In this document: positions 1-64,000 of the stretch, in pieces
Position numbering within the stretch: position 1 is the stretch's first letter
Layout: the number at the start of each line of letters is the position of its first letter
NCBI GenBank assembly: GCA_034434815.1
Contig: DAOTYO010000053.1
Location: 201 to 64,200 of the forward strand
Direction of reading: 5' to 3'
DNA: 64,000 nt
DNA from: Dehalococcoidia bacterium
GTDB taxonomy: Bacteria > Chloroflexota > Dehalococcoidia > SZUA-161 > SpSt-899
Notes under the pieces: generated by a model
Told to the model about the DNA's origin: nothing
Database searches by the model: none
What the model saw: the letters and a program-made list of their open reading frames with translations, nothing else
Program-made: the position numbers and the translations under genes

Positions 1-179
1 TCTTCTGGTCGAGTCCTGCGGAATCGGCCGGTGCCGGGCAGGACGTGATCCCTTTAGACGTTCCCCCACTGGATTTGTTCGATGCTCCTCCGGGCGCAAG
101 CAGATCGTCTATAATTATGGAAGCTGTGGTCCGGCCGGGGAACAGCCGACCCTCGGGATGAGCGGCGAAAGGAAAGCCG

Positions 180-2885
<2,706 letters not shown>

Positions 2886-2915
2886 GCGGAACCCCTCGGA
2901 TGGGCTTGTTGCGGT

Positions 2916-4229
2916 TTACCCGAGAGCCTCGATGATCTCTTTGGCCACGATGCGTCCGCTCTGGGCCGCCCCCGCCCCCACGATCCACCCCGGGGGTTTC
3001 ACCCCATCCCCCACGTTATACAGGTTTTCGATCGGGGTGCGGTGACTCATATCTTGCCCCTGACGGGCGCGGGTGCACGGCCATTCCCCGCAGAAGTTTC
3101 TCCGAAGAAGGAGCTTGCCGCCGGCGCCCTCGAAATCCGGGAAGACCGTGTGCAGGTCTTGCAGTAGGATTCGATACTCCCGGACGGGATCGTAGGAATC
3201 GATGTTTTCCGGCACGGCGAATGCGTGCAAGAGATGCTTTCCCGCCGGCGCGTGTTCCGGCCACATGAGGGTGGGCACGCTCCAACCTTCCTTGCGGATC
3301 GTATCGGTCGTGTAAAGGGTTCCGGGGAAATCCAGAAGCGGCCGATCGGTGATGAAGAGATAGTCCATCCCCACCGCCGGGCGCATCTCGGCGGCTTGCC
3401 GCAAATACGCTTCCCCGAAGTGTTCTCTCCCCGCAAGCTCCACGGTCTTTTTCGGGCCGATGTTGCTCACCACCATCCGCGCTTCGATCGTGATCGCCTC
3501 GCTTCCGCGGAGGGCGGTGACCCCGCGGGCGATCCCCTTTTCCACCATGATGCCGGTGGCTTTGGTCCGGGTGAGGATTTCGCCCCCGCCGGCGCGAACG
3601 GCCGCTCCGAGGGCATCGATGATATCCTTGAGGCCGTTGCGGGGAATGCGGAAGGTATCGCGTCCCCGGAAGGAAAGGAGGGCCCGGATGAATTCCCGGG
3701 CCGGAAGGTCGTGCGCGTTCATCCCGCACCATGTGGCGATCTGGGCCTGAAAGATGCCGTGGATCGCCTCGTTTCGGGTGGAACGAAGGAGCCAATCGCG
3801 AAAGGAGATAGACTCGGTGGGGGGGTGTGCCATCGCCTGAGCGAGGGCCCCCATCACCCGGTTTGCCTCTTCCGGATCGCCGGCGGCTTTTTCCATAAGA
3901 TACCTTAGAGCTCCTTTCGGGGGCCAATCGTAGATCCGGCCGTTGATCCGGTACCGGGCGACGGGCGTGCCGGGAGCGCGCATCTCGATGGGCGGGGCGC
4001 CGATCTCTTCGAGCGTGAGATAGACGGGATCGCTCGTGCCGTAAAGGAGCATCCATGAGGCGGTGGGGATGGTGAATCCTTTATATTGGACCGACGTGTA
4101 TCGTCCCCCGGGCAAAGGGGATTTCTCCAAAACGAGCACTTTTCGTCCCGCGCGGGAGAGAAGCGCACCCGCGCACATCCCCCCGATCCCCGCCCCGATG
4201 ATCGCCACGTCCGCCCGAAGTGTGCTCAT
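2916..4229 (-). CDS. FAD/NAD(P)-dependent oxidoreductase (phytoene desaturase / amine oxidase-like fold)
   Basis: 437 aa; N-terminal dinucleotide-binding motif VAIIGAGIGGMCAG..LVLEK; start overlaps upstream ferredoxin stop (ATGA). Confidence 0.8.
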   Translation of the reverse strand: MSTLRADVAIIGAGIGGMCAGALLSRAGRKVLVLEKSPLPGGRYTSVQYKGFTIPTASWMLLYGTSDPVYLTLEEIGAPPIEMRAPGTPVARYRINGRIYDWPPKGALRYLMEKAAGDPEEANRVMGALAQAMAHPPTESISFRDWLLRSTRNEAIHGIFQAQIATWCGMNAHDLPAREFIRALLSFRGRDTFRIPRNGLKDIIDALGAAVRAGGGEILTRTKATGIMVEKGIARGVTALRGSEAITIEARMVVSNIGPKKTVELAGREHFGEAYLRQAAEMRPAVGMDYLFITDRPLLDFPGTLYTTDTIRKEGWSVPTLMWPEHAPAGKHLLHAFAVPENIDSYDPVREYRILLQDLHTVFPDFEGAGGKLLLRRNFCGEWPCTRARQGQDMSHRTPIENLYNVGDGVKPPGWIVGAGAAQSGRIVAKEIIEALG

Positions 4230-4402
4230 CGTTCCTCCAGAGCATCATGGGAACACGTGTTCATGCATTCGAGGCATTCGGTGCACCGGCAAGGATCGAT
4301 GGCCGCCGTGAAGCTTTCGGAGATCTCGATGGCCTCGGCGGGGCAGATCAGCGCACAAGCGCCGCAGCCGATGCATCGGTTTCGGTCAACGATGATGGCC
4401 AT
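4226..4402 (-). CDS. 4Fe-4S dicluster ferredoxin (58 aa), not in the supplied ORF track (<60 aa)
   Basis: Hand translation MAIIVDRNRCIGCGACALICPAEAIEIS...CRCTECLECMNTCSHDALEER; two Cys clusters (CxxCxxCxxxCP and C-rich second motif); stop overlaps ATG of the downstream oxidoreductase (ATGA). Confidence 0.7.
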   Translation of the reverse strand: MAIIVDRNRCIGCGACALICPAEAIEISESFTAAIDPCRCTECLECMNTCSHDALEER

Positions 4403-4534
4403 GGTTTTCCCCTAGCATATCAGACGATTTGCCCAGTGCGTATCCCCCGGTTGGGGGGTTCCGGGGGTAGGCCGGATCGCCCCGCCCGGGTGACTTCGCC
4501 CCCGCCCTCGAGTATAATTGGGCGGGGTACCGTC

Positions 4535-5206
4535 ATGGACGAGGACATGCAGTATTTGAAGGCCGCATCGGCGGTGGACTCCGATGCGGAGGCCGTTCGG
4601 TCCGCCGCGCGGCGCATCCCGGCGGGGGCGGAGGACTTGCGGGAGAAGGCGAAGGCGCTCTTCTACTTTGTTCGCGATGAGATCCGGTACAATCCCTATT
4701 CGTCGCTCTATCCGCTCACGGCCAGCGGGACGCTCCGGAGGGGGTACGGTTTCTGCGTTCAGAAGGCGGTGTTGCTTGCGGCCCTTGCGCGGGCGGTGGG
4801 CATTCCGGCGCGGCTCGGATTTGCGGATATCCGCAATCACCGCCTCGATCCCGTTTGGAAACGCATCTTCAAGGGGGATGTGATCGTGTTCCACGGGTTT
4901 GCCGAGCTCTTTCTCGATGGCCGGTGGGTGAAGGCGACGCCGGCCTTCGATCTCCGGATGTGCCGGGAGAACGGATTTCTTACGGTGGAATTCGACGGTG
5001 TGCATCATGCCATGTTCCATCCCCGGGATGAGAGGGGTCGGCCGCACATCGAGTATCTTCGCGATCACGGACGCTTTGCGGATGTGCCCATCGAAGCCAT
5101 GCTCGGGGCGGTGACCGCCGCTTACGGGCCGGAGTTTCTCGAATGTTGGGAGACGGGGGTTTGGGACCGATACCTTCAAGACTCGAGCGATGCAGAGGAG
5201 GGGTGA
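4535..5206 (+). CDS. transglutaminase-like domain protein
   Basis: Internal Met start MDEDMQYL chosen (the upstream part of ORF 4220-5206 overlaps the ferredoxin gene); core GYGFCVQKAV with downstream His/Asp typical of the transglutaminase-like cysteine-protease fold. Confidence 0.7.
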   Translation: MDEDMQYLKAASAVDSDAEAVRSAARRIPAGAEDLREKAKALFYFVRDEIRYNPYSSLYPLTASGTLRRGYGFCVQKAVLLAALARAVGIPARLGFADIRNHRLDPVWKRIFKGDVIVFHGFAELFLDGRWVKATPAFDLRMCRENGFLTVEFDGVHHAMFHPRDERGRPHIEYLRDHGRFADVPIEAMLGAVTAAYGPEFLECWETGVWDRYLQDSSDAEEG

Positions 5207-5209
5207 TCG

Positions 5210-5785
5210 ATGGCCCGAATTCGGTTGCTTTCGAATGAGGAGGCGCCGGCGGAGAGCCGGGAGCTTTTTGAGAAGATCGAGGGGCGGGGCGCGCGGGTGC
5301 TGAATCTCTACCGGGCCGTCGGGCATTCGCCTTCGGCGGCCGGCGCTTTCATCCGGCTCGGGAATGCCCTTTTGAATCGGTCCGAGCTTTCCCCGCGGTT
5401 GCGAGAGCTGGCGATCCTGCGGGTTGCGACTCTGACGGAAAGCGCGTACGAGTGGACTCAGCATGTTCCCATCGCGATTGAAGTGGGGCTGAGCGAAGAA
5501 CAGATGAAGGAGATCCGGCACTGGCAAAGCTCTCCCCGCTTCGATGCTCTGGAGCGGGCCGTTCTCCGATACACGGATGAGGTGGCCCGGGAGGTGAGGG
5601 TTTCCGATGAGACGTTCGCCGCGCTCCGGCGGCATCTGAGCGAGCGGAGCGTCGTGGAGTTGACGCTCTCGATCGGGTACTGGGGAATGGTGGCCCGGAT
5701 GCTCGTGCCTCTGGAGATCGAGATCGAAGATCGTTCCGTGGGTTCCTCCGGGGATTTGCTCGGCAAACGAAAAGGCGGGGAGTGA
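5210..5785 (+). CDS. carboxymuconolactone decarboxylase family protein (AhpD-like)
   Basis: 191 aa; tandem CMD-like helical repeats (HSPSAAGAFIRLGNAL...; ESAYEWTQHVPIAIEVG); starts 4 nt after upstream gene. Confidence 0.8.
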   Translation: MARIRLLSNEEAPAESRELFEKIEGRGARVLNLYRAVGHSPSAAGAFIRLGNALLNRSELSPRLRELAILRVATLTESAYEWTQHVPIAIEVGLSEEQMKEIRHWQSSPRFDALERAVLRYTDEVAREVRVSDETFAALRRHLSERSVVELTLSIGYWGMVARMLVPLEIEIEDRSVGSSGDLLGKRKGGE

Positions 5786-5800
5786 TTCCCCGCCTTTTTT
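5771..5800. terminator. rho-independent terminator, probably bidirectional
   Basis: GGCGGGGA-gtgat-TCCCCGCC stem-loop followed by TTTTTT; A-run on the other side; lies between convergent genes 5210-5785(+) and 5819-6052(-). Confidence 0.65.
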
Positions 5801-5818
5801 GCGTAATGGGGTTTTCTT

Positions 5819-6052
5819 TCAGCCTTTCTTGCGCGAGGATCGTTTTGCCTCCTCCGGCGGGGGGGCGGCCCGCCGATCCTTGAGGATGGCTTCGAGTTCG
5901 ATTAATAGTTCGGTTGAGGTGTAGTCGCGCGGATCAAACCGGGCGATCGTCTGGCCTTTGTTGAGCAGCACTACATACCAGTTCTCGTCGAGCACGAGAT
6001 CGAATCCGGATTTCTCGTCTTCGGGCGATAGCATTCCCCAGACCTTCATCAT
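5819..6052 (-). CDS. hypothetical small protein (77 aa)
   Basis: ORF only; no recognisable motif; position between a terminator and an intergenic region. Confidence 0.35.
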   Translation of the reverse strand: MMKVWGMLSPEDEKSGFDLVLDENWYVVLLNKGQTIARFDPRDYTSTELLIELEAILKDRRAAPPPEEAKRSSRKKG

Positions 6053-6248
6053 AGCTCAGCTACACTCCGCTCCGATTTCTCACTGTTTGAATCCGCAGAA
6101 GATGCGGTTGAATACTTCAATGATAGTAGGTTATGAAGGGGAGGGACAGTGGGGCAGCCCCCATTGTGAGTATGTTCTATCCCGCGTTTTGGGCGGGGGA
6201 TTCCCCCAAATGAAGGCCGCCCCCCGCCCTCTCGGCCGGTTTTCCCCC

Positions 6249-6656
6249 TCATTTCACACCTTTCTTGTTCAAGAATGAGCCGTATTTCTTGTCGCTCCCT
6301 TTGATGTGCTTCTGAAGCCAATCGCTGAGGAATGCCATCACTTCTACGGAAAGGGCGGCCCTCCCTGCATCGAAGGCGCTCTTGAACTGAGAAACTTTAG
6401 CGGTAAAGGCGGCGTGCTCCCGTTTGTGGGGCGCATTTTCGGGATAGCCGAATTTCTCGAAATACTTTTCCTCTGTTTGGAAATGCGTTTGGGTGTATTC
6501 GATGAGCCCCTGCACGGTTTTCCCCAGAATCTCCTTGCCCTTTCCCATCCTCATTGCCTCATTGAGCTCGTTGATCATGCCGACGAGCTTCCGATGTTGG
6601 GCATCGATTTCAGCGATGTTCACCCGGAGGCTATCATCCCATTGGATCAAAGGCAT
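6249..6656 (-). CDS. hemerythrin-like metal-binding protein (bacteriohemerythrin)
   Basis: 135 aa; N-terminal WDDSLRVNIAEIDAQHRKL and His/Glu ligand spacing (H..H..E...H...H...D) characteristic of hemerythrin. Confidence 0.85.
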   Translation of the reverse strand: MPLIQWDDSLRVNIAEIDAQHRKLVGMINELNEAMRMGKGKEILGKTVQGLIEYTQTHFQTEEKYFEKFGYPENAPHKREHAAFTAKVSQFKSAFDAGRAALSVEVMAFLSDWLQKHIKGSDKKYGSFLNKKGVK

Positions 6657-6704
6657 TTCTTTCCTCCTGACTTCCGTCGGTTCTTTGCCCCCTTGATTGG
6701 ACCC

Positions 6705-6912
6705 CGAAACCGCGATTCCGCTTTGGAGCCTTCACCCTCATGGTGAAGGGCCTCGATCATCTCGTTCCGGACCTAGTCCCGGAATTCCCCCACACCCCAT
6801 GAACGATCCGGCTTCTCCGATCCCATCCGCCCAAAGGTTTTTGGGGGGACACCCCCCAATCCCCCCCGAGAGAAGTGTCTTGGGCACGCTTTTCTTCAAT
6901 CGCTCCTTTTGG
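6705..6912 (+). repeat. copy A of a ~205-bp repeat family (3 copies in the window)
   Basis: Shares TTGGAGCCTTCACCCTCAtgGTGAAGG hairpin, conserved CACCCCATGAACGATCCGGCTTCTCCGATCCCA core and TTCTTCAATCGCTCTTTTGG end with 24655-24864 and (reverse complement) 49903-50118. Confidence 0.75.
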
Positions 6913-6936
6913 CTTCGGGCGATCGGGTTTACGATC

Positions 6937-6955
6937 TTGACAAGTGTGCTATAAT
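6937..6955 (+). promoter_or_regulatory. candidate sigma70 promoter with extended -10 (TGcTATAAT)
   Basis: TTGACA at 6937-6942 is too close (7 bp) to be a -35, but TGCTATAAT at 6947-6955 fits an extended -10; lies ~10 bp upstream of ATG 6964. Confidence 0.3.
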
Positions 6956-6963
6956 ACTCCAAA

Positions 6964-7523
6964 TGAAAATGGAAGGATCGAATCCGAACGAAAGCGGGGG
7001 GGCAAACCCTGTATCCCCTATGAAGGCGGAATCTCCACAGGAGCGGTTGGAACGGGTGGAGGCGGCGCTGGGGTTGGTTCTAGAGCACATGAAGACCTCC
7101 ATCAAGGGCTCTGAGGTGCTCGAGGCGGAGCATACCCGCACCATCCTCTCTTCCATTGCCCTTGGCCTTTCCTCCGTTTCGCTCCTTGCCCTCTGGAGCA
7201 TTGCACTGGCCCGCGAGGATATTGAACTCAACCTCATGCGCTTCACCGTCGGTATGGCATTGCTTCTGCTCGCCGCTGTAACGGATCTGGCTTCCGCGCC
7301 GCTCTTGCGCCGGGCCGTCAACCGGGCCATCCTCGAGAAGGATCCCTCTCGATTGGTTCTCTCCCGTCATTCTTGGAGATCGTGGTTCGATCGTGATTTC
7401 TGGGTTCGGAGCAGACAGGAATCGCGTGATTTCTATCACCATCAACTGGCCCGCTTTGCCGCTCTGATCGTCTATATCGTAGCCGGTGTGTTCCTGATCT
7501 GGGCGGTGTTCACCCTCGAATAG
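6964..7523 (+). CDS. hypothetical membrane protein
   Basis: Several hydrophobic segments (ILSSIALGLSSVSLLALWSIALA; FAALIVYIVAGVFLIWAVF); start ambiguous (6909/6964/6970), 6964 chosen as it follows the candidate promoter. Confidence 0.5.
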
Positions 7524-7683
7524 CCGCCTCTTTTCCTCTGGATTCCCCCTCGTCCTTTCTCCCCGCTGTTTTTACGGACCCTTCACCGATTTCTAACCCT
7601 TTGTTGACCGCTGTTAACCGACCCGAGACCGTTCGTTCACCGGGCCCTTTACCCCGCGATGCTAGCCTAAAACCAAGAGGTCA

Positions 7684-8007
7684 ATGATGGTTTCGGCAAG
7701 CATCACCCTGAGCATTGTGGCCGTGATTGTCTCGTTCATTTTGAGCGTTCTGGGGGCCTTTCCGTTGAGCGATGGCACGACCGTTGGAGATGCCCTGCCG
7801 AACGCGGATGATTCGTCCAAGGTTCAGTCGGCGGCCGATGGCCTTTTGCTCGGCTACACCGATATCATCAACGATATCGCCTCTTTCCAGAAGGATCCGG
7901 ATCTGGCCCGGGCCGAAGCCCGCAAGGAAGCGATGTTCCGCTATGCCCGTGAGCTTCTCGGGCAGTATGAAGGGTTCAGCGGCACCCTCAGCGCAACGCT
8001 GAAGTAG
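7684..8007 (+). CDS. hypothetical small membrane-anchored protein (107 aa)
   Basis: N-terminal TM helix ITLSIVAVIVSFILSVLGAF; AAGAGG 5 nt upstream of ATG. Confidence 0.45.
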   Translation: MMVSASITLSIVAVIVSFILSVLGAFPLSDGTTVGDALPNADDSSKVQSAADGLLLGYTDIINDIASFQKDPDLARAEARKEAMFRYARELLGQYEGFSGTLSATLK

Positions 8008-8055
8008 CTCGGGCTCTCTCACGGATCCGTGCATCCCCTTCACTCCTTTGAACGC

Positions 8056-9138
8056 CTATTGGTCCTCTATCTGCGTCAGGGGTTCGATATTCTCGAGGGG
8101 ATCTCCGCCCGCATCATTTTGAAGAGCATTCTCAAGCTCATCGGGGGTTTCCGGAGACTCCTCGGAATCGCTTTCGGGGGACTCCTCGGTCACCGGCCAC
8201 CAACCCCACCAACTGGGGGTTCCGCACTTGCTGCAGACCACGCGGCTGGCAACGAAGCCCTGTGAGCCGCACGAATCGCATCGGAAGGCTTTCTTGATCC
8301 CGTAGCCGAGCGTCATCTGAAGGTTCGATGAGATAACTTCCAATCGTTTGCCGATTTCCTCGGCCTCGCCGGCGGCCTTGCGCGAATTGGTAAGAGCGCG
8401 GCGCACGTCATCGGGGAGGGAGCGCACCGTATCGGCCATATCGGCGACGGCTTTCTCCAGCGCTTTGATCCGGCCGCGCGTTTCCTCGTCCGGTCCACCG
8501 GCCGCCGGGGCGTTCGCCGGAGCCCCGACCGACCCCTTGACCTCTTGAATCTGGGAACCCATCTCGTTGAGCCGGCTTTCGAGCCCGTCAATGGTGCTCC
8601 GCAGCGAGCCGAGGATATCCTTGAAATCCTGAGAAACGATCTCGGTGGCCTCCGCCACCTTGGCCACCTCGGTTTCGAGATGGGCGATCTTCTCGATGGC
8701 TGTCTCCGCCTGTGATAGGCGGCCGGTCAGGTTGCTGATGGCATCTTCGAGCGCGGTGAGCGCCTCCGCCTTGCTCTTGCGGGGCGGGGGCTCCGCCGTG
8801 TTTTCCGCCCGGGCCGGAGGTGGTTCGCTCTGCTCCGCTGTGGCCCGCGAAGGTATCGGCCCGGGGCTTCCGCGCCTCGGGAATCTGAACGGGAAGAACC
8901 GCCACAGGCCCCGTTTTCTTCGCACCGGGGCTGCGGCGGCCTTGGGTTCCCTCGAAGGAACGGCCGGATCGGTTTCATGATTCATAGAGGGCTCCTTACG
9001 CTCTTGCTTTGGCCGGGGCCCATGGAACGGCCAGAGCTTTCCCGCGAGCCTTCGCACGGTGGGGTTGGAGTCGTACACCACCAGCAAGAGCAGGATCATG
9101 ACAAAGAAGAGTGCTCCGGAAATCATTACGGTTTGCAT
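8056..9138 (-). CDS. coiled-coil protein with C-terminal zinc ribbon and WWGWWP motif, paralog 1 (N-terminal TM segment if the 9138 start is used)
   Basis: Pro-rich region, heptad-like coiled coil, then FRCDSCGSQGFVASRVVCSKCGTPSWWGWWP (C-x2-C-x13-C-x2-C-x4-WWGWWP) and an acidic tail; an internal Met at 8985 has an AAGGAG RBS and is an alternative start. Confidence 0.6.
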   Translation of the reverse strand: MQTVMISGALFFVMILLLLVVYDSNPTVRRLAGKLWPFHGPRPKQERKEPSMNHETDPAVPSREPKAAAAPVRRKRGLWRFFPFRFPRRGSPGPIPSRATAEQSEPPPARAENTAEPPPRKSKAEALTALEDAISNLTGRLSQAETAIEKIAHLETEVAKVAEATEIVSQDFKDILGSLRSTIDGLESRLNEMGSQIQEVKGSVGAPANAPAAGGPDEETRGRIKALEKAVADMADTVRSLPDDVRRALTNSRKAAGEAEEIGKRLEVISSNLQMTLGYGIKKAFRCDSCGSQGFVASRVVCSKCGTPSWWGWWPVTEESPESDSEESPETPDELENALQNDAGGDPLENIEPLTQIEDQ

Positions 9139-9193
9139 GGTTCATGCCCCCGGGTTCCCCTTCTGAGAGAAGATTCCGAACCCTTCGGGGAAT

Positions 9194-9679
9194 TCATGGT
9201 TCTATCAGTGCACCCTCCACTGCAAGTTCAAAGACGCGTGCCGGACGCTTGCAAAGCGGCATGATATCGAAGTTGATATAGCCCGCCGGTTCGAGCGTGA
9301 ATCCATCCGGAAACCGCGCGTCTTTCTCTTCCCAGAGAATATTGCCCTCCCGATCTTTCACCCGATAAATCAATGCCTCAAACGAAAGCCTTTTGGCCGA
9401 TGTGTTCCTCAGCCAGCCCTTGACCCATGCGATGGACCATGCCTCGCCGGTGGCCTGATCCCATCGCACCTCCAGTTCCGGAGGGCCATCGTATGCGAAT
9501 TCGTATTCCCCCACATTGGCCCCGGTGCCTTGGACAACGTCCATCGGGTCGGCCTGCGGGTGCGGACTGAGGAGATAGATCGCTCCCCCGACGGCCACTG
9601 CCAAAAGGCAGAGGCCGAAGGCCAGCGTCCTCCGTCTTTGCGCCCTCCGCTGTTTACGCTCCCCGATTGAATCGAACAT
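9194..9679 (-). CDS. hypothetical single-pass membrane protein
   Basis: 161 aa; basic N-terminus then TM helix LAFGLCLLAVAVGGAIYLL; sits between the two WWGWWP paralogs. Confidence 0.5.
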   Translation of the reverse strand: MFDSIGERKQRRAQRRRTLAFGLCLLAVAVGGAIYLLSPHPQADPMDVVQGTGANVGEYEFAYDGPPELEVRWDQATGEAWSIAWVKGWLRNTSAKRLSFEALIYRVKDREGNILWEEKDARFPDGFTLEPAGYINFDIMPLCKRPARVFELAVEGALIEP

Positions 9680-9762
9680 GATCTCATTGCCGTGCGGAGG
9701 CTTTGAACTGCCGACTCCTTCTTATGCATCTGTCCGACCGTGTCCTCCGCGAAGGGATGTTG

Positions 9763-10566
9763 CTACCATCCGCCCGTTTCGTGTTCGGCCGTTTCCCACC
9801 CCGCATACTCATCGCCCCCATCGAACTCATCCATCTCTTCTTCCGTCTCTTCCGGGGGCCACCAACCCCACCAATCCTCATGCCCGCAGGCGCTGCATTT
9901 GACAAGGCTCACGACGTATCCGTGGGCCCCGCACTGCTGGCACTCGAACGTATTCTGAATGTTGTACCCCATGGTGGAGCCCAGTTTCCGAACGATGCTC
10001 TTGCTTTGAGAGGTCGTCTTCTGGACCTGCCCGGATAGGGCCTGTATCTGTGAAGAAAGGGCCTGAACGGCGCTGGTCACCTTCGCCAGTTGTTGTTGCA
10101 TCTGGGCGATCTTCTGCAGCGAAGGATCCTTCTTTGCCTCCTGTTGGATCTGGCAGATGGTGATGACCGAGCCTTCGAGGGCTTCCACCCGCTTGACGAG
10201 ATCGGCGTCGGGGCCCTTGGAAGGAGATGCGCTTTTGACGGATCTCTCGATGGACTCCATCCTTCCCGCCAGGCTTTCCAATCGCTCGACGCGTTTTGAA
10301 AGGGCGGCGATCGCCTCTTCGAGGGATTTCAGCTCTTCCGCTGGAACGGCCGCCAGCGATGGGGCGGGTGCGGTGCTCACGACCGGGGCGGGTTCCTCTC
10401 TGGCTTTGGGCGGAGGCGTGCTGACTTTCTCCGGCTTGGGGGCCGGCTTTGGCTCAGGGGGCGGTGGCGGGGGTGGGGGCGGAGCAGCCGCCTTCGGCTT
10501 CTCCTGAGGCACATGCCCCGCCAGAAGCGCATCGATTGCGGCCTGTGATAATGTCTCTTCCGCCAT
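9763..10566 (-). CDS. putative CheY-P-binding output protein: FliM-like N-terminal peptide + Pro-rich linker + coiled coil + zinc ribbon + WWGWWP + acidic tail, paralog 2
   Basis: N-terminus MAEETLSQAAIDALLAG matches the LSQxEIDALL CheY-binding peptide of FliM/FliY; PPPPPPPPPEPKPAPKP linker; C-terminal FECQQCGAHGYVVSLVKCSACGHEDWWGWWP with spacing identical to paralog 1; GGAGAAGG RBS. Confidence 0.7.
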   Translation of the reverse strand: MAEETLSQAAIDALLAGHVPQEKPKAAAPPPPPPPPPEPKPAPKPEKVSTPPPKAREEPAPVVSTAPAPSLAAVPAEELKSLEEAIAALSKRVERLESLAGRMESIERSVKSASPSKGPDADLVKRVEALEGSVITICQIQQEAKKDPSLQKIAQMQQQLAKVTSAVQALSSQIQALSGQVQKTTSQSKSIVRKLGSTMGYNIQNTFECQQCGAHGYVVSLVKCSACGHEDWWGWWPPEETEEEMDEFDGGDEYAGWETAEHETGGW

Positions 10567-10578
10567 AGGCCTTCTCCG

Positions 10579-11676
10579 CTAGAGATCCAGAATCTCCGTG
10601 ATCAGCTTGAACTGGTGCTCCGGTTTCGAAAGATCGATATCGTAAGGAGGATAGACCTCCTTCCCCTCGACGTCGTAGCAAACGCGCACCACCGGCCGAC
10701 CGATATGCCCGATGTTCGCGTTGGTGATGATCCCCGATTCCCGGGTGTTGAGCCGGACCATGACGCCGCTCGGGTAGACGGGCACGCGGCGCGCGAATAC
10801 CTGAACGAGCTCCGGATCGAACAACTCCCCCGCTGAGGCCATGATGCTCTCGAAGGCATCCATGGGACTGTAAGGTCTGTGCTTGGGCCGGTAGGATACG
10901 AGCTCGTAGTACGTTTCCGCCATGCCGATGATCTGCGCGATGGGGGAGATATCCCATCCCTTGGCGCCCGTGGGATAGCCGCTCCCATCCCATCGCTCGT
11001 GATGCTGAAGGATGGCTTGAACGACGGGCTTCGGGATCCGCTCGATCCGCGATAGCAATTCATACCCATATATCGGATGCTTTTCGAACTCCTTGCGATC
11101 CGCCTCCGAGAGGGAATCCTTTTCCTTCCAGACCTCCGGTCGGATCCAGATATAGCCGATGTTCTCGAGCATGGCCGCCCGGCTCACGTTGGCCAGTTCG
11201 TTCGCATCGAATCCGGCTTCCTTGGCCAGAAGAATGGCCAAGGCCGTGATCTGCACGGGCAAGAAGAATTCATAGTCCGCTATCGAGATGCATCCGGTGA
11301 GATCGGGTTCCCCCAAGGGAACTTGCAAAACGGCTTGCAGAATGGCATGTCCGAACCTCTCTACCTCGAGCCGTGCCGCGTAGATTTCCGCATCTCCCGG
11401 GTTCTTCTGATCGGGTTTGCGCTGAATGCTCAGGAGCTTGCGCATGGCCTCTGTGGCGTCTTTGTGAATTTCCGGCCGGACGAGCGGCTGAATGACGAGA
11501 TCGGAGACACGGCTGTCCTCGATGAAGAGTTCCCAGACCTCCTTCTCCCACAGGAACCCGATGTGTTTCTGCTGAAGCTCGACGTTGGCCGGCAGAAGCA
11601 TTTTCCCGTGCCGGTCGATGACCGGCTTGGCAAGCTCCATACCCACCTTCGCCTTCTCTACCGATACCCGTCGCAT
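10579..11676 (-). CDS. HD-GYP domain cyclic-di-GMP phosphodiesterase, copy 1
   Basis: 365 aa; HD motif region and HHERWDGSGYP signature; strong [12 protein letters not shown]. Confidence 0.85.
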   Translation of the reverse strand: MRRVSVEKAKVGMELAKPVIDRHGKMLLPANVELQQKHIGFLWEKEVWELFIEDSRVSDLVIQPLVRPEIHKDATEAMRKLLSIQRKPDQKNPGDAEIYAARLEVERFGHAILQAVLQVPLGEPDLTGCISIADYEFFLPVQITALAILLAKEAGFDANELANVSRAAMLENIGYIWIRPEVWKEKDSLSEADRKEFEKHPIYGYELLSRIERIPKPVVQAILQHHERWDGSGYPTGAKGWDISPIAQIIGMAETYYELVSYRPKHRPYSPMDAFESIMASAGELFDPELVQVFARRVPVYPSGVMVRLNTRESGIITNANIGHIGRPVVRVCYDVEGKEVYPPYDIDLSKPEHQFKLITEILDL

Positions 11677-11707
11677 GTCTTATCCCTCCCCCTTGCCTTG
11701 CCCCTCT

Positions 11708-12820
11708 TCACAAGTCCAATATCTCCTCGATCAACTTGAACTGATGTTCCGGCTCCGAGAGATCCATGTTGATGGGAGGATGCACTTCGTTCCCGAGCAC
11801 ATCGTAGCAAATACGGACCACCGGCCGGCCCACATGTCCGATGTTCACGTTGGTGATGATCCCGCGGTGTTTGGTGTTCAATCGCACCATCACCCCGCTG
11901 GGGTAGATGGGCACCCGCCGGGCGAAGATCTGCACCAACTCCGGATCGAACAGCTCCCCTGCCGAGGCCATGACTTTTTCGAAGGCATCCATGGGCGAAT
12001 ATGGCTTGCGATTCGGACGGGCGGATCTGGCCTCGTAATACGTCTCGGCGATGCCGATGATCTGGGCGATGGGGGAGATATCCCAGCCCTTGGTTCCGTT
12101 GGGGTAACCGCTCCCGTTCCACCGCTCATGATGCTGAAGCACAGCCTGAGCCACCACCGGCGGCATCCGATCCAATTTGGAAAGCGCCTCGTAGCCGTGG
12201 ATGGGATGCTTCTCGAATACCTTCTGATCCTCCGGCGAAAGCGAATCCTTGTTCTGCCAGATGTGAGGCGGAGTCCAGATATATCCGATGTTCTGGAACA
12301 TGGCCGCCCGCCCCACGTTGATCAGTTCGCTATTGGGGAAGCCGGCTTCCCGGGCCAGCAATATGGCCAGCGCCGTCATCTGTACCGGCAGAATGAACTC
12401 GAATTCCTCCACCGTAGCGCTGCCGGTCAGATCCGGTTCCCCGAGCGGAGATTTCAGAATGGATTGGACGATTGCATAGGTCAAGCGATCCACCTCGAGC
12501 CGGGCCCCGTACATCTCCGGGGCGGCAAGATCCTTCTTCTCGTTTGGGTCGCGCTTCATGGTGAGCAAGCGGCGCACCGCTTCGATGGAGTCCCTTTGCA
12601 CCTCCGGCTTGATGAGCGGCTTGATGACAAGGTCGGGAACGCGGGAGTCCTCGATGAGAAGCTCCCAGACCTCCTTCCCCTGAAGGAGCCGCAGATGGTC
12701 TTCCTTGAGCTCGATGCCGGCCGGCAGAATGGTGTGCCCGTACTTATCCATGGCCGGTCGGGCCAGCTCCAAACCGGGAGTGGCTTTTTCCACGGATACG
12801 CGACGCAAGGCCGATGTCAT
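11708..12820 (-). CDS. HD-GYP domain cyclic-di-GMP phosphodiesterase, copy 2 (tandem paralog)
   Basis: 370 aa; HHERWNGSGYP; alignable with copy 1 across its full length; possible TTG start giving MRRVSVEK as in copy 1. Confidence 0.85.
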   Translation of the reverse strand: MTSALRRVSVEKATPGLELARPAMDKYGHTILPAGIELKEDHLRLLQGKEVWELLIEDSRVPDLVIKPLIKPEVQRDSIEAVRRLLTMKRDPNEKKDLAAPEMYGARLEVDRLTYAIVQSILKSPLGEPDLTGSATVEEFEFILPVQMTALAILLAREAGFPNSELINVGRAAMFQNIGYIWTPPHIWQNKDSLSPEDQKVFEKHPIHGYEALSKLDRMPPVVAQAVLQHHERWNGSGYPNGTKGWDISPIAQIIGIAETYYEARSARPNRKPYSPMDAFEKVMASAGELFDPELVQIFARRVPIYPSGVMVRLNTKHRGIITNVNIGHVGRPVVRICYDVLGNEVHPPINMDLSEPEHQFKLIEEILDL

Positions 12821-12839
12821 CCTCCTTTTGAAATGAGTC

Positions 12840-13658
12840 TCACGCGCTTCGGGCCGGAGGGCGCGGTTTGGGCGCGGTGAAGAATCTCCGATAGAACGAT
12901 GGCTCGATGAGCTCGAAGCCTATCTGTGTGCATTCGAAGATGATCTCGCTCCCTCCGATGAAGAGAATCCCGCCCTCCCGAAGGGCGTTTCGGAAGCCCT
13001 GATTGATTTGCCTCTTGGCGGCATCGGTGAAATAGATCACCACGTTCCGGCACAGGATCAAATCCAGATCTTTCTCGAAAGGATCGCTGAGAAGGTTGTG
13101 CCGCGAGAACTCCACCATTTCCCGAATCTTATCGTTGATCCAATATTTCTCCCCGGTCTTTCGGAAGTACTTCGTCAACCGATCCGGCCTCACCGCCCGC
13201 ACGTCCTGAGCGGTGTACGGGCCGCCGGCGATGGCCCGTTCCAGAATGCTTTCATCCAGATCGGTGGCCTTGATGGTGTGCCGCTTTCCGGGACTGATCT
13301 CGTCCAGAATGATGGCGATGGAATACGGCTCGGCACCGTTGGAGCACCCGGCGCTCCAGATCCGGAGCCGCGGTCTCTCCTTGAGGAGATCCGGGAGATA
13401 GCGCTTTTCGAGCTTATCGAATTGATGGGCGTCGCGGAAGAACTCCGATACGTTGATGGTCAGGAAGTCCTTCAGCTCCTGAAGCATCTCCCGATCCCGC
13501 TCGAGTTGCTGGAAATAGGCGGCGATGCTCGGCGCCTTGGCCCGCTCCAGATAAGAAGAGAGCCGGCGCCGCATCTGCTTTTCCTTGTAGCTATCAAGGT
13601 CGATGTTCGTGAGCTCCAGAACCTTGCGTTTAACGAATCCATATTCCAAATCGTCCAT
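12840..13658 (-). CDS. cheR: chemotaxis protein methyltransferase CheR
   Basis: Start set at MDDLEYGF (internal Met, preceded by GGAG); SAM-dependent MTase motifs (RIWSAGCSNGAEPYS; LILCRNVVIYF); upstream ORF extension overlaps cheB. Confidence 0.9.
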   Translation of the reverse strand: MDDLEYGFVKRKVLELTNIDLDSYKEKQMRRRLSSYLERAKAPSIAAYFQQLERDREMLQELKDFLTINVSEFFRDAHQFDKLEKRYLPDLLKERPRLRIWSAGCSNGAEPYSIAIILDEISPGKRHTIKATDLDESILERAIAGGPYTAQDVRAVRPDRLTKYFRKTGEKYWINDKIREMVEFSRHNLLSDPFEKDLDLILCRNVVIYFTDAAKRQINQGFRNALREGGILFIGGSEIIFECTQIGFELIEPSFYRRFFTAPKPRPPARSA

Positions 13659-13660
13659 AT

Positions 13661-14752
13661 CTAAGCTCCTGTACCCACGCTCTGGAACACCTCGCAGCGC
13701 CGGACGATCTCCGCCGGGATATCCGAGAGGGGCACGATGGCATCGGCATGGCCGGCCTCGACGATGCTCTTGGGCATCCCGTAGACCACACAGGAGGCCT
13801 CGTCTTGAACGATGACCTCCCCCCCCGCCTTCTTGATCAGGGCCGATCCCCGGGTGCCGTCGCTTCCCATGCCGGTGAGCACCACCGCGAGAACCGAAGA
13901 GCCGAAAGCCCCGGCTGCCGATTCCATGGTGACATTGGCGGCGGGGCGCAGGCCGCATTCCTGCGGCCCTTGGTTCAGAGCGATCCGACCTTCGCTATCA
14001 ACGGTCATGTGCTTGCCGCCCGGGGCGAACAAGACCATCCCCGCGCGGATCACGTCGCCTTCCTCCGCTTCCTTCACGGAAAGCTCTGAGGCCTCATCCA
14101 GTCTGGCCGCAAGGGACTTGGTGAATCCGGCGGGCATATGTTGCACGGCGAGGATTGGGGCGGGGAGGTTACCCGGCAACCGGGGGAGAACCTCCGCCAG
14201 AGCGCGGGGCCCGCCGGTGGAAGATGCGAACACGATCACTCGGTTCGGTGTGCTCCATCCGTTCGTATTCTTGTGAAGTGCTTTCTTGCGGCCCTTCTGG
14301 GCGCTCTTTTCATTCGGTCGTGGAGACGGCCGCAGGCGCGATTTCTCGATGCCGGCGGCCATCTTGATCTTGTGGATGAGTTCTTCCGAGGACTCCGCAG
14401 AGCCGACGGGGCTGACCACCGAAGGTTTGCAGAAGAAGTCCACCGCCCCCAGTTGAAGGGCTTGAACGGTGATCTCCGCCCCCTCCCGGGTGAGCGCGCT
14501 CAGCATCACGATGGGAGTGGGGCATTGCTCCATGATCTTGGCCACGGCCTCCATCCCGTCCATGCGGGGCATGGTGACGTCCATCGTGATGACCGTTGGT
14601 TGCAGGCTTCGAGCCATATCGAGGGCTTCGATGCCGTCTCGTGCCTGACCCACCACCTCGATCTCCGGATCGGTGCTGATCCGCTTGGAAATGGCAAATC
14701 GCGCGAACGCGGAATCATCCACCACTAGGACGCGAATTCTCTTGTTCACTGA
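13661..14752 (-). CDS. cheB: chemotaxis response regulator protein-glutamate methylesterase CheB (REC + methylesterase)
   Basis: GTG start (VNKRIRVLVVDDSAFARF) with AAGGAG 7 nt upstream; receiver domain plus C-terminal esterase domain (GASTGGPRAL ... GMGSDG). Confidence 0.9.
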   Translation of the reverse strand, partial: SVNKRIRVLVVDDSAFARFAISKRISTDPEIEVVGQARDGIEALDMARSLQPTVITMDVTMPRMDGMEAVAKIMEQCPTPIVMLSALTREGAEITVQALQLGAVDFFCKPSVVSPVGSAESSEELIHKIKMAAGIEKSRLRPSPRPNEKSAQKGRKKALHKNTNGWSTPNRVIVFASSTGGPRALAEVLPRLPGNLPAPILAVQHMPAGFTKSLAARLDEASELSVKEAEEGDVIRAGMVLFAPGGKHMTVDSEGRIALNQGPQECGLRPAANVTMESAAGAFGSSVLAVVLTGMGSDGTRGSALIKKAGGEVIVQDEASCVVYGMPKSIVEAGHADAIVPLSDIPAEIVRRCEVFQSVGTGA

Positions 14753-14849
14753 TAACTCCTTATCCGCTTCGGGAGCAAAAAGCACAGGCCCTTGCGGTCC
14801 CCGGAGCGCGTCTCCGATTGTTTGCGGTCGGCCTGTGAATCGCCTCGCT

Positions 14850-15209
14850 TCACTTACCGACCAGCTTTTGCACGGCGGCAAGAACCCGGTTCGGATCGAA
14901 CGGCTTGACCACGAAGTCCTTTGCCCCCGCTTTGATCGCTTCCATCACGATGGATTGCTGGCCCATCGCGGTGACCATGGCGACTTTCGCGTTCGAATCG
15001 ATCTTCATGAGCTGGCGCAGCGCTTCGAGCCCGTCCATATCCGGCATGGTGATATCGAGCATCACGGCGTCCGGCCGCTCCTTTTTGTACTTGTTCACTG
15101 CCTCTACGCCGTTCTCGGCCTCGATGCACTCATAACCGTTCTGGGTGAGGAGCTTGACCGCCCTCATCCGCATGAATTGGGCATCGTCCACTACCAATAC
15201 TTTCGGCAT
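14850..15209 (-). CDS. cheY: chemotaxis response regulator CheY
   Basis: 119-aa single receiver domain, MPKVLVVDDAQFMR..., conserved D13/D57 (LDITMPDMDG) and K109 (KPF). Confidence 0.9.
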   Translation of the reverse strand: MPKVLVVDDAQFMRMRAVKLLTQNGYECIEAENGVEAVNKYKKERPDAVMLDITMPDMDGLEALRQLMKIDSNAKVAMVTAMGQQSIVMEAIKAGAKDFVVKPFDPNRVLAAVQKLVGK

Positions 15210-15251
15210 AGCTTTTCCCCTCCTTCGATCTCGTCCTCGATAGGTGCTCTT

Positions 15252-15764
15252 CTATAGCTCTTTGGTGATGCCTCCGACGATCCTCACCACCACTTTTCCC
15301 GTGGCAATGTAGAGGCGCACGGTACGCCCGCGGTTCCCGCCGATGTCCTCGGCATCGATTCGGAGCGCCTCGTCCGCCAAGACTTTCTTGACCGCCTCGA
15401 TGTTCCGGGCACCCGTATCGAACCCTTTGGCAGAGGCGCCCGGCGAGAACATCTGGGCCCCGCCGGCGATTTTGACGATGAGCCGGGATCTCACGGCTCC
15501 TTGCTCGCGCATGCGTTGCAAGAGCTCGGGGATGGCCACATCGGCGTACTTGGTGGCGTTTTCTTTGGATTGTGTTCCGTTGGTGCTGAACGGAAGCACG
15601 ATGTGTGCCACACCTCCGACGCATGTTCCCGGATCGTACATGCAGAGCGCAATGCACGAGCCCACGCCCAGACAGGAAATGGTTACTTCGGGGTCTCTGG
15701 ATATCTTGATTTCCCCGAGATTGGCCACGAGCGATTTTTCGAGCGCCAATGTTTCTAGTGCCAT
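15252..15764 (-). CDS. cheD: chemoreceptor glutamine deamidase CheD
   Basis: 170 aa; GVGSCIALCMYD Cys motif and VAHIVLP His typical of CheD. Confidence 0.85.
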   Translation of the reverse strand: MALETLALEKSLVANLGEIKISRDPEVTISCLGVGSCIALCMYDPGTCVGGVAHIVLPFSTNGTQSKENATKYADVAIPELLQRMREQGAVRSRLIVKIAGGAQMFSPGASAKGFDTGARNIEAVKKVLADEALRIDAEDIGGNRGRTVRLYIATGKVVVRIVGGITKEL

Positions 15765-16408
15765 TTCACCCTCGCATATTGCCGATTCTGTTCGATCATC
15801 ACGTCCATGAATTCTTCCGTCGGAAGGACCAGTAAGGTTCCGGTGATCTCGCGGTCGTCCGATGAGAAAACGGTCTCCATGGCGAAGAGCTCATCACGGT
15901 GGGCCATGATCCCCGCGAGGGCGGAATCGAGCACGGCCCCGGCCATATCCACGATCACCGCCGGCGGCGATGGCATGAGCCTGAGCCCGGTGTTATCGGC
16001 CACGGAATTGAGAAAGAATGATCCGGTGATATTGCCCATTTCCCCGAGCACCGAGGCTTCAAGTTCGCCGAGCTCGGTGGTGGTGCCCTGTGGTTGATGG
16101 AGCATCATGTCCACCAATCCGAACGCGACGCGAATGGGATAGGCCAGCATGATGTGCCCGCTGGCCGCGCCGTTCATGGCCAGATAAATGACGACCACTT
16201 CGTTCTCGGGCCCTCCCACAAGATCGGCGGCGTTTTGAACCGGGATGATCTTCATTCCCAGCGCGGTGATCCGTATCTTGGTTCCGACCATTTCGGAGAG
16301 GCCCACAACGGCGTTCTGGGTTCCCATCCCCACCAATTCAGTCCAACGTGAGAGTTCGACATTCCGTATCCCCGGATTGTTGTTGTTCGGATGAGCTTGC
16401 TCCAACAT
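15755..16408 (-). CDS. cheC: CheY-P phosphatase CheC (CheC/CheX family)
   Basis: Start at MLEQAH with AAGGAGG 5 nt upstream; paired CheC-like half-domains (LSEMVG... and ELGNITGSF...); overlaps cheD by 10 nt. Confidence 0.8.
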   Translation of the reverse strand: MLEQAHPNNNNPGIRNVELSRWTELVGMGTQNAVVGLSEMVGTKIRITALGMKIIPVQNAADLVGGPENEVVVIYLAMNGAASGHIMLAYPIRVAFGLVDMMLHQPQGTTTELGELEASVLGEMGNITGSFFLNSVADNTGLRLMPSPPAVIVDMAGAVLDSALAGIMAHRDELFAMETVFSSDDREITGTLLVLPTEEFMDVMIEQNRQYARVKWH

Positions 16409-16482
16409 TGTCCTCCTTGTCTCTATGTTGGTTCGATACGGCTCCCTCCCGGCTGGCCAGTTCCGGTTGGTAGCCGATGGAT

Positions 16483-18615
16483 TCACTCTCCCATGACCAC
16501 CAGTTTTACCAGACTGGGCACATCGATGATGAGGGCAACCTCGCCCGTTCCCAGGATGCTTGCCCCGGCGATCCCCCGCACATCTCCGATGAACGTGCCG
16601 AGCGATTTCACCACCACTTCCTGAGGCTCTCTGAAGGAATCGATGGTCAACCCCACCATGCGTTCGCCCGCTTTGACCACCACCACGTTGATCATGCCGT
16701 TCGAGGGGGTATCCGCATTCCGAAGGCGAAGCACCTGATCGAGTTTGAGGAGGGGCACCACGCGGTCTCGGATGCGGATCACCTCTTTGCGGGTGACCGT
16801 CTGAATTTCCTCCGGCCTCAGACGGAGGACTTCACAGACGGATACCAGCGGAATGGCGAAAGTCACGCCGGCGGAGACGACCAGAAGTCCGTGGATCGTC
16901 GCCAGAGTGAGCGGCAATCGGAGGACGAATTTCGTCCCCTGCCCGATCTTCGTGCTCACGGCGATGTGCCCGTTGAGCGATTCGATATTCTGCCGGACGA
17001 TGTCCATGCCCACGCCGCGCCCGGAGACATCGGTGATCTTTTCCGCCGTGGAGAGGCCGGGCTCGAAGATGAGATCAATGGCTTCGGTATCGTCCATGCG
17101 TGCCGCCGTCTCGGCGGTGATGATGCCTTTCTTGACGGCTACCTCTTTGAGCTTGGCGCCGTCGATGCCTTTGCCGTCGTCTTCCACGGTAATGGCGATG
17201 TAGCTTTGCTCGTGCGCGGCGGCCAGCCGGATGGTCCCTTTCTCCGGTTTGCCGGCGGCCCGGCGTTTCTCCGGAAGTTCGATGCCGTGGTCCACCGCGT
17301 TCCTCAGAAGATGCACGAGCGGATCGCGGATGTGTTCGATCACCGAACGGTCGATTCCGGTCTCTTGCCCTTCCACGATGAATTCGATTTGTTTGCCCGC
17401 TTTCTGTGCCAGATCCCGGACCATTCGGGGGAAACGGTTGAAGACCGTTCCCACCGGCATCATCCGGGCCTCGGTGATATCGAGCTGAAGGTCATCGATG
17501 ATCTTGGAGACGTTCGTGATCGTTCGGGTGAGGCTCAGCACGTCCTGATCATCCCGGTAGCGGGCGGAAAGAATACTGCCGGTGCGGGTGAAGGCGGTTC
17601 GGGCCACCACCAGTTCCCCGATTTGATTCATGAGGTTATCGAGCCGGCGGACGTCAATCCGCACCGTCTCGGAAACCTTGACCCCCTCTTGGGAGGTGCA
17701 CGTTTTCTCCCCCGGTGGCGGGCCGCCCTCCGGCTTTTGCTGAGCGGATTGGATGATCTCTTCGGCGGCGGCAGCGGCCTCCGCTTCGGGTTCGGGGGGT
17801 GGGGGTGTCTCGGGAGGGGGAGAACCGCTGGGATCGTAGGCCTCCACGCGGATGCCGCCGATATCGGGAATGGCGGCGATGGCCTCATGGATTTCCCGTT
17901 CGGATAGCAAGCCGGCGAAGATGACGTTCAGAACGCTGCTGTTTTTCTCGGCCTCGATCTCCTTCTGAGTGGGCACGGAGGCGATGACCGTCCCCTTTTC
18001 CTTTAGATCATTCAGCACTTGGAAAAAACGGACGGATGTCCATTCGCATCCCTTCTGCGTTTCCACGGTGATTTGAAAGGCGCGGTTGCCCAGAGCCAGC
18101 GCTTGGCGAAGCTTGGTGAGGGCTTCATCCGTCAGGGGCACGCTGTTCTTCCGGGCCTTCTGCTTCTCGGCGTTCTTTCTCTTGGGGCCCGGTTTTGATG
18201 CCCGTGACGGTTGCTGCTGACCGGAGGCCAGCTCTTCCAGAGTAGCGATTACGGAAGTGACGTCGATCTCGGTCTCTGTATCGGCGGTGAGGTTATCCCG
18301 CAGGATTCTCAAATGATCCAGCGCGCTCAGAAGGGCATCGGCGATCGGTGTGGTCACGCGCAGGGTCCCATGGCGCAGCTTATCGAGGATGTTCTCCATG
18401 GCATGGGTGAGCTCCGCCATCATCTCGTAGCCGAGCATGGCCGAAGACCCTTTGATCGTATGAGCGGCGCGGAAGATCTCTTGGAGCAGTTCCGGGTTAT
18501 CCCCCTCGTTCTCCAGTTTGATCACATCCTCATCGAGGAGCTGCAACTGCTCATCGGTATCCTGAAGGAATACCTGAAGCTCTTCCGGCGTGATATCTGA
18601 AGCAAGCTTTACCAT
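16483..18615 (-). CDS. cheA: chemotaxis histidine kinase CheA
   Basis: 710 aa; N-terminal Hpt (P1) domain with FRAAHTIKGSS phospho-His motif, HATPase_c core (GRGVGMD), C-terminal CheW-like domain. Confidence 0.9.
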   Translation of the reverse strand: MVKLASDITPEELQVFLQDTDEQLQLLDEDVIKLENEGDNPELLQEIFRAAHTIKGSSAMLGYEMMAELTHAMENILDKLRHGTLRVTTPIADALLSALDHLRILRDNLTADTETEIDVTSVIATLEELASGQQQPSRASKPGPKRKNAEKQKARKNSVPLTDEALTKLRQALALGNRAFQITVETQKGCEWTSVRFFQVLNDLKEKGTVIASVPTQKEIEAEKNSSVLNVIFAGLLSEREIHEAIAAIPDIGGIRVEAYDPSGSPPPETPPPPEPEAEAAAAAEEIIQSAQQKPEGGPPPGEKTCTSQEGVKVSETVRIDVRRLDNLMNQIGELVVARTAFTRTGSILSARYRDDQDVLSLTRTITNVSKIIDDLQLDITEARMMPVGTVFNRFPRMVRDLAQKAGKQIEFIVEGQETGIDRSVIEHIRDPLVHLLRNAVDHGIELPEKRRAAGKPEKGTIRLAAAHEQSYIAITVEDDGKGIDGAKLKEVAVKKGIITAETAARMDDTEAIDLIFEPGLSTAEKITDVSGRGVGMDIVRQNIESLNGHIAVSTKIGQGTKFVLRLPLTLATIHGLLVVSAGVTFAIPLVSVCEVLRLRPEEIQTVTRKEVIRIRDRVVPLLKLDQVLRLRNADTPSNGMINVVVVKAGERMVGLTIDSFREPQEVVVKSLGTFIGDVRGIAGASILGTGEVALIIDVPSLVKLVVMGE

Positions 18616-18721
18616 GGCCGTTCTCCAGCTTTATCCGAAGCTCGTTGATATTCATCCCGTCCCCATCCCCGGAGGCCTCCTCATGGGAGGTTCTCCACAC
18701 CCCTGTGTTCTGCATCAGAGC

Positions 18722-19324
18722 TTACGGGGCGACCGCTTCTTTGGTCCGTGCGGTCTTCCCGCCTTTGGCCGTTTTGGCCCCCTTGGCTGCACTGGATTGG
18801 GGGGTTCCCTCCTCGGCTTCCGCCCCCGTTGGCGGTGTCTCCTCGGCCTGGGCGGCGTTGAACTCCGCCAGTTGGGAAGCCTGCCGCTGCGTGAGCAACT
18901 TATCCAAATCCAGAAGGATGATCATCTTATCCTTGAGTTTGGCGATGCCGAGAAGGTAATCGGCATCGGCGGAAGCGATGACGGAGGAAGGCGGCTCGAT
19001 CGTTTCCGAAGGGATGGTCAATACTTGGGTGACTTCATCCACCTGTACGCCGATCGGCTGGCCCCCGATATCCACCACCACGATCCGGGTTTCCTTGGTG
19101 ATTTCCCCTTCGGCAAGGGAGAAGAGCTTTCTCAAGTGGATCACCGGGATTACCCGGCCCCGCAGGTTGATCACCCCCTCCACGTAGGGTGGAGTGCGGG
19201 GAACACGTGTGATCTCCTGCATGCGCTCGATGCCGCTGACTTTGGCGATATCTACCCCGTAGGACTCTCCGGCCAGGGTGAAGACGACCAGTTGTTGTTC
19301 TGAACGGGATCCCGTAAAGCTCAC
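18722..19324 (-). CDS. cheW: chemotaxis coupling protein CheW with Lys/Ala-rich C-terminal tail
   Basis: 200 aa; CheW fold signature (QLVVFTLAGESYGVDIAKV...VINLRGRVIPV). Confidence 0.85.
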   Translation of the reverse strand: MSFTGSRSEQQLVVFTLAGESYGVDIAKVSGIERMQEITRVPRTPPYVEGVINLRGRVIPVIHLRKLFSLAEGEITKETRIVVVDIGGQPIGVQVDEVTQVLTIPSETIEPPSSVIASADADYLLGIAKLKDKMIILLDLDKLLTQRQASQLAEFNAAQAEETPPTGAEAEEGTPQSSAAKGAKTAKGGKTARTKEAVAP

Positions 19325-19400
19325 CGAAACACCTCCAAAAATCTATTTCTCGATCACGCCCATACTGCAGGGCTCAAGGTTCTCCCATAAAGTTGGTTGC

Positions 19401-21734
19401 CTACCGGGAGGCAAGTGCCGCTTCCTTCGAGAGCCTCTCCTGTTCGAGTTTGAAAGCGGATATCGCCTCCTGAAGCATCGTTGCCATATCCTTCAAGGTC
19501 TGGGTGGAGACGATGATCTCGTCCACCTGAGCGCCCATCTCTTCGGCGGCCGCCGAAACCTGTTCGGTCGCGGCGCTGTTCTCTTCGGCGACACCGGCCA
19601 CACTTTCGATGGATTTGCCCACCTCCTCGCTGGTGGAGGCCATTTGCTGGGCGGCGGCGGTGTTCATCTCGGTGATGCTGCCCACACCGTCAATGATGGA
19701 TACGAGCTCATTGGTGGAAGCGCTGATCTGTTCGGCGCCGGCCGAGATCTGTTCGATCTGATTGCTGACGGCGGCGGTGGCCTTGAGGATATCTTCGAGC
19801 GCATCGCCGGCTTCACTGGCGAGGCGATAGCCATCCTTCACTTCCTGAGCCCCTTCTTGCATCGCCTTCACCGCCTCGGCAACGCCCTTCTGAATGTTCC
19901 GGATGAGATCGGCGATCTCCTTGGTGGCGGAGGCCGTCCGCTCCGCGAGTTTGCGCACTTCATCCGAAACGACGGCGAATCCTCGACCGTGCTCGCCCGC
20001 GCGGGCCGCCTCGATGGCGGCGTTCAGGGCCAAGAGATTCGTCTGCGCGGCGATATCGTCAATCACGGCCACGATCTTGCCGATCTCTTCGGATTGGGTT
20101 CCCAGCCGGGTAACCTTGGCGGAGGCATCGTCCACAGTGGCGGTGATGCGCTCCATGCCTTCGACGGTCTGGCGGGCCTTGTCCGCACCCTTCCCGGCCG
20201 CTTCTGCGGCCGTCTTGGAACCTTCGGCGGCGGCGTTGGCGCTCTTGGCCATGGCTTCCATGGAAGTGGAAATCTCGCTGATGGCGGACGAGGCCTTCCC
20301 GACGCCTTCGGCCTGATCACGTGAGCCCTGCGCCACTTGCTCGATGATCTGGGCCAGTTGCTGCATGATCTGGGCGGATTGCTGCGCGGTGGCGGCCTGA
20401 TCCCCTGCGCCCTTGGCCATCTCCTGAGCGGTGGAGGCGACTTGCTGGGTCGCTTGACCCGCCTGTTTGGCCGCCACGGCCAGTTGTTCGCTGGCGCGGG
20501 CCAGTTGGTTCGCACTTTCCTTGACCTTGCCCACGACCATGATCAGATTCTCGGTCATCTGGGCGAAGGCCCTCAGGAGATGATCTTCTTCCGACCGCGG
20601 CTGGACGCGAACGGTGAGATCGCCTTCCGCAATCCGAATGGCGATGGCCGTGACCGCATTGAGGGAGTCGATCAGCACATTGAGATTGTTGCGAATCTCG
20701 TTGAAATCGCCTTTGTATTCGGTGGTGATCTTCTCGGGGATGTCACCTTTGGAAATTCGATTGATATAAGCTGCGGCGGCTCTCAGCGGATTGATGACCG
20801 CGTCCAATGTATCGTTAAAGCCCTGGATCACCTTCTGATAGTCGCCCCGGTGCTTAGCGGCATCGGCGCGAACATCGAGCCTTCCTTCCGTGGCCGCCTC
20901 CGCCAGCATTCGCGCATCGGTGACCAGAGCACCGACCGCTTCGATGCAGCCGTTGAGGCCGTCGCGGATCTTGTTGAAATCGCCGTTGTAGTCCTCGGTG
21001 ATCTTGGCCGGGATCTCGCCGCTCGCGATCTTGCCGATGTATTCGATCGCCCGATTGATTGCGCCCACGAAGATATCGATCAGGGCGTTGATGCTTCGGA
21101 CGATCGTCTGATAGTTGCCCTCGAACTTGGCGATATCGGCGCGGGCGGTCAATTGGCCCGCCGCCGCCGCCTCCATGAGCTCCTGAATGCTATCGGCGAT
21201 CTGGGTTTCCTTGCTGATGTCCACGATGTATTCCAGTGCGCCGATGATGTTCCCCTCGGCATCTTTGAGCGGTGTGGCCGTGTACCGGATGCTCATCGGT
21301 CCGGAGGGAAGGCTGGCCTCGGTATCGCCGGTGAAGACCCCGTCTTCGCTCATCGCTTGGGCACACCGGCATTCCTTGGATTGGCAATGATAGGTCTGGA
21401 ACAGTTCATAGCACTTGTGCCCCACGATCTCGCTCGTGGCCTTGCCCAGCATCTTGGCCGTTTTGCGGTTGACGTAAGTGATGGTGAAATCCGTATCAAT
21501 GGCGACTACCGGCGTGGGCAGGGCATCGAGGTACATCCCTTTCTGTTTGGCTTCGCCGAGTTCAGCCCTGAGGGATTCGAGCTCCTTCTTGCATTTGGTT
21601 GCTCCCCCCTCGGTTGATTTTGGTGCCTTCGCCGGAGGCGCCTCAGCCGGCATGGCTTCGACATCCGTGATCTGTGGAGACGATAGTTTCTTCTTCGCTG
21701 GCATTGCTTCCTCCTTTGCCGTTTCTCCCACCAT
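19401..21734 (-). CDS. soluble methyl-accepting chemotaxis protein with N-terminal Cys-rich PAS domain and HAMP-like repeats
   Basis: 777 aa; no TM helix; PAS-like region containing [21 protein letters not shown]; repeated GDIPxKITxxYxGDFN HAMP-like units; C-terminal MCP signalling domain ([35 protein letters not shown]). Confidence 0.9.
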
Positions 21735-22165
21735 AAACGGGCGGTCTAGAATGCGTTAAGGATTTCCGAACTCAAGCTCCCTTTCCCTTGGAAAAACCAC
21801 CTCCCCCGGTGGGCTGTCCGCCTTCGTTGGATGGCGGATTTGAGCCCTCCATGGCAAAACGGGGGCCCATGTCCCCCCTTTACTTTGAAACTGCGAGCAG
21901 TGCTTATCACTCCTTGCCTCGATGGCTCGGATAGTCTGATACTAGCACGCACCCCGATGGGCAAAAACTAAGGTGTCACCAATCTTTTCTGAGGGGCAAC
22001 CCTCAAAAGGTCTTTTCAGATATTGAAGGGGGGCGGGATTCGCTTTACCGGCTAAGGCCCCGCGCCGGCGAAGACCAAAAATGAGGGATAACCCCTCCAC
22101 GAAATGCGTATCAGCCCACTATTGCTTTCCGGACGAAGGTGACAAACTGAAGGCAGGTTTTCAAT

Positions 22166-23272
22166 ATGGCGAAGGGCAAAGGAAAAACCACGGAGATCGA
22201 ATTTGCGGCCTCCGATTCGATCGGTGAGGCGGTATCCCCGGCGGTTGAAGGTGAAGCTCAGTCCGATGCGATCGTCTGGACGGATACGCGCAGACGGATT
22301 CTCGATTGCAATCGGGCCGCGGAGCGCATCTGGGGCTCGATCGCCGGGAGCCTGAGGGGGCGGGACATCGGATTCCTTTTTGAAGGAGAAGTCCCGCAGA
22401 CCGGTCAGAGCCACTGCCGGGTGAAGGCGGCGGATGGGGGGAGTGTGGAGGGTTCCGTTGCCGTATCGGTGGTGCGGGATGGGCGTCGGAATCCCACCGG
22501 GTTCGTGTTCCGTTTTCATCCGGACGACGTGTCACCGGCGGTGGATGAGGGGTGGAATGAAGCCCTCGATGGGCTCGTGCGGGAGGAGAAACTCGCGGTG
22601 ATGGCGGAGGTCACTTCGAAGATCGCTCACGATGTGAGCAGCCCTCTTACCGCGATCTCTGGATACGCGCAGGTGATCATGGAAAGCGTGGGCGATGCGG
22701 AGATCAAGGAGGGATTGGGGATTATTCAGAAGGAAGCCAAACGGGTCTATACCATAATTCAAGATATTTCCTCCCACATTCGTGAACGCCGCGCTGAGAG
22801 AAAGGAACGGGTCTCTTTGAACACGTGCATCGAGTCGGTGTTGAAGCTCCATCGCCGGCGATTGGAAGGGAAGGGAATTCGTGTGATCACGGAACTAGAC
22901 CCCGATCTCCCGGAAGTAATAGCGGATGCCCGGCAGATGCAGATCGTGCTTTCGAATCTCATCCGCAATGCCGGGGAGGCGATGGCGGGGTGCGGGGGGG
23001 AGGGAAGACTCACCATCCGGAGCGGCGCATGCGATGGGCATGTGGTCATATCGGTGGCGGATAGCGGGCCCGGGATCGGGGAGGCGGTCATGGAAAGGCT
23101 CTTCGAGCCGTTTTCCGATGCGAAGGAAGGCGGTGGAGGGCTTGGTATGGGGTTGGCCGTCTGCCGGCGGATCATCCGCAGCCATGGCGGGCGCATCTCT
23201 GCGGAGAACTCCAACGGTGCCGGGGCGGTCGTAACGATCGAGTTGACCGCGCTCGCGGCCGATGAGGATTGA
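22166..23272 (+). CDS. sensor histidine kinase (PAS-like N-terminus, HisKA, HATPase_c)
   Basis: 368 aa; H-box KIAHDVSSPLTAISGYAQ; N, G1, G2 boxes (LIRNAGEAM; DSGPGIG; GGGLGMGLAV). Confidence 0.85.
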   Translation: MAKGKGKTTEIEFAASDSIGEAVSPAVEGEAQSDAIVWTDTRRRILDCNRAAERIWGSIAGSLRGRDIGFLFEGEVPQTGQSHCRVKAADGGSVEGSVAVSVVRDGRRNPTGFVFRFHPDDVSPAVDEGWNEALDGLVREEKLAVMAEVTSKIAHDVSSPLTAISGYAQVIMESVGDAEIKEGLGIIQKEAKRVYTIIQDISSHIRERRAERKERVSLNTCIESVLKLHRRRLEGKGIRVITELDPDLPEVIADARQMQIVLSNLIRNAGEAMAGCGGEGRLTIRSGACDGHVVISVADSGPGIGEAVMERLFEPFSDAKEGGGGLGMGLAVCRRIIRSHGGRISAENSNGAGAVVTIELTALAADED

Positions 23273-23340
23273 ATCTCCGGACTGCGAGTGCCGGCCGTTT
23301 ATCGGAAGAAGTCGAGAAACGAACGAGGGAGAAGCAAGAA

Positions 23341-23751
23341 ATGGGCACATCGGATCGGCAACCGACGGTGTTGGTGGTGGACGATGAGCAATCCGTGCGC
23401 GATGTGATCTACCGGTATCTGAGCAAACGGGGATACGATGTGTTGACTACCCGCAATGGGCGGGAAGCATTGCTCCTCGGCGCTCACGGCAACTTCGATG
23501 TCATTCTCCTCGATATCCACATGCCCGGGATGAACGGCCTCGAGGTTCTGCATCAGCTCAAGCAGAAGTATCCCGAGTGCGTGGTGATCATGCTGACCGG
23601 TGTGGCGGATCCGGAATCGTCCATCGAATCGGCAGCGATGGGGATGGGGGCGGCGATATTCTTGAAGAAACCGTGCCCGCTCGCCGAGGTGGAACGGGCC
23701 ATCGAAGAAGCGTTGGGGCGGGGTCGGAGCTGCGCGGGGGAAGCCAACTAG
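23341..23751 (+). CDS. single-domain response regulator (receiver)
   Basis: Start at MGTSDRQPTVLVVDDEQ with GAGGGAG upstream; conserved Asp (LLDIHMPGMNG) and Lys (KKP). Confidence 0.85.
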   Translation: MGTSDRQPTVLVVDDEQSVRDVIYRYLSKRGYDVLTTRNGREALLLGAHGNFDVILLDIHMPGMNGLEVLHQLKQKYPECVVIMLTGVADPESSIESAAMGMGAAIFLKKPCPLAEVERAIEEALGRGRSCAGEAN

Positions 23752-23805
23752 TCACGCGCGCTCTTGCGATCTTGGGGGGAGCGGCTCCCGGATCACAGAA
23801 AGTGG

Positions 23806-23850
23806 AAGGGGGGCGCCGTCATTTAAATGACGGCGCCCCCCTTTGTTTGC
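23806..23850. terminator. rho-independent terminator (bidirectional) between convergent genes
   Basis: Perfect 17-bp inverted repeat GGGGGGCGCCGTCATTT/AAATGACGGCGCCCCCC followed by TTTGTTTG; located between 23751(+) and 23910(-) gene ends. Confidence 0.7.
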
Positions 23851-23909
23851 TCGAGGGGAAGCTCGGTGAGGTTGTCGGGAGACGACCGTGGGGGATGAAG
23901 GGCACTGAT

Positions 23910-24602
23910 TCACAGTGGGTGTGATTGCTTATGCCCCGGGAAGGGGATCGGGCCGTTTTCTATCCTGTGGCATTCATCGGTGAGGGATTTGAACAGCCCT
24001 ATCGTGTGGACGATCTTATCCGCGATCTCCTCGGGCGGAAGGACGAAATCCACCATTCCCGTATCTATCGCCGCTTTGGGCATGCCGAAGACGGTGCTGC
24101 TCGCCTCATCCTGTGCCAGCGTAATGGCTCCGAGTTTCTTGATGTGACGGATGCCCCTTGCGCCATCCGCACCCATGCCCGTGAGAATGACCCCGATCAC
24201 GTTGAGCTTGGGTACGGGGGAAACAGATTTCATGAGAACATCGATCGAAGGGCGAACATAGTTCACCTTTTCCCCTTCGATGAGATTGATCCGCTCGTTG
24301 TCCTTGAGCACCATGTGGAGGTCGCTCGGGGCGATCAAGATCGTGCCGTTCTCGATCGGCATGCCATCGGCCGCCAAGCAAACTTTCATCGGCGTGACCA
24401 TGGAGATGGATTTGGTGACCGAGGTGTTGATGTACCTTGGCATGTGGAGAACGATAAGGATGCAAGCGGGGACCATGGCAATCTTGGAGATCACTCGCCG
24501 CACCGTCTGGGGGCCGCCGGTCGATGCCCCGATAATGACAATGGTGTTACACTCTGCCATCTCTGTCTTTCCGAAAATAGATCCCCGATGATGCTCCGCC
24601 AA
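23910..24602 (-). CDS. CheB-type methylesterase catalytic domain protein lacking a receiver domain
   Basis: 230 aa; IVIIGASTGGPQ, HMP, GMGADG motifs of the CheB esterase domain; no N-terminal REC. Confidence 0.75.
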   Translation of the reverse strand: MAEHHRGSIFGKTEMAECNTIVIIGASTGGPQTVRRVISKIAMVPACILIVLHMPRYINTSVTKSISMVTPMKVCLAADGMPIENGTILIAPSDLHMVLKDNERINLIEGEKVNYVRPSIDVLMKSVSPVPKLNVIGVILTGMGADGARGIRHIKKLGAITLAQDEASSTVFGMPKAAIDTGMVDFVLPPEEIADKIVHTIGLFKSLTDECHRIENGPIPFPGHKQSHPL

Positions 24603-24654
24603 CCCCTACTTTTACCCGAAATCGGTGGTAAAGGTCAAGACGTCTCACCGAGCC

Positions 24655-24864
24655 AAAAAGAGCAATTCCGCTTTGGAGCCTTCACCCTCAGGTGAATAAC
24701 CATCCGATTACCTCATTCCGAACCTTGTCCCGGATTCTCCCTCACCCCATGAACGATCCGGCTTCTCCGATCCCACCCGCCCGCCCAAAAAGTTTTTTGG
24801 GGGACACCCCCAATCCCCCCGGCGGAGAGGTGTCTCTATACTCCCTTCTTCAATCGCTCTTTTG
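24655..24864 (+). repeat. copy B of the ~205-bp repeat family
   Basis: Same hairpin start (TTGGAGCCTTCACCCTCAGGTGAA), CACCCCATGAACGATCCGGCTTCTCCGATCCCA core and TTCTTCAATCGCTCTTTTGG end as copy A. Confidence 0.75.
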
Positions 24865-24984
24865 GAGACCGATTCGGTCTTCTTTGCATGGGTTCCTTTA
24901 TTCCAGCATTCAGAATCGGGCTTTGAGTTTATTCCAATATCCCTTGCTGAACCGGCGAGAAGAGCATCCGGGAGGGTCGGTCCG

Positions 24985-25392
24985 TTAAACGCTGCCCTTT
25001 TCTTTGGTTGAATCCGCTTCCTCCAAGAACTGGCAGTACTCGCCCACGATCGCCACCAGCTCGGCTGGTTCGAACGGCTTGCGAATGTAGTGAAGGACGT
25101 TCTCGGTCAGTTGCTCCAGATCCGGGTCCGGCTCGTGTTTGGCCGTGAGCATCATGATGACGATCCCTTTATCGAGCTTCCGTCTCGTGATCTCTCTGAC
25201 CGTCTCCCAGCCGTCCATGCCGGCCATCATGATATCGAGAAGGATAACCCCTCTAAAACCCTTCTCCAATTCTTCGAGGCATTTTTCTCCGCTCTCCACA
25301 GGGAGAACTTTGAATCCTCGAGGCTCCAAGACGGCCCTCACGGTGATGCGGATATCACGTTCATCGTCAACGATCATAACGTTCCTTGCCAT
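24985..25392 (-). CDS. single-domain response regulator (receiver)
   Basis: Start at MARNVMIVDDERD (GAAGGAGA RBS); conserved D (LLDIMMAGMDG), T (MLT) and K (RKPF); the upstream 140 codons of the ORF track lie in the repeat and are unlikely to be coding. Confidence 0.85.
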   Translation of the reverse strand: MARNVMIVDDERDIRITVRAVLEPRGFKVLPVESGEKCLEELEKGFRGVILLDIMMAGMDGWETVREITRRKLDKGIVIMMLTAKHEPDPDLEQLTENVLHYIRKPFEPAELVAIVGEYCQFLEEADSTKEKGSV

Positions 25393-25528
25393 GGCGGTCT
25401 CCTTCTCGGTCGCGTGACTCGAACCCGGGCATACCGATTCCTCCCTTTCGGTTGAGGGGGGCATTCCCATGGTATCAGTCAGCGCTGTACCGGATGAACG
25501 GTGCGAGCATGCATAAGTTTCTTCATGT

Positions 25529-26722
25529 TTACCCCCATCCATCGCCGCGACGGTGTCGCTTCTCATGCCCTCGGCTTCCCGGCGCGGAGGATGACTCCCC
25601 TCGTTTACGGGCCGCATCGGATGGATTTGACGCCCGCGGTTTCTTGGGTCGCGATCGGGGTTTCTCTCCGGCGGGCCGGTGCCCTTCCGCCGATCGGGCG
25701 CGAAGCTGACCGCACCCCGCCTCGATATCGAGTCCCCGCCGCAGACGGACCGTGTTGGCCACATGGTGGCGGGCCAGCAGTTCGCTGAAAGCTTCGACTC
25801 TGGCCCTCGGCGGGGCACGGAAGTCGGAGTAATCGGACGGGTTGACCGGAATCAAGTTGACATAACAATTGATGCCCCGCAACAGATTGCCGAGCTCGAT
25901 CGCGTGTTGCGGCGAATCGTTCACATCCTTGATGAGAACGTACTCGAAGGTGATCCGGCGGTGCGTAGCCTCGTAGTATTGCTGACATGCCGGGATCAGC
26001 TTCTCGATCGGATACATCCGGTTCGGGGGGACGAGCTTATCGCGAAGCGCGTTGTTCGGGGCATGGAGCGAAACCGCCAGATTCACCTGAAGCTTCTCCT
26101 GAGCCAACCGTTTGATCCCGGGGACGATCCCGCTCGTGGAGATGGTGATCCGGCGGGCCCCCAGACCCAAGAGATCGGGGGAGACGAGCGATTCGATTGC
26201 CCGCCATACGGCATCGAAGTTCACCAGCGGCTCACCCATCCCCATGAACACCACGTTGGTCACCGCATTCTCGGCGGCCCGCAGGCGGCGGGAAAAGAAG
26301 AGCACCTGATCTATGATCTCGGCCGCCGTGAGGTTCCGTTCGAATCCGCACGCCCCCGTCGTACACAACGGACAGCCGAAGGCGCATCCCACCTGGGAAG
26401 AGACACACACCGTCCGACGCTTTTCATAGAACATGAGCACCGACTCGATGGTGCGCCCATCTTCGAGCCGAAACAGCACCTTGGTGCTGTTTCGACCGCG
26501 GGAGGTGACTTCCTTTACCGGTGCGAGCGATTGGAAAAGGAACTCCCCGGCCAGACGCTCACGCAAGGCCAGAGAGAGATTGGTCATTTCCGCAAACCCC
26601 TGAACGGGTTTCCGGTAGACCCAGTCGGCGATTTGCTTGGCCCGATACGCCGGCTCGCCCCATGCGGCAAGGACGCCTTCAAGTTCCTTTAAGGTGAGTC
26701 CGGTGATGGGAATCTTGGGCAT
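25529..26722 (-). CDS. rlmN: 23S rRNA/tRNA adenine-C2 methyltransferase RlmN (radical SAM)
   Basis: Start at MPKIPITG; Cys motif CVSSQVGCAFGCPLCTTG (CxxxCxxC radical-SAM cluster plus conserved upstream Cys); unusually basic C-terminal tail. Confidence 0.85.
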   Translation of the reverse strand: MPKIPITGLTLKELEGVLAAWGEPAYRAKQIADWVYRKPVQGFAEMTNLSLALRERLAGEFLFQSLAPVKEVTSRGRNSTKVLFRLEDGRTIESVLMFYEKRRTVCVSSQVGCAFGCPLCTTGACGFERNLTAAEIIDQVLFFSRRLRAAENAVTNVVFMGMGEPLVNFDAVWRAIESLVSPDLLGLGARRITISTSGIVPGIKRLAQEKLQVNLAVSLHAPNNALRDKLVPPNRMYPIEKLIPACQQYYEATHRRITFEYVLIKDVNDSPQHAIELGNLLRGINCYVNLIPVNPSDYSDFRAPPRARVEAFSELLARHHVANTVRLRRGLDIEAGCGQLRARSAEGHRPAGEKPRSRPKKPRASNPSDAARKRGESSSAPGSRGHEKRHRRGDGWG

Positions 26723-26778
26723 GATCCGAGCCTTCTCGATAGGATGACCTTCCGCCGGCCGCGCCCGACCGGCCTCGC

Positions 26779-28116
26779 TTAGAATCCCAGTTGATAGCTT
26801 CCGCCCGGCGGCAAAACCTCGAACGGTTCGCCGGCGAGCTTCGCCATAAGGCACTTCTTCAGCTCCGGGACCGGAACTCGAATCTGCCGCTGGGTATCTC
26901 GATCCCGAACGGTCACCTGATTGTCCTCGAGGGACTTGAAATCCACCGTTACGCAGAACGGCGTGCCGATCTCGTCTTGCCGGCGGTACCGTTTTCCGAT
27001 GCTCTGGGCGTCGTCGTACTGGGTCATGAATTCCCGGCGAAGGTCGGCATAGATGGCTCTGGCCATCGGGATGAGGGTCTCTTTACGGCTCAGCGGAAGC
27101 ACCGCTGCCTTCACCGGTGCCAATTTCGGATGGAAGTGCAGAACAACCCGCAGATCCTCTTTCTCGTCGAGTTCCTCGGCGTAGGCATCGGCGAGAAAGG
27201 CCAGCGTGGCGCGATCGGCCCCGGCCGAGGGCTCGATCACGTAAGGGATGTAATGCGATTGCGTCTCCTCGTCGAAGTAACTGAGGTTCTGACCGCTGTG
27301 CTTCGCATGCTGAGTGAGATCGAAATCGCCCCGGTTGGCGATTCCCTCGAGCTCCGACCATCCGATCGGAAAGAGGTATTCGATATCGCTGCAAGCCCGG
27401 GCATAGTGGGCCAACTCCTCGCGCTCATGGGGGCGCAGCCGGAGGTTCTCCTTCCGGATGCCAAGGTTCACGTACCAATCGAAGCGCTCCGCAACCCAGT
27501 GTTCGAACCACTGTTGATCCGTTCCCGGCTTGACGAAATACTCGATCTCCATTTGTTCGAACTCGCGCGTGCGGAAGGTAAAATTCCCCGGCGTGATCTC
27601 GTTCCGGAACGCCTTCCCGATCTGAGCGATCCCGAAGGGCAGTTTCCGGCGGGTGGCGTTCAGCACGTTGGGGAAGTTGACGAAGATCCCCTGCGCCGTC
27701 TCCGGCCGGAGGTACACCTGAGATGCCTCGTCCTCCACGGGGCCCATGAAGGTGCGGAACATGAGGTTGAACATGCGGGCCTCGGTGAGTTCGCCGCCGC
27801 ATTCGGGGCACACGGTTGTCTTGAGGTGATCGGCGCGGAACCGTTGCTTGCATGCCTTGCAATCGACCAGCGGATCGGCGAAGGTGCTCACGTGTCCGCT
27901 CGCCACCCAGACCTGCGGGTGCATCAAGATGGCGGAGTCGAGCCCCACCATATCATCTCTCTCCCTCACCACCGCTTGCCACCATGCCGCTTTGACGTTG
28001 TTCTTGAGTTCGACACCGAGTGGCCCGTAATCCCATGTCGACGAAAGGCCTCCGTAGATCTCGCTCGATTGAAAGATGAATCCCCGCCGCTTGCACAGCG
28101 AGACGAGCTTATCCAT
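26779..28116 (-). CDS. glyQS: glycine--tRNA ligase (alpha2 homodimeric type)
   Basis: Start at [23 protein letters not shown] (canonical GlyRS N-terminus); class II synthetase motifs; ~445 aa. Confidence 0.9.
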
Positions 28117-28261
28117 CGTGACCGGTTCGGGTGTTGCTCTGGCCAAGGTCAATCCTCCGTGAAGCGGGCTTTGTGCCCCATAAAGATTATCAGTTTTGGC
28201 AGGGGGTGTCAAAAGAGCGCCTTGGGGGAAACGGTGGTCGCATCGGGAAACGGGAAAAGCT

Positions 28262-29461
28262 TTAGATCACCCCCCGGCGGCGGAACGATTCGATCTCGTC
28301 TCGGGAGTAGCCCGCTTCCGAAAGGATCTCTTCGGTATCGGCGCCGGGAGGTTTGGGGAGCCGGCGCACGCTCGGCGGCGTCTCGGAGAACTTGATCCCG
28401 AATCCAATCTGTTTCACCTTTCCGAACTTGGGGTGATCGAGCTCCAGAATCATGCCCCGGGAGAGCGCGTGCGGATCGGTGAAGACTTCGTCAAGCCTCA
28501 GAACCTTCCCCACCCCCACATCGGCCGGGCCCAAAAGAGCGAACCACTCATCCCTCGTCCGAGTGAGGAAGATCGCGGTCAATTGCGCCCGGAGGTATTC
28601 TTGCTTTGCGGGATCGTATTGAAGCGGGATCAGGTCCTCTCGACCCAGTGCGCGGCACAGGTTCCGCCAGAATTTGGGCTCGACGGGAGTGATCGTGATG
28701 TACTTGCCGTCACGGGTCTTATAGGTAGCGTAGTACGGCTTCCGGCCGCTGGCCAGCATTTCGCCGCGGCGGGGGATCTTGCCATCGGCAAGAAAGCTGT
28801 GGGCGCCGGTGATCATGGGGAGGAGCGAGACCACTCCGTCCATGAGGGAGATATCCACCATCTGTCCCCGGCCAGTGCGTTCGCGGGCCCACAGGGCGGC
28901 GAGGATTCCCACCGTGGCCTCCATCCACCCGATGGCCAGATCGGCTACGAAGGTCTGCGGGATGACCGGCGGGGCCTCCTCGCTTTCCCCGATGAGCGCT
29001 TGAGCGCCGCCCATGGCGGTGAAGACGGCATCGTGACCGGGCATATCTTTGTACGGACCCGTCTGCCCGAATCCGGTGACGGCACAGTAGATGAGTCCGG
29101 GATTGATCTTCGAAAGGACCTCGTACCCGAGGTTCATCCGATCCATCACGCCGGGGCGGAATCCCTCAATGAGCACATCGGCCGTTCGGACGATTCTCCG
29201 GAAAATGTCCTGACCGGTCTCGCTCTTCAAATCGAGGGCCAGATTTCTCTTGTTGCGGAACATGGGGGAGTGTGCGAGCAACCGCTCGCCCGCTTCACCC
29301 GGGGGGAAATAGGAGATGCCGCTGCCGACCCCTCCCTCGCCGGTGGTCATGTCCACGCGGATGACATCGGCGCCGAGGTCTCCCAACATCATGGCGGCCA
29401 TGGCGCCGGGGCCCAGTCCCCCTATATCCAGTACCCTGATTTCATCGAGAGGCAAGGCCAT
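28262..29461 (-). CDS. family III CoA-transferase (CaiB/BaiF family)
   Basis: 399 aa; N-terminal LxGxRVLDxxxxxAGPxAxxxLADLGAxVIKxE-type motif ([30 protein letters not shown]) and conserved Asp region. Confidence 0.85.
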
Positions 29462-29481
29462 CGGTGTTTACCTCCGTCTCT

Positions 29482-30279
29482 TCACCGCCCCGAATAGAGA
29501 TTCGGGTCCCGGGCAACGGTGCATGTGAATTCGATGCCGCCGTCAACTTCGAAGAGCCTTCCGGTGATCCATGAGCCCGCATCGGAGCAAAGGAGAAGTG
29601 CCACCGCGGCGATATCCTCCGGCATGCCCCAGCGCCCGAGGGGGATGATCTCCCGGATTTTCTCGTACTGAGCGGGCGGGATCAAACGGCGCGTGCCTTC
29701 GGTTTCCACGGGCCCGGGGAGGATGGCATTGACGCGCACGCGCGGTGCAAGCTCCCACGCGAGGGTGCGGGTGAGCGAATTGACCGCCGCCTTGGCCATT
29801 CCATACACCCCTTGGCCGAGGCTCGGGGTGAGCGATTGGCGGCTCGATATGTTGAGGATCGCCCCGGAACCTTGATCGTACATCATTTGCCCCATGATCT
29901 GAGTGCAGATGAAGACGCCTTTCAAGGTGACCTTGAGATTGAACTCGAATTGGGCCTCATCGGTGCTCATGAGGGGCAGACTTCGATCGGCGGCGGCGTT
30001 GTTGACCAGAATATCGAGTCGGCCCAGTTCGTTCCGGATTCTGAGGGCGGCCGTCTGAACCGCTTTCCGGTCGGAGACATCGCATGGGATGGCGAGCGCC
30101 TTTGGGTGCATCCGCCGCAAATTTTGGGCGGTTTCCTCGGCGCCGGCAAGGTTCGTGTCGAGAATGACCGTATCGGCGCCGGCTTCGGCGAAGGCTGTGG
30201 CGATGCCCCTTCCGATCCCCCTCGCGCCCCCAGTGATCACGGCGGTCTTTCCGGTGAGCGAGAATCTATCCAGAATCAT
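29482..30279 (-). CDS. short-chain dehydrogenase/reductase (SDR)
   Basis: Start at MILDRFSLTGKTAVITGGARGIG (TGxxxGIG); NNAA and YxxxK (YGMAKAA) motifs; GAAGGGAG RBS; upstream ORF extension is GC-rich read-through. Confidence 0.85.
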   Translation of the reverse strand: MILDRFSLTGKTAVITGGARGIGRGIATAFAEAGADTVILDTNLAGAEETAQNLRRMHPKALAIPCDVSDRKAVQTAALRIRNELGRLDILVNNAAADRSLPLMSTDEAQFEFNLKVTLKGVFICTQIMGQMMYDQGSGAILNISSRQSLTPSLGQGVYGMAKAAVNSLTRTLAWELAPRVRVNAILPGPVETEGTRRLIPPAQYEKIREIIPLGRWGMPEDIAAVALLLCSDAGSWITGRLFEVDGGIEFTCTVARDPNLYSGR

Positions 30280-32408
30280 GATGGGCTCCCTTCGGTGAGT
30301 TTCCCGATGCGGCAGAGTTGATTGGCCAGCGGCGGGTACCCGCCGATCGGATCGCAGGGCATATCGTCCACGAGGAAATTCTCGTTGGCCTTGCCGCCCC
30401 ACCCGTGGTGGGTGGCGATCACGCCGGGAAGGATGGCATCGGTCACGATGGCCTTCCGCTCGATCCGGCCCCGGCGGGTCTCGATGAAGATGGGATCGCC
30501 GTCGGCGATGCCGTAACGGGCGGCCGTCTCGGGATGGAGCTCGGCGGTGGGCTCCGGATTGCGGCGCCGGAGCGAGGGGCAGTGCCGCTGCTGGGAATGC
30601 CAGTACTCGATCTGCCGGGCGCCGGTGATGAGGATCACGGGGTATTCCTTGAAGAGATCGGGAGTGCTGATGGGGCTTTCCGGCGGCTCGCGATATTCCG
30701 GAAGGGGCTCGATGCCCATATCGAGCAACGTCTGCGAATAGAGCTCGGCCTTTCCGGAAGGCGTGGGGAATCCGTGCTTGTGGTAATCGAACACGATCTC
30801 CTCCGGACCGGTGATGATGCCGGTGGGGTGTTCCTCGGTGAGGTACTTGACCGTGAGCCCCGAAGGCGAGAGGAAGTAATCCATGGCCTCCACATCGGTC
30901 TTCCACGGGAGGTATTCATCGAACTTGCCGCCCATGCGCCGCGCGAGCTTGAGCCAGAAATTGGCATCGGACATGGACTCGTAAAGCGGGGGGATCACGG
31001 GTCGGCGCAGTTGCACTGCGGGGACATTGTGCCCCTCGTAGATGGCGCAGAGGGAGATGCGTTCCATGAACGTACAGGCCGGCAGAACGATGTGGGCATA
31101 GTCACACGTTTCTTGCCAGAAGGCATCCATCACCACCACGAACTCGAGCTCCTTGAGGGCCTTGATCGTCTTGTTGGTGTTGGGCCAACTGACCACCGGA
31201 TTGCTTCCGGAGATCATGAGCATTTTCATCTTATGGGGCTTGCCTTCGAGCACGAGATCGGCCCAATTGGGCATGCATCCCTCGTGGAAGACGACCCCCG
31301 CCTTGTGATAGATGGGGAACTGATCGGCGCCCACGCAGAGGCGATCGCCCATGAGCTGTTTGAGACGGTAGGGCTTCTCCTTGACGCCCGCCATCCGGAT
31401 GAGGGCTCCGCCGGGGATATCCACGTTTCCGGTGATGATGTGGAGCAACACCACACACTGGGCCGTGCCCCATCCGGAGGTCGTTTGTTCGAGCTTCATT
31501 CCGGCGAGGATACATGCCGGCTTGGTCCGGGCGAACATCCGGGCCACGGTGCGGATATCTTCCGCTTTGATGCCGGTGATCTTCTCCGCCTTTTCCGGAG
31601 TGTAGGGCCTCACCCGCTCGGCAAGCCGATCGAATCCGGTGGTCCATTTCTCCACGAACGCTTTATCGTAGAGCCCTTCGGAGATGATCACGTTCATCAG
31701 GGCCAGTCCGAGGGCATAATCCGTTCCGGGCCGGGGTTGAAGGAAGAGATCGGCGCTCCGGGCGGTGGCGGTGTGGCGGGGGTCGATCACGATGAGCTTG
31801 GCCCCGTTGTTTTTCATCGCCTTTCGCACCCGGTTGAAGAGCGGGGGGAAGGAGATCGCGGGATTGCCGCCCCAGTTGAGGATGAGCTTGGAATTGATCA
31901 CATCGGGGATGAGCATCTTGCCCACGGCGAAGAAGTAAGCCCGAAGGCGGGGGGTGAAACAGAGGTCGCCATCATAGAAGCGGTTCGGCGTGCCGTATAC
32001 ATCGGCCCACCGCCAGATGAGGTAATACCCCATGCGGAGGGCCATGTTGACCGGATCGCCGGTGAAGATTCCCACCGCCTCGGGGCCTTCGGTTTCCTTG
32101 TAGCGCTTGAGCCTTGCGGCGATGGTATCGATGGCTTCATCCCACGAGATGCGCACCCACTGATCGCCCACCTTTTTCATGGGATGCTTGATCCGGGCCT
32201 CGGAATGAACGTACTCGGGGATGGCCCGGCCGGCCACGCACAGGAACCCCTCGCTGAAGGGATGTTCGGGCATGCCCTCGACCTTCACGATGCGGCCGTT
32301 CTCGACGTGGGCGTAGAGTCCGCACTCTTCGATGCACATGGCGCAGGCACCGGGCACGATCTTGCGCCCGGCGGAAACAGAATCGGTTGCTCGGTCCGTT
32401 TGTGACAT
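30276..32408 (-). CDS. molybdopterin-dependent oxidoreductase, DMSO reductase family (cytoplasmic, no Tat signal)
   Basis: 710 aa from MSQTDRATD (AGGAGA RBS; alternative ATGA-coupled start at 32444); N-terminal [4Fe-4S] motif CAMCIEECG...C; molybdopterin-binding domains; stop overlaps SDR start by 4 nt. Confidence 0.85.
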   Translation of the reverse strand: MSQTDRATDSVSAGRKIVPGACAMCIEECGLYAHVENGRIVKVEGMPEHPFSEGFLCVAGRAIPEYVHSEARIKHPMKKVGDQWVRISWDEAIDTIAARLKRYKETEGPEAVGIFTGDPVNMALRMGYYLIWRWADVYGTPNRFYDGDLCFTPRLRAYFFAVGKMLIPDVINSKLILNWGGNPAISFPPLFNRVRKAMKNNGAKLIVIDPRHTATARSADLFLQPRPGTDYALGLALMNVIISEGLYDKAFVEKWTTGFDRLAERVRPYTPEKAEKITGIKAEDIRTVARMFARTKPACILAGMKLEQTTSGWGTAQCVVLLHIITGNVDIPGGALIRMAGVKEKPYRLKQLMGDRLCVGADQFPIYHKAGVVFHEGCMPNWADLVLEGKPHKMKMLMISGSNPVVSWPNTNKTIKALKELEFVVVMDAFWQETCDYAHIVLPACTFMERISLCAIYEGHNVPAVQLRRPVIPPLYESMSDANFWLKLARRMGGKFDEYLPWKTDVEAMDYFLSPSGLTVKYLTEEHPTGIITGPEEIVFDYHKHGFPTPSGKAELYSQTLLDMGIEPLPEYREPPESPISTPDLFKEYPVILITGARQIEYWHSQQRHCPSLRRRNPEPTAELHPETAARYGIADGDPIFIETRRGRIERKAIVTDAILPGVIATHHGWGGKANENFLVDDMPCDPIGGYPPLANQLCRIGKLTEGSPS

Positions 32409-32440
32409 AGCCGTTCTCCTGAATCTATCGATTGAAGCGC

Positions 32441-33181
32441 TCATGCGGTGATATGCCCGCCGTTCAGTGGAATGACTTGGCCTGTGATCCATGAAGCCTC
32501 GTTGGAGGCCAGATAGATCACCGCTGCGGCCGCGTCCTCGGGGGTGCCGGGGCGAGGGATGGGATAGCCTCGGGTGGATTGCCGGGCTTCGGGGAAGGTG
32601 TCCATCACCGCAAGGCTGATGCAATTCACGGTGACCCCCGAGCGGCCCACCTCGCTTGCAAGCTGTTTGGAGAACCCCACCGCCCCCGCCTTGCCGGCGC
32701 TGTAGAGGCAAATGCCCATGCCGCTGCCGGCCCGATACCCTTCCGATGAGATGGTGATGATGCGGCCCCATCCCCGCTCGCACATGGAATCGATCACCGC
32801 CTTTACGCAGTAAAGCACGCCGTAGAGATTGATCTTGATGTACTTGTCCCACTCCTCGATGGGCAGTTCCCGGAACTTGGTGGGGGTCATGCCGGTGGGG
32901 GGGATGCCGGCGTTATTGACCAGAATATCCACCGGCCCGAGGGTGAAGCGTGTCTCATCCACCATGCGGCGGACGGCGTTGAAGGCGGTCACGTCCGCGG
33001 GCACGGCGATGGCTTGGCCGCCGCCGCGGCGGATTTCCTCGGCGACCGATTGAGCGCGGTCGGGGTAAAAGTCGTTCACGGCCACCGCTGCCCCCTGTTG
33101 GGCGAGCGCCCGGGCGATTCCGGCGCCGATGTTCCGGCCGGCGCCGGTTACCAGTGCTACCCGACCTTTCAGATCGAACAT
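32441..33181 (-). CDS. short-chain dehydrogenase/reductase (SDR)
   Basis: 246 aa; TGAGRNIGAGIA cofactor motif; NNAG; YSAGK catalytic motif. Confidence 0.85.
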   Translation of the reverse strand: MFDLKGRVALVTGAGRNIGAGIARALAQQGAAVAVNDFYPDRAQSVAEEIRRGGGQAIAVPADVTAFNAVRRMVDETRFTLGPVDILVNNAGIPPTGMTPTKFRELPIEEWDKYIKINLYGVLYCVKAVIDSMCERGWGRIITISSEGYRAGSGMGICLYSAGKAGAVGFSKQLASEVGRSGVTVNCISLAVMDTFPEARQSTRGYPIPRPGTPEDAAAAVIYLASNEASWITGQVIPLNGGHITA

Positions 33182-33630
33182 TGTTCTCCCTCCTTAAGCG
33201 CGTGAGCGGGCAGGGCGATCAGCGCGGTGCCGGAGGCGTGCGGCCCCGCCGCGACCGAAAGGGTGTATTCGATTTCCACGAGATGCTCGCCGTTCTCGAT
33301 GAGTTTCCTCTTCACATGACCGCTGAACGTGAGGGTATCGCCGGGGAAGACGCCCGCCCCGATGGTGTATTTCATTCGCTTGATCCGCCCCAGCGGACCG
33401 GCCCATCCGGTGAGGCACTTTTCGATGAGTCCGCCGGTGGAGATGATGTTCAAATTCACGTCCGGGAGCCCGGAGGCCCGGGCGGACTCCGGATCGATGT
33501 GAACGGGCGGGAGGAAATCCCGGGCGGCGAAGGCCATGGCGATGATCCCCACCCGGGTCATCCGGTGGGTTTGCGGGGGGAGGTTTTCGCCTTCCTCCAC
33601 CTCATTCCAGAATTTCGAAGTCCACTCCAT
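33169..33630 (-). CDS. MaoC-like (R)-specific enoyl-CoA hydratase, hotdog fold
   Basis: 153 aa; MaoC dehydratase signature region (DFLPPVHIDPESARASG...GG); overlaps the upstream gene by 13 nt. Confidence 0.8.
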   Translation of the reverse strand: MEWTSKFWNEVEEGENLPPQTHRMTRVGIIAMAFAARDFLPPVHIDPESARASGLPDVNLNIISTGGLIEKCLTGWAGPLGRIKRMKYTIGAGVFPGDTLTFSGHVKRKLIENGEHLVEIEYTLSVAAGPHASGTALIALPAHALKEGEQCSI

Positions 33631-33684
33631 TTGGCTGTGCTCGTCTCCGCGAGATTTCCCTTTAACGAAGGGGGATTGCTTCCG

Positions 33685-34191
33685 CTAGGGTCTATATTGG
33701 TACACCGTCATCCATTGCCGGCAAACGATCTTGCCGTGCTGATTTCGATAGGTATAGAGAGAAGTGATGAAGTATCCGGTGCCCAGCCGGGTCTTCTTCT
33801 CGGCCGATACCCTCTCGAGCTTCAGTTGAAAGGTGATCGTGTCCCCGGGGTAAAGCGGCTCGAGGAACTCGTATTCGTAAGAGATGCCGACCGTAGCGGT
33901 GTATCCGGCGGAAGCGCATTTCTCCACCGCCCTGAAGATAGGCGTGGGCGAGATATCGCTCGGCGGCCAGAGGCGGGGGGTGCAATAGGCCTGAATCATC
34001 GTCGGGGGGGCGATGATCCCGCCGTACGGGCCGGACTTGGCGTAGGCCTCGTTCATATAGAGGGGGTTGGGATCTTCGTGGGCCTCGCACCAATGCCGGA
34101 TCATGGCCCGGCACACCGGATCGTTGGCGGTGTAAGGGGGGGATTCCTCCCCCTCCATTGCCTTGAGCGCTGCGTATAGGTCGGCGGTCAT
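33685..34191 (-). CDS. MaoC N-terminal-like hotdog protein (probable partner subunit of heteromeric hydratase)
   Basis: 168 aa; hotdog-fold-like hydrophobic core without the canonical catalytic motif; adjacent to the MaoC hydratase gene. Confidence 0.65.
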   Translation of the reverse strand: MTADLYAALKAMEGEESPPYTANDPVCRAMIRHWCEAHEDPNPLYMNEAYAKSGPYGGIIAPPTMIQAYCTPRLWPPSDISPTPIFRAVEKCASAGYTATVGISYEYEFLEPLYPGDTITFQLKLERVSAEKKTRLGTGYFITSLYTYRNQHGKIVCRQWMTVYQYRP

Positions 34192-34205
34192 TGGGATCCC
34201 CCTTT

Positions 34206-35111
34206 TTAGGAGAGGAGCGTGCTCGGCACGAGGAGGATGAGCTCATCCACAGTCCACGGGCCTTCTTTCCGATAGTCCTTGAAGATGGCCCGGCTGATGA
34301 TCGGCTCGGAATAGAGGGCCACTCTACCTCCGCCGCAAGCGATCACCTTGCCGGTGATACCGGCGGCCTGATCGGTGGCCAGATACGCCACCACGGGGGC
34401 GAGGTACTCGGGGCCGGGCATGTTCATCATCTCATCGTAGATCTCCTGAGTGATGATCTTCGATTCGAGCATCTTCTTGTAGTTAGCGATGACATCCGGA
34501 CTCATATTCATACGGGTGGCCGCCATGGGGGCGATAGCGTTTGCGGTCACCCCGAAGTTCTTGAGTTCGCCGGCGATTTCGCGGGTGAGGCTGACGATCC
34601 CGCCTTTGGCGGCGGCGTAGTTGGCCTGACCGGCCACCATGCCGAGCCATGATTCCGAAGTGGTGTTGATGATCCGTCCCCACTTCTGCTCGCGCATGTG
34701 GGGCACGGCATGGCGGATGGTATTGAAGGTTCCCTTGAGGTGGACGGCGATCACCGCATCCCAGTCCGATTCGGACATTTTGTGGACCATGCGGTCGCGG
34801 ACGATCCCGGCGCAATTGACGAGGATATCGATGCGGCCGAAGGCATCGAGCGAGCGCTGGATCATGCGGCCGGCGGCCTGAAAATCGGCCACGGATCCGG
34901 TATCGGCGATGGCCTCCCCGCCGGCCTTCCGGATGAGGTCCACCGTCTCATGGGCGGGGGAGGCATCGGCCCCCTCCCCGGTGCGACTGGTCCCCAGATC
35001 GCACACCACCACTTTCGCGCCTTCTCGGGCCAATTCCATAGCAATGGCCCGCCCGATCCCCCCACCGGCCCCCGTGACCACCGCTGCTTTCCCTTCGAGT
35101 CTCTGAGCCAT
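34206..35111 (-). CDS. short-chain dehydrogenase/reductase (SDR), 3-hydroxyacyl-CoA dehydrogenase-like
   Basis: 301 aa; TGAGGGIGRAIA; NCAG; YAAAKGG catalytic motif. Confidence 0.85.
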   Translation of the reverse strand: MAQRLEGKAAVVTGAGGGIGRAIAMELAREGAKVVVCDLGTSRTGEGADASPAHETVDLIRKAGGEAIADTGSVADFQAAGRMIQRSLDAFGRIDILVNCAGIVRDRMVHKMSESDWDAVIAVHLKGTFNTIRHAVPHMREQKWGRIINTTSESWLGMVAGQANYAAAKGGIVSLTREIAGELKNFGVTANAIAPMAATRMNMSPDVIANYKKMLESKIITQEIYDEMMNMPGPEYLAPVVAYLATDQAAGITGKVIACGGGRVALYSEPIISRAIFKDYRKEGPWTVDELILLVPSTLLS

Positions 35112-35204
35112 CTTTCTCCCTTCGTGATAAAAGTTCTCTTCTTTCCCCCACTGCGAAGGAGAAGAGGGGTTTTTGCAAACTACGGGTGCTTACCCGGATT
35201 AACC

Positions 35205-36338
35205 TTACGGCAGGCCGATCACTGTGACCCCGCTCACTACAGCGCCCAACGTGTGGGTCAGGCCGAGCCGCGGGTTTTTGATCTGCCGCGAGCCCGCTTT
35301 CCCCTGAAGTTGCTTGTAGATTTCGTAGTGCATGCGGATGCCGCTGGCGCCCACGGGGTGCCCGAAGCATTTGAGTCCGCCGTCCATGTTCACCGGCAAC
35401 CGGCCTTCGAGGGTGGTGGTTCCGTCGAGGGCCCATTTCCAACCCTGGCCCTTCTCGATGAATCCCAAGTCTTCGTAGTTGGAAATCTCTGTCCATGTGA
35501 AGCAATCGTGTACTTCGGCGCAAGAGATTTCCTCGGCGGGGTTCTTGATTCCGGCGTAGGCATAGGCCTGTTTGGCCGCGGCCACGGTGGCCGGAAAACC
35601 CAGATAGTCATGAAGCGGACTCTGGTTCCGGGGGCTGTTGGCCAGTCCCATGCCCTTGACGAGGATGTAATCCTTGCGGAAGCGATCGGCCATATCCGCC
35701 CGGCAGAGGATGGCGGCGGAAGCCCCATCGGCCACGGTGCAACAATCGAAGAGTCCGAAGGGATAGGCGATCATGGGCGCGGTCAATACTTGTTCGATCG
35801 TCAGCTCGCGGTGATAGTGGGCCTTGGGATTGAGGTTGCCGTTGTGATGGTTCTTCACCGCGATGTGGGCCAGCGGGGTGCGGTCGATGCCGTAGGTGTA
35901 CATGTAACGCGTTGCGCTGAAGGCGAAATATCCCGGCCCGGTGGGGGAATAGAGCACGGGGTGCGCCGTTCCCGGATTCTCCGGAAGGCCCCGGAGGCCC
36001 CAATCCTTGAGCTTCTCGAAGCCGATGGCCATGACGATATCGTAGAGGCCGGAGAGGATGCCGATGACCGCATTGCGGAAGGCATCGCTGCCGCTGGCGC
36101 AGAAGTTCTCCACCCGGGTCACCGGGATCTCGTGAAGCTTGAGGGCGTTGGCCACCGACATACCCGCATCTCCCCATTGCTGGGTGCCGAGCCAAACGGC
36201 CTGAAGGTCTTTGGCCTCGATGCCCGCATCTTCGAAGGCTTCCCATGCCGCATCCACGATCATATCGTACGGGCCGTCGAGCCAGTTTTCCCCGAACTTG
36301 GTGCAGCCCATTCCGATGATGGCCACTCTGTCTTTCAT
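35205..36338 (-). CDS. thiolase, SCP-x / non-specific lipid-transfer-protein type
   Basis: 377 aa; MKDRVAIIGMGCTKFGE N-terminus, active-site Cys (NFCASGSDA), C-terminal His/Cys region (GHPVGASG) typical of SCP-x thiolases. Confidence 0.85.
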   Translation of the reverse strand: MKDRVAIIGMGCTKFGENWLDGPYDMIVDAAWEAFEDAGIEAKDLQAVWLGTQQWGDAGMSVANALKLHEIPVTRVENFCASGSDAFRNAVIGILSGLYDIVMAIGFEKLKDWGLRGLPENPGTAHPVLYSPTGPGYFAFSATRYMYTYGIDRTPLAHIAVKNHHNGNLNPKAHYHRELTIEQVLTAPMIAYPFGLFDCCTVADGASAAILCRADMADRFRKDYILVKGMGLANSPRNQSPLHDYLGFPATVAAAKQAYAYAGIKNPAEEISCAEVHDCFTWTEISNYEDLGFIEKGQGWKWALDGTTTLEGRLPVNMDGGLKCFGHPVGASGIRMHYEIYKQLQGKAGSRQIKNPRLGLTHTLGAVVSGVTVIGLP

Positions 36339-36362
36339 GATCGTTGCCTCCTCAGCCGAAAG

Positions 36363-37778
36363 CTATCGCGTTGGCCGTGCCTTCCAGAAGTAGTTGTTGT
36401 ATCCGGCGCCCTCGTGGATCTTGCGGAAGACCAATTCCATGGGCATATCGATGTGGGTTTCCCCGGCTTCGGTTTCCGAAGTGAGGGCGCGAAACCGGCC
36501 GCCGCCATCGAGATCGAGCACGACCGTTCCGGCGAATTCCTCGAATGCGGCTCCCGTGAGGTAGTCTTCCGTATAGGTGAAGACCTTGCCCGTCTTGGCG
36601 AGCGGGATCAAGTCGAACGCATCCTTCGAGCCGCACTGATAGCACACCCGCTGCGGGGGGAAATCCATAAGTCCGCATCTCCGGCACTTCGAACCTTTGA
36701 GCGGGAGGAGCCATCCCGATTCCCGGTAAAGCACGGTGGGGGAAGAGAAAGGCTGTTGACGGCGTGAGCCCTCCACTTCCACCACTTCCCGCCAGCGGAG
36801 GAAACGTTCGTAGCTTCCGAGGGGGCGTTTGGACTTGAGATGCGCGGCGATGCCCCGGAAGGGTTTGATCTTCCGGATGTTTTCTGTGATCCGGAGGGCG
36901 AAGGCATCGGCGCCGTTGCCGTAATTGGCGAGCAAGATCCGTTCCCCCGCCTTTGCGCTTTCGAGGGCTGCGGCGAGCATCATCGGGGCATGGGCCGCGC
37001 CCGTGGCGCCGATGGTATTGAGGAGGGGATCCTGAGCCTGAGCCTTGGGATCGAATCCGAGGCTGCGGACGAGCTCTTGATGGCTGCGGTAATCGGGAGC
37101 GGGGAGGATCACGCGGGAGAAATCCTTTGGGGTGCGGCCGGTCTTTTCGAGGAGCCCTTTGATCGCTTCCTGAAGGGGGGCCAAGTAGCCGTAAAGGATG
37201 GCCCAGCGGTCTTCCCATCCGCTCGGGAAGGGATCGCGATTGCGCCGCCAAACATCGGTGATCTCGGTGTTGACCGAGTGGGAGGCTTCTATCTCCACGG
37301 CCACGTCTTCATGCCCGAAGCGGAAGGCGGCGGCGCCGTCCCCGAAGATCTGTTCCCGGGCCGATGTGGGAATGCCCATGCGGCAATCGGCGGAGACGAC
37401 GAGCACCCTCGGGGCCGAGCCGCTTTTCACCGCATCCAGTGCCGAGCTCATCGCCAGCGTACCCGCCCGGAGGGAATCGGTGAAATCCGCGGTGCGCACG
37501 GTCGCGGGAAGGTCCATTGCCGCGGCCAGAAGGCTTGCCATCTGTTTTTCCTTATACGGCAGTGTGGTGGATGCCAGAAAGAGGGCCTCCATCCCGCCGG
37601 CATTCGCGTTGCCGAGGCAATCTACGGCGGCCGCATGGGCCATGGTCACGCTGTCCTCATCGTAATAGGCCACGGCGCGTTCGCCGGGGGAGTACTGCAT
37701 GCCCCACGCTTGCCGGAAAACCTCCCGGCCGATCCTGTAGCGGGGGATATAGGCCCCGTAGGCGGTGATCCCGATCAT
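36363..37778 (-). CDS. HMG-CoA synthase-like thiolase-fold domain fused to DUF35 (zinc ribbon + OB fold) protein
   Basis: 471 aa; N-terminal condensing-enzyme-like domain (GITAYGAYIPRYRI); C-terminal CRRCGLMDFPPQRVCYQCG zinc ribbon followed by an OB-fold-like region, as in DUF35 thiolase-associated proteins. Confidence 0.75.
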   Translation of the reverse strand: MIGITAYGAYIPRYRIGREVFRQAWGMQYSPGERAVAYYDEDSVTMAHAAAVDCLGNANAGGMEALFLASTTLPYKEKQMASLLAAAMDLPATVRTADFTDSLRAGTLAMSSALDAVKSGSAPRVLVVSADCRMGIPTSAREQIFGDGAAAFRFGHEDVAVEIEASHSVNTEITDVWRRNRDPFPSGWEDRWAILYGYLAPLQEAIKGLLEKTGRTPKDFSRVILPAPDYRSHQELVRSLGFDPKAQAQDPLLNTIGATGAAHAPMMLAAALESAKAGERILLANYGNGADAFALRITENIRKIKPFRGIAAHLKSKRPLGSYERFLRWREVVEVEGSRRQQPFSSPTVLYRESGWLLPLKGSKCRRCGLMDFPPQRVCYQCGSKDAFDLIPLAKTGKVFTYTEDYLTGAAFEEFAGTVVLDLDGGGRFRALTSETEAGETHIDMPMELVFRKIHEGAGYNNYFWKARPTR

Positions 37779-37870
37779 CCAGACCTCCTCGTGTGCTCCG
37801 GGGATGGTTTTTGCGCATCACGGGTGGGCGCACAAAGCTCGGGTTGACAGATGCCCCGGAGACCGCGTAA

Positions 37871-37896
37871 TATAGGATACTATATAATATCCTATA
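37871..37896. promoter_or_regulatory. palindromic operator candidate (TATAGGATA-N8-TATCCTATA) overlapping an AT-rich -10-like element
   Basis: Perfect 9-bp inverted repeat in the divergent intergenic region between 36363-37778(-) and the marR-family gene; AT-rich island in GC-rich DNA; spacer contains TATATAAT. Confidence 0.5.
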
Positions 37897-38055
37897 ACAA
37901 GCATGCCCATTGTATCATTGGGGGCGGGGAGTGTCAAGTCGGCGGGTACCATGGGCAAAGATCCGATGGGGCGCCGTCGGATTCGCCGTAAGATTTCCCC
38001 CTTCCTTTTCCCGCGAGGGAAGGTAGCATCGGATTTGAAGAAAGGAGCCTCTGGG

Positions 38056-38565
38056 ATGAATGACGAAAACCGGACCGATCCAGAACTGACGTCTCCCGGA
38101 ACCGAGACGGGGGGCGTCTCTTTGGCGGAGGAGTACGAGATATGGATTCTCCTGACTCAGGTGACCGAAGGGATGCTCAAGTCCCGCGACAGCGAACTCC
38201 GGCCCTTCGGGCTTTCGGCGATTCAGTTTGCGCTTCTGTGGGTTGTGAAGACCGCCGATGCCGCCCCTACGGCGAGCGAGATTGCCCGGCGGCTGATGCG
38301 GCAACCGGCCTCGATCTATCAATTGCTCGACCGGATGGAGGCTCAGGGGCTTGTCCGGTGTGTGCGGAGCGCCGAGGGAAAACGGGAAGTCCGGGTGGAG
38401 GTCACCGAGAAAGGAGCTGAAGCGTATCGTCAAGCGCGGCATGCCCGTCAGGTGATCCCTCGGATCCTCGGGGCGCTCACGGTGGAAGAACGCGATGTCC
38501 TCAAGGCCGTTCTCGAAAAGCTGCGCGTCCGCGTGTATGGGGAAGTTGCAGAGCAGCCATACTAA
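38056..38565 (+). CDS. MarR family transcriptional regulator
   Basis: Start at MNDENRT with AAAGGAG 8 nt upstream; winged-helix region (LSAIQFALLWVV...ASEIARRLMRQPASIYQLLDRMEAQGLVRCVRSAEGKREVRV). Confidence 0.85.
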   Translation: MNDENRTDPELTSPGTETGGVSLAEEYEIWILLTQVTEGMLKSRDSELRPFGLSAIQFALLWVVKTADAAPTASEIARRLMRQPASIYQLLDRMEAQGLVRCVRSAEGKREVRVEVTEKGAEAYRQARHARQVIPRILGALTVEERDVLKAVLEKLRVRVYGEVAEQPY

Positions 38566-38636
38566 CCCGTAAAATAGACAAAAGTCGTGAGGCGTATGGG
38601 GCGCCCGCCGACGGAACGAAGGACGGAGGAAGAAGG

Positions 38637-39833
38637 ATGTCCAAGCTGCCGCTCGAAGGCTATCGGGTTCTGGAATGGGGTCTGTGGATCGCGGCCCCTA
38701 CCGCGTCCATGATGCTCGGGGATCTCGGGGCGGATGTCATCAAGATCGAGCACCGGGTGACGGGGGATCCCTCCCGCGGTTTGGATGCGGGCTATGGGTC
38801 CAAGACGGGGCGCCAGAGCCTCTACGAGGGATTCAATCGGAACAAGCGCGGGATCACTCTCGACCTGAGCAAGCCGCAGGCGAAGACGGTCATATCCAAA
38901 CTGGTGCAAACCGCCGATGTCTTCATCACCAATTTCCGTCAGTCGGTGGCGGATCGCTCCGGCTTGGATTACGAGACGCTATCGAAGATCAATCCGAAGC
39001 TGATCTATGCGGTCATCACGGGGTATGGGTCGAAGGGGCCGGAAGCGGATATCCGCGCTTTCGATGGTCTGGCGCAGGGGAGGTCCGCGCTGGCCATGCA
39101 GGCCATCCCGGAAGGCCCGGTATGGGTTCGCCCCGCCCTCGGGGATACGGTGGCGGGAATCAATGCGGCCTTCGGCATCGTGACCGCGCTCTTGGTGCGC
39201 CAGCGCGACGGCAAGGGGCAGAAAGTGGAGACCTCGCTGCTTTCCAGCCTCATGTTCCAGCAGACGAGCAACCTAGCGTTGCATTTCATCGGCAGTATCC
39301 CCGTTGCCCCGATTCCCCGAACGCGGCCCACCAACGTCATGCTCAACATGTATCGGTGCGCGGACGGCAAATGGATCAACCTCTACATGCCCGAGGCGGA
39401 CCGCTTCTGGCCGAACTTCTGCAAGGCCATGGGAATCGAGCACCTTCGCGATGACCCAAGGTTCAAGGATATCTGGGTTCGAGCCCAGAACAGCGAGGCG
39501 CTCGTCTCCGTTCTCGATCCCATTTTCGCGAGTAAACCCCGTCATGAATGGATACGCATCCTCAAGGAGCATGGCTGCGTCATCGATATCATCAACGATT
39601 ATGCGGATCTGCCCGGTGATCCTCAGGTGATCGCCAATAACTATCTGCCGGAGTTCGATCACCCCAACTACGGGAGGATCAAATATCCGCCCATGCCGGT
39701 CGAGTTCAGCGCCACGCCGGGCCAGTTGCGGCGTCCCGCGCCGGAGTTCGGTCAGCACACCGAGGAGGTGCTGCTGGAGGTGGGATTCTCCTGGGAAGAG
39801 ATCGCGGCGTTCAAAGAGCAAAAGGTGATCTGA
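38637..39833 (+). CDS. family III CoA-transferase (CaiB/BaiF family)
   Basis: 398 aa; [31 protein letters not shown]-terminal signature. Confidence 0.85.
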   Translation: MSKLPLEGYRVLEWGLWIAAPTASMMLGDLGADVIKIEHRVTGDPSRGLDAGYGSKTGRQSLYEGFNRNKRGITLDLSKPQAKTVISKLVQTADVFITNFRQSVADRSGLDYETLSKINPKLIYAVITGYGSKGPEADIRAFDGLAQGRSALAMQAIPEGPVWVRPALGDTVAGINAAFGIVTALLVRQRDGKGQKVETSLLSSLMFQQTSNLALHFIGSIPVAPIPRTRPTNVMLNMYRCADGKWINLYMPEADRFWPNFCKAMGIEHLRDDPRFKDIWVRAQNSEALVSVLDPIFASKPRHEWIRILKEHGCVIDIINDYADLPGDPQVIANNYLPEFDHPNYGRIKYPPMPVEFSATPGQLRRPAPEFGQHTEEVLLEVGFSWEEIAAFKEQKVI

Positions 39834-39875
39834 TGGGGAAGGGTGAATATCCCCACATTGATCCGGGAGGGAATC

Positions 39876-41369
39876 ATGAAACCGGCATCGGGGCTCCTGA
39901 CCGAAGCGGACCTATTTCTCTTCCTCGATTACTACGAGCTCACGTCGGGGAAGTGCAACTTCGACTTCGGGATGAATCAGGAGATCACGGAGAACTATTT
40001 CTTCCGGGAGATCCCCGAGCATCTCGGCGGATATGTGATCACCGCCGGCCTCGAACAGTTCGCCGCCTGTGTGGAGCTCATGAGCCGGGGCTTGAGCAGA
40101 GAGCATCGCGATTGGCTCCGGGCTACTTCGGGGAAAGACTTCGAGGACGAAGCCTTTCTGGACTATCTTCAAAACTTCCGCTTCAAAGGGGATATCTGGG
40201 CCGTTCCGGAGGGGACGCCCGTTTTCCCGCACGAGCCGATCATCAATGTGACCGGCCCCTCGATCGATGTGCAGCTTTTTGAAACCCTCCTCCTCAACAT
40301 CGTCAACTATGAGAGTCTGATCGCTACCAAGACATCGCGGATCGTTCGGGCTGCCCGGGGGCGGGGGGTGGTTTTCTCTCCGGAGGAGGGTTCGAGAACG
40401 GTGGTGGATTTCGGGGCGCGGCGGGCTCACGGCCGGGATGCCGCCGTTCTGGGGGCGCGCGCGGCCTACATCGGTGGGGCGGTGGGCACGTCTCTCGTCA
40501 TCGCCGGGATGAAGTGGGGTATCCCCTACGTCGGAACGATCCCGCACAAGTTCGTTCAGGAGCGTTACCGGGGCAAGGGCTCCTTCAGAGAATCGGAGCT
40601 TGTGGCGTTCCGGCAGTATGCGCGGAGCTTTCCCCACAATACGGTGACGCTCACCGATACCTACGATACGATGGGAGGCATCGAGAACTCCGCGGTTGTG
40701 GGGCGTGAACTTCGGGAGAAGGGTTATGATCTCCGGGGGGTGAGATTGGACAGCGGCGATCCTGTGAAGCTCAGTCGGGAAGCACGCCGAGTGCTCGGGC
40801 CGGAGTTCGAACACGCCCGCGTCATGGTCAGCGATAACCTCGATGAATACACCATTGACGATATGCTCGCGCGGGGGGCGCGGGTGGATGGGTTCGGGGT
40901 GGGGACGAGGCTCATCACCGGCGCCAATTACGATTCCCTTACCCGCGAAGGAGGGGTCTCCGTGCTCAACGGGGTTTACAAGTTTGCCGAGAACACCGAT
41001 GAGTCGGGAAAACCGGTGCCTTCGATGAAATTCACCAGCGCCAAAGAGAAATCCACCTTGCCGGGGCGCAAGCAGATTTGGCGGCGGTTCCGAGACGGGC
41101 AATACGCAGAGGATGTCATCGCCCTGTGGGATGAGGTGATCGGGGGGAGTACGCCTCTCATGGTGCCGGTCATGCTGAAGGGGGAGTTCGTCTATGAGTT
41201 CCCTTCCGTGAGCCGGATCCGAGAACATTGTCTCATGGAGTTGGAGCGGTTGCCGGAGCGGTACAAGAGGTTGACCGGCGCGGATGCCTATCCGGTAAAG
41301 CTGAGCGAAAGGCTTGCCCGGTTGCGGGATGATCTCTACGAGGCGTATCGGCGGGAGTATCCGGCCTGA
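39876..41369 (+). CDS. pncB: nicotinate phosphoribosyltransferase
   Basis: Start at MKPASGLLTEAD with GGGAGGG 6 nt upstream; NAPRTase family conserved regions (DFYELTSGK-like, GTxxH, RLDSGD). Confidence 0.8.
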   Translation: MKPASGLLTEADLFLFLDYYELTSGKCNFDFGMNQEITENYFFREIPEHLGGYVITAGLEQFAACVELMSRGLSREHRDWLRATSGKDFEDEAFLDYLQNFRFKGDIWAVPEGTPVFPHEPIINVTGPSIDVQLFETLLLNIVNYESLIATKTSRIVRAARGRGVVFSPEEGSRTVVDFGARRAHGRDAAVLGARAAYIGGAVGTSLVIAGMKWGIPYVGTIPHKFVQERYRGKGSFRESELVAFRQYARSFPHNTVTLTDTYDTMGGIENSAVVGRELREKGYDLRGVRLDSGDPVKLSREARRVLGPEFEHARVMVSDNLDEYTIDDMLARGARVDGFGVGTRLITGANYDSLTREGGVSVLNGVYKFAENTDESGKPVPSMKFTSAKEKSTLPGRKQIWRRFRDGQYAEDVIALWDEVIGGSTPLMVPVMLKGEFVYEFPSVSRIREHCLMELERLPERYKRLTGADAYPVKLSERLARLRDDLYEAYRREYPA

Positions 41370-41388
41370 GATGTGCGTGCGGGCGCGT

Positions 41389-41430
41389 TTTGGAACGAAG
41401 AGGCCCCCTTCGGAAAGGGGGCCTCTTCGT
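41389..41430. terminator. strong hairpin / probable terminator between convergent genes
   Basis: 13-bp inverted repeat AAGAGGCCCCCTT-cgga-AAGGGGGCCTCTT followed by CGTTTGGGG (weak U-tract). Confidence 0.5.
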
Positions 41431-41459
41431 TTGGGGGGCTATGAGCAAAAAGACAGAGA

Positions 41460-43031
41460 TTACGGTTTTCCGTATATCTCCCTCAAGACCTTTCGCTGCA
41501 CTTTTCCGGTGGAGGTGCGGGGCAACTCGTCGATGAAGATGACGCTCCGGGGCCGCTTGAATCCGGCGAGCTTATCTTTGCAGTAATCGATGATCTCTTG
41601 CTCGGTGGCCTTTTCCCCTTCCTTGAGGACGATGATGGCGCGCGGTTGCTGGCCCCACTCCAGATCGGGCACCCCGATGACCGCCGCATCGGCCACCTTC
41701 GGGTGCGAATAGAGGACGTTTTCCACTTCTTCCGGCGAGATGTTCTCCCCGCCGCGGATGATCATGTCATCGCCGCGGCCGGCGAGATAAATGTAGCCCT
41801 CTTCATCCATCCACCCCTTGTCGCCCGTATGTAGCCATCCATCCTTGGTGAGGGTCTTGGCGGTCTTGGCCTCGTCTTTCCAATAGCCGCTCATCACGCG
41901 TTCGCCCCGGGCCATGATCTCGCCGATATTCTCCGGACCGGGCGGAAGCGGTTTGCCGCTGTCGTCCCAGATCTGGATCTCCACATCGGGCATGGGCCGG
42001 CCGATGGAACCGGCGAGCCGCTTGAGCTTCTTTTCTTTCTCCTCCGGCGTTTCCTTGCCGGTGAACATGTGATCCTCGGGACCGAGCATGGTGATGGTGG
42101 AGGCGGTTTCCGTCTGCCCGAACGCATTGATGAACATCACGCCCGGGAACATCTCGATGGCCTTCTTGATCACCTCGAACGGCATGGAGGCCGCCCCATA
42201 GGTGATCACTTTCAGGCTCGAAAGATCGTATTTCTTGAAGTCCGGATGATCGATGACCCGCTTGAGCATGGTGGGGACGAGCATAGCCCGGTTGGCTTTC
42301 TCGCGCTGCACCGTCTCCATCCATTCGTTGACCTCGAATTGGCGCATGAGGGCTATGGTTCGCCCGCCGTAAACGGCGGCCATCATGGCTTGAATGCCGG
42401 CCACATGGTAGAGGGGAACCGTCAGAATGTTGGTCTCCTGAACATCGGGGTCCACGGGGCTCACGTTGCCCATCACATACACCGCGAAGGCGTTGTGCCG
42501 AAGGGGCACGCCCTTGGGCAAGCCGGTCGTGCCGGCGGTGTACATGAGAATGGTGATATCGTTGTCGTTGATTTCGGTGACCACATCGTCGGCTGAAGAT
42601 GCCTTGAGGATTTCATCGTAATTGTCCATGCCCTCGACTTTGCTGTCGAGGGAGATGAGCTTCGGGTGCAAGGTCAGATTCGATTTCATGGAATTGACCA
42701 TGTCGATGTACCGGTCACCTGCGAAGAGCACCTTCGCTTCCGAGTTGTTCATCATGTGGGTGAGCTCGTTCTGTTTGGCGCGGAAGTTGAGCGGCACGAA
42801 GATCGCCCCGATCTTGGCCACGCCGAAGTACGTCTCGACGTACTGATTGCAGTTCACCTGAAGGATGGCGACGCGATCCCCCTTGGTGACCCCCATCTTC
42901 GTCAACGCATTGGCCACGCGATTGGACCGTTCGGCGAGCTGACCGAAGGTGTATTTTTTCTTCTCGAAGATGATGGCGGGTCGGTCGGGGACAATGGCCG
43001 CGGTGATCGCCAGAAACTCGGTGGTGTTCAT
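41460..43031 (-). CDS. AMP-dependent acyl-CoA synthetase/ligase
   Basis: 523 aa; AMP-binding motifs (YTAGTTGLPKGV; GYGQTE-like FGQTETAS; DGWLHTGDKG). Confidence 0.9.
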   Translation of the reverse strand: MNTTEFLAITAAIVPDRPAIIFEKKKYTFGQLAERSNRVANALTKMGVTKGDRVAILQVNCNQYVETYFGVAKIGAIFVPLNFRAKQNELTHMMNNSEAKVLFAGDRYIDMVNSMKSNLTLHPKLISLDSKVEGMDNYDEILKASSADDVVTEINDNDITILMYTAGTTGLPKGVPLRHNAFAVYVMGNVSPVDPDVQETNILTVPLYHVAGIQAMMAAVYGGRTIALMRQFEVNEWMETVQREKANRAMLVPTMLKRVIDHPDFKKYDLSSLKVITYGAASMPFEVIKKAIEMFPGVMFINAFGQTETASTITMLGPEDHMFTGKETPEEKEKKLKRLAGSIGRPMPDVEIQIWDDSGKPLPPGPENIGEIMARGERVMSGYWKDEAKTAKTLTKDGWLHTGDKGWMDEEGYIYLAGRGDDMIIRGGENISPEEVENVLYSHPKVADAAVIGVPDLEWGQQPRAIIVLKEGEKATEQEIIDYCKDKLAGFKRPRSVIFIDELPRTSTGKVQRKVLREIYGKP

Positions 43032-43081
43032 TCCTCAGTTCACTCCTTGTAACCTTAGTTCCTTACTCAGCGGTGGCTGAG

Positions 43082-43858
43082 TTAAGTTCGAAGTAGCTCC
43101 ATCAAACGGGACATGGTCTTCCCGGCGCTTTCAGAGATCCGCACCTCTGCATCCGGATCGAGGCTCGTCCGGTCCCGGTTTATTATAACCAACTTCGCAC
43201 CGGATTGCACGGCGTACTGCGGGATAAGCGCCGCCGGATAGACGACCAGCGATGATCCGATCACGATGCAGAGATCACACTCGCGGGCGCGTCGCTGGGA
43301 TTCCGAGAGCTCCCACTCCGGCAATGCCTCGCCGAAGAAGACGGCGTTCGGTTTGAGGATGCCGCCGCAATCCCGGCACTCGGGGATTTCCGTCCCCGAT
43401 AGTACCCATCGCCGGACCTCTTCCATGGGGTAGCCTTTCCCGCACCGGAGGCACTTGGCTTCCCGCATCGTGCCGTGGAGATGAAAGACCCTCTCGGGGG
43501 AGTTTCCCGCCTCTTCGTGAAGTCCGTCCACGTTCTGGGTGATGACGCAATCGAGCTTTCCCATCCGTTCCAGTTCGGCGAGGGCATAGTGCGCCGCATT
43601 GGGCCGGGCGTTTCCCGGGATGAAGTCATCGCCAGAAAGGGCTTTCCAGTGGACTTTGCGGGCCTCGGTATCGTGGAGGAAGCGGTCGATGGTGAACATC
43701 TCCGGATCGTATCGGCTCCAGATGCCGCCGGGGCTGCGGAAATCGGGGATGCCGGATTCGGTGCTTACACCGGCTCCGGTAAAGGCGATGATCTTCCGCG
43801 AAGAGCGCACCAGATCCGCAAAGCGGCGGACAAGCGTCTCGAACATCTGTTCACTCAT
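43082..43858 (-). CDS. cobB: NAD-dependent protein deacylase (Sir2 family)
   Basis: 258 aa; GAGVSTESGIPDFR, zinc ribbon CxxC...CxxC, ITQNVDGLH. Confidence 0.9.
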   Translation of the reverse strand: MSEQMFETLVRRFADLVRSSRKIIAFTGAGVSTESGIPDFRSPGGIWSRYDPEMFTIDRFLHDTEARKVHWKALSGDDFIPGNARPNAAHYALAELERMGKLDCVITQNVDGLHEEAGNSPERVFHLHGTMREAKCLRCGKGYPMEEVRRWVLSGTEIPECRDCGGILKPNAVFFGEALPEWELSESQRRARECDLCIVIGSSLVVYPAALIPQYAVQSGAKLVIINRDRTSLDPDAEVRISESAGKTMSRLMELLRT

Positions 43859-44594
43859 CTTTCCGCCTCCTTTGAACCGCCAGCGAATGCGCCAACCGCT
43901 GTTCCATTTCGAGCGCCGCGCCGAGGGGCATATCGAGCCCCCGGGTGATCGCCTCTTTGGCGTATCGGATGGCCCTCTGGTCGTTTGCCATGATGCGCCA
44001 TGCCGTGGCCTCCGCGGTGGGGAGGAGTTGGGGGCGGGGGACCACTTGATTCACGAGCCCGATCCGAAGCGCCTCGGCGGCGGTGATTCGATCGGCGGTG
44101 AGCACGATCTCCGAAACCCATCCCAGCCTTACCAACCGCGGCATCGTCTGTGAACCGCCGGCTGTGGGGATCATCCCCAGATTGGCTTCCGGGAGGCCGA
44201 ATTGGGCATCCTCCGAGGCGATGCGGATATCGCAGCACATCGCCATCTCGATGCCCGCTCCGAGCGCAAACCCATGGATTGCGGCGATCATCGGCTTCCG
44301 TACGCTGAGGAACATCCCCCATAGGTCCCGCTCCCATCGGACGGAACGGGCCACCGCCTGAGAAGGGGTGGTGCCGAACTCGGTGATATCCGCCCCCGCC
44401 GAGAAGGCCCGGTCTCCCGCCCCTTTGACGATGGCTACCAGAACATCGGGGTCGTCCTTCACGGCCGGGAGGATTTCGTAGAGCTCGTCGCGCATCTTGA
44501 TGCAAACGGCGTTGAGCGCTTTGGGCCGGTTCAGCGTGATGTATGCGATCCCATCCCGCTTCTCGTAGATGATGGTTTCGAAGCCGTTCGTCAT
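43851..44594 (-). CDS. enoyl-CoA hydratase/isomerase (crotonase)
   Basis: 247 aa; ITLNRPKALNA and oxyanion-hole GAG (FSAGADI) motifs. Confidence 0.85.
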   Translation of the reverse strand: MTNGFETIIYEKRDGIAYITLNRPKALNAVCIKMRDELYEILPAVKDDPDVLVAIVKGAGDRAFSAGADITEFGTTPSQAVARSVRWERDLWGMFLSVRKPMIAAIHGFALGAGIEMAMCCDIRIASEDAQFGLPEANLGMIPTAGGSQTMPRLVRLGWVSEIVLTADRITAAEALRIGLVNQVVPRPQLLPTAEATAWRIMANDQRAIRYAKEAITRGLDMPLGAALEMEQRLAHSLAVQRRRKDE

Positions 44595-44609
44595 CCGTCT
44601 CTCTCCCGC

Positions 44610-45365
44610 CTATTCCCCCTTGAAGATCGGCGTGCGTTTCTCGAGAAAGGCTTTGATCCCTTCGGTGCGATCCCGGGTGCTCTGGAGCAAAAACGAGAGA
44701 TCCGCCTCGAGCCGCAGCCCTTGGGCCAGGGTCATATCCAATCCCTTCAGAATGGCCTCCTTGGCGTATCTCTCGGCGATGGGGCCTTTGGAGGCCAGCT
44801 TTGCCGCAAGTGCCATGGACTCCTTCTCGAGATCATCGGCGGGGACGATGTGGTTGACCAGCCCGATCCGATAGGCCTCCCCGGCCGGGATCACGGAGGC
44901 GGTGAGGATCAGTTCGAGCGCTTTCCCCTTCCCCACGATGCGCGGCAATCGCTGGGTTCCCCCACCGGAGGGAACGTAACCTTGGGAAGTTTCGGGGAAG
45001 CCGAAGGCGGCGTTCTCCCCCGCGAGGCGAATATCGCATGCCAGCGCAAGCTCCAATCCCGAGCCGAGGGCATCCCCGTTGATGGCGGCGATCACCGGGG
45101 CTTTTATTCCGGCGATCGCCTCTGCGGCGATCGCCGGAATCTCGGGATCCGCCGATTCGATGGCGGCATCCGGCACTGAGAAGCTCTTCCCTGTGCCGGT
45201 CAGAAGCACCACCCGGATCTCCTCATCTTCATTGATTGCTTGGCAACAGAGGGCGATCTCCTCCGCCATTGCCCGATCGAGGGCGTTGCGGGCCTCGGGC
45301 CGGTTGAGGGTTATGCACCCGATGTGATCCGTCCGGCGGTAAGCGATGTTCCGATATGTGGCCAT
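44610..45365 (-). CDS. enoyl-CoA hydratase/isomerase (crotonase)
   Basis: 251 aa; ITLNRPEARNALD; catalytic Glu-containing region GLVNHIV. Confidence 0.85.
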   Translation of the reverse strand: MATYRNIAYRRTDHIGCITLNRPEARNALDRAMAEEIALCCQAINEDEEIRVVLLTGTGKSFSVPDAAIESADPEIPAIAAEAIAGIKAPVIAAINGDALGSGLELALACDIRLAGENAAFGFPETSQGYVPSGGGTQRLPRIVGKGKALELILTASVIPAGEAYRIGLVNHIVPADDLEKESMALAAKLASKGPIAERYAKEAILKGLDMTLAQGLRLEADLSFLLQSTRDRTEGIKAFLEKRTPIFKGE

Positions 45366-45368
45366 GTC

Positions 45369-45911
45369 TTATCGCACCTTCACCTTCCCGAATCGTTCCC
45401 ACTCGCTGTAGATGCACCCGCAGTACTTTTGCCGGTAAAGATCGAGATCCTTCGCCATTTGCTGGCTTTCCCGGAACCCTTCGGTGAAATCATGATAGAA
45501 GAACTCAGTCCCGTGCCGCCGGCCGGCTTCTTCCCCGATCTCCCGAATAGCCTCCCGGTTCTGATAGGGACTGATGAGCAGAGTTGTGGTGAAGCGAGGG
45601 AAACCCTTCTCCGCGGCCTCGCGGGCCGTGCGCTCGAGTCGCATCCGATAGCACTCCCGGCAGCGTTCTCCCTCCTTGCCCACCACGGCGCGGAGGTATG
45701 ACACCATTTCGTAGCCCTCGCTCACGATCAGCGGGAACCCGAACCGCTCCGAAAGCCGCTGTGCCGCCGTCAGCCGGCTCTGGTGTTCGGTGAAGGGATG
45801 GACGTTGGGATTGTACCAGAAGCCGGTGACTTCGAAGTCGTGCTCTCGAAGCCACTTTACGGGATATGTAGCGCACGGGCCGCAGCAACAATGCAAAAGG
45901 ATTCGATCCAT
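45369..45911 (-). CDS. queH: epoxyqueuosine reductase QueH (DUF208)
   Basis: Start at MDRILLHCCCGPC; conserved CCCGPC and C-terminal CxxC...C cluster ligands typical of QueH. Confidence 0.8.
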   Translation of the reverse strand: MDRILLHCCCGPCATYPVKWLREHDFEVTGFWYNPNVHPFTEHQSRLTAAQRLSERFGFPLIVSEGYEMVSYLRAVVGKEGERCRECYRMRLERTAREAAEKGFPRFTTTLLISPYQNREAIREIGEEAGRRHGTEFFYHDFTEGFRESQQMAKDLDLYRQKYCGCIYSEWERFGKVKVR

Positions 45912-46023
45912 GGCATTGAACGACCCCATTATAGCAAACCCCCCGGACGATTGGCTATCGTCTCGATCGCCCGATCGGCGATATCCCCCCTCCTACGTCG
46001 GGCCGGTTTCCGGAAACTCCCGA

Positions 46024-46412
46024 AGTTACTGTACCATTTTGGTGGGTTGATGAGGGGACAAAAAGACCCCCGAGAATCTCTGAGTAGTTAGGAGCAATAA
46101 CGCACGAGATTCAAGGAGGTCTGTAATGACAAGCTTGGACGAACTGAGCACGGAGATCGAGAGTTGAGGGTGGAAGGATTCAAGTCCCGATGCATCACCG
46201 CCGTATTCGAGATATCCGCATTCGAAGGCGGATGTATCGGGATCGAGATGGGAAGAGGTGCTCAAGTCCCTCGCCGCGACGCCATTGCTCAAAGGAAGCC
46301 CGTAGCGGACATGACCATAGATAAGAACCGGCCGGGATCTATGGAGACCTTCCGGCCCCCTTGATCATGGGATGCTCGGAGGTATCCATCCCCCAAAAGT
46401 TGATAGTTACGG
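46024..46412. repeat. long inverted repeat, copy 1 (~390 bp), partner at 57306-57707
   Basis: Reverse complement aligns with 57306-57707 at roughly 90-95% identity by eye, with a few 1-bp indels that break both overlapping six-frame ORFs. Confidence 0.8.
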
Positions 46413-46485
46413 TTTCCCCCGCTCGAAATGGAACCGGCGCTTCCGAAAGTGGTAAACTAAGAATCATCCGGAAAGGAGGAGGGCG

Positions 46486-46863
46486 ATGGAAGAAGTCGAG
46501 AAACTGATCGAAAAATCCATGGCGGAAGTGGAAAAGGTGCTCAGCACCAAATCGGTGGTGGGGGAACCGATGACCATCGAGGGGAATACGATCATTCCCT
46601 TGGTGACCATGGGATTCGTTTTCGGGGCTATGGGCGGTTCGGGTAAGGGTGTAGGAAAGGGAAACAAGGAGCACGGGCGCGAAGGGGTGGGGGAGGGATT
46701 GGGCGGGGGGGCGGCGGGGGCGGGTGGAATCAAGCCAACCGCCGTGGTCATCATCAACAAGGACGGGGTGAAAGTGGAGCCGATCAAAGGGGGTACGGCT
46801 TCGGTGCTCGAGAAGATGGGTGAAACGGTGGGAAAGATTGTCGAGAAGCGCATGGAAAAGTAG
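46486..46863 (+). CDS. GerW/YtfJ-family-like small protein
   Basis: 125 aa; pattern TIIPLVTMGFVFGAMGGSGKG...Gly-rich...TAVVIINKDGVKVEP resembles the sporulation-protein YtfJ/GerW family layout; assignment from memory of family pattern only. Confidence 0.45.
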   Translation: MEEVEKLIEKSMAEVEKVLSTKSVVGEPMTIEGNTIIPLVTMGFVFGAMGGSGKGVGKGNKEHGREGVGEGLGGGAAGAGGIKPTAVVIINKDGVKVEPIKGGTASVLEKMGETVGKIVEKRMEK

Positions 46864-46877
46864 AATCCGCGCCATTC

Positions 46878-46921
46878 AACGGTGTGGCCGCAAATCCCCG
46901 CGGATTTGCGGCCACACCGTT
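46878..46921. promoter_or_regulatory. 44-bp perfect hairpin/palindrome (20-bp arms) between genes
   Basis: AACGGTGTGGCCGCAAATCC-ccgc-GGATTTGCGGCCACACCGTT immediately after 46863 stop and 25 bp before the transporter start; no clear U-tract. Confidence 0.5.
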
Positions 46922-46945
46922 TCCATCCCTCATGAACGCTGAACC

Positions 46946-47869
46946 ATGAGCGAACATTCACACGGTCCCCGTTCCGACACGCGAAGAGACCAGCGGCGCT
47001 TGCTGATCGCTCTGGCCATCACCGCGCTGATGACGGTGGCGGAGCTGATCGGGGGGATTCTGAGCAATAGCCTCGCCTTGCTGGGCGATGCGGGACACAT
47101 GTTCACCGATACCCTCGCCCTGAGTCTGAGCTTCTTTGCCATCGGACTTGCCCGCCGTCCGGCAGATACGAAAAGGACCTTCGGCTACCTTCGGGCGGAG
47201 ATCTTGGCGGCCCTGCTCAACGGCGCCGTCCTCGTAGGGATCGCCGGCTTCATCTTCTACGAGGCCTACCGGCGCTTCAATGATCCCCCCAAGATCGAGG
47301 GCGGACTGATGCTGGCGATAGCCGCCGTCGGGCTGGCCGCCAATCTGGCGGGTATTTTTTTCCTTCGTTCGGCCGGCCGGCAGAATCTCAATGTGAAGGG
47401 GGCCTTTCTGCATGTGGTGAGCGATGCCCTCTCCTCCATCGGGGTGATCGCCGCCGCCGGTATCATTCTGACAACGGGTTGGAACTACGCCGATCCGCTC
47501 ATCAGCATTCTGATCGGAACTCTGATCCTGCGAGGGGCGATCCAGCTTGTCTGGGAATCGGTGAATATCCTCCTCGAAGCGGCTCCCCGTCATCTCGATG
47601 CGAGCCGGATCACTGCCGAGATCGGCAAGGTGCCGGGCGTGCGGGATATCCATGATATCCATATTTGGACGCTCACCTCGGGCGTTCACGCCATGAGCGG
47701 GCACCTCTTGATCGAAGATCAGATGGTCAGTCACAGCGCCCAGATCATCGCCGAGGTCAATCAAAAGCTCGCGCAGGATTTCGGCATCGCCCATACCACC
47801 CTTCAAATCGAATGCGAGGTATGTCAGGATCATCCCGTTTGCCAGATCGAGAACAGCCGCCGCCAGTAG
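46946..47869 (+). CDS. cation diffusion facilitator family transporter (CzcD-like)
   Basis: 307 aa; six TM helices; HxxxD metal-site motifs (HMFTD; HVVSD); cytoplasmic C-terminal domain. Confidence 0.9.
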   Translation: MSEHSHGPRSDTRRDQRRLLIALAITALMTVAELIGGILSNSLALLGDAGHMFTDTLALSLSFFAIGLARRPADTKRTFGYLRAEILAALLNGAVLVGIAGFIFYEAYRRFNDPPKIEGGLMLAIAAVGLAANLAGIFFLRSAGRQNLNVKGAFLHVVSDALSSIGVIAAAGIILTTGWNYADPLISILIGTLILRGAIQLVWESVNILLEAAPRHLDASRITAEIGKVPGVRDIHDIHIWTLTSGVHAMSGHLLIEDQMVSHSAQIIAEVNQKLAQDFGIAHTTLQIECEVCQDHPVCQIENSRRQ

Positions 47870-47906
47870 CCTTCCCCGTGCGGCAATATCCTTTTCCCCC
47901 TAAAAA

Positions 47907-48731
47907 ATGCTAGACTGGATACCGTCGGAAACGTTCGGAAGAAAGGAGTCGAGTACCGTGGACGACATCATCATTTCCCGGGCCATCACCGAGAGCTACT
48001 TTCAGGATTTTCTGGATGCTCTCGAAGCCGATGCGGCCGTCGTCGGCGGGGGGCCTTCGGGATTGATAGCGGCGTATTATCTGACCAAATCGGGGGCCAA
48101 GACCGTCCTCTTCGAGCGATCGCTCCGCGTGGGCGGGGGGATGCCGGGCGGGGGGATGATGTTCAACCGGATCGTCTTTCAATCGGAAGGAAAGGCCATT
48201 CTGGATGAGCTCGGCGTGCGCACCCGCGAATATCAAAAAGGGTATTTCGTGGCCGATTCCCTCGAGACCATCTCCACCCTCTGTTCGAGAGCAATTCAGG
48301 CGGGGGCACGCATCTTCAACCTCATCAGCGTCGAGGACGTCATGATCCGCGAGAATGACCGTATCGCCGGATTGGTGCTGAACTGGAGCGCGGTTGGCAT
48401 CGCCAAACTCCACATCGACCCGCTGGCGATGCGGGCCAAAGTGGTGATCGACGCCTCCGGTCATGCCGCCGAGATCTGCCACATCGTAGAAAGGAAGATC
48501 GGGCCGCGACTGAACACGCCGTCCGGAACGGTCATCGGCGAGAAGCCCATGTGGGCGGAAATCGGCGAGCGGGCGCTTCTGGAAAACACGAGAGAGGTTT
48601 TCCCGGGGCTCATCGTAGCGGGAATGGCGGCCAATGCCGTCTATGGCTCCCATCGGATGGGAGCGATCTTCGGGGGAATGCTCCTCTCCGGCAAGAAAGC
48701 GGCGGAGCTTGCCATCGCGAGGATCCGCTAG
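47907..48731 (+). CDS. Thi4-family thiazole synthase-like protein
   Basis: 274 aa; DAAVVGGGPSGL FAD/NAD fold; Thi4-type conserved regions (GGGMPGGGMMFN; VIDASGH; FPGLIVAGMAA). Confidence 0.8.
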   Translation: MLDWIPSETFGRKESSTVDDIIISRAITESYFQDFLDALEADAAVVGGGPSGLIAAYYLTKSGAKTVLFERSLRVGGGMPGGGMMFNRIVFQSEGKAILDELGVRTREYQKGYFVADSLETISTLCSRAIQAGARIFNLISVEDVMIRENDRIAGLVLNWSAVGIAKLHIDPLAMRAKVVIDASGHAAEICHIVERKIGPRLNTPSGTVIGEKPMWAEIGERALLENTREVFPGLIVAGMAANAVYGSHRMGAIFGGMLLSGKKAAELAIARIR

Positions 48732-48742
48732 GGAAGGGCACC

Positions 48743-49900
48743 ATGAAGAGGATCTATCTCGACCATGCCGCCACCACCCCCACCCACCCCAAGGTCATCG
48801 AGGCGATGCTTCCCTTTTTCACCGAGCGGTTCGGGAACCCTTCTAGCATCCACTCCTTCGGGCAAGAGGCGCGGGTCGCCGTGGACGAAGCCCGAGAGCA
48901 CGTGGCCGCGCTGATCGGGGCGCGCGCCGATGAGATCGTCTTCACCAGCGGCGGCACGGAGGCGGATAACTTCGCCCTCAAGGGGATTCTCTACGCCAGC
49001 GAATCCAGAGGCAACCACATTATCACCAGCCGGATCGAACACCATGCCGTGATCGAGGCCTGCAAATTCCTATCTCGGCACGGCGCCGAGATCACCTATC
49101 TTCCCGTGGATCAATACGGCCTCGTCGATCCCGATGAGGTCCGGAAGGCCATCACGCCGCGAACGGTGCTCATCTCCATCATGCACGCCAACAACGAGGT
49201 GGGCACGATCGAACCGATCGCCGAGATCGGCAAGATCGCCCGGGAACACGGGATTCCCTTCCACACCGATGCGGTGCAAACGGTCGGCCACATTCCGATC
49301 GACGTGAACGAACTGAATGTGGACCTTCTGGCCGTCTCCGCCCACAAGCTCTACGGGCCGAAGGGGGTGGGGGCGCTCTACGTTCGCAAGGGAACGAAGA
49401 TCGTCCCGTTTCTGCATGGTGGTGAGCAGGAGCGCCGGAGGCGGGCCGGTACGGAAAACGTGCCGGGGATTGTGGGATTGGGGAAAGCCGCTCAGCTCGC
49501 CCGGGCGGAACTGGAAAAGGAAATGAACCGGCTGATCCCCCTTCGCAACCGGCTCATCGAGGGGCTCAGGGCCCGCATTGAATACCTCACCCTGAACGGG
49601 CATCCCACACAGCGCCTTCCCAACAACGTGAACGTGTCCATGGACTTCATCGAAGGGGAATCGGTGATCATCAATCTGGATCTGGCAGGCATTGCCGCAT
49701 CCACCGGATCGGCCTGCAGCTCCGCGGATGCCGAACCCTCTCACGTGTTACTCGCTCTGGGCATCCCGCGCCCGCGGGCGCACAGCTCCGTTCGTTTCAC
49801 CTTGGGCCGGGACACAACTCCAGAGGAAATCGAGCAGGTCATCGAGATTCTGCCCCCCATCGTATCACGTCTGAGGGCCATGTCCCCACTGCTCAAATAA
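48743..49900 (+). CDS. cysteine desulfurase (NifS/IscS class, PLP-dependent)
   Basis: Start at MKRIYLDHAATTP (frame taken from the ORF track; my base count near 48720 is off by 1); PLP lysine region SAHKLYGPKG; catalytic Cys loop ASTGSACSS. Confidence 0.9.
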   Translation: MKRIYLDHAATTPTHPKVIEAMLPFFTERFGNPSSIHSFGQEARVAVDEAREHVAALIGARADEIVFTSGGTEADNFALKGILYASESRGNHIITSRIEHHAVIEACKFLSRHGAEITYLPVDQYGLVDPDEVRKAITPRTVLISIMHANNEVGTIEPIAEIGKIAREHGIPFHTDAVQTVGHIPIDVNELNVDLLAVSAHKLYGPKGVGALYVRKGTKIVPFLHGGEQERRRRAGTENVPGIVGLGKAAQLARAELEKEMNRLIPLRNRLIEGLRARIEYLTLNGHPTQRLPNNVNVSMDFIEGESVIINLDLAGIAASTGSACSSADAEPSHVLLALGIPRPRAHSSVRFTLGRDTTPEEIEQVIEILPPIVSRLRAMSPLLK

Positions 49901-49902
49901 TC

Positions 49903-50118
49903 CCAAAAACAGCGATTGAAGAATAGAGTGCACAAGATACCACTCTCGGGGGATTGGGGGTGTCCTCCAAGAAAACCCTTTGGGCGGGTGGGTGGGATGG
50001 GAGAAGCCGGATCGTTCATGGGGTGTGGGGGAATTCCGGGACAAGGTCCGTAGTGAGGTGATCAAGGTCATTCACCCTGAGGGTGAAGGCTCCAAAGGGG
50101 AATCGTCTTTTCGGAATA
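49903..50118 (-). repeat. copy C of the ~205-bp repeat family (reverse orientation)
   Basis: Reverse complement carries the TTGGAGCCTTCACCCTCAGGGTGAA hairpin, CACCCCATGAACGATCCGGCTTCTCCCATCCCA core and TTCTTCAATCGCTGTTTTTGG end. Confidence 0.75.
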
Positions 50119-50146
50119 ACGTGGCGGATTTCTTCCGGGGGGGATC

Positions 50147-51649
50147 TCAGGAGGACGCCTTCCGCTGCTCGCGAAGCTTCTCCGTGATCTTGCGGTAATG
50201 AAGTCCGTAGACGGCCAGAGTGGCCGCTTCGGTGAACGCCCGCCGATGTTTGAGGGCAACCTTCGTCATGAGGCGCCAGTAGTAGAGGCGAGACTTCTCC
50301 ACCACTCCCAGATACCACAGGGATTGGATGAAGCCCTTGATTTCGTTGAAACGCAACATCCGCCGCTTGCGCTTGGGCGGTTTGTATTCTTGGAGGAAGG
50401 TCATGATCCTTTCATAGTAGACCTTGGGGGAATAGATCGTCTGCAGGATTCGATGGTATCCATCAACGAGCACCTGACGATCCATCTTGGGAACGAAGTT
50501 GAGCGTTCCATCGGTGTTGTTCCCCGAACTCATCTTGACCAGACGGCCCTCCGACTTGAGCCGATTGTAGAGCTTCGTCTTGGGGAGAGCGGTGAGCACT
50601 CCCACCATCGCCGTGACCACCCCTGATTTCTGGATGAAGTTGATCTGGCTCTCGAATATCGAAGGCGGGTCGCTATCGAACCCGACAATAAATCCGCCCA
50701 GAACCTGCAACCCGTGGTTCTGGATCTTCTTCACCGCCGCCGCCATATCCCGATTGCGGTTCTGGAACTTGTTGCATTCCGCCAAGCTCTCTTCAATGGG
50801 CGTTTCAAGGCCCACGAACACCTTGCTGAAGCCGGCCTCAACCATCGCGCGCATCAGCTCTTCGTCATCGCTCAAATTGAGCGAGGCCTCCGTGAGAAAA
50901 TTGAAGGGATACTTCGTCTTCTTCTGCCAGCGGGTGATCTTCGGCAAGAGCTCCTTCTTGACCTTGGTCTTGTTGCCGATGAAGTTATCGTCCACGATGA
51001 AGACGGATCCCCGGAACCCCGTCCGGTAGATGGCCTTCAGTTCCCGGATCACTTGAGTGGCCGTCTTGACCCGGGGAACACGCCCGTTCATGATGATGAT
51101 ATCGCAGAACTCGCAATCGAACGGGCATCCCCTCGAATACTGAAGAGGCATGGACACATACTGGGAGACCTTGATCAACTCCCAGAGCGGCACCGGCGTA
51201 TGGGTGATATCCGGGCGTTCATCCGAGATGTAAACCCGCTTAGCACAGCCCTTTTGAAAATCCGCAAGGAATTGCGGAAGCGTGGCTTCCGCCTCGCCCA
51301 GAACAAAGTGATCCACCCCCTCGAAATCCTCATAGCCGGTGGTGAACAGGGGCCCCCCCGCCACCACCCGAACCCCCAGCCGGTTGCAGCGGGCGATGAC
51401 CTCCTTGGCGGATTCGATCTGCGTGATCATCGCGCCCAAGAAGACGCAATCGGCCCACTTGAGATCCCGATCCCTGAGCGGAGAGACGTTCATATCGATG
51501 AGCCGCTTCTCCCACTCCTTCGGCAGCATGGCGGCAACGGTCAGCAAGCCCAGCGGAGGGAAAGCCGCCTTCTTGGAGATGAACTTCAAAACGTGCTTAA
51601 AGCTCCAGAACGTATCGGGATACTCGGGGTAGACAAAGAGGACTCGCAT
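50147..51649 (-). CDS. B12-binding domain radical SAM protein (class B)
   Basis: Start at MRVLFVYPEYPDTFW; N-terminal cobalamin-binding-like domain; radical-SAM CxxxCxxC (YSRGCPFDCEFCD); ~500 aa. Confidence 0.85.
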   Translation of the reverse strand: MRVLFVYPEYPDTFWSFKHVLKFISKKAAFPPLGLLTVAAMLPKEWEKRLIDMNVSPLRDRDLKWADCVFLGAMITQIESAKEVIARCNRLGVRVVAGGPLFTTGYEDFEGVDHFVLGEAEATLPQFLADFQKGCAKRVYISDERPDITHTPVPLWELIKVSQYVSMPLQYSRGCPFDCEFCDIIIMNGRVPRVKTATQVIRELKAIYRTGFRGSVFIVDDNFIGNKTKVKKELLPKITRWQKKTKYPFNFLTEASLNLSDDEELMRAMVEAGFSKVFVGLETPIEESLAECNKFQNRNRDMAAAVKKIQNHGLQVLGGFIVGFDSDPPSIFESQINFIQKSGVVTAMVGVLTALPKTKLYNRLKSEGRLVKMSSGNNTDGTLNFVPKMDRQVLVDGYHRILQTIYSPKVYYERIMTFLQEYKPPKRKRRMLRFNEIKGFIQSLWYLGVVEKSRLYYWRLMTKVALKHRRAFTEAATLAVYGLHYRKITEKLREQRKASS

Positions 51650-51938
51650 TTCCAACCTTTCAAACCAGCGCCGTTCGGTTACTATCATTGTACGCGCATT
51701 GCGTCCCCGAATACAAGGGTATCCACCCTCAAAAGAGAAGTCTTTTCCCCTCAATTTTCTTCCGGAAGCCGCCGGGAGCTTATCGGCCCGGCCTTCTACG
51801 TCCGCAGAGGTGGGGATCACAGGGCGGGCATCGCAAAAAGGCTTCTTCTGTGCATTCATAGCACGAGAACCGTTCATGATTGACAAGGATGCGCCGGAGG
51901 CCTAGAATATCCCCAACCCTCCCCGAAAGGAAAAGAAC

Positions 51939-53198
51939 ATGAAAGTGCTCGTTCTGTTTTGCTTTCTTCTGGCCTGCCCGGCGTTGCTCTTCGGGGCATG
52001 GGGGTGCGGGGGAAACGATGGGGAAAAGGAGGGCGGTAAAGCGGAGACCCCTCCATCCTCCGCAACCCTCCGCACGATTACCATCGGCAACCTTTCCGAT
52101 CTCACCGGCCCTTCGGCCTCAGCTCAGGATATCATCAATATGGCCCTCGCCGATCTCGTCAAATACTTCAACGATAACGGCTTGGTCCCCGGCGTCCGAT
52201 TGAAGATCGTCACCTACGATGGGCAGTTCGATCCGGCCAAGGATGTTCCCGGCTACGAGTGGTTGCGGTCCAACGGGGCCGATCTCATCTTCACGGCGGT
52301 CACCGGAACGCCCGTCACCCTCAAATCCCGAGCCGATCGAGACCATTGCCCCATCTTCGGCGTAAGCGGCGGCGTCGAGGAACTCTCCTCGCCGCCCGGA
52401 TATGTCTTCAACCTCGGGACGATCCCGCGGCATGAGGCGCTCAGTCTCCTCAAATGGATCGCGGAGAACGATTGGGACTACAAAACGAAGGGGCCCGCCA
52501 AGATCGGCGGGGCATCGTGGGACGAAGCCTACGCCCGATGGTGGTTCGATGCCATGAAGGATTACGCGGCCGCGCATCCGGACCAATTCCAGTGGGTGGG
52601 TGGGTATCTCGCCCCGTTCGGCACCTTCACTTGGGGTCCACAGGTGGAGGCGCTCAAAAACGTGGATTATGTGTTCCCCTGCACGTTCATGACTAGCTTT
52701 GTCCGGGAGTATCGGATGGCGGGAGGCAAGGCCAAACTCATCGGGGCCTCGACCCACGCCGCCTTCTTGGGGAACATCAGCGATGCCGGCCTCTGGCCTC
52801 AGATCAACGGCATGCTCCTCATAGGCTCCTCCCGATGGTGGAACGAGGAAGGCACCATCATCAACCTGACCAAGAAGCTCCTCACCGAGAACCATCCCGA
52901 AAAGGCCGCGGAGATCATGCGATCGGGCGTGGGATATATCACCATCGTCAATCAGTATCAAATGCTCGATCTCATTGCACAGACGGTCAAATCCGTCGGG
53001 GCCGAGAACTTCAATTCCGAGGCCCTTTACGAAACCGCTCAGTCCTATACCCTGACCATCGACGGGGCGCCCAGATACAGCTTCAGCCCGACCAAACGGT
53101 GGGCCACAAACCTGTACGCCACCTACGAGGCACGGGCCGCCGAAGAGACCCTCGTCCGGTTGCACAAGGAATGGTATCCGGCGGTGCTGGAGCCATGA
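51939..53198 (+). CDS. secreted/lipoprotein-type periplasmic substrate-binding protein (probable ABC transporter SBP)
   Basis: Signal peptide MKVLVLFCFLLACPALLFGAWGCGG; two-lobe binding-protein-like length (419 aa); family assignment uncertain. Confidence 0.55.
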   Translation: MKVLVLFCFLLACPALLFGAWGCGGNDGEKEGGKAETPPSSATLRTITIGNLSDLTGPSASAQDIINMALADLVKYFNDNGLVPGVRLKIVTYDGQFDPAKDVPGYEWLRSNGADLIFTAVTGTPVTLKSRADRDHCPIFGVSGGVEELSSPPGYVFNLGTIPRHEALSLLKWIAENDWDYKTKGPAKIGGASWDEAYARWWFDAMKDYAAAHPDQFQWVGGYLAPFGTFTWGPQVEALKNVDYVFPCTFMTSFVREYRMAGGKAKLIGASTHAAFLGNISDAGLWPQINGMLLIGSSRWWNEEGTIINLTKKLLTENHPEKAAEIMRSGVGYITIVNQYQMLDLIAQTVKSVGAENFNSEALYETAQSYTLTIDGAPRYSFSPTKRWATNLYATYEARAAEETLVRLHKEWYPAVLEP

Positions 53199-53228
53199 AT
53201 ATCGAATGTTGCTCGAGGAGGAAAAGCC

Positions 53229-53693
53229 ATGGCCCGATTCAGCAGAAAAGAGGTCCGTCAGGCGGTGGAACACTATCTCGAAGTGCGGAAAAAGATCGAA
53301 GCCGGACAACTGGGATGGGAGGCTCTGGCCGATCTCTTCACGGAGGACGCCACATACATCGATCCGGCATGGGGACGCTTTGTGGGCAGAGAAGCGATCG
53401 CCCGGTTTCAAAGGGACAGCATGCAGGGGCTCGAAGACTGGACCTTTCCCATCGAGTGGATCACCATCGACGGCAACCGCGTGATCATCAAGTTCTGGAA
53501 CCGGCTCCCCGGTCGGCGGCCGGATGGCTCATACTATCAGGCCCCCGGGATTCAGGTACTGATCTATGCCGGAGACGGGAAGTTCTCCTTCGATGAAGAT
53601 CTCCTGAATATGGTGCACGTGATGGAATTGATTCAGGAATCGGGATGGAAGCCCGGGCCGAACGTCAAGATGCCGGAGAAGGTCGTTCGGTAG
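53229..53693 (+). CDS. NTF2-like / SnoaL-like domain protein
   Basis: 154 aa; cone-shaped alpha+beta-fold pattern (VEHYLEVRKKIEAGQLG...TEDATYIDPAWGRFVGREAI). Confidence 0.65.
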   Translation: MARFSRKEVRQAVEHYLEVRKKIEAGQLGWEALADLFTEDATYIDPAWGRFVGREAIARFQRDSMQGLEDWTFPIEWITIDGNRVIIKFWNRLPGRRPDGSYYQAPGIQVLIYAGDGKFSFDEDLLNMVHVMELIQESGWKPGPNVKMPEKVVR

Positions 53694-53736
53694 ATCCCGG
53701 GGCAAAGCTTCCCCAGCGCAAACACCGCGCTCGACT

Positions 53737-54741
53737 TCAGGGCGGCAATAGGGGCGGGGGCAACTCTCCGATCGCCATTCGGGCCAGATCTCCGATGAAG
53801 ATCAACGGGAGATGATGCTCACTGGCCACCCCCGCAAGATTGTGAAGGCACATGGGGCATAGACACACCATCGCCTGAGCGCCGTTCTGTTTGGCATCCA
53901 CGATGTTCCGGGTCTGAAAGGGTTTCGGATCTCCGTTCCCGAGGAGAAGCATCACACCGGCACAGCACAGCGCTCCTTCCCGATCATATTCCCGATCGAC
54001 CCTCCGCACCCCTGTGAGCTCGAAAAGCTCATCAACAAAGTGCTCCTTTTCCGGGGTGTATCGGGAAGCACAGGGGCGCTGATAGGCCACGCGGAAGTTC
54101 AGCGCCCGGAGTCGATCTCTCCTCTTGTGCAGACACTCGACGAGATATTCCGATAAGTGCACGGGCCGGAAGGGCACGTCCACGCCGTACCCGGGGGCCA
54201 GCTTGGTGAGCATGGCATAACAATCATCATGGAAACACACCACCTCGTCGGCGCCGGTCATCGCCAAGCGCCCCACGAGATCCCGCGCATGTTTCCTCTG
54301 GATGCTCTCGGCCCCCCAGTGACTGAAGAGAAGCCAGCAATAATACGGCTTTCCTCCCACCCGGGGAAGATCGTAGAGGTCCCCCTCCAGAAGGCCCGCA
54401 TCCGTCTTGCCGAAAACACATGTGGTCAATATCCGGGAAGCTCTGGGGAAGCCCTTCAATTCCCCTGAGAAGGCGTATTTCGCTTCCTCGGCTCCGGCGG
54501 CTGCTTCGGTGGCGAAGACACGATACCTCTCCTGAAGCTCCGCGATCAGGTCAAAGGGATTGGCGCCTCGGGGGCAGCGCTCATTGCAAGCATAGCACGT
54601 GATACACTGGTGCAGCACCGGCGTAAGATCGCCGGCGATCATTTTCCGCATCCACTCGATGGCTTGGGGTCGGTCGGCGCGGACCCACGGGCAACGGATC
54701 AGGCATTCCCCGCAGAGATCGCATCGCTCTTTCTCGAACAC
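53737..54741 (-). CDS. Fe-S oxidoreductase with two [4Fe-4S] ferredoxin motifs and CCG domains (HdrD/GlpC-like)
   Basis: Start moved to GTG at 54741 (AGAAGG upstream) because the ORF-track start at 54813 overlaps the tRNA gene; CxxCxxCxxxCP motifs (CDLCGECLIRCP; CITCYACNERCP); C-terminal CCG-like Cys clusters. Confidence 0.7.
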   Translation of the reverse strand: MFEKERCDLCGECLIRCPWVRADRPQAIEWMRKMIAGDLTPVLHQCITCYACNERCPRGANPFDLIAELQERYRVFATEAAAGAEEAKYAFSGELKGFPRASRILTTCVFGKTDAGLLEGDLYDLPRVGGKPYYCWLLFSHWGAESIQRKHARDLVGRLAMTGADEVVCFHDDCYAMLTKLAPGYGVDVPFRPVHLSEYLVECLHKRRDRLRALNFRVAYQRPCASRYTPEKEHFVDELFELTGVRRVDREYDREGALCCAGVMLLLGNGDPKPFQTRNIVDAKQNGAQAMVCLCPMCLHNLAGVASEHHLPLIFIGDLARMAIGELPPPLLPP

Positions 54742-54785
54742 CGGGCACCTTCTATTGCCGAGGATATAATGGAAAGGAATTTTGC

Positions 54786-54862
54786 TGGTACCCCTGGTGC
54801 GATTCGAACGCACGACACGCGGTTTAGGAAACCGCTGCTCTATCCTTCTGAGCTACAGGGGC
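54786..54862 (-). tRNA. tRNA-Arg (anticodon CCU), CCA encoded
   Basis: Minus-strand sequence GCCCCTGTAGCTCAGAAGGATAGAGCAGCGGTTTCCTAAACCGCGTGTCGTGCGTTCGAATCGCACCAGGGGTACCA folds as a cloverleaf: 7-bp acceptor stem (G1-U72 wobble), D-arm AGCTCAGAAGGATAGAGC, anticodon stem GCGGT/ACCGC with loop TTCCTAA, T-arm GTGCGTTCGAATCGCAC. Confidence 0.85.
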
Positions 54863-55015
54863 TCGGTTTCAGAAAGGCCGGGGCGAACGAACACATGGAG
54901 AAGTGTACCGGACTACCCTTCCCGACCGCGCTTCCCTACCGGCGCGCATAGGCCTCGGCCCGCTTCGGTTCTATGATATGAGAACGGCCGCCCCTTTGTA
55001 AAGACGGGGCGTTTC

Positions 55016-55043
55016 GTAGGGGCGGTTCGCGAACCGCCCCTAC
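55016..55043. repeat. REP-like perfect palindrome GTAGGGGCGGTTCGCGAACCGCCCCTAC
   Basis: 28-bp perfect palindrome 70 bp downstream of the RAYT gene end; shares GTAGGGGCG/CGCCCCTAC termini with palindromes at 55381-55408 and 55832-55853. Confidence 0.7.
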
Positions 55044-55111
55044 AACCGTGTGCGCACCGAATTGGCCATCGCCTCATAGACCACCCCCAACTGTGGGGCC
55101 GGTGTTTTTCG

Positions 55112-55768
55112 TCAATCGAACCATTCCCTATCCGATGGGTCGATGCCGGTGGCAAGCACATTCTCGCGATCCAGATGCCACCGGAGAGGATTGGTCATGA
55201 TATATTCACGGATGCGGTCCAGCGAATCCTCGTTTCGGATGACGTGTTCGTAATAGTTGCGTTGCCAGACGGGTGTCCCCGGCATGCCGCGGCGTTCATT
55301 GATGCGTTTGGCGGCGGCGGATTTGAACCCGGCAATAAACGATGACAACGATCGTTTGGCGGGTCCCCGCGGTTGTTCTTGTAGGGGCGACCGGCCGGTC
55401 GCCCCTACGCCGGTCGCCCCTACGCCGGTCGCCCCTACGCCGGTCGCCCCTACGCCGGTCGCCCCTACGCCGGTCGCCCCTACACCGGTGGATTCCATAA
55501 TCCACACGATGCCATGAATATGATTGGGCATCACCACGAATTCATCGGCAAACAATTCGATTTCTCGACGGATGTCCGCCGAACGAAACCATTCCTCCCG
55601 CACGATGAAGCCGTATTCATTCAACCGCATTTCCCCATCCACCACCTCACCGAAAAGGTGTTCGCGGTCTTGCGTGCAGAGGGTCACAAAATAGGCACCC
55701 GCTTGCGTGTAATCGTATCCCCTCAGGCGGATGGTGTGGCGGTGATGTTTCTCAGGATCGTACCGCAT
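55112..55768 (-). CDS. REP-associated tyrosine transposase (RAYT, IS200/IS605 TnpA-like) carrying an in-frame (GVGAT)x6 repeat insertion
   Basis: Start at MRYDPEKHHRH; HuH motif VMPNHIHGIV and catalytic Tyr region WQRNYYEHVIRNEDSLDRIREYI; the 40-aa insert between them is encoded by the tandem 15-bp repeat; the upstream part of ORF 55112-56485 is read-through. Confidence 0.75.
   Translation of the reverse strand: MRYDPEKHHRHTIRLRGYDYTQAGAYFVTLCTQDREHLFGEVVDGEMRLNEYGFIVREEWFRSADIRREIELFADEFVVMPNHIHGIVWIMESTGVGATGVGATGVGATGVGATGVGATGVGATGRSPLQEQPRGPAKRSLSSFIAGFKSAAAKRINERRGMPGTPVWQRNYYEHVIRNEDSLDRIREYIMTNPLRWHLDRENVLATGIDPSDREWFD
55381..55484. repeat. REP-like palindrome GTAGGGGCGACCGGCCGGTCGCCCCTAC followed by 6 tandem copies of 15-bp unit CCGGTCGCCCCTACG
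   Basis: Perfect 28-bp palindrome at 55381-55408 whose right arm is reiterated 6 times to 55484 (last unit ...CTACA); lies inside the RAYT coding sequence, in frame. Confidence 0.8.
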
Positions 55769-55831
55769 CGCTACGCCGTCCTCGCCTTCCCCAACCGAAT
55801 AGGGGGCCGGTTCGCGTTCCAGGGGCGGTTC

Positions 55832-55853
55832 GCGAATTGCCCCTTCTTCCACG
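55832..55853. repeat. REP-like imperfect palindrome GGGGCGGTTCGCGAATTGCCCC
   Basis: Near-identical to the central part of the 55016 palindrome; lies ~65 bp upstream of the RAYT start, preceded by a second GGGGGCCGGTTCGCG motif. Confidence 0.55.
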
Positions 55854-55940
55854 ATTTTGACCTTCTCCGGGGTCAGGCTGTAGAGGCGATAGACCCCTTC
55901 ATCAATCTCAAAAGACGTACGCCCCGAAGCTCGATCATCC

Positions 55941-56711
55941 CTATGGAATGGGGGAAAGGAGTTCCTCGATCGTAGGGCAATCCGGGGGCCACCGGCCGGT
56001 TTCCTTGAGCCATTCCCGCTCGCGGTGAACAATTTCAGAGAGAGGCGGCAGGGTATCCTGCAGGGGAGCAACATGTTCAAATCGAGCATGGAGACTCTGA
56101 AGCACTCCCCGGTAGCATGCCAGCGGATCCAATCGGGCAAGAAGCCGCGAGAAGCCCTCTTCATCGGGTTCCCACCGGACTTTGATTTCTGCCAGAAGCG
56201 CCTCGGCTTCTGAAGCCAGTTGAACCGAAAGCATCCCAGAGGGGAAGGTAACTCCAAGAACGGGCGCCTCTGAACGGATCTCGTAGATCGTTCTATCCGG
56301 GATGAAACTCGCCCTGAGCTCCCCCCCGAAGGAAAAGAAGGCAATGCGCCGATCGGATCGCTCGCAAAGGACAATTCGCCCGGCGCAGACAAAGGCGGGG
56401 CTCTCCACTTCGCCTCTCCAGCGCAACATCCGCCACGATGCCATCTGCGCCTCATCCCGGAGGCAGAGATATAACGTCTCGGCACCCGAGCCGGAATCGA
56501 TGGGGAAAGGATGCAACGTAACGGTCAGCCCACCAAACCCGGGACTTCCCGGATGCGGTCGAGGTAACACCGCATAGCATTGGCCTTCCCCGTCAGAATT
56601 CTCAGACCACCATTGAGCCATCGGCAGTACTCCGCAATCGGCATAATGCCGGGAGAAATGGGGGCCCATCACCCGAATGATCCGGAACTGCCCTTCCCTT
56701 CCGGAATCCAT
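55941..56711 (-). CDS. hypothetical protein (256 aa)
   Basis: ATG overlaps the stop of the upstream membrane-protein gene (TAATG), which suggests translational coupling; no recognised motif; competes with the spurious N-terminal extension of the RAYT ORF. Confidence 0.45.
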   Translation of the reverse strand: MDSGREGQFRIIRVMGPHFSRHYADCGVLPMAQWWSENSDGEGQCYAVLPRPHPGSPGFGGLTVTLHPFPIDSGSGAETLYLCLRDEAQMASWRMLRWRGEVESPAFVCAGRIVLCERSDRRIAFFSFGGELRASFIPDRTIYEIRSEAPVLGVTFPSGMLSVQLASEAEALLAEIKVRWEPDEEGFSRLLARLDPLACYRGVLQSLHARFEHVAPLQDTLPPLSEIVHREREWLKETGRWPPDCPTIEELLSPIP

Positions 56712-57220
56712 TAGACGGCGGGAGAGGAGAATCTCCGGCAGCGTTCGGTAACCTTGGCATACCGGTTCATCTCGTGCTGGGCGATGGTGAGCGCTAGCGG
56801 TGGGATCAGGAGGAAGGCGAATACCGCGAAGATGGCATCATCCCAGCGATCGGAGACCATTCCGATGCTGCGCCAGTACACGGCATAGAACGCAAATACG
56901 GGGATGCTCAGAAACACCAAGAAGATCACGAGTAGAACATCCCCATAGAGAGGCAAATTGATCAAGCCGATATCATGAAACGAACTGAACACCGTCAAAC
57001 CGCAGAAATAGTAGATCGGGAGAAGGATCAACCATCCCACCAGAGCCACTCGCTTATCGGGAGGGGTGCCGAGTTTGGCCCTTCGAAGTTCATCAGCCGT
57101 CGTCATGTACCAGTATGCCCAGTAGATACCGGGGAGGATCAATGAAAGGAAGGCAACCAGGGCCGGATGACGATACTTCACTGTTTTCTCCCAAGCCGCA
57201 TTACACTTGATTTTCCCCAT
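56711..57220 (-). CDS. hypothetical integral membrane protein (4 TM)
   Basis: 169 aa; four hydrophobic helices (ALVAFLSLILPGIYWAYWY; LVGWLILLPIYYFCGLTVF; VLLVIFLVFLSIPVFAFYAVYW; IFAVFAFLLIPPLALTI). Confidence 0.55.
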   Translation of the reverse strand: MGKIKCNAAWEKTVKYRHPALVAFLSLILPGIYWAYWYMTTADELRRAKLGTPPDKRVALVGWLILLPIYYFCGLTVFSSFHDIGLINLPLYGDVLLVIFLVFLSIPVFAFYAVYWRSIGMVSDRWDDAIFAVFAFLLIPPLALTIAQHEMNRYAKVTERCRRFSSPAV

Positions 57221-57305
57221 GGCGCTGAACGCAGATAGGATGAACCTGAGGCATGACCACTTGGGCGATATTATACAACCTCAGGGTTCGAGGGCGCAAC
57301 ACCGC

Positions 57306-57707
57306 CCTTCGGGAGTGTAACTTTCAACTTTTGGGGGATGGATACCTCCGAGCATCCCATAATCAAGGGGGCCGGAAGGCCTCCATAGATCCCGGCCGGT
57401 TCTTAATCTATGGTCATGTCCGCTACGGGCTTCCTTTGAGCAATGGCGTCACGGCGAGGGACTTGAGCACCTCTTCCCATCTCGATCCCGATACATCCGC
57501 CTTCGAATGCGGATATCCTCGAATACGGCGGTGATGGATCGGGACTTGAATCCTTCCACCCTCAGCCCTCGAACTCCGTGCTCAGTTCGTCCAAGCTTGT
57601 CATTACAGACCCCCCTTGAATCTCGTGCGTTATTGCTCCTAACTACTCAGAGATTCTCGGGGGTCTTTTTGTCCCCTCATCAACCCACCAAGATGGTACA
57701 GTAACCG
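57306..57707. repeat. long inverted repeat, copy 2 (~400 bp), partner of 46024-46412
   Basis: Aligns with the reverse complement of 46024-46412; indels relative to copy 1 shift the reading frame of the overlapping ORFs (57253-57534 / 57507-57704 versus the single ORF 46026-46292). Confidence 0.8.
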
Positions 57708-57908
57708 AGCCTCAGTGACTTGATAATGGTTATTCACTCCGAGAGTAAAGGCTACAAAGCAGAATCGCTCTTTTTGGAGAGACCCGATAAATTGACGTCG
57801 GCAAAGCGATTTGCTATATTTACAGCGGTTGTGTTTTGCGGCCCCACGTCTGGACTCAGATTTGTAGCGCCAGATTCAAAACACCTATCGAGAGAAGGAG
57901 GAAAAGAA

Positions 57909-59345
57909 GTGGCAGGTATAACCTCATTCGGTGCCTACGTTCCGTATTATCGCCTCAGCCGCAAAGAAATCGCCCGTGCGTGGGATAGCTACCCGGGCGA
58001 TGGGTACCGGGCGGTGGCGAACTGGGACGAAGATACCATCACCATGGCCGTCGAGGCGGTCATTGATTGCTTACGGGGCTTCAATCGGGATATCGTCGAT
58101 GCGCTCCTCTTCGTGACCACTACCCCCGCGTTCCATGAGAAATCCAGCGCCGCGGTGATCGCCAAGGCTACCGACCTCAAGAACGATCTGTTCGTGCTCG
58201 ATTGCGGCGGCAGCCTGCGGGCCGGAACGGCTGCGATGAAGCTTGCTCTGGATACCGTGAAAGCAGGGGCCCAGAAGAATGTGGTTGTTGCAGCGGCCGA
58301 TTGCCGGCTGGCCCCTCCGAACTCCGGCGCGGAGAGCGATTTCGGCGACGGCGCCGCAGCGGTCATGATCGGCGATCAGAATGTGGCGGTCGAGATCGAG
58401 GGGGTCTATTCGTATACCGAGGAGTTCACGGATCGCTGGCGCAGAGCCAATGATCAGTTCGTCAAGACATGGGAGGAGCGGTTCGTCAACACCCAGGGTT
58501 ATAACCGCCTCCTCACGATCACCGTCACCAACGCGCTGAAGCGCTTCAATCTCAAACCCCAAGATATCACCAAGATCATCTACCCCGCCCACTCGAAGAC
58601 CGCCCACACCCGCTGCACCATGCTCGGGGCTTGCGGCTTTACCAAGGCTCAGGTGCAGGACCCGCTCTTCGATAAGATCGGGAACACCGGCACGGCCCAC
58701 CCCCTGCAAATGCTCGTGGCGGCCCTTGAAGATGCCAAGCCGGGTGACCGGATTCTCCTCGTGAGCTATTCCGACGGCGGCGATGTGTTCAACCTCAAGG
58801 TGACCGAGAATATCACCAAGCTTCAGGGCAAGCGAAGGGGCATCAAGAAGCATGTGGCGACGATGAAGGATCTTCCCAACTACGGGCGCTATCTCCTCTT
58901 CCGGGGTCTGGTCTCCCGCGAATACGAAGCGCCCGCCCCTGTTCCGTACGCTTCTCTCCCCCGCGAGTGGCGCGAGCGCAACAGCATCATGTCGCTGCAC
59001 GGGAGCAAGTGCCGCAAGTGCGGTGAAGTTCAGTTCCCCGTCGAACGCGTTTGCCCCAAGTGCCTTTCCAAGGACGATTACGAGGAAGTCAGTCTGGCCC
59101 AGAAGCCGGCCAAGATCTACACTTACAACAAGGATTTTGCCACTCCCACCTCCGATCCGCCCAACAGCATGTGTCAGGTCGATTTCGAAGGCGGCGGACG
59201 GATCCAGTGCATCATGGCCGACCGGGATCCCAACGAACTGGAAGTCGGCATGCCGGTCGAGATGGTCTTCAGACGATTCCACGAAGAGAAGAATATCATC
59301 CACTACTACTGGAAAGCCCGACCGCCGCGCGAGCCCAAGAAGTAA
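57909..59345 (+). CDS. HMG-CoA synthase-like thiolase-fold domain fused to DUF35 (zinc ribbon + OB fold), paralog of 36363-37778
   Basis: GTG start (V/MAGITSFGAYVPYYRL) with AGGAGG 8 nt upstream; C-terminal CRKCGEVQFPVERVCPKCLS zinc ribbon; same architecture as 36363-37778. Confidence 0.75.
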   Translation: MAGITSFGAYVPYYRLSRKEIARAWDSYPGDGYRAVANWDEDTITMAVEAVIDCLRGFNRDIVDALLFVTTTPAFHEKSSAAVIAKATDLKNDLFVLDCGGSLRAGTAAMKLALDTVKAGAQKNVVVAAADCRLAPPNSGAESDFGDGAAAVMIGDQNVAVEIEGVYSYTEEFTDRWRRANDQFVKTWEERFVNTQGYNRLLTITVTNALKRFNLKPQDITKIIYPAHSKTAHTRCTMLGACGFTKAQVQDPLFDKIGNTGTAHPLQMLVAALEDAKPGDRILLVSYSDGGDVFNLKVTENITKLQGKRRGIKKHVATMKDLPNYGRYLLFRGLVSREYEAPAPVPYASLPREWRERNSIMSLHGSKCRKCGEVQFPVERVCPKCLSKDDYEEVSLAQKPAKIYTYNKDFATPTSDPPNSMCQVDFEGGGRIQCIMADRDPNELEVGMPVEMVFRRFHEEKNIIHYYWKARPPREPKK

Positions 59346-59378
59346 GCGGGCTAGGGGAATCTAAGAGGAGGAAAAGCA

Positions 59379-60581
59379 ATGGCAAGCGGAACGATCAAAG
59401 ATAAAGTGGCCATCGTGGGTATGGGTCTCACCCGATTCGGAGAGCTCTGGACCAAGAGCGATGCGGATGTGATCATCGAGGCGGCCTGGGAAGCGTATCA
59501 AGACGCCGGCATCGAACCGAACGATGTCGATGCCGCCTTCGTGGGGACGATCTTCACGGGGGTTACGGCGGCATGCCTTACCGAACCCCTTAAGATGGAT
59601 ATGAAGCCCGTCACCCGTGTGGAGAACAACTGTGGTTCGGGTTCGGAAGCCCTGCGCATGGCGGCCCTTTCCATCGCCTCCGGCATGTATGATGTCGTCC
59701 TTGCCCTCGGATTTGAGAAGTGCAAGGACTGCGGCTTCAACGTTCTTCCGACGCCTCAGCCCGATAGTTTGCACCCGGTTTACAACACCCGGCTTACCGG
59801 CCCGGGCGCTTACGCCATGGCCGCCATCGCCTACTGGCACAAGTACGGCATTGATCCCATTCAGGGCAAGCGCACGCTGGCCAAGATCGCGGTGAAGAAC
59901 CATCACAACGGCTCCATGCACCCGAAGGCCCACCTTCAGAGGGAACTCAGCATGGAAGCGGTGATGATGTCACCCCCGATCGTGTATCCTCTGGGTCTCT
60001 TCGATTGCTGCCCCACCACCGACGGCGCTGCGGCGGCCATCCTCTGCCGAGCCGATATGGCCAAGAAATTCCGCGATGATTATGTTCTGGTCAAAGGCCT
60101 GGGTGTGGCCGTATCCCGCATCAATCCGTGGAACGGCAAGTGCAAGTCCGATGTGGATCTCACCTTTTGGACGGAGACGGATGTGGCCTGCCAGCAGGTC
60201 AAGCAGCAGACCGGCGTGAAGGATTTCTCCAAGGAAATCCAGATGGTCGAGCTCCATGATTGTTTCACCATCACCGAGCTCATTGCCTACGAGTCGCTCG
60301 GCCTGTGCAAGCGGGGTGAGGGCACGACGGCGGTGGATGAGGGCTGGTTCCTTCTCGATGGAAAACAGCCGGTCAACCCCGATGGTGGATTGAAGGCCTT
60401 CGGGCACCCGATCGGGGCCAGCGGCATCCGCATGGCCTATGAGTGCTACAAGCAGATTCAGGGCAAGGCGGAGAAGCCCCAGCGCCAGCTCAAGAACGTG
60501 AAACTCGCTCTGGCGCAATGTCAGGGCGGTGTTCCGGGCACCTTCCAGGCCAACGTTCAACTGTTCGGCGCTCCGGAATAG
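59379..60581 (+). CDS. thiolase, SCP-x type, paralog of 35205-36338
   Basis: 400 aa; MASGTIKDKVAIVGMGLTRFGE; active-site Cys (NNCGSGSEA); GHPIGASG. Confidence 0.85.
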   Translation: MASGTIKDKVAIVGMGLTRFGELWTKSDADVIIEAAWEAYQDAGIEPNDVDAAFVGTIFTGVTAACLTEPLKMDMKPVTRVENNCGSGSEALRMAALSIASGMYDVVLALGFEKCKDCGFNVLPTPQPDSLHPVYNTRLTGPGAYAMAAIAYWHKYGIDPIQGKRTLAKIAVKNHHNGSMHPKAHLQRELSMEAVMMSPPIVYPLGLFDCCPTTDGAAAAILCRADMAKKFRDDYVLVKGLGVAVSRINPWNGKCKSDVDLTFWTETDVACQQVKQQTGVKDFSKEIQMVELHDCFTITELIAYESLGLCKRGEGTTAVDEGWFLLDGKQPVNPDGGLKAFGHPIGASGIRMAYECYKQIQGKAEKPQRQLKNVKLALAQCQGGVPGTFQANVQLFGAPE

Positions 60582-60624
60582 AACGGCCAGGGCGGCAAAG
60601 TCAGGGCCGGAAAGGAAAAGCAGC

Positions 60625-61398
60625 ATGCCGTACGAAGATATCCTCTACGAAGTCAAGGACCATATCGCCCGGATCACGATCAATCGGGAGAAGAAATTCA
60701 ATGCCTTCACCCGCTGGACCTGCTATGAACTGGTTCAAGCCTTCACCGAGGCGGGTGATGATCCCAAAGTGGGGGTGGTGGTGCTCACCGGCGCAGGGAG
60801 CAAGGCGTTTTGTACGGGTGGGGATGTGGAGTGGGAAGCCCGCGGGTTCGGTGGGGAATGGGGCCCGAAGGTGGATATCTTCAGCGCCATAGCCATGTGT
60901 CCCAAGCCCACCATCGCCCGGGTGAACGGTCTGGCCATCGCCGGCGGCAATGTGATGCAGGCCTGTTGCGATCTTTCGATCGCGGCGGAGAATGCCCGCT
61001 TCGGGCAGGCGGGGCCGCGCGTCGGAAGCTTCAATGCGGGATGGGGTACGGCTTACATGGCGCGCCTTGTCGGCGCCCGAAAGGCCAAGGAGTTCTGGTT
61101 CCTCTGCCGGCAGTATACGGCGCAGCAAGCGCTGGAGATGGGGCTCGTCAATGCGGTGGTCCCGCCCGATAAGCTCGATGAGGAAGTCAATAAGTGGTGT
61201 GCCGAGATTCTCGCCCTCAGTCCATCGGCCTTGAAGGCGGTCAAGAACAGCTTCCTCGAAGAGGATGCCCAGTTCATCGGCCGGGCGCTCTTCGGCGGGC
61301 AGCTTACCGGATACATTCAGTCCAGCCCCGAGGCCAGAGAGGGTCAGCAGGCCTTCATGGAGAAGCGCAAGCCCGATTTCTCCAAGTTCCGCAAGTAG
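60625..61398 (+). CDS. crotonase-fold enzyme, MenB/BadI-like subfamily (possible beta-ketoacyl-CoA hydrolase or hydratase)
   Basis: Start at MPYEDILYEVKDHIARITINREKKFNAF; FCTGGDVEWE and VGSFNAGWGTAYMARLVG resemble the naphthoate-synthase/BadI branch of crotonases. Confidence 0.75.
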   Translation: MPYEDILYEVKDHIARITINREKKFNAFTRWTCYELVQAFTEAGDDPKVGVVVLTGAGSKAFCTGGDVEWEARGFGGEWGPKVDIFSAIAMCPKPTIARVNGLAIAGGNVMQACCDLSIAAENARFGQAGPRVGSFNAGWGTAYMARLVGARKAKEFWFLCRQYTAQQALEMGLVNAVVPPDKLDEEVNKWCAEILALSPSALKAVKNSFLEEDAQFIGRALFGGQLTGYIQSSPEAREGQQAFMEKRKPDFSKFRK

Positions 61399-61614
61399 AG
61401 AATCGGACTCATGGGCTCAAGCGGAGGCACAAAGGGGCATCGTGCCTCCGCTTTTCATATCGGGAATTCGAACGGCAAGATTGACAGGGGGATATTGGGG
61501 TTGGCTCCAGCGGAATGGGTGCGGATTCGGCAGGGGCTGGGGAACCGAATATCCCTCTTTCTGTTTGGAGCCCCCAAGGCTCTTCGGGCGCAAGATCAAT
61601 AGAAGGATAAAGCC

Positions 61615-62808
61615 ATGGATTTTAATCTCACACCGGCGCAAGAGGCGCTCAAGCGGGAATTCGAGGAGTTTTTCAGCGAATTGGAGAAATCCGCACCGCC
61701 GAACCATACCGCCAAAATCGATTACTGTTACGAGCATGAGGATGCATGGGCCTTTCACCGGGAGGTCGGCCGGAAGCTCGGCCGGAAAGGGTGGCTATCG
61801 CTGCCATGGCCGAAGGAGTACGGCGGCAAGGGCCTCGGCCAGATCGAGCAGTTGATCTTTCAGGAGATCCGGGCTTACCATCGGATTCCCGGGTTCGATC
61901 CCGGCCCTGTGGTGGCGGCCGCCGGCGTTCTCGAGCGCGGCACCGAGGAGCAAAAGAAGAAGTGGCTCCCGCTGATTGCCAGCGGCGAGACCACATGGTG
62001 CGAAGGTTGGAGCGAGCCGAACTCCGGATCGGATCTGGCATCCATCACCGCCACCACCGGATATGAAGATGGCAACGACTGGGTGATCAACGGTCAGAAG
62101 GTATGGACCACCGGCGCCCATCGCTGCAGCCACATGATCCTTTTGGCCCGCACCGATCCAAAGGCCCCCAAACATCAGGGGATCACCTATTTCCTGACCC
62201 CGATCAAGGATATGCCGGGGATAGAGGTTCGGCCCATCCTGCGGATGTACCGCGGCCACTCGTTCAATGAGGTGTTCTTCGATAACTTCCGCATTCCCAA
62301 GGAGAACATCATCGGGGAGGTGCACAAGGGGTGGTATGTGCTCATGGCCGGGATGGACTTCGAGCGCACGGGCGTAGCCTTTGTGGCCGAGACGCGGCGC
62401 GACTTCGATGAGCTCATCGAGTTTGTCCGTGAGAACGGCTTCGACGGCCGCAGCCCCGCCGAGGCCGCGGTGGTGCGGCATCGCCTTGCCCAGTGCCTCA
62501 TCGAACTCGAGACGTGGCGCCAGTGGGCGTACTATGTGGCATGGCTCCAGAGCAAGGGGGAGCACGTTCCCGGGGAGTCATCGGCGGTCAAGCGGTTCGG
62601 ATCCGAACTGATGGTGAAGGTTTCTCAGGTCGGACTTGAAACGCTGGGGCTGTACGGGCCGCTCAAAGAGGGATCGAAGTGGGCGCGCCTTCAGGGCCGG
62701 TTCGAATATGCTTGTCAGCATGATCTCGGCATGACGATCGCCGGCGGCACCACGGAAGTCCAGAAGAATATCATTGCGTGGATGGAGCTTGGCCTCCCCC
62801 GCAAATAA
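61615..62808 (+). CDS. acyl-CoA dehydrogenase (catalytic-type subunit)
   Basis: 397 aa; ACAD N/middle/C domains; C-terminal GGTTEVQKNIIA retains the catalytic Glu position. Confidence 0.85.
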   Translation: MDFNLTPAQEALKREFEEFFSELEKSAPPNHTAKIDYCYEHEDAWAFHREVGRKLGRKGWLSLPWPKEYGGKGLGQIEQLIFQEIRAYHRIPGFDPGPVVAAAGVLERGTEEQKKKWLPLIASGETTWCEGWSEPNSGSDLASITATTGYEDGNDWVINGQKVWTTGAHRCSHMILLARTDPKAPKHQGITYFLTPIKDMPGIEVRPILRMYRGHSFNEVFFDNFRIPKENIIGEVHKGWYVLMAGMDFERTGVAFVAETRRDFDELIEFVRENGFDGRSPAEAAVVRHRLAQCLIELETWRQWAYYVAWLQSKGEHVPGESSAVKRFGSELMVKVSQVGLETLGLYGPLKEGSKWARLQGRFEYACQHDLGMTIAGGTTEVQKNIIAWMELGLPRK

Positions 62809-62820
62809 AGGGACGCGATT

Positions 62821-63951
62821 ATGAACCTCGATTTCAATGAAGCCGAAGATATCCTCAGAAATATGGCCCGGGATTTCATGGAGAAGGAATTCCCGAAGAA
62901 GTTGGTGCGCGAGCTCGAGGATGATCCCACCGGATACAGTCCCGAGGTCTGGGCAAAGATGGCGGAACTCGGGTGGATGGGGCTTCTTATCCCCGAAAAA
63001 TACGGCGGGATCGAAGGCTCGTTCATGCAATTGGTGGTTTTGCTCGAAGAGATGGGACGCGCGTGTTTTGTGGGTCCCTACTTCTCCACGACCCTCTGCA
63101 CCATGGCCATCCTCGATGCCGGCACGGAAGAGCAGAAATCGCGCTTCCTCCCGCAAATCGCCGAAGGGAAACTCAAGATGGCCTTCGCCTTCACCGAACC
63201 CCAAGCGCGTTTCGAGGCTTCCGGCATCGCTCTCAAGGCGACGCCCGAGGGGAATGATTTCGTCTTGGATGGCATCAAACTTTTCGTTCAAGATGCCCGG
63301 GCGGCGGATGATTTCCTCTGTGTCGGCCGGACCTCCTCGGCCCAAGACCCCCGGGAGGGGATTTCCCTTTTCGTAGTTGATGCCCGAAGTCCCGGGATTA
63401 CTCTCACGCCCCTGATCACCATGGCATACGATCACCAGTGTGAGATCCTCTTTCAAGGGGTGCGTGTTCCGGGGGGGAATCTCGTCGGCGGGCGGGACGA
63501 AGGTTGGCCTATCGTGGAAAGGCTCCTTGCGAAGGCCGCCGTGGCCAAGTGCGCGGAGATGAACGGGGGGGCGGAGTGGGTGGTGGGAGCGAGCGTGGCC
63601 TATGCCAAAGAGCGCATTCAGTACGGCAAGCCCATCGGAAGCTATCAGGCCATTCAGCATTACCTTGCCGATATGTGGACGGATGTGGGCTTGGCCAAGC
63701 GGATGACCTACTATGCCGCATGGAAGATCGATCAGGGGCTCCCGTTCGATATGGAGGCCTCCATTGCCAAGGCGTGGGTGACCGAGGTATATAAGCATGT
63801 CTCGCGAATGGGCATTCAGATTCACGGCGCTCTCGGCACCACCCGCGACCATGATATGGGTCTCTATTTCCAGAGAGCCCGGCAAGGAGCGGTTCTGTTC
63901 GGCGATCCCGATTTCCACCGCGAAAAGGTAGCCCGGTTTATGGGCTTGTGA
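62821..63951 (+). CDS. acyl-CoA dehydrogenase family protein (probable non-catalytic partner subunit)
   Basis: 376 aa; ACAD fold, but the C-terminal region reads FGDPDFHREKVARFMGL instead of the GGTxEIQ catalytic-base motif; starts 12 nt after the upstream ACAD. Confidence 0.8.
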   Translation: MNLDFNEAEDILRNMARDFMEKEFPKKLVRELEDDPTGYSPEVWAKMAELGWMGLLIPEKYGGIEGSFMQLVVLLEEMGRACFVGPYFSTTLCTMAILDAGTEEQKSRFLPQIAEGKLKMAFAFTEPQARFEASGIALKATPEGNDFVLDGIKLFVQDARAADDFLCVGRTSSAQDPREGISLFVVDARSPGITLTPLITMAYDHQCEILFQGVRVPGGNLVGGRDEGWPIVERLLAKAAVAKCAEMNGGAEWVVGASVAYAKERIQYGKPIGSYQAIQHYLADMWTDVGLAKRMTYYAAWKIDQGLPFDMEASIAKAWVTEVYKHVSRMGIQIHGALGTTRDHDMGLYFQRARQGAVLFGDPDFHREKVARFMGL

Positions 63952-64000
63952 GTGGACTTGAGGGGGCGACGGCCCCTTCGAGAGGCGGAAGGGACCTTGA

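Follow-up and report, generated by a model that had tools for sequence, protein, structure and literature searches.

A RAYT gene of a Dehalococcoidia bacterium carries an in-frame REP palindrome and a tandem array of REP-arm units

What does it signify when a RAYT gene carries, within its own reading frame, a palindrome of the REP type that the encoded enzyme presumably mobilises, together with a tandem array of 15-bp units? The question is raised by a 64,000 nucleotide stretch of a Dehalococcoidia bacterium assembly (GCA_034434815.1, contig DAOTYO010000053.1), hereafter the window. A first-pass annotation described a RAYT gene with cognate GTAG REPs on both sides and, within the open reading frame, another REP together with a 15-bp array that keeps the frame, and this description was confirmed. 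It also regarded the arrangement as unusual and proposed a recent REP insertion, either inactivating or tolerated in a surface loop. Our analysis assigns a probability of about 0.8 to the reading that the locus is a REPtron, consisting of a single-copy subclass 2.4/group 4 RAYT and its cognate double-foot GTAG...CTAC REPs (one downstream, a decayed one upstream and one internal), in which the internal REP is a tolerated insert, held at the nucleotide level, and the array a product of slippage.

The RAYT (TnpA-REP) gene is located on the minus strand at positions 55112 to 55768 and is single-copy within the window. The open reading frame listing gives a product of 218 amino acids, with an ATG at 55768 and the stop codon at 55112-55114, while the corresponding database protein (P0001) uses an upstream start and comprises 246 amino acids. 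M-x-YDP forms the start in most of the 7948 homologues, and a GAGGA Shine-Dalgarno-like motif is found 5′ of the ATG at 55768. Scans for promoters and terminators returned nothing specific to the RAYT, and Rfam models matched only tRNA. The 218 amino acid protein passes the Pfam Y1_Tnp threshold (27.5 bits; cutoff: 23). Its match to the NCBIfam model NF047646 (REP_Tyr_transpos; 69.2 bits) falls under the curated cutoff of 80 because an insert of 35 residues splits the match in two, and not through the loss of motifs.

The translated product contains the HuH motif NHIH (N82-H85; 55514-55525, minus strand), followed by the string WQRNYYEHVIR (W168-R178; 55235-55267, minus strand), which constitutes the W motif and GTAG-guide recognition strand, and by the Y motif YIMTNP (55187-55204, minus strand), with the catalytic Tyr189 and Asn193. 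The second of these aligns with residues 94-104 of E. coli TnpA-REP (4ER8), including the GTAG-binding W94, Q95, W99, E100, H101 and R104, and the third with Y115...N119 of the same structure; the roles of the E. coli residues, including the GTAG contacts, are taken from PMC6006769 (Fig. S11). The YYEHV segment had initially been taken for a catalytic helix, but on this alignment it is the GTAG-recognition strand and the catalytic tyrosine is Y189 in YIMTNP. All residues that are invariant in a 42-sequence alignment of homologues are retained (H83, H85, W168, Q169, E174, H175, R178, Y189 and N193), and I190 in the Y motif is likewise invariant.

An AlphaFold2 model of the protein has a core with pLDDT values above 90, while residues 96-130 fall below 50. 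The best PDB match of the model is 4er8_A, the TnpA-REP/REP complex (Foldseek E-value: 1e-6; rmsd: 2.6 Å). Judged by its open reading frame, its catalytic and GTAG-binding residues and its confidently modelled core, the RAYT gene is intact and has not been inactivated.

Three palindromes accompany this gene. Downstream, 69 nt past the stop codon, lies a flanking double-foot REP (GTAGGGGCGGTTCGCGAACCGCCCCTAC; 55016-55043), a 28-nt palindrome that is 100% self-complementary, as first described. A second perfect 28-nt palindrome, the internal double-foot REP (GTAGGGGCGACCGGCCGGTCGCCCCTAC; 55381-55408), falls inside the coding sequence between H85 of the HuH motif and the catalytic Y189, and encodes VGATGRSPL (residues 121-129). 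Upstream, approximately 50 nt 5′ of the ATG, a decayed flanking REP (CCAGGGGCGGTTCGCGAATTGCCCCTTC; 55819-55846) has lost both feet (GTAG and CTAC), is identical to the downstream REP at 23/28 positions and shows three mismatches to the generic pattern. The imperfect upstream palindrome of the first-pass annotation therefore exists, but lies at these positions rather than at 55832-55853. In tandem with it, an extra degenerate left arm can be read from the sequence (TAGGGGGCCGGTTCGCGT; 55800-55817), which repeats the pattern of arm duplication of the internal array. The hairpins take the form GTAGGGGCG...CGCCCCTAC.

The internal REP is continued by five extra 15-nt REP-arm units (55409-55483), which read GTAGGGGCGACCGGC on the coding strand, corresponding to VGATG (residues 96-120), and GCCGGTCGCCCCTAC on the plus strand. 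Tandem Repeats Finder (TRF) identified one array, at 55394-55489 (period: 15; copies: 6.4; matches: 98%; score: 185), and the minus-strand translation reads VGATG five times and then VGATGRSPL, which equals the originally reported (GVGAT)6. The units follow each other head-to-tail, without spacers and within the open reading frame, and a CRISPR array was rejected as a candidate on these grounds.

Within the window, the palindrome family is confined to the three copies at the RAYT gene, with none in the remaining ~63 kb. The arm sequence GTAGGGGCG occurs ten times in the window against 0.4 expected, a number reached by none of 100 shuffles, and nine of the ten occurrences are at the RAYT gene. 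Looser searches of the window (GGGGCG-N-CGCCCC, and the generic double-foot pattern with three mismatches) yielded nothing outside the REPtron except a weak non-palindromic match at 312-339 and a half-site at 38262.

The lack of further family REPs in the 64 kb, the decay of the upstream flanking REP and the split NCBIfam match with its score below the curated cutoff would all agree with a recent, one-off insertion of a REP that inactivated its cognate RAYT and left a pseudogene in the making. Against this, the open reading frame is intact and every invariant catalytic and DNA-binding residue is kept, with no disabling mutation in the window copy. The insert, furthermore, occupies a position shared across the family, where V121, A123, R126 and P128, all encoded by it, fall in nearly invariant columns of the 42-sequence alignment, and homologues that are 57-72% identical to the window RAYT bear the same insert. 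Since the core is modelled with confidence and the insert as a loop, the second suggestion of the first-pass annotation, tolerance in a surface loop, is the one that is borne out. A recent or inactivating insertion is as such largely refuted, and we regard it as highly improbable. The internal REP fills a permissive, disordered loop between strand β3, which carries the HuH motif, and helix αC, and does so in a stop-free frame; that no REPs were seen in the TAG frame carries no independent weight, as the gene finder left out loops containing stop codons.

The loop was compared across 70 diverse homologues, which are gene copies found in genome contigs, the closest being only 63% identical to the window RAYT. 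A perfect GT[AG]G-footed hairpin is present in the HuH-to-WQ interval of 57 of these, from many phyla and in the same loop, which speaks against both a recent insertion and an unusual arrangement. Such hairpins reach a density of 4.98 per kb in this interval, compared to 0.125 per kb beyond 1.5 kb. The distance from PNH to WQRNY is 92 amino acids in the window RAYT and 54-143 amino acids (median: 71) in the 70 homologues. Two genes, L060 and L078, are intact without any internal REP, with HuH-to-WQ intervals of 54-56 amino acids. In L053, the REPs are arranged in BIME-like clusters.

The loop is conserved at synonymous sites. Of the 'VGA' tripeptides in the loops, 45/52 are encoded by GTAGGGGC[GA], while GTA is the rarest valine codon (14%) in the homologue RAYT genes. 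The apical stems vary by genome and yet always pair (ACCGG/CCGGT, CACGG/CCGTG, GGTTCG/CGAACC). What is maintained in the internal REP is its nucleotide sequence and not the amino acids that it encodes. The internal REP is identical to a flanking REP of its own locus in 15/29 loci and within two edits of one in 23/29, compared to 1.5% and 5.1%, respectively, when internal and flanking REPs of different loci are paired. In most genomes the internal REP is thus the same as the flanking REPs, or nearly so, and therefore evolves in concert with the substrate family of the enzyme. The window locus is one of the five exceptions among the 29, its internal REP (apex: ACCGG/CCGGT) being eight edits apart from its flanking REPs (apex: GGTTCG/CGAACC). 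The 28-mer of its downstream REP is, however, the internal REP of four other RAYTs (L041, L052, L055 and L068) and a flanking REP in L050. Its internal 28-mer identically ends the array in a Chloracidobacterium RAYT and is present, with one mismatch, in a Thermogemmata RAYT. The perfection of the palindromes could be upheld by repeated re-insertion, gene conversion or selection.

Alternatively, the internal REP could be a functional cis-element rather than a passenger. The RAYT might bind the hairpin of its own gene in single-stranded DNA during replication or transcription, or the GC-rich hairpin might attenuate expression from the mRNA, either of which would result in autoregulation and low levels of the nuclease. 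In a variant of this explanation, the internal copy would be a protected 'master' REP that renews the genomic copies, with the number of arms tuning both the choice and the strength of the hairpin. Conservation of position across phyla (57/70) and of synonymous sites, stems that remain perfect although the proteins of the hosts are only 40-70% identical, and internal REPs that equal the flanking ones in most genomes are in agreement with such a role, as are the 28-mer common to the window, Chloracidobacterium and (with one mismatch) Thermogemmata and the array region, which folds more stably than shuffled sequences (z = -2.45). However, L060 and L078 do without any internal REP, REPs with arm arrays also occur in frame in unrelated genes, where autoregulation would be senseless, and the internal REP of the window is unlike its flanking REPs. 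Local re-insertion or conversion, moreover, explains the concerted evolution equally well. We consider a cis-acting function unlikely and retain the tolerated insert as the preferred reading.

By analogy with RAYT groups 2 and 3, the encoded enzyme is predicted to be a HuH/Tyr single-stranded DNA nuclease-ligase. It would bind the folded REP hairpin, read the GTAG foot by means of the W-Q...(Y/W)-E-H..R strand, and cut and rejoin DNA via a 5′-phosphotyrosine on Y189, as suggested by the biochemistry of the E. coli, Stenotrophomonas and Marinomonas TnpA-REP enzymes (PMC8266576). The 15-bp array may have arisen by tandem amplification of one arm of the hairpin. Each 15-nt unit is complementary at 15/15 positions to the single opposite arm, so that any of the six left arms could pair with the one right arm, and in the predicted fold it is the most distal left arm that does so, with the other arms looped out. 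Replication slippage promoted by the hairpin is the most likely cause, although amplification by the enzyme could leave the same sequence.

Relatives provide evidence that such arrays change in length. TRF detected arrays in 16 of the 70 homologue loops, that of the window included, with a period divisible by three in 14/16. Among Chloracidobacterium proteins that are 96-99% identical, the only differences are in the number of 21-bp units, of which there are 1, 2, 3, 4 or 12, all in frame. Each of the five contigs on record carries this array with the same six units, and the sole other record of the same species (P0121; JGI, three contigs) does not differ in this respect, such that lability of the unit number is seen in relatives only. 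As every unit change keeps the frame, it is the length of the loop alone that changes. Since a change in length must be divisible by 3 nt to persist, the array would constitute a Gly/Val/Ala/Thr linker of variable length rather than an on/off switch. Of the contingency locus envisaged in the first-pass annotation, the labile, frame-preserving unit number is retained, as demonstrated by the 1 to 12 units of Chloracidobacterium, while on/off switching is not. A phase-variable on/off locus was rejected on account of the 15-nt in-frame unit and of the 14/16 homologue arrays with periods divisible by three.

The arm array is furthermore not restricted to RAYT genes. (GTAGGGGCGACCGGC)n followed by a REP is found in frame in unrelated genes of other metagenomes, namely an open reading frame resembling MDR dehydrogenases and one encoding an Fe-S protein, and two related contigs differ in having five and seven arms. 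Scanning metagenomes for tandem arms brought up these genes, but not the lineage of the window itself. This recurrence in other genes would suit an origin of the array in RAYT catalysis rather than in slippage, whereby the enzyme would cut repeatedly at the CT in the 3′ foot (CTAC) beside the hairpin, and each round of cutting and strand transfer would add one foot-plus-arm unit, in the manner of failed termination by rolling-circle HuH enzymes. Every unit contains a complete foot, the plus-strand units ending in CTAC and thus containing CT, which is the dinucleotide cut by group 2 and 3 TnpA-REP enzymes 5′ or 3′ of REPs (PMC8266576). Arrays of one arm beside a single palindrome likewise recur in many RAYTs, with units of 15, 18, 21 or 30 nt, and the left arm is also duplicated at the decayed upstream REP. 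However, short, near-identical units in head-to-tail order are the classic product of slippage, for which no enzyme is needed, and the 21-nt Chloracidobacterium units include sequence that does not belong to the REP. Catalysis as the source of the array is as such doubtful, and slippage remains the favoured origin. The two less favoured explanations may also be combined, in that subclass 2.4 RAYTs would use the intragenic REP as a conserved cis-site for acting on, or regulating, the gene that encodes them, and would directly produce the arm arrays, those of unrelated genes included, by cutting and ligating at the foot. We hold this combination to be improbable. If it were true, the arrays would document, in nature, how RAYTs multiply REPs.

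An in-frame internal REP in a RAYT is not in itself new, having been published for subclass 2.4 in 2018, and the window copy adds one metagenomic member. Three observations extend the published picture: the internal REP mostly agrees with the flanking ones of its own genome and is conserved at synonymous sites; the number of arm units varies among nearly identical strains (Chloracidobacterium; 96-99% identity); and unrelated genes, too, contain the identical arm array in frame. Jointly these point to an active process at the REP feet. The array in the loop could be put to use as a ready-made natural reporter of how group 4 RAYTs process REPs.

Subclass 2.4 of TnpA-REP was defined by Quentin, Siguier, Chandler and Fichant (2018; BMC Genomics 19:475; PMC6006769) and corresponds to RAYT group 4 of Bertels, Gallie and Rainey (2017). 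Its members have the motifs NH[IFV]H, WQ and YIxNNP (Table 1 of PMC6006769) and double-foot REPs. [quoted passage not shown] The window RAYT shows the TnpA-REP fold with a HuH motif, a single catalytic tyrosine and a downstream asparagine that is general to RAYTs, as seen from the 4er8_A match and the alignment. NHIH (82-85) fits NH[IFV]H, W168-Q169 align with W94-Q95 of 4ER8, and YIMTNP (189-194) agrees with YIxNNP at 5/6 positions, T replacing the first N; close homologues have YIMNNP, YILNNP or YILTNP. The variable insertion with short DNA repeats between β3 (HuH) and αC is present, as are canonical long or 'double foot' REPs (5′ GT[AG]G ... C[TC]AC 3′) within approximately 1 kb and the in-frame REP, VGATGRSPL, between H85 and Y189. 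Like the subclass, the window RAYT is without a C-terminal extension domain, and no categorical difference from it was found, although the pure array of the window copy is comparatively long (6 x 15 bp) and its internal REP represents another stem variant than its flanking REPs. For group 4, Bertels et al. (2017) report approximately 14 copies of the flanking 16-mer per replicon, and this low abundance fits the REP-poor window.

E. coli TnpA-REP (group 2; 4ER8; Messing 2012; Ton-Hoang 2012; Corneloup 2021) has the same fold with HuH, Tyr and Asn, conserved GTAG-contact residues and the same REPtron layout with flanking GTAG REPs. It is, however, only ~18% identical to the window RAYT and has a short loop from the HuH motif to the next helix, while the REPs of E. 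coli number hundreds per genome and, unlike those of the window, are single-footed, contain a bulge in the stem and never lie within the gene. The HuH/Y1 fold is also shared by the TnpA proteins of the IS200/IS605 family (IS608, ISDra2), which recognise subterminal single-strand hairpins with a guide tetranucleotide 5′ of the hairpin. These are, however, true insertion sequences, multicopy and with left and right ends, whereas the window gene is single-copy in the window, lacks such ends and has RAYT-specific motifs. The Rickettsia RPEs (Ogata et al. 2000) and the intragenic GTAG/CGTC REPs (Di Nocera et al. 2013; PMC3733652) are likewise in-frame palindromes, which are surface-exposed in functional proteins and of which clusters may encode tens of residues. 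In contrast to these elements, the REP of the window is hosted by the gene for the very enzyme that presumably mobilises it, and the site of the insert is conserved across the subfamily.

The RAYT (REP-associated tyrosine transposase) gene is located on the minus strand (55112-55768) and encodes a 218 amino acid protein with the N-terminus MRYDPEKHHRH. The translated product matches the Pfam Y1_Tnp domain (27.5 bits; cutoff: 23), and its match to the NCBIfam 'REP-associated tyrosine transposase' model (69 bits) falls below the cutoff of 80 because it is broken into two stretches. The database records of this protein (P0001/P0121) start 28 codons upstream of the ATG at 55768 (55769-55852, minus strand), with the N-terminal extension running through a decayed upstream REP (MEEGAIREPPLEREPAPY...). 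Homologues begin with M-x-YDP and a GAGGA motif lies 5′ of the ATG at 55768; the upstream start in these records is probably mis-annotated. Directly downstream of the RAYT gene is a tRNA-Arg(CCT) gene (54786-54862, minus strand). The interval from this tRNA to the downstream REP holds a sigma-70-like site (TTTACA-18-TATCAT; 54973-55002, minus strand), so that the REP lies between the 3′ end of the RAYT gene and the promoter of the tRNA.

The first-pass annotation of a RAYT with a REP palindrome and an in-frame 15-bp array in its reading frame is borne out. Perfect 28-nt palindromes are found 69 nt past the RAYT stop codon (GTAGGGGCGGTTCGCGAACCGCCCCTAC; 55016-55043) and within the ORF (GTAGGGGCGACCGGCCGGTCGCCCCTAC; 55381-55408), while the sole array reported by TRF spans 55394-55489 (period 15; 6.4 copies; 98% matches). 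On the coding strand, this array consists of five additional left arms (GTAGGGGCGACCGGC, translated as VGATG) followed by the complete palindrome (VGATGRSPL). The imperfect flanking palindrome is likewise present, sharing 23/28 positions with the downstream REP, but lies at 55819-55846, slightly off the coordinates first noted; both of its feet are gone, and it is adjoined by a further degenerate left arm (55800-55817). The window contains ten copies of the 9-mer GTAGGGGCG (0.4 expected), nine of them at the RAYT gene. The only copy outside the REPtron (38262-38270, minus strand) lacks a partner arm, appears to be coding and is probably due to chance. Other weak tandem repeats are located at 20328-20385 (21 bp x 2.8; 81-85% matches) and 32879-32910 (15 bp x 2.1).

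By phmmer comparison against PDB sequences, PVWQRNYYEHVIRNEDSLDRIREYIMTNPLR aligns with residues 92-122 of the E. coli TnpA-REP structure (4ER8). The catalytic residues of that enzyme are Y115 and N119, and its contacts to the GTAG guide are W94, Q95, W99, E100, H101 and R104 (PMC6006769). The YYEHV motif, initially read as the catalytic helix, aligns with the GTAG contacts and thus belongs to the GTAG-reading strand; from this alignment, Y189 of the YIMTNP motif is the predicted catalytic tyrosine. The AlphaFold2 model, based on 42 homologues, has 4er8_A, a TnpA-REP/REP hairpin complex, as its top PDB match (E: 1e-6; rmsd: 2.6 Å). The core is modeled at pLDDT > 90 and residues 96-130, corresponding to the array and REP, at < 50, showing that these encode a predicted disordered loop, in agreement with the proposal of an insert tolerated in a surface loop. 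In the 42-way alignment the protein retains every invariant column, including H83, H85, W168, Q169, E174, H175, R178, Y189 and N193. With the ORF intact, inactivation by the insert is rejected, and these data show that the subclass 2.4 RAYT is intact and has its cognate REPs on either side.

A protein search identified 7948 homologues, and all those inspected, a subset of these, contain a hypervariable stretch between NH[IV]HGI and RSLxSFIAGFKS. Its peptides (VGATGRSPL, VGAHGRAPL, VGATRRVAPT, RGDRPVAPT and similar) are translated palindromes, and many of the inspected homologues also carry tandem repeats here. A survey covered 70 gene copies from 80 loci in representative genomes across many phyla; 57 copies carry a perfect GT[AG]G-footed hairpin in their HuH-to-WQ interval, where hairpin density is 4.98 per kb compared to 0.125 per kb at distances above 1.5 kb. 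The internal REP is therefore a family trait, neither unusual nor a recent insertion, as had been supposed. A few members without an insert (L060 and L078) have an interval of 54-56 amino acids, which sets the baseline length. GTAGGGGC[GA] encodes 45 of the 52 'VGA' tripeptides in these loops, even though GTA is the rarest valine codon (14%) in those genes, and the apical stem varies among genomes with pairing kept in all. These comparisons show nucleotide-level conservation of the palindrome and indicate that the constraint acts at the DNA level. It is unlikely that the intragenic hairpin serves as a regulatory site.

Among 29 loci with both REP types, the internal REP is identical to its own flanking REP in fifteen and within two edits in 23, compared to 1.5% and 5.1%, respectively, between different loci; internal and flanking REPs thus undergo concerted evolution. 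Five loci depart from this pattern, among them the window, with an internal apex of ACCGG/CCGGT and a flanking apex of GGTTCG/CGAACC, both of which are found as internal REPs in other phyla. In some RAYTs, such as that of Thermogemmata, an additional internal REP is positioned after the W motif and before the Y motif. The homologue in Thermogemmata fonticola (JACEFB010000001.1; locus L087, 39-3648) has its loop REP at 1804 and this additional one at 1987, and is situated amid a type I restriction-modification operon, its called ORF overlapping the hsdS and hsdR genes on either side; another double-foot REP lies inside hsdS (783-810). A dense BIME-like REP cluster occurs in a Deferrisomatales MAG (L053, ~9500-11500 and beyond), with fifteen GT[AG]G hairpins no more than 1.5 kb from the RAYT and eighteen more across the remaining ~17 kb, nearly all being GTAGGGGCGACGCATGCGTCGCCC, the internal REP of that RAYT, in both orientations. 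Paired RAYT genes of this family, within ~1-1.5 kb of one another, differ in both subtype and internal REP in one locus (L005, 10255-11515) and are near-identical tandem copies in another (L068, 10222-11909).

A metagenome scan with two tandem arms as query identified the (GTAGGGGCGACCGGC)n + CGGTCGCCCCTAC structure, a REP with left arms in tandem, in frame in unrelated ORFs of bioreactor metagenomes. Three related contigs (L082, 370-457; L083, 5-107; L086, ~1990-2073) bear an MDR-dehydrogenase-like ORF (632 amino acids in L086) with arm counts of 5, 7 and at least 6. A 911 amino acid Fe-S/CCG-type protein ORF carries two arms (L084, 2592-2634; L085, 7164-7206), with the REP translated in the other open frame (RRGDRRRGDRPVAPT). 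The arm array is thus a property of the REP, rather than of the RAYT gene.

Chloracidobacterium RAYTs (P0005, P0007, P0009, P0122-P0134; L088, 1792-2050) sharing 96-99% identity differ only in how many 21-bp units they carry (1, 2, 3, 4 or 12). These units start with G[TC]AGGGGC[GA]ACC, and a 28-mer identical to the internal REP of the window closes the array. TRF arrays are present in 16/70 loops, the window's included, fourteen with a period divisible by three. The loop arrays are true variable-number repeats, and arm number is shown to change quickly among relatives, always in frame. The suspected lability therefore holds for these relatives, but the window allele is constant at six units across the five recorded contigs. 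Each left arm in the window is complementary to the sole right arm at 15/15 positions, and in the minimum-energy fold the latter pairs with the most distal left arm, with the others looped out. Alongside these features, we infer that the arrays formed through hairpin-promoted slippage, with frameshifted variants subsequently purged by selection. By extrapolation from groups 2 and 3 (PMC8266576; PDB 4ER8), the RAYT would bind the folded single-stranded REP hairpin, read GTAG, cleave the DNA at a CT or CA close by and rejoin it via Y189. Every unit bears a full foot and ends, on the plus strand, in CTAC, which contains a CT dinucleotide, as might be expected had the RAYT itself made the arrays; we nevertheless consider this improbable and favor slippage.

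Subclass 2.4 of TnpA-REP, equivalent to Bertels RAYT group 4, was defined by Quentin, Siguier, Chandler and Fichant (BMC Genomics 2018; PMC6006769) by NH[IFV]H, WQ and YIxNNP signatures and 'double foot' REPs (5′ GT[AG]G ... [quoted passage not shown] The internal in-frame REP is thus an already published trait of the family, and GTAG REPs in frame in other genes have been catalogued by Di Nocera et al. 2013. Members of group 4 are frequent in Cyanobacteria, Chlorobia and Caldilineae, and their flanking 16-mer occurs at only ~14 copies per replicon (Bertels et al. 2017), with which the REP-poor window is consistent. Concerted evolution, the arm array as a REP property and variable unit number are additions to PMC6006769, and the second REP goes beyond it. 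The window RAYT displays all of the subclass 2.4 features that were examined.
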